Assembly (NCBI GenBank): GCA_040143965.1
Contig: JASJQH010000068.1
Coordinates: forward strand, 1 to 34,111
Reading direction: 5' to 3'
Length of the DNA stretch: 34,111 nucleotides
Source of the DNA: Basidiobolus ranarum
Taxonomy: Eukaryota
Position 1 is the first letter of the stretch, and the number at the start of each line of letters is the position of its first letter. The translations under genes were made by a program, and so were the position numbers. The notes under the pieces are model-generated. The model did no database searches. It saw only the letters and a program-made list of their open reading frames with translations, and was not told the DNA's origin. This document shows, one piece after another, positions 1 to 34,111 of this stretch.

Positions 1-107
1 TACAAGCAACTGATTGGCCTTAGACTTTGTGTTCAGATGCAGTCACCATACTCCATATTTTCCTCTTTGGGAATTACTGCTTGTACCACAAGTCACCAGA
101 CTTTCAA

Positions 108-233
108 CATTAGTTTGTTTACATCTTGACAAAACTATAAATATCAACTTTCTACTCAATAAATCAATAAGTGAAAACCACCAATTCCTCTAATTCTCCA
201 AACCACTTCCAACAGGCTCCCAAATACTATAAC
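108..233 (+). repeat. LTR 3' portion, copy 1 (opposite orientation to the adjacent integrase fragment)
   Basis: ttctactcaataaatcaa...aaaccacttccaacaggctcccaaatactataaca recurs at 1080-1205 (inverted), 1250-1335 and 1975-2045, and ends in ...AACA. Confidence 0.75.
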
Positions 234-1079
234 AGTATAATCATCAATAAGTGTGATTTAATATCTTTTTTTGCCTAAAGACAAATTTTGCATAGGTCCA
301 CCCAAATCTGAATGAATTAGATCAAACTTTTTAACCAATTTGATTAAACCAAAGCTCTTGAACAGTTGCCTGGCTTGTTTTCATATATACAACCCTCACA
401 AATTTCCATATTGGTTGGGGGTTAACTTGAATTTTAGAAATTAGGTGATTTTAATCATTTTGCTCAAATAATCAAATCCAATATGGCCAAATCAATTAAG
501 CCATAATTAAATAGTTTCCTGATTTGAATGACTTATATTTAGACAAAAACCTCTTGAATTATATGTAAGCTTGTATAAGTTTTGATCCTTTTCTCCAAAA
601 GCTAAATAATTCCCATTTTGAGCAGTGATGATGCATCCTGACTTATCAAAATTGAATTTTAACCCTTCTGAGGTGGCTTTGCATAAAGATATTAAATTCT
701 TAGCAATATCTGGAACATGTAGTATATCCTTAAAAGTATATACTTTCTCTTCAGAAGCTCCAGTTAAATTGACTTGAATTGTTCTCATTCCAATAGCTTC
801 CAATGTGCAGTCATCTCCCATGAAAAGCTTTCTAATTGGGATTTCTTTGTAATTGACAAACCAATGTTTTGCATTTTTGAAATGTTGGGAAGCTCCAGAA
901 TAAATATATCATGTCTGAGAATCCTTGTTGGCAGTCATAGATAGAGCAGATATGAACAAGTAATCTTCTGTTGCAACCACATTCACATATTCATTACATT
1001 TTTCTTCTTTTGCAATTCTTTTAAACTAATCTTTGCTTAAGTAGACATAACAGAGAGTGCAAGCTTGGGGCTCATAGCC
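234..1079 (-). mobile_element. Degenerate Ty1/copia LTR retrotransposon internal region (PBS, gag remnant, protease, GAG-pre-integrase, start of integrase)
   Basis: Minus-strand translation gives decayed copia motifs: YIYSGASQH (protease DSGAS.H), MGDDCTLEAIG...DILHVPDIAKNLISL, FGHIGFD (LGH), ICEGC, and LIHSDLGGPMQ...ITLIDDY (integrase). Stops and frameshifts are present. PBS-like GGCTATGAGCCC lies at 1068-1079, directly after an LTR end (...TTTAACA). Confidence 0.88.
1068..1079 (-). promoter_or_regulatory. Copia-type primer binding site (GGTTATGAGCCC-like)
   Basis: Minus strand reads ...ctttaaca|ggctatgagccc, one mismatch to the copia/Ty5-type tRNA-iMet-fragment PBS, immediately adjacent to the LTR terminus. 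Confidence 0.7.
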
Positions 1080-1205
1080 TGTTAAAGTATTTGGGATCCT
1101 GTTGGAAGTGGTTTAGAGAATTAGAGGAATTGGTGGTTTTTTCACTCATTGATTTATTGAGTAGGAAGTTGACATTTATAGTTTTGTCAAGATGCAAACA
1201 AACAA
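1080..1205 (-). repeat. LTR 3' portion, copy 2 (5' LTR of the minus-strand copia element)
   Basis: Reverse complement of the 108-233 repeat, followed on the minus strand by the PBS. Confidence 0.75.
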
Positions 1206-1249
1206 ATATGTAGAATGTGTTAACATATTCTACATGTTAATTTGTTAAC

Positions 1250-1335
1250 CTTCTACTCAATAAATCAACAAGTGAAAACCACCAATTTCTCTAACTCTCC
1301 TAACCACTACCAACAGGCTTCCAAATACTTCAACA
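1250..1335 (+). repeat. LTR 3' portion, copy 3
   Basis: Direct imperfect copy of 151-233, ending ...ttcaaca. Confidence 0.7.
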
Positions 1336-1697
1336 AAAGAGACAACATACTATAGTACTTTCAGTACCAGATGTAGAGTATATGGCTGCTTGTGAAGTGA
1401 CAAAAGAAGCAAAATGGCTAAGAGAACTCATGACAGATTTGAACTATTCTTGAAATTCACCAACTAAAATATTTCAAGATAATGAAAGTTGTAGCAAGTT
1501 AGCCAGAAATGTCATAATACACACTAGAAGCAAGCTTATAGATATTAGACATCATGTTATCAGTTTATTGACTTAACTTATTTCTCTACAGAAAACATGA
1601 ATGTTAATATGTCAACCAAACCACTAGCTAGACAGATATTTTAGAAATTTAGAACTTGTTTCAGATATGTTTGCATGACTATTTGGCTGAAGGAAAG
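1336..1697 (+). mobile_element. Degenerate Ty1/copia RNase H domain plus polypurine tract
   Basis: Translates to KRQHTIVLSVPDVEYMAACEVTKEAKWLRELMTDL...PTKIFQDNES...HTRSKLIDIRHH...TKPL, the copia RNase H signature (EAEY, KE..WL, DN, KHIDIR). Contains stops. PPT-like gaaggaaag at 1689-1697. Confidence 0.88.
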
Positions 1698-2045
1698 TCT
1701 TGGAATTAGCATTGTCTAAGCACTTATATAGTCATATAGAGCTTAGTATTTAGGAGTTCTATATTGCACTAAGATATCACCCTTGATTATCAATAGAAAT
1801 TACTCAAAAAATATTTGCCAACTTAGAAGTTCTCAGATATATAAGTTTTTGCAAGCTGGTGCAAAAAGCCCTAAACTTTGCATGCATGATGCCAGGACCC
1901 TCCTTAACAAACTCTTCATGTTGGCTTGCTTACATCTTGGCAAAACAATAAATGTTAACTTTAAACTCAGTTAGTAAATAAGTGCAAACCACCAATTTCT
2001 CTAATTCTTCAAACCACTTCCAACAGGTCCCAAAATACTGTAACA
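1698..2045 (+). mobile_element. Putative 3' LTR of the plus-strand copia remnant (~350 bp)
   Basis: Starts right after the PPT (tcttggaa, decayed TGTTGG) and ends with the shared LTR 3' repeat ...ccaaaatactgtaaca. Confidence 0.6.
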
Positions 2046-2065
2046 CCAAGGTGAGGTGAATATCC

Positions 2066-2176
2066 GAAGTAAATTTCATTTGAAAATAAAGGGTGATATC
2101 TTAGTGAAATATTGGATAATAAAATATTAAGCTATATATGACTATATAGGTGTTTAGGCAATGCTATTTTCAACCA
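2066..2176 (-). repeat. Inverted partial copy of the LTR 5' portion
   Basis: Reverse complement reads tagcattgcctaaacacctatatagtcatatatagcttaatatt...cactaagatatcaccctt, matching about 1707-1785. Confidence 0.7.
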
Positions 2177-3560
2177 TATTTACTTGGTGCTAGTCAGGAA
2201 GGTTGAGATGGGACATGGAATAACCATGATTAACGCCATAATGTTAAAATTTTGGCTCTTGGATACTGTGAAATTTAGTAATATAGCTGATAATGCACGA
2301 TCTTAGTGGTAAAAACATGTTGCACTCAAAACTGATTCACTCACTGCCGTGAATATAAGTGTGTATAATATCACCAAGATTCATGGTATCACCTTCATAA
2401 CATAAAGAACTATTATTTTCTTCAGCAGCATGACACATAGCATGTTAAAACATGAAGTAAATGGTTAGATATTATCATTTGAAAAAACGCATGCCAAAAA
2501 ATGAATCAGTTTTGAGCAATAGTGTATAAATATTTTGAGTTTGAGAGCTGTTGATTATTTGATGAGAAAAAAAGAGTTTACACTTTTTGGTAGAATTATA
2601 GAAAATAAACAATGGAGTTATGTTCAGAATATCTGTTGAACTAACTTCAGTCATCCCAGAGTCAATTTGAATGACTTCGAAATTTCACGTTCCAAGTTGT
2701 TAATTCGTGCTAAATATATGTTTGAACTAGGTGATATTTGAGTAAATAATGATAAATAACTTCGATGTGATACAAGGAACAGTCTGGGCCACAGATATAG
2801 GAATGACAAATATGATGTAGGTAATAATCTTCAACAGGACCTCTTTCTCCCTCTTCAGACTTTCCATACGAACCTCAACTATCTGGTTCGTCATTTACCA
2901 GACTCCATAAACTTAATGTTTTGCTAAAATACACCAATTTGGACAACCTGGTCAATGATATCGACAAGCTTCTTTGAAAAGCAAGAATCCATCAATACTC
3001 ACTTCAATAATATAGAAAATACCTCTGACGAACAGCGATATTTAAGCCAAGTTATAGTTGCTTGTTAGAACTCCAAATAGCCCAAATATTCTTCCAGGAT
3101 TCAGTTGTATATATTTTCACATCCTGCTGTTCATGAATTTCATACCCGTTGTGTTGGGATTCGACTATTGAAGTCATTCCTCTAGAGAAACCGCTAATTA
3201 TATGGCCACGCTTTGCGAAGCAGAAGATCAATACAAGATTTCTTGTGGATGATCTCAATGCTACAGTGATAATGGATGGCATTATGTCAACATAGTGAAT
3301 TCACATACTTCAACCTTATTATCATCGTCTATATATATGTATGCTTCTGTATATGAGATGAGATTGCATCTATACACATAGGCGTTTGTTTGGTAGGAAG
3401 TGGATATTGTGCATGCGTCTTTGGCCAACATTACTATTCCTAGCATCATCTAATATATGAAGCATGAACAATCATAGTAATCTTAGAGCCCTAACTCGGT
3501 TTGTGATCCATAATGTTTCTTAGAAGATCGGTCTGGTTCATTGGTAATACTAATAGAAAA

Positions 3561-3602
3561 TCCAAATACTCTCTCACCTGTTCCAAATACTCTCTCACCT
3601 GT
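3561..3602. repeat. Perfect 21-bp tandem duplication (tccaaatactctctcacctgt x2)
   Basis: Directly visible in the sequence. Confidence 0.9.
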
Positions 3603-3854
3603 GCAGATATGCCAGCTTCCTTTTTAAAATAAGTCAGAGATGAATATTTTTTATAAATTTTACCACACTTTTGGCTAGCAACGGCTGATTTGTATAACAC
3701 GAAAACTGGTTTTACTCTAAATGCAAAATGGATAAGAATTTTACTTTAAGATCTGCAACCTTAAACATTGTACAACTAGGAGATGGTATTTAACCTGCCA
3801 TTGATAATCTAGTTTGTCATAAACCATCGACTCCTTTGAAGATACCTCCACAAA

Positions 3855-4151
3855 ATGAGACTACACTATATTGCCTTCGCGCTACTTGCTCTTCCTTTCG
3901 TAGCCCACGCAGCTGAGCCCAAAGAAGCTGACTTAGACGCTGGAGGTCTTGGCTTGACTATTGTCAAAACCTTGTTGAAAGTAGGACTTCGTAAAGTCAA
4001 CACTAAATCCGCTTGCCAAGCATGCAAAGGTCTATGCAACAGAATCTTTTCCGGCTCCACTAAAGATATCTGCAAGTATGAAGTTTGTGTTGGAACCTTA
4101 GGTGGTGTTGAAACTACCGAGAAGAAGCCATCTTGCACTTTAATTAAATAA
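3855..4151 (+). CDS. Small secreted cysteine-rich cationic protein (98 aa), candidate antimicrobial/effector precursor
   Basis: Good start context (caaaATG), signal peptide MRLHYIAFALLALPFVAHA, short acidic spacer, amphipathic Lys-rich helix, six Cys, AATAAA about 47 nt after the stop; intronless. Confidence 0.8.
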   Translation: MRLHYIAFALLALPFVAHAAEPKEADLDAGGLGLTIVKTLLKVGLRKVNTKSACQACKGLCNRIFSGSTKDICKYEVCVGTLGGVETTEKKPSCTLIK

Positions 4152-4836
4152 TTTGATGAGTGCAAAAGTCAAATATACTGTGGAAATGAGTTTCTTCAAT
4201 AAATCAAGTAGTCAATTATAAGTTGATTTTTCATTATCTCTGATTGTCATAGTCATCATAGACATGGAATAAATCGGGTTTTGATGTATTTAACATCAAT
4301 AAACAGGGGTTGGTCCAAGTATAAGGTAAATCAAGACGGTAGGAGTGCATATAATGGTATCTATATTGAGTATAGAACTAACGTTACGTTACACAGTTGA
4401 TCTTTTTGTAACAAGACTTATCGATGAAAGTTTCTTATCATCACAAATGATCTTGTTACAAATTGAAATTTTAACCAAATACTTATTTTTATCGACTTGA
4501 TGTAAGTAAACGACTATACTATACTACATTCTGTGCCTACTAGTTGTACAACTGCAGAATACTTATCCTTTTATTGTGTATCCGTGCGGGTGTTATTAAG
4601 TGCCTATTTCTATACGTAGCAAATTTCCAGAGGTTGAACGAGATCGATGTAGATGATTATTCCACCGCTGTACTCAGTTAATTCTACACATATAATACTG
4701 ATTATGTAAGTCTCATTGTAAGTAGTATTCAATCTAGTTCGCCTAAGGACTTTAGAACCGAGGATTTAAGAGTGTACAAATGTGATTCCATGAACATTCA
4801 AAGGGTACACATAAACTCACCTTCCCTAATCAATTC

Positions 4837-5338
4837 ATAAAGAGCTGGACTATCCTTATCTGCTTAACCTTTCTACTCCTCCAGGTGATTCTGGGCATTA
4901 CTGGTCCGGATGTCAACTATGTGCAGTGCACTGGTAGACCTCAAAAGGAAGTAAAACCCTCATCTATGAAAGTGATATCTGGTAATGGCGACCTTCAAAA
5001 ATGTTCGCCCTGGTTAATCAGCAGCGTCAACAATATGGCATGAAGCCACTCAAACTTAACAGACACTTGGTGCGGCTGCTCAAAAGCATACAAACTACCA
5101 AACTCATGTTAACCAATGACTCGTGATGAACCTTTAGGCACTTATATCTCTGAAAATGGATTTAATTGGAGAGTTATGGGGGGGGGTAAATGTTGGCAGC
5201 GGTTATGCTAGCATCGAGATGCAAGGTTAGATGAACTTTGCTGGACATCGACGCAACATTCTTGAACCTCAGCTTACCTCCTTTGGTTCTGGCTACGTTG
5301 CCAATGGGGACTACTGGGCACAACTATTCGGTGGCTAA
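4837..5338 (+). pseudogene. CAP/SCP/PR-1 superfamily (YkwD-like) secreted protein pseudogene
   Basis: Stitched translation: signal-like IKSWTILICLTFLLLQVILG; MFALVNQQRQQYGMKPLKLNRHLV; AAQKH; NVGSGY; MQG*MNFAGHRRNILEPQLTSFGSGY...YWAQLFGG*. Several frameshifts, TAG in place of the conserved Trp at 5228-5230, and ATA where an ATG is expected. Confidence 0.85.
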
Positions 5339-6400
5339 AATCCCCTCTCTGGGGCAGTCTGTTTGTCAATATGAATCAAGAATACAGGAAATGGTAAACT
5401 AGATATATTATTTTGTTAGGGCTCATCGGATGGCTTAGAGTAATCAATAAATAGAAAATTTCGATGGTCTTTTACAAACATATGGATCTATTGGGAAATA
5501 CGTTACTTTATCATAAATATGAAGGATATTTTGGCATGCTGTGAAGGCAGTGATTAGATGAGCTAGTTATCCAAGGAAATGATGAAACCTAAAAGGGCAA
5601 TGTCGATCCAAAAATGCGGTAGTTGATTTAACTAAAATAGATTTCATATAGTACTGAGAGAGCATCGCTTAGGATGAAGCTACAATCAAATACCTAACAA
5701 GGGTATATACCCATGTCAAGTGACCAGGAATATCTGTATTATCAAGATATCATCACGATTGTGAGTTTTCCAATAATTCCTTTTTCGTTAGTATCGCAAA
5801 ATAAGCCATGAAAATCCTCACATTTCCATAATATTCAAAATTTCAATGTTTTTATATCATTACGATCAACCTAGATATCGATTCTATGAATCATGAGTTC
5901 TAAACTAACTATTAAAGGAATAATGAGAAACACTTGTAAATCCTCTACTCTTAGGGCGGTCGTTAGTGAGAATGATTTCTTTCTAGTGTTTCCGTTTAAA
6001 TCCACTCCAACGAGCTAAATAGGAAGCAAGCTTATCATCACTAATACGGTGAATGACTAACCAAGTTCTTCAATTGGTAAAGTCAGTCAGAGAAAAAGAT
6101 TGTAGCATGGGTTCGATCGTTATTTTCATAGGTTGGGGATGTTGCCATGTCAGCCCTAAAGTAAGTACTGTCTTTTTGACTGGCCCATCCATCATCAACA
6201 CTAAAACTAGTTGAATGTGAGTTTTTTTGGTGATAAAAATGGTCAGATTATATAAACTTTAGACTTTCGAGAAAATAAATGAAGATGCAATAAGTACTAG
6301 ATATATCAAGTCAAGATGAATGCGTCTTTGGTCAAAGCATAAATGGTAAGATGTATTATGAAATCCAATAAAGACCACGTTGCCGAACTGCCCGAGGAAC

Positions 6401-6408
6401 ATATAAAA
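6401..6408 (+). promoter_or_regulatory. Candidate TATA box of the HAS-like gene
   Basis: ATATAAAA about 45 nt upstream of ATG 6452. Confidence 0.4.
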
Positions 6409-6451
6409 ACGTGGGGAGTTGTTGAAGAACACTCAAATTTATATCTTCCCA

Positions 6452-8452
6452 ATGTTGACAAAGGACTCCAAACCATACCCACCTCCACCCCCTCAAGGGT
6501 TTTGGTTCTACTGCTATGCATTGCTCAAGGTTATACTGGGCCCTTGCTTCGTTGCTGCAGTAATTGTTGGAATAGTATGCGACGTGAATATCGCCAGCTC
6601 ATCAACAGTCACTTTGGGAATTTATGGAGTAACTATCATTACCTTCTTCGTTGTTCAAGTCTGCTTTGCCACCATAAACCGTATTCGAATGAACCGGATT
6701 GGCAAAACCTCCTTAAATCAAGAGAATACCAAACAAGTTATCGCCGTTGTTGTCGGTTATCGTGAAGAAATCAATGCTTGGTCTGCTGCTCTTCAGAGTC
6801 TAAAACGATCCAGTTATGCAGGGTTAAAAAAGGTGATTGCAGTTTGTGATGGCAACGAAGCGGCTGATGAAGAGATGGCTCAAGAATTTATACGTGTATT
6901 TCCTGAAGGATGTATTGTATCCCTCCCTGAAAGTATTGTTACAGTTTATAAACGAATGTACGGCATTGCGCTTGAAGCTGGTCAAACTCCGAAGGAAGCC
7001 GAGGACTGGGCATGGAAGAACACCAGTGATGATGTTCAATATATCGCTAGTAAATATGATCTTGGGTCTAGTAAACACATCTGCTTTCTTCAACCACATG
7101 GACACAAGCGCATTGCCATGTTTACCGGATTTCTTATGGCCATTGAAGGTTTTCAATGTGATGGTTATTTATTCACCACGGACTCTGATACTTTAGTAGA
7201 CGAGGATGCCATCGGCCACCTGGTTAGATGTATCCAATCTGAGAAGAACATTGGTGCAGTCACAGGAGATGTTAGAATCTGGAATCGCAAAGACAGCTTC
7301 TTGGCCAGAATGTGCTCACTTCGCTATTGGTTTGCTTTTAATATTGAACGTGCATGTCAATCCTTCAACAAAGCTGTTCTATGTGTAAGTGGACCACTAG
7401 GGTTATATGATGTTCGCATTCTGCGAGTCATTCTCGGTGGATGGGCACTTCAGAAGTTCGCCAAAACCGAAACTACCTTTGGAGATGATCGTCACCTTAC
7501 CAATCAAGTACTCAATTGTAACCTCAAGGTTCTTTACACCCATAAGGCCTATTGTTATTCCGACTCACCAGCCACATTAGTTCGATGGATTAAACAACAA
7601 ACCAGATGGGGTAAATCTTTCTACCGAGAGCTCATGTGGTTCCCTCGGGTTTACATCCTACATTCTCCATGGATATGTATTGAAATGTGTATTCAAGCTG
7701 TCTATCCATTCATCTTGGCCTACAATGCTCTTGCTTATCTCTATGGAAGTTACAGTTTTGCGCGATTGATTTCTTTCGCGATCACTGTGTGGCTAGTCGG
7801 TTTTATCAGGGCATTGTATGCATTCCTAATTACTTTAAAGGTGGTACGGAAAGACAAAGAGGAAAAAGAAGTGATGGACAGCAGAATCACCCAGGAAGGT
7901 GTACGCATTCCTCTGTTATGCACACCATGGGCACTTTATGCACGATTTGATTTCTTCCTCTTCTCAATCTATGGATTCTATTATTTCTTCTTCCTCATTC
8001 CGGCTAAGATTTATGCCATCCTTACTCCTCACCTTACTCAGTGGGGAACTTCAGCTCGCTCAGCCAGTGAAATGCGTAAAGGAGATTCGTTTATGGAACG
8101 CACCTCTCACATCATCGTTCATATCCCTTGGTTTATTGCTTTCGTCGTGGGTGTAGGACGTTTACTTTGGACCATCCTTGGTAGTATATACAGTTGGCTT
8201 ATTATCTTGATAGTGTTGATACCATTAGGAATACTTTATTGGGATATTATCAAAAGATACATATGTTGTTGCGTACCGGATATCGACATTGAGAAACAAT
8301 CGGACTCTGCACAATGCGAGAAAGCAATTACACGGTTGATTAATGTAGATAACTCATCTTGGCCTACAAACAGTATCATCTCCAAAGATTCCCACAGTGA
8401 AGGTGAACATAGTAGTGTTGCAAGTGGGCCAGTAATGAGTCAACCCATCTAG
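6452..8452 (+). CDS. Class I hyaluronan synthase-like membrane GT2 glycosyltransferase (intronless, ~666 aa)
   Basis: Two N-terminal TM helices; motifs GYREE, VCDG, CFLQPHGHKR, DSDT, AVTGDVRIWN, LRYWFAFNIERACQS, CVSGPLGLY, FGDDRHLTN, QQTRW and WGTS; several C-terminal TMs. First ATG is at 6452 (the ORF track starts at TTG 6419). Confidence 0.9.
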   Translation: MLTKDSKPYPPPPPQGFWFYCYALLKVILGPCFVAAVIVGIVCDVNIASSSTVTLGIYGVTIITFFVVQVCFATINRIRMNRIGKTSLNQENTKQVIAVVVGYREEINAWSAALQSLKRSSYAGLKKVIAVCDGNEAADEEMAQEFIRVFPEGCIVSLPESIVTVYKRMYGIALEAGQTPKEAEDWAWKNTSDDVQYIASKYDLGSSKHICFLQPHGHKRIAMFTGFLMAIEGFQCDGYLFTTDSDTLVDEDAIGHLVRCIQSEKNIGAVTGDVRIWNRKDSFLARMCSLRYWFAFNIERACQSFNKAVLCVSGPLGLYDVRILRVILGGWALQKFAKTETTFGDDRHLTNQVLNCNLKVLYTHKAYCYSDSPATLVRWIKQQTRWGKSFYRELMWFPRVYILHSPWICIEMCIQAVYPFILAYNALAYLYGSYSFARLISFAITVWLVGFIRALYAFLITLKVVRKDKEEKEVMDSRITQEGVRIPLLCTPWALYARFDFFLFSIYGFYYFFFLIPAKIYAILTPHLTQWGTSARSASEMRKGDSFMERTSHIIVHIPWFIAFVVGVGRLLWTILGSIYSWLIILIVLIPLGILYWDIIKRYICCCVPDIDIEKQSDSAQCEKAITRLINVDNSSWPTNSIISKDSHSEGEHSSVASGPVMSQPI

Positions 8453-8690
8453 GGAGAAAGATACTCTACGGCTAATCATGACCATCTTTCTTGTAGTATT
8501 TAATCAACATGCGAAATATATATATATTACCAATTTTCTGATCACAATAAACTCTAATGTTTCATGCAAACTTGCCATTTCTATCCACCTGCTAGACATT
8601 AGCTCACTCTTTCTTGTATTCCTTACAATATATAGATTCGTTAAGCGGTATTATTTGTTTGTTCAGCATAGCACGTAAGCACCCGTATTA

Positions 8691-8891
8691 GTATCAGTAT
8701 TCCTCACTATTGGAAGAATTAGAATTTCCGGCAACCGATACTAGAGTCTAATTGGTGAATTCAACATTTTACAATTGGATAATTGGAATCCAGATTTGGG
8801 TTGTATCCGTATTGTCGGGTAGAAGCTAAATTAGGCTCTATTATTGGTTGCCGGAAATTCTAGCTCTTCCAATATTGAGGAATACTGATAC
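8691..8891. mobile_element. MITE-like element (~200 bp) with ~63-bp imperfect terminal inverted repeats
   Basis: gtatcagtattcctcactattggaagaattagaatttccggcaaccgatactagagtctaatt (8691-8753) is near-complementary to 8829-8891. CAGT...ACTG ends suggest Tc1/pogo, but there is no clean TA target-site duplication. Confidence 0.75.
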
Positions 8892-9964
8892 CAAAAAGGG
8901 TGCCATAGCATTGGAATTCCAAACCCAATATAGAATTTCATTGGGAGTTGCATTTAACAATTCAATTTCAATTAACCTATTTGTAAAGATTGTGTTTGAA
9001 CCAATGGTTTGCTTGGAGTCTTCAACTAGACAGCTCTAGGATATGCTTCGAGTTCCAACTTTGTCAAGGTCTCCAGTCGAGAATATGCACATATCTTGGG
9101 GGACTCAGTTACAGTATCCTAGTATCATCGGTGGATTATAATTGTGGCTGGTTTGAAATTTATGAATAGTCAAATTACCATACTGAATTCCTATAATTAG
9201 TTATGCATGTTATGCTAGGCTTATCATCTGATCTTCATCTGGGATTCACCAATTGTACACTGGATATAATGAGCATTGAGTAAGTAACAAGTCACTACAT
9301 CTGTGACTAATAACCAGGCTATCACTATGACCTGAGTATATGTGAGTATTTTCCATACTTTAGTAGTACTAATATATATTACTAACTGCAACCCAAATGA
9401 GTCAAAGTTCCAGCTGAAATCTTGAGAAAATTGTTCAAATTCCCCTTAACTTTCTTAGTATACCAACACCACAACTATGTTGTCACTTTCCCGTATTTCT
9501 AACATAAAGATAAATCCATTTTTTTAATTCAATAAAGTAATCACTCCACATCATATATTGCTTTTATTCCCAAACACTTTCATTGAATCTATAATACTAA
9601 CAATAAAATCCCATTAAATGTAGTTGAGATAATTCGGAATAATGATTAGCTATTAAATGATCATCGCCCATGAATGTACTACGAATAATCCCAATTCAAG
9701 CGGAGTTAATATGCAATTGCGTCTCATATTCACAGGTATCATGTGTCTGGTGAATTACTGGACTATCAAGTGAGAATCCAGCTATTACCGATGACAAATC
9801 ACTAAGACCTTTGTACTAGTCATTGTATCCTTCCTAAATTAGGAAGAGGGGTTGAATTCCCAAGCCATATTCATATGCTACGATGTGAGGTATTTTAAGA
9901 GTGCCCTTTACATCCTACATTTTAATTATTGATCCACTTTTACGCACAATATTCTCTTTGTATA

Positions 9965-10858
9965 ATGTTGTCTTCTATTTCTTTAGTTCGTTATGGTCGA
10001 GTTGGAGTTGGTCAGTTGCCTAGTCGTTTAAGAACTACTCGGACTATGTCTAGTTTAGTCTTGAGAGAGACGGATTCCGAGGGTATTGTTACTCTTAAAC
10101 TCAAGGAGCCACCAGTGAATGCTTTAACTCGTCCTCTATTAACCGAAATTACCCAAAGTCTTCACGAAGTGGGGTTAAAGGCTGACCCAACTGAGTCTTC
10201 TTCAGTAAAAGGGCTGGTTTTAACTTCTAACTTAAACCATCAGTTTAGCGCAGGTCTGGACTTACGAGAACTTCACCGTCCAAACCCTAGTGATTTAACC
10301 GACTATTTACGACTATTTATAAAGACACTAAGAGTTCTTACTGCTTTACCACTACCCACTGCTGCAGTGTATAATGGTCATGCCTTGGCTGGAGGAGCGG
10401 TATTCGGTTTGGCTTGTGAGAGAAGATTCCTTTATAGAGGACAACCTTCTAAAGCGCCAAAAGGGACTTCTTATTGGGTTGGACTTAACGAGGTTGCTAT
10501 TGGTATCTCCATTCCACCCTTTCTTCGAGAGTTATCCCATTTCGTAGTGAATTATCCGGAAGAATTTGATGTTTACTTAGATCAAGGTACCATATTTCAA
10601 CCAGACGATGCACTGAAAGTTGGATTGGTCGAGGAAATTCATGAAGATCTTCCAAAAAGTTTAATGGAGGCAAAGAAATGGTGTCTAACTGAAAGTAATT
10701 CCACCCCTTGGAAAGAACGTACTAAAGCTAAACTTGAGGCACGTGCTCGTTTACTAAAAACTCTCGATGATATCGATACTCAAGTAAATCATCTACAAGG
10801 CTCCGTATTGAAAGAAGACTTTCAAAAAATGTTGGATAAAAGATTCAAGAAAGCTTAG
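9965..10858 (+). CDS. Mitochondrial enoyl-CoA delta-isomerase (ECI1-like, crotonase superfamily)
   Basis: Arg/Ser-rich, acid-free N-terminal targeting peptide; PPVNAL, FSAGLDLREL, NGHALAGG and VGLNE (catalytic Glu position of monofunctional ECI1). First ATG at 9965; intronless. Confidence 0.85.
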   Translation: MLSSISLVRYGRVGVGQLPSRLRTTRTMSSLVLRETDSEGIVTLKLKEPPVNALTRPLLTEITQSLHEVGLKADPTESSSVKGLVLTSNLNHQFSAGLDLRELHRPNPSDLTDYLRLFIKTLRVLTALPLPTAAVYNGHALAGGAVFGLACERRFLYRGQPSKAPKGTSYWVGLNEVAIGISIPPFLRELSHFVVNYPEEFDVYLDQGTIFQPDDALKVGLVEEIHEDLPKSLMEAKKWCLTESNSTPWKERTKAKLEARARLLKTLDDIDTQVNHLQGSVLKEDFQKMLDKRFKKA

Positions 10859-11071
10859 CTACTTGGCCTACATATAGTAATAAATATCAGCATCACGTTG
10901 AGACAGCTGGGAAATCATAGAACTGATGGCATACTGCTAGTATAGTCAACAACAGTGTTTAGTAAAGATCAAAATGGTTTGTAAATAGGTGTAGAGATAC
11001 AGAGAGGTGTCAAAGAATATCCATGGAGACAAAAAGAGATATACATGATACGCGATGGAAATTTCAATTCC

Positions 11072-12518
11072 TCAAAAAGATAGCTGTTTAAGATTCTGTG
11101 ACAATATAATGTCGTTAACGGAGGCCATGATATGTCTGATTTGCGTTGTATCAGTAGCATATGTGAGATGGGTGTAGATCACCTTTTCTTCGGATCGATT
11201 TAAGCTCTCAAATCGAGTCTTGAAATAGGAACTAGTTAGGTTGAAGTCATGACTTGGCCCTAAACAACAGATAAGTACAGAGTGAGGTTGAGTGTAGAGA
11301 CTGACACAAATTTACCTTTGTAGTCGGGGAAGTAAGTTGACACTGGACTGTGCTTAATTTTGTCTCGGAACAAGTCGATCTTGTTTAAGAATAAGATCAC
11401 TGAAGTGCTCCCAAACCAGTAAGAGTTACAAATGGAATCAAACAACATGAGTGCCTCATGCATGCGGTTCTGATTTGAGAATGTTAGTATTGGATAGATT
11501 GAGTGTAGTGTGGTATATGACTTACTGTGTCGCGATCCTCGGTTAATGTTTGATCATATCCGCTGATAGCTACCAAGAAGAGCAATGCAGTAACATCCTC
11601 AAAGCAGTGGATCCATTTCTTGCGCTCAGAACGCTGCCCACCCACATCCACCATTCTGTAAATAAACTGTTAGTGACCAACCAGGTAAACATTGAAGGAC
11701 AATGCTCCAAACATACCGATAAGTCAAAGGGTCCATATCAAACACCGTCTCAGTGATGCCGGTGGTTTTGATTCTTGTGTATAGAATATCTTGATCGGTA
11801 GGTTTGTAATTTAACTCAGACAATCGATCCAGCGATTCGAAAAAGCTATGATTCTAAAAGTCAGCCAAGTTCATGTTTGAGGCTCTATGGTTGTGAATAG
11901 AGCCACTTACTAAATAGCGTTGTCGTCAAGTTGGTAGAGATTAGATTTTTGGTAACAAATTTGGGTTCCTTCATCTTGCCAAATAGCTGTAACTGCTTGA
12001 AGATACTCTTTTGGATAAGGATCACCATGGTTTAAATCAGGGATATCATCGAATAATGAGACGTATTTCTAATATGTTCAAACCGGGTCAATGAATTGAA
12101 GAAAAATCTCCTTCTCCCCTCATAAAGAGTATGGAACTTACGATATTGTCTTGGTTGTTTAAAGAGATACCCAACACCTCCATTCCATAGAGGAGATCCC
12201 TTATAGACTGAGTTGTATTGCGAAAGATAACTATTCTATATGATTCACGCTCCAGGTCCGTAAAGCCACGATTGTGTATTAAACGCATTTGTTTCAAAAT
12301 GGTAGATTTACCTGACTCTCCAGCACCTAAGAAAAAAAAACCATAATGAGGGTAAAATAATTTACTCCATTCCAAACCATTTGTTGTCTCTACTTACCAA
12401 GTAATAATATCTTTACTTCATTTTTGGCTTTCTTTGCCTCAGCTTTAATTTGCTTCTCGATTAGTTTGCTCTTTTGCAACTCAGCAGAGGGTTGTGGAGC
12501 AACAAAGCAATTGCCCAT
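11072..12518 (-). CDS. Heterotrimeric G protein alpha subunit (fungal group II-like), 7 exons
   Basis: Exons 12518-12398, 12326-12142, 12068-11911, 11845-11717, 11655-11526, 11469-11316, 11259-11072, all GT-AG and in frame. Motifs [46 protein letters not shown]; ends LKQLSF. Confidence 0.95.
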
Positions 12519-14555
12519 TGTATAGTAAGGTGAGGTTGAGAAGTGTAATAAGTAATTTTTACCCAGTGAAAAGGAAAAGGAAATAGTCACAGCTAAGAAA
12601 TCACAAAAGAAGTGAAATTCGGGGGATAAAATCAATGAAAGAGTCCAAGAAGCATGAAATGAAATTTAGTTTCAACTTGGTCTTGATTATCGGTTACTGT
12701 CACTCCTATGACAAATAGAAGAGAACTCGGGAAAATTGGGCATCTTTTATTGTTAATCCGCCATCGATTGGTTTCCAAACGGTTAATTAAGTAGTACAAA
12801 CAACACACTCATTAAATGCCAGTAAATACTCATATCGATCGTGGTCCATAAAAGATCAACCAGAGCATTCAAACGGGATTGTCGTGAGAAATTCAAGCAA
12901 ATCAATGCTCCCTCTAAGCTCCCTACTACTACAGACTGGATAACCCAGGCTTGTGCGACATTCTCCACTCTACTTTCATATGACTTCTGGGTAGACTTGA
13001 GGATGTCCACGAACCTCTTACTCCCTATACCAAACCAGCAACAATCAACCCAAGAGTAAAAGAAATATTACAAATCATCTCCAATAATTGCCAAGACAGT
13101 ATAAATGTACTGTTAACGATTCCCAGATTGAAACCCGTAGTAAGGGATGAGATATGTAGAGTGTGGCAAACTTGCTTAGGTCTGTTCGTAACACGACCTC
13201 AACTGGATTGGATCTACCGCAACATTTTCTATTGATCCTCCCGTAGCTACCCCAAAAACATCCAAGTATTCGAGGTGAAGTTACTTTGGGGGCAGGCATC
13301 ATCTAGCTCCAAATTCTAATACCATGATACTATCAGTAACGTGAGCAATACCAGTTTGACGCCAACTTGTACTAGTGAATTATCTCTTTAACTTTTTTTG
13401 GTAATCCACTTCGAAATCATCGCTAATTTGAATTTTATAGGCAAACGCCATGATTATTAGTGCAACAATGTTTTAACCAATTGTGAACCTTAACTTGACA
13501 TGTCCGAGATATTGTAGCGTGTATCCGGATACCAAACCAGTTCAATTAACTCGTTGACCCTCGGTCTGATCGAGATCAATAAACGGGCTAGCATAATCAG
13601 AACTCACTTCAAATATGATGTCATATGAGCTATATACATATGAGCTTTTCATGCACTATTCACTCTACTAGAGGAACATCAACGACCTGGTGAGAAATTG
13701 AATACAGTAGTTTGTAGTTATATTGAGAAAATATTGTTTCCTTCAATATGGTACACCGCAGAATTACCAAGACAACGTAACCTACGCTTTATCATGCAAG
13801 ACGAGTTTTTCGGCCCGTTTGATTCACACCAATAACCAGTTCTTCGAAGTACCTGATAAACCCACTCAGAATAGTCAATGGTGGATTTCTCGCCCTACAT
13901 AGACCCTTACTAAGTATTGATGATGTCGGTTTTTGAAAGCGAGATGTATTTTATGTAAGAATAATACCGTGGATTTTTCACCGTTATGAAATATATCTTT
14001 TCTCTCTTCCTAAAACAAAATCCCTTCTTCTGGTTTCGGATACGTTTCCCGAGGTGTCACCTCAGGTATTGGAGACCAACTCCTCTATAAATCCTATGGA
14101 TGGCTCCTTGAGTGGAACCAAGCCATTTTTTCTGGAAATTTTTGAGGATATTTAACGTCAGTATCCTAAGCCAGATCTACGCTTACTTCAACTTAGCCAA
14201 AGGCTTAGGGAAAATAACTGCCTCAAGGTAAAATCTCTTCAGTTGCATCGACCATCATTGTTCATAGGTAAGTTGTACCATATTAATCAAGTATTTTCTA
14301 CATTCCATTAAAGTACCACTCTCTTCTATCTACTTCATTTGGGGCTTAGATTATTCCCATGACAGAGTCCATGGTTACACCAATGATATTTATATTGAAT
14401 TAATATACTTGCCACGGACATGGAAAAGAACAAGTCGGGTCCATGGTTATCATATATGAAGCCATCAAACGAGTTATACCCAGAATTTATTTACAATGAA
14501 AGAAAGGGTAGAGAAGAGAAGAACAGGGAAGGGAAGGGAAAGGATGGGAAGGTGA

Positions 14556-16562
14556 TCAATATGTTGAGATGATGGCCACACCAACTGCCAAGATAATAGT
14601 CGTAGAGAATAAAGAATATTTCAACCAAACTCTAGAGCTGTCAAATCGAGTACGAATCCCTTCTACTGTGCTGATTTTGATGGTTTCCTGGATTGAGAAA
14701 TGCATTAGTACATGTATATATAAATGGTACATCATCAAGAGATGTACTTACGTTCATAGCCAAGCCAACTGCGCTTCCGGTAGGTAGCAAATTGCTGGTG
14801 ATGGCTATACACCATACCAATAGCCAAACCAGTTTCTGATCTGATATCTCGATGGTCACATTCCCCAGCAATGGCAATAATATAAGTAGAGTTGGAACTG
14901 AACTCAGGACAACATTGAATAGTGACACCAAGGCTGCAAAGCAAGACAGTAAGATGATTGGGTTATCACATGAGCTCAACTTGCTATACGTGAACTGCCA
15001 AGCTTGACTTAAGATCGGTGTCTCCTCAATCCCTCGAATCATGATAAACAGCCCGAAATAATATGCAATAGTTGGAAAGTCCAAGTCAGCAAATAATTCG
15101 TGGTGCCCATTTGTATCCTCCACCAATGCGATAATTAATGCCACTACCAACGCAGTCCAGCCAACATGGTTCTCCAGTGCGATTCCGGTGTACATGAATA
15201 TAATGGCGCAGACAAAAATGATGTTGCAGCAATGGGTTTTACAGAATTCAAAGAATCCAATAATCGTCTTGTCGAAAAAGAGCCCATGCTTCTTACGAGT
15301 AGGCGAGCACTTTGCCGATGATGAGGAGGAGCAATCACTTGATTGGAAACCGATGGGTGGGATTAGTAGTGTTGGTGGAAGGGGCGGGGGATTTCTAGCA
15401 CAAGGTATTGGTAACACCATAGATTGAGGATCTATTGGAGTGCTTGGTGGAGCGTTAACATCTTCATAAATAGAAATGCTCTCGGGGGAAGTGGACAAGA
15501 TATCGCAATAGATAGGAACCGGAGATCCCAACAATCTGGTGCTTTCATTGGCCTTGTTGTCGCTATCTAAGATGGTGATGGCTATTGGATCACTTGACTG
15601 AACATCAATACACTCATTTATATACAAGGTATTTCTATTTTGCGCTGCTTTTCCATATTCTTCTGCAATCTTATAAAATTCTGGGGAATTGATTGCTATG
15701 TGATTATACTCGGCATTGCAGCATGCATGTAATCTCGCAACTGGAAGTGATTTCCGATAGTATAATCCGAGAAATATTGCGTTGATGAATAGTCCAACGA
15801 TAGCAGGTATTGACATTCGTAAAAAGTACAAGCTGAAATCCAAGTCGGCAACCATCTCGTGAGCAAGCATACTGCTAATGTTACCGATAACACTTGCTGC
15901 CGAGCCGATATTACTAGAGGTAACCTTTAACATAAAGAATATTCACATTAGAATGTATTACCATACAACACGAAAAATTAAATCCACTTACAGCAGCAAT
16001 GGCAAAAGGCTCAATGTCCAAATTATAATCTTCACATAGAGTGATCACCACCGTACAAACATAAACGGCAGATATGTCGGTCATAAAAAAGAATCCCAAT
16101 AATCCGGATAAAAGGGAAAGTCGTAACATTAAGTTTAATGGAGTAGGGGCGCCTTTCAAAAGAAGCCGGCGAAAGTAATATACAAAGCCCTAGGAATTGA
16201 AGAGTAGTCGCGTGAGTTACTTTGGAATTGTCTAGATACCGCTAACTTCAAATGATAAATACCTTATCGTTAATCTTCGTCATAATGATCATAAAGGCCA
16301 TCAGAAGTAGAAGTGTACTTCCGTGCAAACTGCTGTAAGCTTCCTCTGGTGTTAATATATCTAATGCAACCATTGAGGCGCCTGAAATCAGCGCAACGAT
16401 TGACCGGTTTATATTTGCACCAGCCCTGGCTTTTGCAAAAAAGATCAAGCTTAGGACACAATTCAACACTACTATGTGTGTTTTATAAACAGTGTAGTTA
16501 TGGGGAGGTACTGGAACATTCATGGCTTCCACCAAACGCTCGTGTCCGTAATTGTAGGACAT
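14556..16562 (-). CDS. ArsB/NhaD (ion transporter superfamily) membrane protein, Lsi2 silicon-efflux-transporter-like, 4 exons
   Basis: Exons 16562-16263, 16189-15992, 15924-14752, 14687-14556. INRSIVALISGASMV..LTPEEAY, EPFAIAAVTSSNIGSAASVIGN, long central loop, SNLLPTGSAVGL, and C-terminal WLKYSLFSTTII parallel plant Lsi2 architecture. Start could instead be the ATG at 16523. Confidence 0.8.
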
Positions 16563-17705
16563 GAGGGACAAAGGAACGAGGGTGTTTCAAATGGTTGTTG
16601 TGAATTGTATTCTAAAGCAAAGTACAAACCTTTGCTACTAAAAAAGCCGTTGAGAAGTTGAATTGTTAAAAATCATAACAGGATCATTTAAGTAAAAAGA
16701 ATATATACGTTTAGCTCATCCCAATGTGGACCTTCCATTTTGAAGAAATCAAGGAATATTATGAAGAACCACGAGGATCATCACTACTCCGCGCGTAATA
16801 GACTGAGTAATAATATAAATAGTCAATCAACTAGTATATAAAATCTAATTAGGAAACACCAATCCTATTTCTACAGTCTAGATTGGGGAGTCTATAAGAA
16901 TAGTCCCTAAACCGTAAGTAAATAATTGCTTTTTGGAAAACCAAACTTTAGTGCCGAATTCCTTCCATTCCTCACGAATGTTCTGAACATTCAGTTTGGT
17001 TTGCGGATGGTCGGTTCCTATTCGGCGATGATGATAACACCGGATACAAGTAAACCCTAACCTCACCAGGTAAAGGATAAGGGTTAGGGTTTGCGTCATG
17101 TAATTTATCACTCGAACTTAATTGGAATTTAGGGTTAGCGTTGGACATAATGAATGAACTTGTAGCTTTTTGCTTCTTTTTGCTGTTAAGTTGAACGCTA
17201 GATTTTATACCTCATTTCCTCATTTGGCTGATAATAATACCAGTGATGTTGGTTAGTCTAGATAGCCATTCACCACACTATTCGAAGATGAGATTCATGG
17301 ATAACAGTCTAAATAGTAAGCTGAGCATAAAGTATACCCGAAATCTGCGTCTTAAAGAACAAACATCCGCTATCATATCAAGAGTGGATTCATTCGAAGG
17401 GTATCCGAAACCATTCCAAGAAACCAACGTACCAACAGTGATTCGTAGCGGATTTCATTTAAAGAGTCATCTCTCTCGATGAACTTCTGGGTCGAATGAA
17501 CATATTCACTATGTTGACGTAAGCCAACTAATGTACGTATGGATGTAAGTCACTTGCCAATAGCACCAGTCACACAATACCAGATTGGCGGTAAAAACAG
17601 GATCTTCAAAGACACAAGCTGAAGCATAGAGCAACCTTGATCCGGCATTTATGAAGTTTCCTTTAAATATATATAAAGAAATCACCTGCGTAATATGGAA
17701 TTCTT

Positions 17706-17856
17706 TGCTACCTCGGAAGATCACTTTGGGCAATTTTGTTCTCTGCTACCTCGGAAGATCACTTTGGGCAATCTTTGTTCTCTGCTACCTCGGAAGATCA
17801 CTTTGGGCAATCTTTGTTCTCTGCTACCTCGGAAGATCACTTTGGGCAATCTTTGT
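17706..17856. repeat. Minisatellite, ~3.9 near-perfect copies of a 39-bp unit (tgctacctcggaagatcactttgggcaatctttgttctc)
   Basis: Units start at 17706, 17744, 17783 and 17822; the first is 38 bp; no spacers. Confidence 0.95.
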
Positions 17857-18609
17857 ATGTACATCACGTTACTATGGATGAACTATACCTCGTATCACTA
17901 CCTTGTTGCTGGTGACTACTCTAGATACACCTCCTAAATTCCACCTCAGCTATGTCATACCAAACCGATCCACTTCAGCCCTCCGATAAGTATCTAGTGC
18001 AAAATTTTAAAAAGAAATTCCAGCGTAGAATATACAACATTACCTCTCCTTATCAAATCTTATTAAGAAGAAATAGTTCTGTACCAATAATTCGGAAGAT
18101 ATTCTTCAAAATCATTCATTTATGAAATATCTAATGAAGTCCAATTTTATATCTATAGCGCTTCGAGCTGATTTCAAGCGTGGAAAGAAACCACCCACAT
18201 GTTGGTAACATACCTAAAAGTGGAGTATAAGAAACGTCGATTGGAAAATATGTAGTTTAAGTCACGGTAAGCACATCTATCGATATACGATTAAGTCGTA
18301 TGCCTAAATGACATCTCTGGTAGGGAAGGGACTCGTTTACTTGAGATAATGAACCAACCGATTACTTAGTATCTAATTTTATAGTAAAACATACTTTTAA
18401 AGCTTCGCTCAACAATTATAAAAAATACCAGCAAACTTGAGTAGAATTCTTCGAACATTTATTGTTCTGTGTGGATATCAAGAATTTTTAACATAAGGTG
18501 AAAACATCCCAAGATATTACTTTACCTAAGAAGCGTTCTTGTATTGCGACACTCTGGAAGAACGCACCAAAGTATTTGTATTTGTTAGACATTCTCTTTC
18601 GTGATTGTT

Positions 18610-19736
18610 CTAAATAGGAATTAACAATGGACTTTGTGGTTCATCGTTATCATATTTAGGAAGTTGTTTTGGGACTTTAGCGGTGATATACTCCACTTCT
18701 CTTTTTAATTCGTCACAGAAATCATCCAAGGGCAGGTCGTTCAAGTCACGGCCAAATGGATTCTCAATTTCTGCTCCAATCCCATCAATACCGAACAAAG
18801 TAAAAGCAACAATACCAACAACAGAGATGGTCTTCCAATGCAATTCCTTAATCAAGGTAAATGGGAGTGCACTGCAGTAAACGTAAAGACACTGTTTCAA
18901 ATGGATATTATAAGCCAAGGGAATCGGTGTACGAAGAATTCTCTCTAAACTACCAAAACAATCGACCATAGTGGAAAGCGAATTACTAATGACGGTATTC
19001 TGGGCACCCTCGATTTTCTTGGATTTCAGCTGCTTTTGAACATACATACTAAGGTAGAAAGCGATTTCCAAAGGTAAATTGATTCCCGTTTCAGAGTCAA
19101 TATCTACCGAGGAGCGATGACTTGAGAGATTATTGGTAGCATAAGTGTTTTTGTAATGAAGTCTAGCGGTGAATTGAAGTTCGGGAGGTAAAAGTTGCTC
19201 TAGTTCAAGGTGTGGTGTGTCGTTCTCCCCTCGTAGATGATACTTTGTCGCTATTGCGAAAGCTAAAAGTAACTTGATAGCATTGTCTTTCTCTACCCGA
19301 TCGATATTGTCCTCTTCAACTACCTGTATCCAAAACTGTCGACTCACATTACGAATGGAAGTGCGTAAGGTGGTCCATAAACGTCTACCTTCATAATAAC
19401 GATCGTAAGCAGTATTGGTTCTGAATACCAATAGAAGACCTACGACTACCGCAAGAGAGGGGACTAATGGTATAACGTGTAAGCTTATGATACATATAGT
19501 CACTTGATAAATTTTCAAGTCGGGTATTTGAGCTACTAACCGATGGAATTAGGAAGAGCAATCTGGGCGCCTTTAATTTCATATAAATAGACTATCAACG
19601 AAGTGAATGCGGTAGTAACTACAAAATGAGGGAAAATAGTTGGAATCACTGAGCCTCTAAATCTAAAAGCATCTGGATAACTAAAGTACCCTTTGAAAGG
19701 GGATGTTTTGATATTTAAGGGAGCCATCACTAGCAT
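18610..19736 (-). CDS. Bestrophin-family anion channel (UPF0187/YneE/VCCN-like), 2 exons
   Basis: Exons 19736 (or 19727)-19541 and 19463-18610. Motifs FRGSVIP, GLLLVFRTNTAYDRYYEGRRLW, LERILRTPIPLAYNIH and IGAEIENPFGRDLNDLPLD. Confidence 0.92.
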
Positions 19737-20479
19737 TCACGAATAGTTCCAAACACACTCTTATATGGTAAAAGTTTGCAGGAAGTTGAAAGTCTACATG
19801 AATCATCATAAGAAATTGGATTGGTGAGGTTTTCGGGCAGGTTACATTATCTTGGAATGGTATGTGTGAAACATTGGTAAGATTGGTGAACACGAAAAAC
19901 TGGCTTCTTCAAATAGGAATTGTAGCCTCTCAGACTACTTCTTTCATGCAAAGATCGCTTTACTTGTTAAGTTTAGGTCAAGTCTTCAATGTGGATAAAT
20001 CATCAAATATGCCACATGATAAGCCTAATCCGTTATCTAATTTGCTTTGTCCCTCTCATCATGCTGTTTGTACCTGTCATGAACGTAGAAATAGTTAGCA
20101 TCTAAAAAAGACGTCAACACAATTGATATTAGACGTTCACTTTATGACGGTTAGTGCAATCACGAAACTAGCCATAAAGTATAGATACTTTTCCTTATCC
20201 ATCAGGATTAAACATCAACAAATATTTATTATGTGCAAATGTTCAAACGAATCGATTTGTCGCAAAAGCCCTAAAACTGTAAACCCAAATGAATGTTCAC
20301 ATCGAGGGAAGTCAGAAAACCAGGTGACAACGTAAAACAAGAAAGCCAGCAAATTCTCCTCTAAATTTATCTACATTTGAATGAACTGTTGAATGCTGGT
20401 AAGAGAGTAACATAGGGTAGGCTTTTTTCAAAACGGGGAAAGGGATAAACGAACAAATGGAAAGAATAAAGTGTAGTGA

Positions 20480-21560
20480 TTATTTCCGGCCAATGGCTTC
20501 AATAAGGGAACTCATTAATTCACTTTGTATCTCTAAAAGTCTCTTGGATTCGGCCTCTTTAGCACAATATCTTTCTTCACGTAATCTCTCTTTCTCCTCT
20601 TGGGAATTTTGGTACGCAACAAAGCGCTTCTCACGATACTGTTGCGACATTTCTCGGCGTCTAGCTTCTCTCTCATCTTTAGTAATCAAATGCTGTAGTA
20701 AATTTTGAATCTCTTCAACAAATTTGCGTTTTTTGCCGTCATCAGAGCCAAACTCATCGTCTGATTCTGTCATGTCAGAGTCCCTATCGTGTCTGAGCCA
20801 ATTGGACCCACCATGGCCTGACTCATATGCGCGTAACGAATTTAGAGACCTGGAAGGAGAATCAGTACGCTCATCATCTAGACCGGAGAAATTTCCAGAT
20901 AAAAGAAGCTTCATATCGGCAAAGTAATCAAAGTTTGCCACCGCTTCTGGATCTTCAGCATTATTAACAAAGCATTGCTACATCACAACGAAAATTCTTT
21001 CAAGGTTAATACAGTACGTTCCAATCGTTTGCAATAAATAACCCAACTTCTCAAACCTTATATTTGGCCATAAGTACTCTAACTCGACTTTTACACATAG
21101 TGGCCGTACGGTTGAAACCGGATTGTTGTAGTTCCCCCGCCACTTTCTCCCATACTGACATGTTTCTTTTATGCTTTTTAAGTCTAGGATAATACTTCTT
21201 CCATTTTTCAATAAGTAACTGTGTCTCACGGTGTTGCCAATTTTCCGAACGTTCTCGTTTTAATGAAGAACGTTCCTGGTCCAACGAACCAGGTGTGGAG
21301 ACAGGATCTCTAAATTTATCTACTCTATTAGAGATGGGTGTGGCAAACTTTGCAAGTTGGTTTATACCCGTTTCAGGTAGTGGTGAGGGTGGTAAGTGAG
21401 TTTCGTAGGTTTCCTGGTCTCCTCTAGAAAGTAACCTCCCTTCGGTATCAAAAGGAAGAGAAGTATGAACATGCTCCATATGCGTGTCACCCAAAGTAGG
21501 TTGGATTGCAGATACTACAGTACCGTAAAGTTCATAGTTTTCAGGGTTTTGTGTTGACAT
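20480..21560 (-). CDS. Trihelix/Myb-SANT-like DNA-binding protein with C-terminal coiled coil, 2 exons
   Basis: Exons 21560-21057 and 20977-20480. WQHRETQLLI...VWEKVAGEL...RTATMCKSR...KYK and FDYFADMKLLL match the Myb_DNA-bind_4 pattern; charged coiled-coil tail. Confidence 0.82.
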
Positions 21561-22029
21561 AACCACTATTATAGTAAACTGTTCAATATAAATCTATATA
21601 AATTAGGGGAAGGTGGAAATTTTCTAGACTACCCTTTTATCAAAGAGGGTCAAGGTGGAATTTTTCGTTTAAAATAATCGTGATGCTTATGGATCCCAGA
21701 ACAAATAAAAAATGGGATTTAGGAAAAAAAAAGGCTCCTATACCGAAGATTGGGCAACATTTGATCCAACCAAATGTTGATTAGTTTTGAAAAATGGTGT
21801 CTAGTGATCTTAGGGGTCTTTGCTATTCGTGAGATGTGAACTCTATTGCATGCGATATGGCAAATGGCCAATTCTATCATATCCAAGGTGATTCCTATTA
21901 TCTAGTACTGACATTTGACATATAACTCGCAGATATTTTTACATTTAGTCATTGAAGTTGTCAACTAGCGGTTATTTATATTCATTACAGATGTGTGAAG
22001 TGCCATGTAACGTGTCCCTTCCTTCAACT

Positions 22030-23338
22030 TTAAATAAGTCCACATTGTTCCAGATTCCTTTGAACTAAAATGTCGTTCACTGCTGACATTACAAATTTGA
22101 TTTGCTTAGTATCGGTGGCACATGTAAGATGCGAATAGATCTGCTTATTATGTGAATGGTCCAACGCCGTGAATCGTTTGGTTATATATTCACAAGCCTT
22201 ATTATAGTTAGAGCCACCTGTAGGAAATCTTTTTAGTAGGTAGTAAGATCTAGATTTCCTAACTGAAGTAAAACTACCTTCATAGTCAGGGAAACATCTG
22301 TTCATCGGTGAACAGGACAGTTTTTTCTTGAAAATATCGATTTTGTTGAGGAAAAGTATGACTGAAGTTCTTACGAACCATCGCGAGTTACAAATAGAGT
22401 CGAATAAAGTTAGAGCCTCTTGCATTCGATTCTATCAATGGACAGTAGGTTATTTTTTTGAAATAATCCACCAGCAGTGTTATGCATACACAAAACTTGG
22501 AATTACCACTGTTTGGTCTTCAGCTAGCATTTGATCATATTCACTGATAGCTACTAAAAATATGATGGTGGTAACATTTTCAAAGCAGTGAATCCATTTT
22601 TTTCGTTCCGAACGTTGACCACCCACATCCAGCATTCGATAGGTGAGATTAGAAACTTTAAAGACTGTCTCTGTGATGCCTGTCGTCTTAATTCTGGATC
22701 GGAGAATATCCTGATCAGTGGGGACATAATCTGGTTTTGAAATACGCTCGAGTGCGTCAAAATAACTGACAAAAGGCAATTAGGGGAAGGGGCTTTTTGA
22801 GTTTACTAGAGTTTACACTTACTATTTAGCAGAGTCATTCAACTGATACTCTGACGACCTTTCGAAACAAGCCTGAATTCCAGAATCGTTCCAGAGAGAT
22901 AAGATGATGTCGAAGCTCTCGGGTGAGACGGGTTGTTCGAGGTCAATCACCAGATTTGTGACGTATTCCACAGCATTGGCACTTGTTTCATTGCCTAGTG
23001 GAATTTCCATATCTACCATAGCTGATAGTATCACTTTCATTGAATGAATGATATTGGAGGAGATGACATTTCGGTAAGACTGCCTCTCAGCTGGACTGTA
23101 TCCATGGTTATGGATCAGTTTCATTTGACGAAATATAGTGCTTTTGCCAGACTCACCAGCGCCTAAACAGATCCAATGGTTAGTTTGAACTGAGAAAGGA
23201 CTGTTTTAACCTAGATTCACCTAGCAGGAGCATCTTTATCTCGCTCTGTTGGGAGTGCTTATCTTTTTTAATTTGATTTTCGATCTCGCCATTCCTACGC
23301 TTCTCTTCCAAATTCTCGCGACTAATACAGCAGCCCAT
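22030..23338 (-). CDS. Heterotrimeric G protein alpha subunit (fungal group I, G-alpha-i-like), 5 exons
   Basis: Exons 23338-23221, 23162-22823, 22765-22507, 22431-22278, 22217-22030. Motifs MGCCIS (myristoylation), [32 protein letters not shown], and C-terminal CGLI. Confidence 0.95.
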
Positions 23339-24397
23339 CGGTTGGTAAGCTTTGTGGTGTGTCTGTTAGTACATATACTGTTTTAAAAGAATACGATGAC
23401 GAGCGAATTCTGGAAATACACAAATTTTGCGATGGATTTCCTGGTGTGCTATTTATATAGCTCTGTGTATAGATTTATTTATGTTAGCTATACTAAAGAT
23501 TTATTCTTGCTGTTGGTATAATGATATTCCAAACGGAAAAAGGGGCGGGTGCTAGTGCTCGACTTTCGGCACTATAGTGTTAATGCAGGGACGATAGAAT
23601 GAAGAATAGCCACCTCTCGATCCAACTTTATTTATTACCGCCATAATGAATGATTATAGCTGTGCATGGTACGGCTTTGGGGGTGTGGAGTATGATGCTG
23701 TAAAGGCAGGAAAAGGGGACCGTCCAAACCTGTTAGACAGGTAAATGGTTGAGTGAACTTTTAGGCAGGTTGATTATATATAGATTACAGTCAACATTCG
23801 AGTGTTTAATTCAAGTGAAAAGGAGGGTCAAACATTGGTTGATTTACATTAAACTTGAATCGAAGCCTAAGTAAAGCTCGTCTTCTAACGACGTCAAATA
23901 GAACTGACACGACTAGGTGAATCCAAACTGTCACGATTTCCTAGAATAGCTTAATAAACATCACTTATAGGCACTTCAATGCACTCTTAACCTTAACTTT
24001 AATCATTACAATGTTCTACATGATTTAGACCATCTTGCCTCTCGCATGCTCAAGCAGCATCAAATATTCATCACCCACATTCTGCTATGATCATTTGTCA
24101 ACTGTTAATCGGATTTGATAAGCAACAAGTAGATGTTAAACAGGCACTGTGATGTGTGAATATAAATGTGAGTTAAATTTGAAATGCGAAAAAGATCTGA
24201 CGGGGGGTTCAGCAATGATGGTAATTTGTTGAATTTTAATCATTTTTTGAGTGACTGAAATTACTATCCCCACTTTGATAAGCTGGGGAGAGAAAAAATC
24301 GTATGGTCAGCTCCGAGGTATAAATCACTTAGGCTAGGTAAAATGAAGCCCCCTCTTTACTCAACGGAATCTTCGATCCCTTCGTACGTCCGTTAAT

Positions 24398-25561
24398 ATG
24401 GTAAGCATTTTAATTATGTATCAGCATCACATGCTCTTATCATATATGGATGGATGCAAAATAAGACTGCTGTGGATGAGAGTACTTAAACTAACATTGT
24501 ATGTTATGTTTAGCCGTTCGTCAAGCTCGTCAAGAACAAGGCTTACTTCAAGCGTTTCCAAGTCAAATATAGAAGAAGAAGAGGTTGGTATCACTTTACT
24601 TACTTGATTAAAGGCTTTGTTCATGATGAAGTAGTGATAGTACAATGAATTCGAAACCTACCAACGAATGGCTATTCCACTTCTATCTGAACTTATCATA
24701 TCAATTTTAAACCGTTCTACATTCTAACTTCAATTCATTACAGAGGGAAAGACTGACTACTACGCCCGTAAGCGCCTTGTCGTCCAAGCTAAGAACAAGT
24801 ACAACTCTCCCAAGTACAGATTGGTCGTCCGTTTCACCAACACTGACGTTATCTGCCAAATCGTCTATGCTAAGATTCAAGGTGATTTCGTCTTGGCCTC
24901 TGCTTATTCTCATGAGTTGCCCAAGTTCGGTGTTAAGGTCGGTTTGACTAACTACCCCGCTGCTTACTGCACTGGTCTCCTTGTTGCTCGTCGTGTCTTG
25001 ACCAAGCTTGGTCTTGCCGATAAATACCAAGGTGTTGAAGAGGCTGATGGTACCATCTCCCTTGTTGAAGAACTTGATGATGCTCCTCGTCCTTTCAAGG
25101 CTTTCCTCGATGTTGGTTTGAAGCGCACTACCACTGGTTCCCGCGTCTTCGCTGCCCTCAAGGGTGCTTCCGATGGTGGTATCTTCATTCCTCACTCCGA
25201 GAACCGTTTCCCCGGTTATGATGCTGAGGGTAAGACTTTGGATTCCGAAGTTCTTCGTAGCTACATCTATGGTGGTCACGTTGCCGAATACATGAGCTAC
25301 CTCGCTGAAGATGATGAGGAGAAGTACAAGCGTCAATTCGCCAAGTACCTCGAAAACGGCCTCAATGAGGACAACGTTGAAGAGATGTACGAAGCTGCTC
25401 ACCAAAAGATCCGTGAGGATCCTTCCTTCACTCCTACCGAGAAGAAGAAGCCCGCTGCTGGTGAGAAGACCAAGCGTTACCACAAACTTAAGCTCAACCT
25501 CAAGCAACGTCGCAACAAGGTCGAGCAAAAGAAGGCCGCCTTCGCTCGTGCTCAAGAGTAA
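24398..25561 (+). CDS. RPL5: 60S ribosomal protein L5 (uL18), 3 coding exons
   Basis: Exons 24398-24400 (ATG only), 24514-24583, 24744-25561 give [36 protein letters not shown]...; strong highly-expressed codon bias. Confidence 0.98.
24619..24692 (+). ncRNA. Candidate intronic box C/D snoRNA in RPL5 intron 2
   Basis: Perfect box C ATGATGA (24623-24629) and box D CTGA (24687-24690), possible D' ATGA (24645-24648), complementary ends GTTCA/TGAAC; the host intron (160 nt) is much longer than most introns here. Confidence 0.55.
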
Positions 25562-26204
25562 ATTGTTTGATCGATTGAATTTGATTTTACCATTTCCAGT
25601 TTCTGAAAATAAAAAGCACCTATTTTTAGTTCCTATATATTTACATCTTGTGGTTTCTGGTTATATGGTTGTTGAGTTAGATAATAGGGGAACTAGTGGT
25701 CGACTCAGACAGATGATTTCTTCGGTGATTTACCTTTACCAACCCCTTAGTTGTTGCACCTGTTCTGACATCTGCGGAAGTAGGTAACTACCATGTCTGA
25801 TTGGTTCATTTAGGGGTTAGGGTTATATCAGATGATTGCTAACAACTTGGAATTGATGAGATATTTATTAGTGTGCATGATCAATTACTAAGATTTCGTT
25901 CGGTTTCTTTCAGTATGCAGGCTAAGGGATATGGATCGTTTGAGACAGTCATTGTGTAGATTTTGGTTGAATTAACTTTCTATGTGATATGTTGGTTTCA
26001 ATCAAGATGTTCAGTTAATCTTATGCTCAACTTTCTCGTCGTTCCTGCTTGTTAGAATAAGGGGTCAAGGGTCTGTCTCTGACAGTATATATACGCATTC
26101 CTGCTTCCTATTCTTGTCTACTCCTCAAACTTCCATTCTTATAGTAACTAGTCAACTCTTCCTGAGGTTAATCGTTCTTAGCATCTTCAACCATATCAAT
26201 CAAA

Positions 26205-27265
26205 ATGAATGCTCTGCTTGGAGTTAAGCTTGATATTAAACTATCTGAGGATTCTCTGATACTTCATGGGTCACGCAACGAATCGGTTGGTTCGGTGTTA
26301 CGCGGAACGGTAGTACTACAGCTCAAACGAGAAACTTGTGTAGACTATATCTCCCTGAAGTTAAAAGGAAAAGCGGAGACAATATGGCCTAGCAGTAAGT
26401 TTTATTAAAAAATTCATCGCATCTTCCTCAGAGTTATTAATCCTGCATTGATGTAGCATTTTTGGTGAGTGCGCTTTCCAGCTGCGAGCGACAAAATCTT
26501 GTACTTTACAACTGGAATTTCTTACCAGTCAATGGTGGCTCTTTCACATTGTCTCCTGGAGAACATGAATATCCCTTCGAATTTATCTTCAACGGATTCT
26601 TACCCGAGTCAGTTCGCATTAAGAATGGTCAAGTCAAGTATAAATTGGTGGCAGCTATAGGTCGCAGTGTATTAAAACCGAACCTTACATGCGAAAAAGA
26701 ATTGCTAGTTCGTCGCTTTACTCAGCCAAGTCTCCTCCACATCAACCAAAATTACCCTATTGTTGATTCGTGGGAAAATATGCTGGATTACACGGTGTTC
26801 ATCTCACATCGAATGATCTCCTTGTCAGATACGCTTTCAATATTCCTAACTTTCCTTCCTAAAGGACCAGATGTACGCGTTAAGAATGTCACATTCCTTC
26901 TTCTGGAGCAACTAACTTTGAGACGAACAAAAAGCAGCAAACACCAGGTAGACACTAGGTGGTTTAATCTTCAACCCAAACTTGAGGAGCCTCGTACCTC
27001 TTACAATCGCAGTTACACCATTCAGTTTCCTCAAGCAGATGTGGAGAAAATCCACTTTGACTGTAATACAGAGCTGATCGAAATCACCCACAAACTACAA
27101 GCTCGTGTAACCTTCTCCACTGGAAAATCTACCAATGCAATAGTGATCAAAGTTCCATTACACATAATGGCTGAATCACTGGAAAAGATTGGCGAGAGTC
27201 CACCACCTTATGATCATTTACCACTGGTAAGCTTCTCTTCATCGCCGCCACCTTACCTAGTTTAG
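26205..27265 (+). CDS. Alpha-arrestin (ART/Rsp5-adaptor-like), 2 exons
   Basis: Exons 26205-26394 and 26457-27265. Arrestin N-domain (SVLRGTVVL, PGEHEYPFEF..LPES..VKYKL), C-domain (IEITHKL) and two PPxY motifs (SPPPYD, SPPPYL). Confidence 0.88.
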
Positions 27266-27681
27266 TCATATGTGTGTATATAAGCAATTGCATTGGGTTT
27301 TGTCCATTTCCACTAATGTTAGCTTCATATTTGTTCTGGCATTGCATTCACTAATAAACTATAATAGTTTTATTGATATCGTATCTGGATTGTATCGGGA
27401 CTGTATTTGGTTGATAGTTGGCTTGTATGTAACAAACTTAACCCTAAAATATCTTGGGTGAATGATCTAGGTTGGTCAAAGGGCCTGGATTTACTGCTCA
27501 TGGTTTATTTCTATTAGCTGGAGAAAAGGGGATATCGATGGAAGATCTCCCTTCTGTACATGTAAATGGTAGAGGTAGTTCAGTGGAGTATGCCAAAAAG
27601 AACCAAAATTTAAAATGAATTAACTTGATGCAAAGATTAATCAAAGAATATATGTGAACTCCATTTGTGTGATCTCGGCTG

Positions 27682-28759
27682 TTAATCACCAGCCTTTCTC
27701 GGTCGGACATCATTCCGGATGGGGATTTTAAGCCCTTGTCTGGCAAATGCTTTTGAAAGCTCCGTAGATTCTAACTTTCTAGGTCAGAAAAATCGTCATG
27801 GTGCATCATGCTAAAAGGATAAATGCTTTACCTGTCATTCCTGGGAACTTTTTCGCCGAATAAACTGTGAATGGATCCGAGAAAGTCTGAGCTATTATAT
27901 CTGACTTTGCCTCAGATAAACAGTCATCACTAAACATATATTTGCTAATGATAAGCAACTGACGAGATACATCAAAAGGTTAAAACTTACCCTCCAAGCT
28001 TCATCAAAGAGAATTTAAGACAATATCTGCCCTCTGTTCTAATCGATAAATCGGGGAAGCAAAAGTAACACCCTTGCTCTCCTTCGGGGTTTTTCAAAAT
28101 ATTGGGTGAAGATACCAATGAACCCATCAGAACTCTAGTGCACTTTGGCGGGTTGCTGATGATATTTCTTTCTTCTGTTCCATCCTCCGACCAAAGTGTA
28201 ACGTGAAGAACAAAAAATGGATTCTGCAAGACACTAAAGTAACGTAGAGATATAGGTTACCATGCACGCTCAAAAGAGACACTCATCTATAATAAATAAA
28301 TACCCTGTGTCCATTCTTCCTTGTTGGTCGCGAACAATTAATTGAATGATAGGTGGGGGATCGATCGGGCGACGATCTTTTTCTCCAAAACCACACATTC
28401 TAGCGTGTAAAGGTTGTTGACATACGATAAGTTCGTACGTTCTATTATGAAATGGAAAAGGAAATTAAACTAAGTTTCATACCATAAACATAATGAAAGG
28501 TAAAGTTAAACTCTAACCTTGAATCAAGCTCCATATTTTGCGAAGCATTATGGCCATAATTGGGAGAGTATCCGGGATTGTTAGAGTTGCCGGCTCTATA
28601 AACCCCATTTTGGTATCCAAAAGGTGAATAGGCTGATTGTGCAGGTGCATTATCACGAGGAAACTCATTGAAACCCGGTTCACCTCTCTGAACGTGCCCG
28701 TCAGGTAAGGTTGGGTATTGTTGCGACTGACTTTGCCTGGGGTGACCCAGATGTTCCAT
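27682..28759 (-). CDS. Velvet-domain transcription factor, 5 exons
   Basis: Exons 28759-28518, 28441-28304, 28233-27991, 27929-27832, 27770-27682. Motifs [91 protein letters not shown]. Confidence 0.95.
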
Positions 28760-29690
28760 ACTCTTTAAATATTAACGTTAATAGAATAAGGATAGTTTAC
28801 TAGTAGGTTAAAGGTGGTTAGAAAATCAAGTCACTGAGGAGTTGAAAGGAGAAGGTATGAACATATAACTAAGACAAATCCTTCATCTTTTACACCATCG
28901 TTCGATCCACTTTGACCAACTTGATTGGGCTGACTACTTTACTAATAAATTGATCGCTTAGATACGCCATGAATCCTACCTGAATCCTACCTCCAACAAA
29001 TATAAATATGAACATATTTAGAAAACTTGGTATGCGTACTAATAATACTGATGGATTTCAATGGCGAATTTCAATAGCGGAATTTAATGGCGTAAGGGTT
29101 GATGCTATCGTCGTTTCCATTCTGTTGCCCATTTTGTTTCCCATTCCGACCAAGTCTCATATTGCTGCCATTTGAAGAAACACAGAGTCGATCATGTATC
29201 CCTCCTTGAGTATTCCAGATTACTCTTCGATGGATTCCAGATTACAGAATATCAGTCGAGTGGATATGCCAAGCCTAGCACTAGGATTGGTTGGCTAAAA
29301 GTTTTATCGCTTTTCTCATATATAAGCCTTGGCCAACATCATGTGTTTGTAAATGTTCTGGTCGGGATAATTCTCAATGAGATTGATTAAATTCATTTCA
29401 GCATGAGCCACAGAATATTGCTACTGGATATTGCTACAGGGCTGATCATTTGTTCGCTATTTGTTATTAATCTTGCCATTATTAACATTAACGTTGCTTA
29501 ATGATTGGACGATAAATACTTAAATTGCTAGAATCTCATTCTTATTTCCGTCCATAGTGTCAGATGGTGAGTTAGATGACTTGAGCCCGTAACTGTCGCA
29601 CTAATAAATACTGACCATGCGATTTTATCTTACTATCACACATTAGAGCTTCTCTGAATACTTTACGAGATATCCCGAACGAAAATTAAA

Positions 29691-30791
29691 ATGGAGGTTT
29701 ACACAATGAACGCCTCTATCTCCCCCGCGGTATTTCAACGCAACCCTCATTACACACCACCTTGTAATTGTAACAATATGCAACGTCTTTCTATTGAAAG
29801 TATGGAGGACTTATTTGATGGCGCTACCAAGACACACACTGAAGAGACAATACCTTCACAAGTACCAATATCCTTGGAGCAGAAACTCTTAGACAATCAC
29901 GAAATCAATTCCAGACTGTATTCTTTTCAAGCGTTGGCTAAAGCGATGAATTCTACTGTAGAGACTGATAAGAAGACAAAGCTAAGCAATAACTTGGCCA
30001 CTTTTTTGGATTCCCAAATAGTCAACCCTGATGTTATATCACCTCAACCAAACCATGTTACTTATGCTGGGGATACTGAACCTACCATCCACTCTCCTTT
30101 GATCATATCTGACCATTCCAAGCCTCTTGACTCAAGCCCCCATTCTGATGGTAACACTAACACGAACACACCTATATCTATGCCATGTCTGGCGTCCGCT
30201 CCATCTAGTTTGGAAAGCCCAAAAAGTATCCTAATGGGCGCATACCAGTCGGACATGTCTGACTTGAGTTCCGACAACCAAGAAAGCTTGCTGACTCCAA
30301 CTACTGAGAGATCATTTGCATCCCACATTATTATCGATAAAGCATCTATCCCAGGAATTAACATCGCACCTTCAGCATTTTTTAATAACTCTTACTTGAC
30401 CGATACTGACGACGAAACTAATAGCCAGAAATCCAAAGAGCCGATGTATTCACATACAAGCTCATCGCTTCTCAGTCCTCAAAATCCCTCAAACCGACGT
30501 TACTCTCACTCCCACTCTCTCCCTACCTCCACCTCAAATTCACCACGAATGAGTGAAATAGCTGGATCTAAATACATACCTTACGGTAGGACGAAAGGTA
30601 GAAGTCCACATGATGCCAAGAATGTAACACAAAGTGATCGCTCTAGCCGCATGTCTGCTATTGGTGAGATCGTAGGTGGAAGTATGAAGTATGGTTTTGG
30701 TAAATTATTACGTAAGAAGCGATGGCAAGAGGATGGAAAACACAGCCGAGATGAGGGTAAATGGAAATATGATCATTGTAGAATCCGCTGA
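29691..30791 (+). CDS. Hypothetical Ser/Pro-rich, probably disordered protein (366 aa)
   Basis: Long ORF in AT-rich DNA, good start context (aaaATGG), many SP sites, basic C-terminal patch (GKLLRKKRW); no recognised domain. Confidence 0.72.
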   Translation: MEVYTMNASISPAVFQRNPHYTPPCNCNNMQRLSIESMEDLFDGATKTHTEETIPSQVPISLEQKLLDNHEINSRLYSFQALAKAMNSTVETDKKTKLSNNLATFLDSQIVNPDVISPQPNHVTYAGDTEPTIHSPLIISDHSKPLDSSPHSDGNTNTNTPISMPCLASAPSSLESPKSILMGAYQSDMSDLSSDNQESLLTPTTERSFASHIIIDKASIPGINIAPSAFFNNSYLTDTDDETNSQKSKEPMYSHTSSSLLSPQNPSNRRYSHSHSLPTSTSNSPRMSEIAGSKYIPYGRTKGRSPHDAKNVTQSDRSSRMSAIGEIVGGSMKYGFGKLLRKKRWQEDGKHSRDEGKWKYDHCRIR

Positions 30792-31759
30792 ATGAATCCG
30801 TTCAGAGTTCATCCAGTCTGTGTCTAGACTTGCCCTGTGCTAAGCCCGTGCCATATACGCACTTCGAAATTAATGTTCTTATAAATGTAATTGTATATTA
30901 TCGTAATCTCTTTTTGTATATTCCATTGAAACCAACCATTGGTAAATAAAAGCTTACTTGAATATCCTGGATAATTATATGGATAGTAGCTGACTGGAAT
31001 ACCGGCAATAGAATAAAGTTAAACACTGCAGGAAGCAAGTAGATACGCAACTTCCAAAGTAGCCAAAACTGGATTAGTTTTTCATATGTTGACGAAGTAT
31101 GATCAGATATTGTATCGGACTCAATCATAACCTTAAAATATTCATTATCACCGGTTGTTAAGTAGTCACACTTCTTTTTTGGTTGAATAGTAGCAATTTA
31201 AATGAAGACAACAACCTGTCAAACATTGTTTGAAGCAACTTTGAATCAAGCTTTCTATTTCAAATGATTTACTTTGGAGTGCTAACCTCAGTGCATTACT
31301 ATTTTAATATGATAACACTTACGCTAAATAGTTTGCTATAGTCTACTACATTTAGCGAGAACCAGGGACAAACAATCAAACTTGGACTAACTATTTGCTA
31401 TGTGTATCTAGGATAAAGAACGTAAATAAAAGATCATTTTCCTTATTCAAGAGGCGTTTGCTGCCTGTTGTGTTAACAATAGGTGTGAAAATTAGGGGGG
31501 AGTAGGGTATGGGGTGCCAGGTATCTAAGATCTTTAAAAAATTAAGGCTAGGCTTTAAAACATATATATTAAAGCAAGCGCGTTAGTTTAAGGATAAAAT
31601 TTGTGAAAAAAAGATTTTTATACAGGTAAAAAAGATAGGTAGATTTAGTATAAAAGGTAGAAAAAGACCTTGGGGAGTAAGGAGATAGGGTAGTTAAGAC
31701 AAGGCTACTTTGCTATGAAAGGTTAAAAAGTAAGGTATAAAAGATCGCAAAACCCCATG

Positions 31760-32438
31760 TGTTAGAATTGGAAATATGTGGAGCATACGTTTCCAATTCT
31801 TAAGCCTAGCAAACCAAATCTCTACTGTAACATAGCAAACCTTTGCTATTCTGAAGACTCATATTAGTCCAGATCTGCTCTGCTAATATCTCCTGCTTAA
31901 ATAATTCGAAGACTCTGTGCTTAACTGTCTCGCTAGTTGAGTAAATTTCAAGACTTTTTATCACTTTTCTCTTGGATATAAGTATATTCGATGATTCCAC
32001 CACCAAACCTTTATCTGTTACATGTCTTTTCTATTTCTAGCTATTTAATCATATGCTATCTCTATCAGAATTAGCAATTCATTCTCCTAGCACAGACTAA
32101 CTCTTTTTGCTATCAGCAGTCTTGGTGTACCCACTTGCTCTGTTCAGTTTAGTGTTTTCCTCAACAAAAACTATCTTTCCATTCACTACTCAATGTCTCT
32201 GAGTTGCTTTAATAGCACTGTTCTGGCTTTCACTATTACTACTAGTCATCTGGCTCCCTCAGAACACCAAGTCTAGCTGCATAACAAGGTGCCATTTTTG
32301 CATAACATTCGCAAGATTTATATTAGCTCAGATCTGCACTGCTAATATCTCTAGCTTACACAGTACTAAGACTCCGAACAAAGCTACTTTGGTTTAGTAA
32401 TATTTAAGATTTTCATTGCTTTTCACTAGGATACAACA
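31760..32438. mobile_element. Putative solo LTR or TRIM-like insertion (679 bp)
   Basis: TGTT...AACA termini flanked by CCATG (31755-31759) and CCATT (32439-32443), a 4/5 TSD match; internal imperfect ~115-bp direct repeat (31861-31980 vs 32321-32435). Confidence 0.55.
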
Positions 32439-33009
32439 CCATTTCCTGTATATCTAAGAAGGGGTTAGGCCAGAGTTATATTAGGGGCTTACACTAATTT
32501 TCAGAAAAGAAAAGGTTCAATTCCCAATATATATGTATCGAAGAAATAAACCATGACTTGTTGAAAACCTCTATGATGTGTATCTATGTTATTCTCGGAA
32601 ATACCAGTTATTGAATTTTGAAACATGCACTAAGCAAGTAATACAACTGAGAAACATACAGAATGTATTAAGCACCAAGTTAACAAGAATTTAGTTGGAT
32701 GAACAACATGAATATATCACGATGATTTTCCCTTATATTGTTAGCAGCAAGTCTAATATCACAAGTATTGAAAACTGCAATCATATACCCAAGTAAGGGT
32801 TAGGACCGGGATCCACTTATTTTTCATGAAAATATTCTACTATAGGAAATTTAAATATTATCAAAATCAAAAATGAAACATTGATATTATGTTATTTCAG
32901 ATAAATTATGCCTTTCTAACTTTTATTATCCTATTTGTACTTCTATATGATACTATACTTATTTTGATTTGTAACCATATTACTTCGAAATATCTATAAT
33001 TGTTAACAA

Positions 33010-33196
33010 AACATGGTATTATCCTGAAATACAGCCATTAAACATAGTATTGTCCTGCAACACAGCTCGTAAACATGGTATTGTCTCATAATGCAGCTTG
33101 TAAGCATAGTATTGTCCTGTGACGCAGCTCGAAAACACGTAATTGTCTTGTAACGCTAGTCCGAAAACATGTTGTGGCCCTGTAACACAGCTCACA
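33010..33196. repeat. Degenerate minisatellite, ~6 copies of a ~31-bp unit (aacatrgtattgtcctgyaacacagctcgta)
   Basis: Six consecutive imperfect units are visible, followed by looser tcagagactca repeats up to about 33405. Confidence 0.85.
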
Positions 33197-33654
33197 ATGC
33201 TCATAAGTTTTGAGAGACCGATGATACTCAGACATCCTTGGAGGTTTATGTTGCTCTCAAGTCATCAGTAACTCACGATCCTGGTAGATCCTCAGGTATT
33301 TGTAACATTAACAGGTCTTCAGAGACTCACAAAACTTACAAGCGTTCAGAGACTCATGATGCCTACTGAGCCTAATCATATTCACAAATTTTCAGAGACT
33401 CACAGTTCGGCAGATAATATACTCTTTGATCTACTTCCACAGTTTTTATCACATCAGGTAGAAAGGAATTCAGCATAAGCAGGTCATGCTCTTTTCGATT
33501 CTAATCAGTTTAAACAAAAATTATATCCACCTTCTTATATCCGCTTTTGCAGTTTCCTTCACCTGAAGAACACTTCAATATGTTTAGTTTGATGGTTTGT
33601 GATTTATTCTAAAGTTTGTGTGATATGAGATGTATACATAAAGAGAAAATACGC

Positions 33655-34111
33655 TCAAATTCCTGATCGGCTTAGTTCTGCTTTCAGGTACTTCTGGAAC
33701 GAAGGAACGTAGTGATGGTTCATGAGCGTGTAATGGGCACCAGGGACATCGATGTAATTGTTAGCCTTTCGAGTGAACCCATCCCATCCTTTAAGCATTC
33801 CATTCAACCAATCTTCCTTCTTTCCAGCTAGAGGTATGGCATAAAATACTGATACTTGCTCTACATTGCCACTAGGTTCATAATTACGACCACATTTGAG
33901 CAAAGACTCCGCGATATCAACCCATTTTTCTAGTTGAATCTGATCAATCTCCAACTCCTTGATTCTATCGGGGGAGGCTTTTGACCAGACATAATTGATT
34001 TGTTCTGCGCGAGTCAAGGTATGAAGATGAGGGGAAACCTTCTTGGCCTCTTCTTTAGTGATAAGGTCTAAGAAGTAAGATAAATTCAAGAATCCTTCAG
34101 TCCAATTTAGT
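33655..34111 (-). CDS. C-terminal thioesterase domain of an A-T-TE NRPS-like enzyme (atromentin/TdiA/MicA-type); 5' part lies outside the window
   Basis: Frame is open to the window edge: LNWTEGFLNLSYFLDLI...NYEPSGNV..VFYAIPL..WL..W..F...VPGAHYTLM..HYVPSFQKYLKAELSRSGI*. This matches the conserved C-terminus of aromatic alpha-keto-acid-dimerising NRPS-like enzymes, with the catalytic His in GAHYT. Confidence 0.8.
   Translation of the reverse strand, partial: LNWTEGFLNLSYFLDLITKEEAKKVSPHLHTLTRAEQINYVWSKASPDRIKELEIDQIQLEKWVDIAESLLKCGRNYEPSGNVEQVSVFYAIPLAGKKEDWLNGMLKGWDGFTRKANNYIDVPGAHYTLMNHHYVPSFQKYLKAELSRSGI

Follow-up and report, generated by a model that had tools for sequence, protein, structure and literature searches.

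A class I hyaluronan synthase-like gene of Basidiobolus, its fungal relatives and its putative product

Class I-NR hyaluronan synthases (HAS) are treated by the field as enzymes of vertebrates and chloroviruses. A contig of Basidiobolus ranarum (JASJQH010000068.1, positions 1 to 34,111; this whole stretch of 34,111 nucleotides is referred to here as the window) encodes a protein, P0001, that strongly resembles them. The locus raises the question of whether a fungal protein can be counted in this family, how the gene came to be in Basidiobolus, and which polymer it might produce.

The reading frame of P0001 is unbroken (Table 1), and its description in the initial annotation as an intact, full-length GT2 membrane synthase was correct. 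Residue n begins at position 6452+3(n-1); on this numbering, the positions given earlier for the DSD, GDD, QQTRW and WGTS motifs and for R291 of RYWFAFNIERACQS were exact. The gene had also been called intronless. At the sequence level, this agrees with the single ORF and with its collinearity with a B. ranarum protein, the pairwise alignment showing 2 gaps across 640 columns. The Basidiobolus orthologues of P0001 display 77% (B. meristosporus) and 75% (B. ranarum) identity. One segment, residues 464-497, was considered as a retained intron, as it includes a GT...AG stretch of 54 nt at 7841-7894, but it is conserved in frame. Since it is present in frame in two further Basidiobolus proteins, with one 1-residue gap, we judge the segment 7841-7942 to be coding. 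This insertion follows the fourth membrane helix and precedes interface helix 3. Of 90 aligned rows, only the three from Basidiobolus have residues there, and it was modelled as short strands with lower confidence (AF2, pLDDT blocks 53-82).

Table 1. Position, strand and supporting evidence of the features discussed in the text. Residue numbers are those of P0001 unless indicated otherwise (Xl, Xenopus laevis; Cv, Chlorella virus).
Feature	Position	Strand	Evidence or remark
Copia-type Pol fragment, only one found	510-908	-	inside repeat cluster at about 80-2200
Class I hyaluronan-synthase-like GT2 gene P0001	6452..8452	+	one ATG-to-stop ORF, 666 aa, stop included
Two N-terminal transmembrane helices, residues 17-43 and 57-84	6500..6703	+	AF2 model helices
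G56-I-Y-G59, matching the HAS 'GLYG' motif	within 6500..6703	+	column counts; GLYG listed in PMC11750622
Cytosolic GT-A (GT2) catalytic domain, residues about 96-375	6737..7576	+	Pfam, AF2 model, Foldseek
QPHGHKR; H216/K219 = CvHAS H174/K177	7091..7111	+	phmmer alignment, conservation counts
D244-S-D246, DxD metal/UDP-binding motif	7181..7189	+	both Asp invariant, 100/100 rows
RYWFAFNIERACQS, interface helix 1; R291 = XlHAS1 R287, R300 = XlHAS1 R296	7322..7363	+	alignment
G344-D-D346 (GDDR), catalytic-base motif	7481..7489	+	aligned-row counts
Q382-Q-T-R-W386, QxxRW motif of processive GT2 synthases	7595..7609	+	translation, alignment
Basidiobolus-specific 34-residue insertion, residues 464-497	7841..7942	+	alignment, AF2 model
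W531-G-T-S-A-R536, gating loop	8042..8059	+	alignment with XlHAS1 WGTSGR
Last two transmembrane helices, residues 557-576 and 579-604	8120..8263	+	AF2 model
Inverted repeat, 75-nt arms	8679-8903		

The best sequence and fold matches of P0001 were Xenopus laevis HAS1 (XlHAS1; PDB 8SMM/8SMN/8SMP) and the HAS of Chlorella virus PBCV-1 (CvHAS; 7SP6-7SPA, 8SNC-E, 9YQ2-5). In a phmmer search against the PDB, the former was found with E = 1.1e-72 (residues 17-457) and the latter with 2.3e-64. All distinct PDB sequences detected at E <= 0.01 were HAS (5/5), and no chitin-synthase chain was matched at this threshold. The AF2 model of P0001 was confident (pLDDT 89.3, pTM 0.90), and with it Foldseek placed XlHAS1 and CvHAS at ranks 1-13 (E 3e-34 to 4e-26, target TM 0.72-0.83). 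Cellulose synthase (1.9e-12) and chitin synthases (near 1e-11, TM 0.3-0.4) came only after them. The predicted architecture comprises two N-terminal and four C-terminal membrane helices, interface helices and a channel of its own; the last two helices close this predicted channel and are followed by a low-confidence C-terminal tail. Pfam returned Glyco_tranf_2_3, Glyco_trans_2_3 and a partial Chitin_synth_2 match, the PF03142 match pairing residues 231-322 with profile positions 194-287 of 527.

P0001 and the two proven enzymes have in common the predicted helix and GT-A layout as well as the GLYG-like, DxD, GDDR, QxxRW and WGTS.R motifs. Residue roles were taken from published accounts of XlHAS1 and CvHAS (PMC11750622 and PMC12987647) and mapped onto P0001 through the phmmer alignment, with an offset of 13 in the XlHAS1 chain numbering. 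The HAS residues kept are GIYG, Y103, E105, H216, K219, DSD, GDD, R385/W386, R392, R291, R300, C311 (= Xl C307), R453 (= K448) and W531...R536 (= R496). Among these, R291, R300 and R453 occupy the basic positions that coordinate GlcA in XlHAS1 (R287, R296, K448), at the channel entrance and in mid-channel; R287 and R296 adjoin GlcA-2 of the nascent HA chain, and the Trp, the Gly and the Arg (R496) of the WGTSGRK/R gating loop are essential in XlHAS1, where mutagenesis has been described (PMC11750622). In CvHAS, H174 and K177 are described in the uracil groove, where the Lys helps to frame the GlcA carboxylate in a proofreading pose (PMC12987647). P0001 departs from XlHAS1 in having T341 for the Cys of the priming loop (Xl C337) and F65 for Xl H72. 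The C337A/S mutants of XlHAS1 are near wild type, and H72F is about 10% active (PMC11750622); Phe also occurs in this column in 3/21 virus rows. P0001 further differs from both enzymes by its 25-27% identity (structural alignments), the 34-residue insertion, a long and variable cytosolic segment (about 168-203) and a disordered tail of 60 residues.

The nearest curated bacterial model is rhizobial NodC, also a GT2 enzyme with DxD, QxxRW and the UDP-site Lys/Arg. P0001 scored 140.1 bits against the NodC equivalog TIGR04242, for which the cut-off is 550. NodC is 426 aa long, and the three rhizobial genes fetched (3/3) carry E-Y, GED and W-L-S where P0001 carries R-Y, GDD and WGT. At the three GlcA-coordinating positions NodC has Glu, Arg and Arg, so that only the first one discriminates. 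Arg or Lys precedes Tyr in 94/97 HAS-like rows (with Phe for Tyr in 2), the exceptions being S, H and W. Chitin synthases are described with QXFEY, EDR, QRRRW and WGTKG in a review (PMC12653383), and P0001, with R-Y, GDDR and QQTRW, does not fit fungal chitin synthases of divisions 1-3. Thus the contrast drawn in the initial annotation between R-Y in HAS and E-Y elsewhere holds, from our own data for NodC and according to that review for chitin synthases. Two other proposals held in part. WGT had been presented as the HAS gating-loop motif, and the loop is indeed kept in P0001, but WGT is not peculiar to HAS because chitin synthases are reported to carry WGTKG (PMC12653383). The QPH segment had been thought closer to chlorovirus than to vertebrate HAS. 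His is found there in 21/21 virus rows and Trp in 7/7 chordate-clade rows, so that P0001 does resemble CvHAS at this site; however, all fungal rows also carry His (40/41 when chytrid-clade rows are counted), and H216 therefore marks non-chordates rather than viruses.

P0001 could still be a chitin or chito-oligosaccharide synthase, using UDP-GlcNAc only and forming short or long chains of beta-1,4-GlcNAc that would go into the wall or act as signals. The HAS-like family is sister to NodC in the rooted tree. CvHAS self-primes via UDP-GlcNAc hydrolysis and chitin-oligomer caps are reported for streptococcal HAS, while chitin synthesis by vertebrate HAS is described as disputed (PMC10939387 and PMC12987647). 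Chitin is reported as the main component of B. meristosporus walls (PMC11170279), and source names include 'chitin synthase' for one Fusarium oxysporum member and 'putative chitin synthase' for the aphelid member. Nevertheless, the discriminating motifs (R-Y, GDD, QQTRW) are all in the HAS state when set against the chitin-synthase motifs of PMC12653383, and chitin-synthase structures are distant in Foldseek and gave no sequence match at E <= 0.01. We regard this alternative as unlikely. Sequence, motifs, tree and predicted fold all put P0001 nearer to the proven HAS enzymes than to either NodC or the chitin synthases, as the initial annotation had proposed, and its sequence, motifs and predicted fold assign it to the class I hyaluronan synthases (non-reducing-end type).

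The tree and the AU test were computed on 42 rows, 58 same-group redundant rows of the 100-row alignment being left out. NodC, used as the outgroup, was split from the HAS-like rows with a support of 100/100. Basidiobolus was sister to Dikarya (100/100), with Mucoromycota next (84/91). Relatives were found in chytrids, Gonapodya, Mortierellomycota, Mucoromycota, Dikarya and the aphelid Paraphelidium. The grouping of chordate HAS with the fungal clades was weak (84 in one tree, no resolution in the 42-row tree). The initial annotation had suggested horizontal acquisition, possibly via a giant virus, and had named vertical inheritance across fungi as the finding that would speak against it. The tree and the taxon spread point to such vertical inheritance. 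Moreover, forcing Basidiobolus together with chlorovirus HAS cost 142.9 log-likelihood units and was rejected (p-AU 1.3e-7); the chlorovirus-sister hypothesis came from that annotation, and the AU test was run after the tree was seen. The composition of the gene is host-like: its GC (0.424) and GC3 (0.393) lie inside the ranges of neighbouring genes, and its RSCU correlation with the pooled neighbours is 0.69, the neighbours among themselves giving 0.17-0.76.

A recent transfer into Basidiobolus from a giant virus or from bacteria would agree with the single ORF of P0001 among multi-exon neighbours, with the retroelement fragment and repeats 4-6 kb upstream, with the 43 viral contigs (giant-virus and other) that encode relatives, and with the His shared with chlorovirus HAS. 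Against this, two further Basidiobolus species records hold orthologues at 75-77% identity, the position beside Dikarya is fully supported and the chlorovirus constraint is rejected, GC, GC3 and codon use are neighbour-like, and H216 occurs in all fungal groups. Nor is a single ORF a sign of recent arrival, because three Leotiomycete-like orthologues are likewise single ORFs. The flanks, earlier called TE-rich, do contain a Copia-type Pol fragment, repeats and an inverted repeat, but the 25 kb to the right carry ordinary multi-exon genes. Altogether, recent transfer is very improbable, and these sequence comparisons show that the gene was vertically inherited within an old, widespread fungal family.

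Members of this family are already auto-annotated in public records as 'hyaluronan synthase 2/3', and the novelty of the locus was overrated in the initial annotation. P0001 is the Basidiobolus orthologue, with the same motifs: a new member of a known fungal family, with a putative HAS function. It shares 34-44% identity (all but one 34-42%) with the family among the matches listed, examples being Mucor, Rhizopus, Mortierella, Mycena, Tilletia, Fusarium oxysporum, Cadophora and chytrids. Fungal homologues have also been published as BLAST matches to human HAS1-3 and discussed as the closest kin of the chordate HAS1-3 enzymes (PMC4358723 and PMC5422933), the latter paper naming a Lichtheimia ramosa homologue at 333 bits.

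Two other groups of fungal genes may have to be distinguished from this family. Cryptococcus neoformans CPS1, Zymoseptoria ZtGT2 and Neurospora CPS-1 are likewise fungal GT2 polysaccharide synthases, but are probably separate from P0001, judging by taxon distribution and by their descriptions (PMC5653360, PMC10939387). A role as hyaluronic acid synthase has been proposed for CPS1, which is described as similar to pneumococcal Cps3S (about 26%) and less so to streptococcal HAS (PMC10939387, PMC5653360), and it is the sole fungal HAS candidate named in the 2023 HAS review (PMC10939387). ZtGT2 orthologues are reported absent from Taphrinomycotina, whereas the P0001 family includes Saitoella. None of the 120 P0001 matches listed was a Cryptococcus, Zymoseptoria or Neurospora protein. 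The second group comprises the chlorovirus-like and Ectocarpus-virus-like (CV/ESV) 'chitin synthase-like' genes (FgCHS8, Trichoderma chs8), small GT2 enzymes that are reportedly HAS-like. They are described as patchy in Ascomycota (reported in Fusarium graminearum, Aspergillus flavus/oryzae, Exophiala, Ustilago and Trichoderma) and as paired with a UDP-sugar dehydrogenase, often with a polysaccharide deacetylase as well. A viral connection has been discussed for them, and the published work nests these classes within the chitin synthases, HAS serving as outgroup (PMC5122149, PMC4059230 and PMC7053769). The taxa so reported were not found among the 120 P0001 matches listed. On such descriptions the CV/ESV set may be distinct from our family, its dehydrogenase being classed as a UDP-GlcNAc 6-dehydrogenase (UNGD) versus the UGDH-like enzymes found beside the Leotiomycete-like loci described below. 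Three giant-virus records searched for a chlorovirus chitin synthase yielded the HAS-like gene only.

For P0001 we infer donor sugars, polymer identity, growth direction and cellular role. The product would be an acidic GlcA-containing polymer, hyaluronan or a close analogue made from UDP-GlcNAc and UDP-GlcA, and it would belong to the Basidiobolus wall or extracellular matrix; the suggestion of a GlcA-containing product in the initial annotation was thus reasonable. Such a polymer is favoured because of three observations. First, in each of the three distinct Leotiomycete-like loci whose upstream sequence extends for 5 kb or more (L128, L129=L130, L132), a divergent UDP-glucose 6-dehydrogenase (UGDH) adjoins the HAS-like ORF. 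The best PDB matches of these dehydrogenases were C. elegans (6e-90) and human UGDH (3e-87), and the UDP-GlcNAc-dehydrogenase model TviB gave only 24-29 bits. Second, Entomophthoromycotina, including Basidiobolus, are predicted UDP-GlcA makers in the analysis of PMC8092308. Third, wall GlcA is reported in B. meristosporus, the sole one of 4 Zoopagomycota species tested in the wall data of PMC11170279. The pairing would be pointless for a GlcNAc-only enzyme, which argues further against a chitin synthase. The three loci are not independent, because they come from a single fungal group: their dehydrogenases are 86-92% mutually identical, their HAS-like proteins are only 36% identical to P0001, and the one from L129 shares 97% identity with a protein of Cadophora malorum. 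P0001 differs from them by its Basidiobolus insertion and by having no adjoining UDP-glucose dehydrogenase; indeed, no UDP-sugar dehydrogenase was detected by tblastn (E <= 1e-5) in the 6.4 kb upstream or the 25.6 kb downstream. No polysaccharide deacetylase, such as often accompanies the CV/ESV gene pair, was found among the window ORFs of at least 100 aa that were put to Pfam. At the residue level, NodC too has K177 and the QxxRW Arg, the residues that surround the GlcA carboxylate in CvHAS, so that use of UDP-GlcA is not proven by any known set of residues. The literature searched contained no report of activity, product or expression for any fungal member of the family.

P0001 might instead make another acidic polymer, namely a polyglucuronic or mucoran-type backbone as in Mucoromycota walls, or one with another uronic or amino sugar, in place of a GlcNAc-GlcA repeat. 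In B. meristosporus, GlcA is accompanied by fucose, as in Mucoromycota polymers of the mucoran type, and it need not be hyaluronan for this reason; GlcA with fucose was found in 6/6 Mucoromycota species as well, and the authors connect these sugars with mucorans (PMC11170279). The HAS-like family has members in Mucoromycota and Mortierellomycota, CvHAS is reported to add GlcA to cellobiose and chitobiose, which suggests a relaxed acceptor site (PMC12987647), and the identity of P0001 to proven HAS is just 25-27%. However, P0001 keeps the HAS state at C311, the switch-loop Cys that lies next to the GlcNAc acceptor, and at its other active-site positions. To our knowledge, no HAS-family enzyme makes a homopolyuronide. 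This alternative seems improbable to us, and we lean, with modest confidence, towards P0001 being a fungal protein of the class I HAS family, inherited vertically, that makes an acidic GlcA polymer, hyaluronan or an analogue.

Proteins with every known HAS hallmark are present in nearly all fungal phyla. A broader and more doubtful proposal, which we put forward tentatively, is that fungi from chytrids to mushrooms, among them Basidiobolus, have authentic HAS and that the polymer they secrete is hyaluronan itself or a glycosaminoglycan almost identical to it. If true, hyaluronan would be an old holomycotan or opisthokont-associated polymer, and its invention would not lie with chordates, a few bacteria and chloroviruses. 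Basidiobolus lives in the gut of amphibians and reptiles and infects humans, and there the polymer could serve as host-like camouflage or as a spore adhesive. HAS activity would change the known distribution of glycosaminoglycans, point to an enzyme that may build the uronic-acid polymers found in walls of the zygomycete type, and inform the dispute on a fungal origin of chordate HAS1-3, as argued in PMC4358723 versus PMC5422933. Since the chordate-fungal HAS grouping is weak, a shared opisthokont origin and the fungus-to-chordate transfer of Crisp et al. are both possible. If the enzyme used GlcNAc only, the R-Y/GDD/WGTS signature would be no predictor of uronic-acid use, and the annotation of thousands of viral, archaeal and bacterial homologues would be affected. 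The P0001 gene itself is a clean, apparently intron-free and full-length representative of the family that is directly expressible.

The hyaluronan synthase (HAS)-like gene, at 6452..8452(+), is a single ATG-to-stop open reading frame (ORF) encoding a GT2 protein of 666 residues (P0001), in which residue n begins at nucleotide 6452+3(n-1). By this arithmetic, the motif coordinates of the initial annotation were exact. In Pfam, P0001 matched generic GT2 families and, beyond these, no more than part of Chitin_synth_2 (residues 231-322, 53.8 bits), and the NCBIfam NodC equivalog scored 140.1 bits for a cut-off of 550. When P0001 was compared with all PDB sequences, exclusively hyaluronan synthases were recovered at E <= 0.01 (5 distinct sequences). 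The best was Xenopus HAS1 (1.1e-72, residues 17-457), and Chlorella virus HAS scored about 2e-64. The AlphaFold2 model, built from a 90-sequence alignment, was confident (mean pLDDT 89.3, pTM 0.90). Foldseek ranks 1-13 in the PDB were all Xenopus laevis HAS1 (XlHAS1) and Chlorella virus PBCV-1 HAS (CvHAS), with E from 3.1e-34 to 4.2e-26 and target TM of 0.72-0.83; cellulose synthase came next, its E value (1.9e-12) weaker by 14 orders of magnitude, with chitin synthases at about 1e-11 (TM 0.3-0.4).

Motifs were compared in a 100-row alignment whose references included three nodC genes of rhizobia and a Bacillus hasA, all taken from annotated plasmids. Further homologues came from Streptococcus and other prokaryotes and from 43 viral loci, one of which lies on a 330,611-bp contig and has a 568-aa ORF scoring 1011 bits to CvHAS chains. 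With few exceptions, HAS-like rows displayed R-Y, GDD and WGT, whereas NodC displayed E-Y, GED and W-L-S (3/3). Chitin synthases are described in a review as carrying QXFEY, EDR, QRRRW and WGTKG (PMC12653383). Thus R-Y and GDD separate HAS from NodC and chitin synthases, but WGT does not, since chitin synthases also have it. The HAS-like family assignment of P0001 is sound. Among the exceptions are P0252 (Coleophoma) and P0260 (Cadophora sp.), divergent Leotiomycete paralogues with a very long branch, in which NEDR stands for GDDR and the RYW...ER..QS motif is gone; this pair may represent a side lineage of the family that has become neofunctionalised.

Of 7999 candidates scored in the database search, 508 proteins passed E <= 0.001. 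The best relatives were two hypothetical proteins that place the window in a Basidiobolus species, one from Basidiobolus meristosporus (77% identity, 99% coverage) and one from B. ranarum (75%, 96%); they were followed, among the 120 matches listed, by many fungal proteins 34-44% identical and often auto-named 'hyaluronan synthase 2'. An exhaustive profile-free search gave 2610 representatives at E <= 0.001 (256 at E <= 1e-30). Named ones added the chytrids Geranomyces, Terramyces/Boothiomyces and Physocladia, as well as Gonapodya, Mortierellomycota, the aphelid Paraphelidium, amphioxus HAS2 and a lamprey HAS3-like protein. From these names, the HAS-like family covers nearly all fungal phyla, and P0001 is an added member of a fungal family already known from sequence. 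A 151-aa B. ranarum protein (P0235, K7432_001294), 60% identical to P0001 over residues 520-654 only, may point to one more copy in Basidiobolus, either partial or mis-annotated.

Features of the window, residues of P0001 and paired metagenome loci (UGDH, UDP-glucose 6-dehydrogenase)
Feature	Sequence	Position	Strand	Remark
Repeat cluster, direct and inverted, 60-138 nt	window	82-2173		surrounds Copia-type Pol fragment
Copia-type Pol beta-barrel domain ORF	window	510-908	-	E 8e-19; decayed retroelement, about 5.5 kb 5' of HAS-like gene
DSD	window	7181	+	translation of P0001
RYWFAFNIERACQS	window	from 7322	+	translation of P0001
GDD	window	7481	+	translation of P0001
QQTRW	window	7595	+	translation of P0001
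WGTS	window	8042	+	translation of P0001
Inverted repeat	window	8679-8903		75-nt arms, 88% complementary, 75 nt apart; 230 nt past HAS-like stop codon
G-protein alpha-subunit genes, two separate, multi-exon	window	12091-12393 and 22033-23205	-	within 11 kb of each other
Tandem array	window	17697-17856		four 38/39-nt spaced repeats (family length 44 nt; three identical); between CitMHS and bestrophin
Tandem array	window	33009-33163		four 31-nt spaced repeats (family length 62 nt)
H216, K219	P0001			= CvHAS H174, K177; uracil groove, Lys frames GlcA carboxylate (alignment and cited papers)
R291	P0001			= XlHAS1 R287; adjoins GlcA-2 of nascent chain in solved enzyme (PMC11750622)
R300	P0001			= XlHAS1 R296; adjoins GlcA-2 of nascent chain in solved enzyme (alignment and cited papers)
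C311	P0001			= XlHAS1 C307; switch loop (alignment and cited papers)
R392	P0001			= CvHAS R348; contacts Gly300 of GDD motif/priming loop (alignment and cited papers)
R453	P0001			= XlHAS1 K448; beside GlcA-4 in solved enzyme (alignment and cited papers)
R536	P0001			= XlHAS1 R496; gating loop (alignment and cited papers)
UGDH-like and HAS-like pair	L128	4035-5787 with 9776-11974	- and +
UGDH-like and HAS-like pair	L129	6297-8294 with 9857-11977	- and +
UGDH-like and HAS-like pair	L132	633-2614 with 5850-8123	- and +	GH16 gene in between

Residue roles were taken from PMC11750622 and PMC12987647 (sections 5 and 10). The XlHAS1 chain numbering in the PDB alignment is offset by 13 from that of the paper, as checked on K218, C307, C337, R381 and K448. 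P0001 departs from XlHAS1 at T341 (for C337) and F65 (for H72). Of the sequence evidence for an acidic product, R291, the arginine singled out in the initial annotation, is the strongest single item, because its XlHAS1 equivalent adjoins GlcA of the polymer and NodC has Glu there. The donor-carboxylate-framing Lys and the QxxRW Arg were universal in the 100-row alignment, NodC included. Chitin or chito-oligomers appear an unlikely product.

A metagenome scan, in which 453 pattern matches gave 364 relatives and 80 of these were kept, yielded three distinct long loci, L128, L129 (= L130) and L132, on which gene pairing was judged; the remaining five fungal-type loci lacked the length for this. 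The HAS-like proteins of L129 and L132 are 97% and 85% identical to a Cadophora malorum protein. That of L128 best matched unnamed metagenome proteins, and this locus was assigned to the Leotiomycete-like group because of its dehydrogenase (86% identical). In all three, a UGDH-like gene lies upstream of the HAS-like gene in opposite orientation. The best PDB matches of the dehydrogenase were the UDP-glucose 6-dehydrogenases of C. elegans (6e-90) and human (3e-87); the UDP-GlcNAc-dehydrogenase model TviB scored only 24-29 bits. By tblastn, the dehydrogenase matched 16 of 208 sources, including Streptococcus hasB adjoining hasA, and had no match in the 34,111-nt window. No description of a fungal UGDH and HAS-like pair was found in the literature searched. 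Another match, L148, is a 9.3-kb metagenome contig of 20% GC, probably from a giant virus or protist, with a UGDH-like gene (4426-5250(+), 48% identity with its fungal counterpart) immediately 5' of a HAS-like ORF (5509-7230(+), 574 codons stop to stop).

Entomophthoromycotina, Basidiobolus included, are predicted UDP-GlcA makers (PMC8092308). Glucuronic acid and fucose were detected in B. meristosporus walls; wall glucuronic acid was also reported in all Mucoromycota tested and three Hypocreales, and three further Zoopagomycota species lacked detectable amounts of it (PMC11170279). Together with the UGDH pairing in the Leotiomycete-like loci, the predicted UDP-GlcA and the wall GlcA lead us to favour, by a little, a GlcA-containing polymer as the product. 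Hyaluronan proper is plausible but, taken alone, less likely than not, and another acidic glycan seems as unlikely as chitin or chito-oligomers. The literature searched yielded no functional work on members of the family. The wider interest of P0001 is whether fungi make hyaluronan, which its intron-free ORF allows to be tested directly.

The chlorovirus-like (CV) and Ectocarpus-virus-like (ESV) fungal chitin-synthase-like genes pair with a UDP-GlcNAc 6-dehydrogenase (PMC4059230, PMC5122149, PMC7053769). From their published descriptions they look like a different family, because they are put among the chitin synthases, HAS serving as outgroup, their taxa are absent among the 120 matches listed for P0001, and their dehydrogenase is of another subfamily than that of the Leotiomycete-like loci. 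The CPS1/ZtGT2 family, judged by its taxon distribution and published descriptions, also appears separate (PMC5653360, PMC10939387).

Descent was followed in a FastTree overview, a quick 100-row IQ-TREE rooted on NodC and a careful 42-row tree. All three agreed that the three Basidiobolus proteins and Dikarya form one clade (100/100) in which the two are sister groups (91/95, careful tree), that chordate HAS form a separate clade (100/100) and that chlorovirus HAS lies inside a giant-virus clade, away from Basidiobolus. Mucoromycota came next in the 42-row trees (91 quick, 84/91 careful), fell inside a 37-row fungal-containing clade in the overview and were unresolved in the 100-row tree. Constraining Basidiobolus with chlorovirus HAS, the hypothesis of the initial annotation and a test chosen after the trees, cost 142.9 log-likelihood units (p-AU 1.3e-7). 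The ORF also resembles its neighbours in composition (GC 0.424, GC3 0.393, RSCU r = 0.69 with pooled neighbours). Its lack of introns, once read as a sign of transfer, is no mark of recent arrival, because the three Leotiomycete-like orthologues are single ORFs too (733, 707 and 758 codons, stop to stop). On these grounds, acquisition through a giant virus was rejected.

Chordate HAS were placed weakly near fungi in the 100-row tree (84) and unresolved in the careful one. Crisp et al. named fungal homologues as the source of human HAS1-3 (PMC4358723); Salzberg re-read the same case as rate variation, with Lichtheimia ramosa as best non-metazoan match for human HAS (PMC5422933). Within Dikarya, members of Pezizomycotina (Fusarium, Ilyonectria, Pseudocercospora and others) fall within Basidiomycota with 97-100 support, adjoining the Ustilaginomycotina members Sympodiomycopsis and Tilletia, and Saitoella lies at the base (100-row and careful trees). 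This nesting suggests transfer or hidden paralogy.

To the right of the ORF lie genes for an enoyl-CoA hydratase, two G-alpha subunits, a CitMHS transporter, a bestrophin, a Myb protein, RPL5 and an arrestin-like protein. The inverted repeat past the stop codon looks like a miniature transposable element or hairpin. P0001 has a 34-residue segment (464-497; 7841-7942) lying between membrane helix 4 and interface helix 3; it occurs in 3 of 90 rows, each of them Basidiobolus, is kept in frame across these proteins and was modelled with lower confidence. Within it, a GT...AG stretch (7841-7894) might conceivably be a short intron that preserves the frame.
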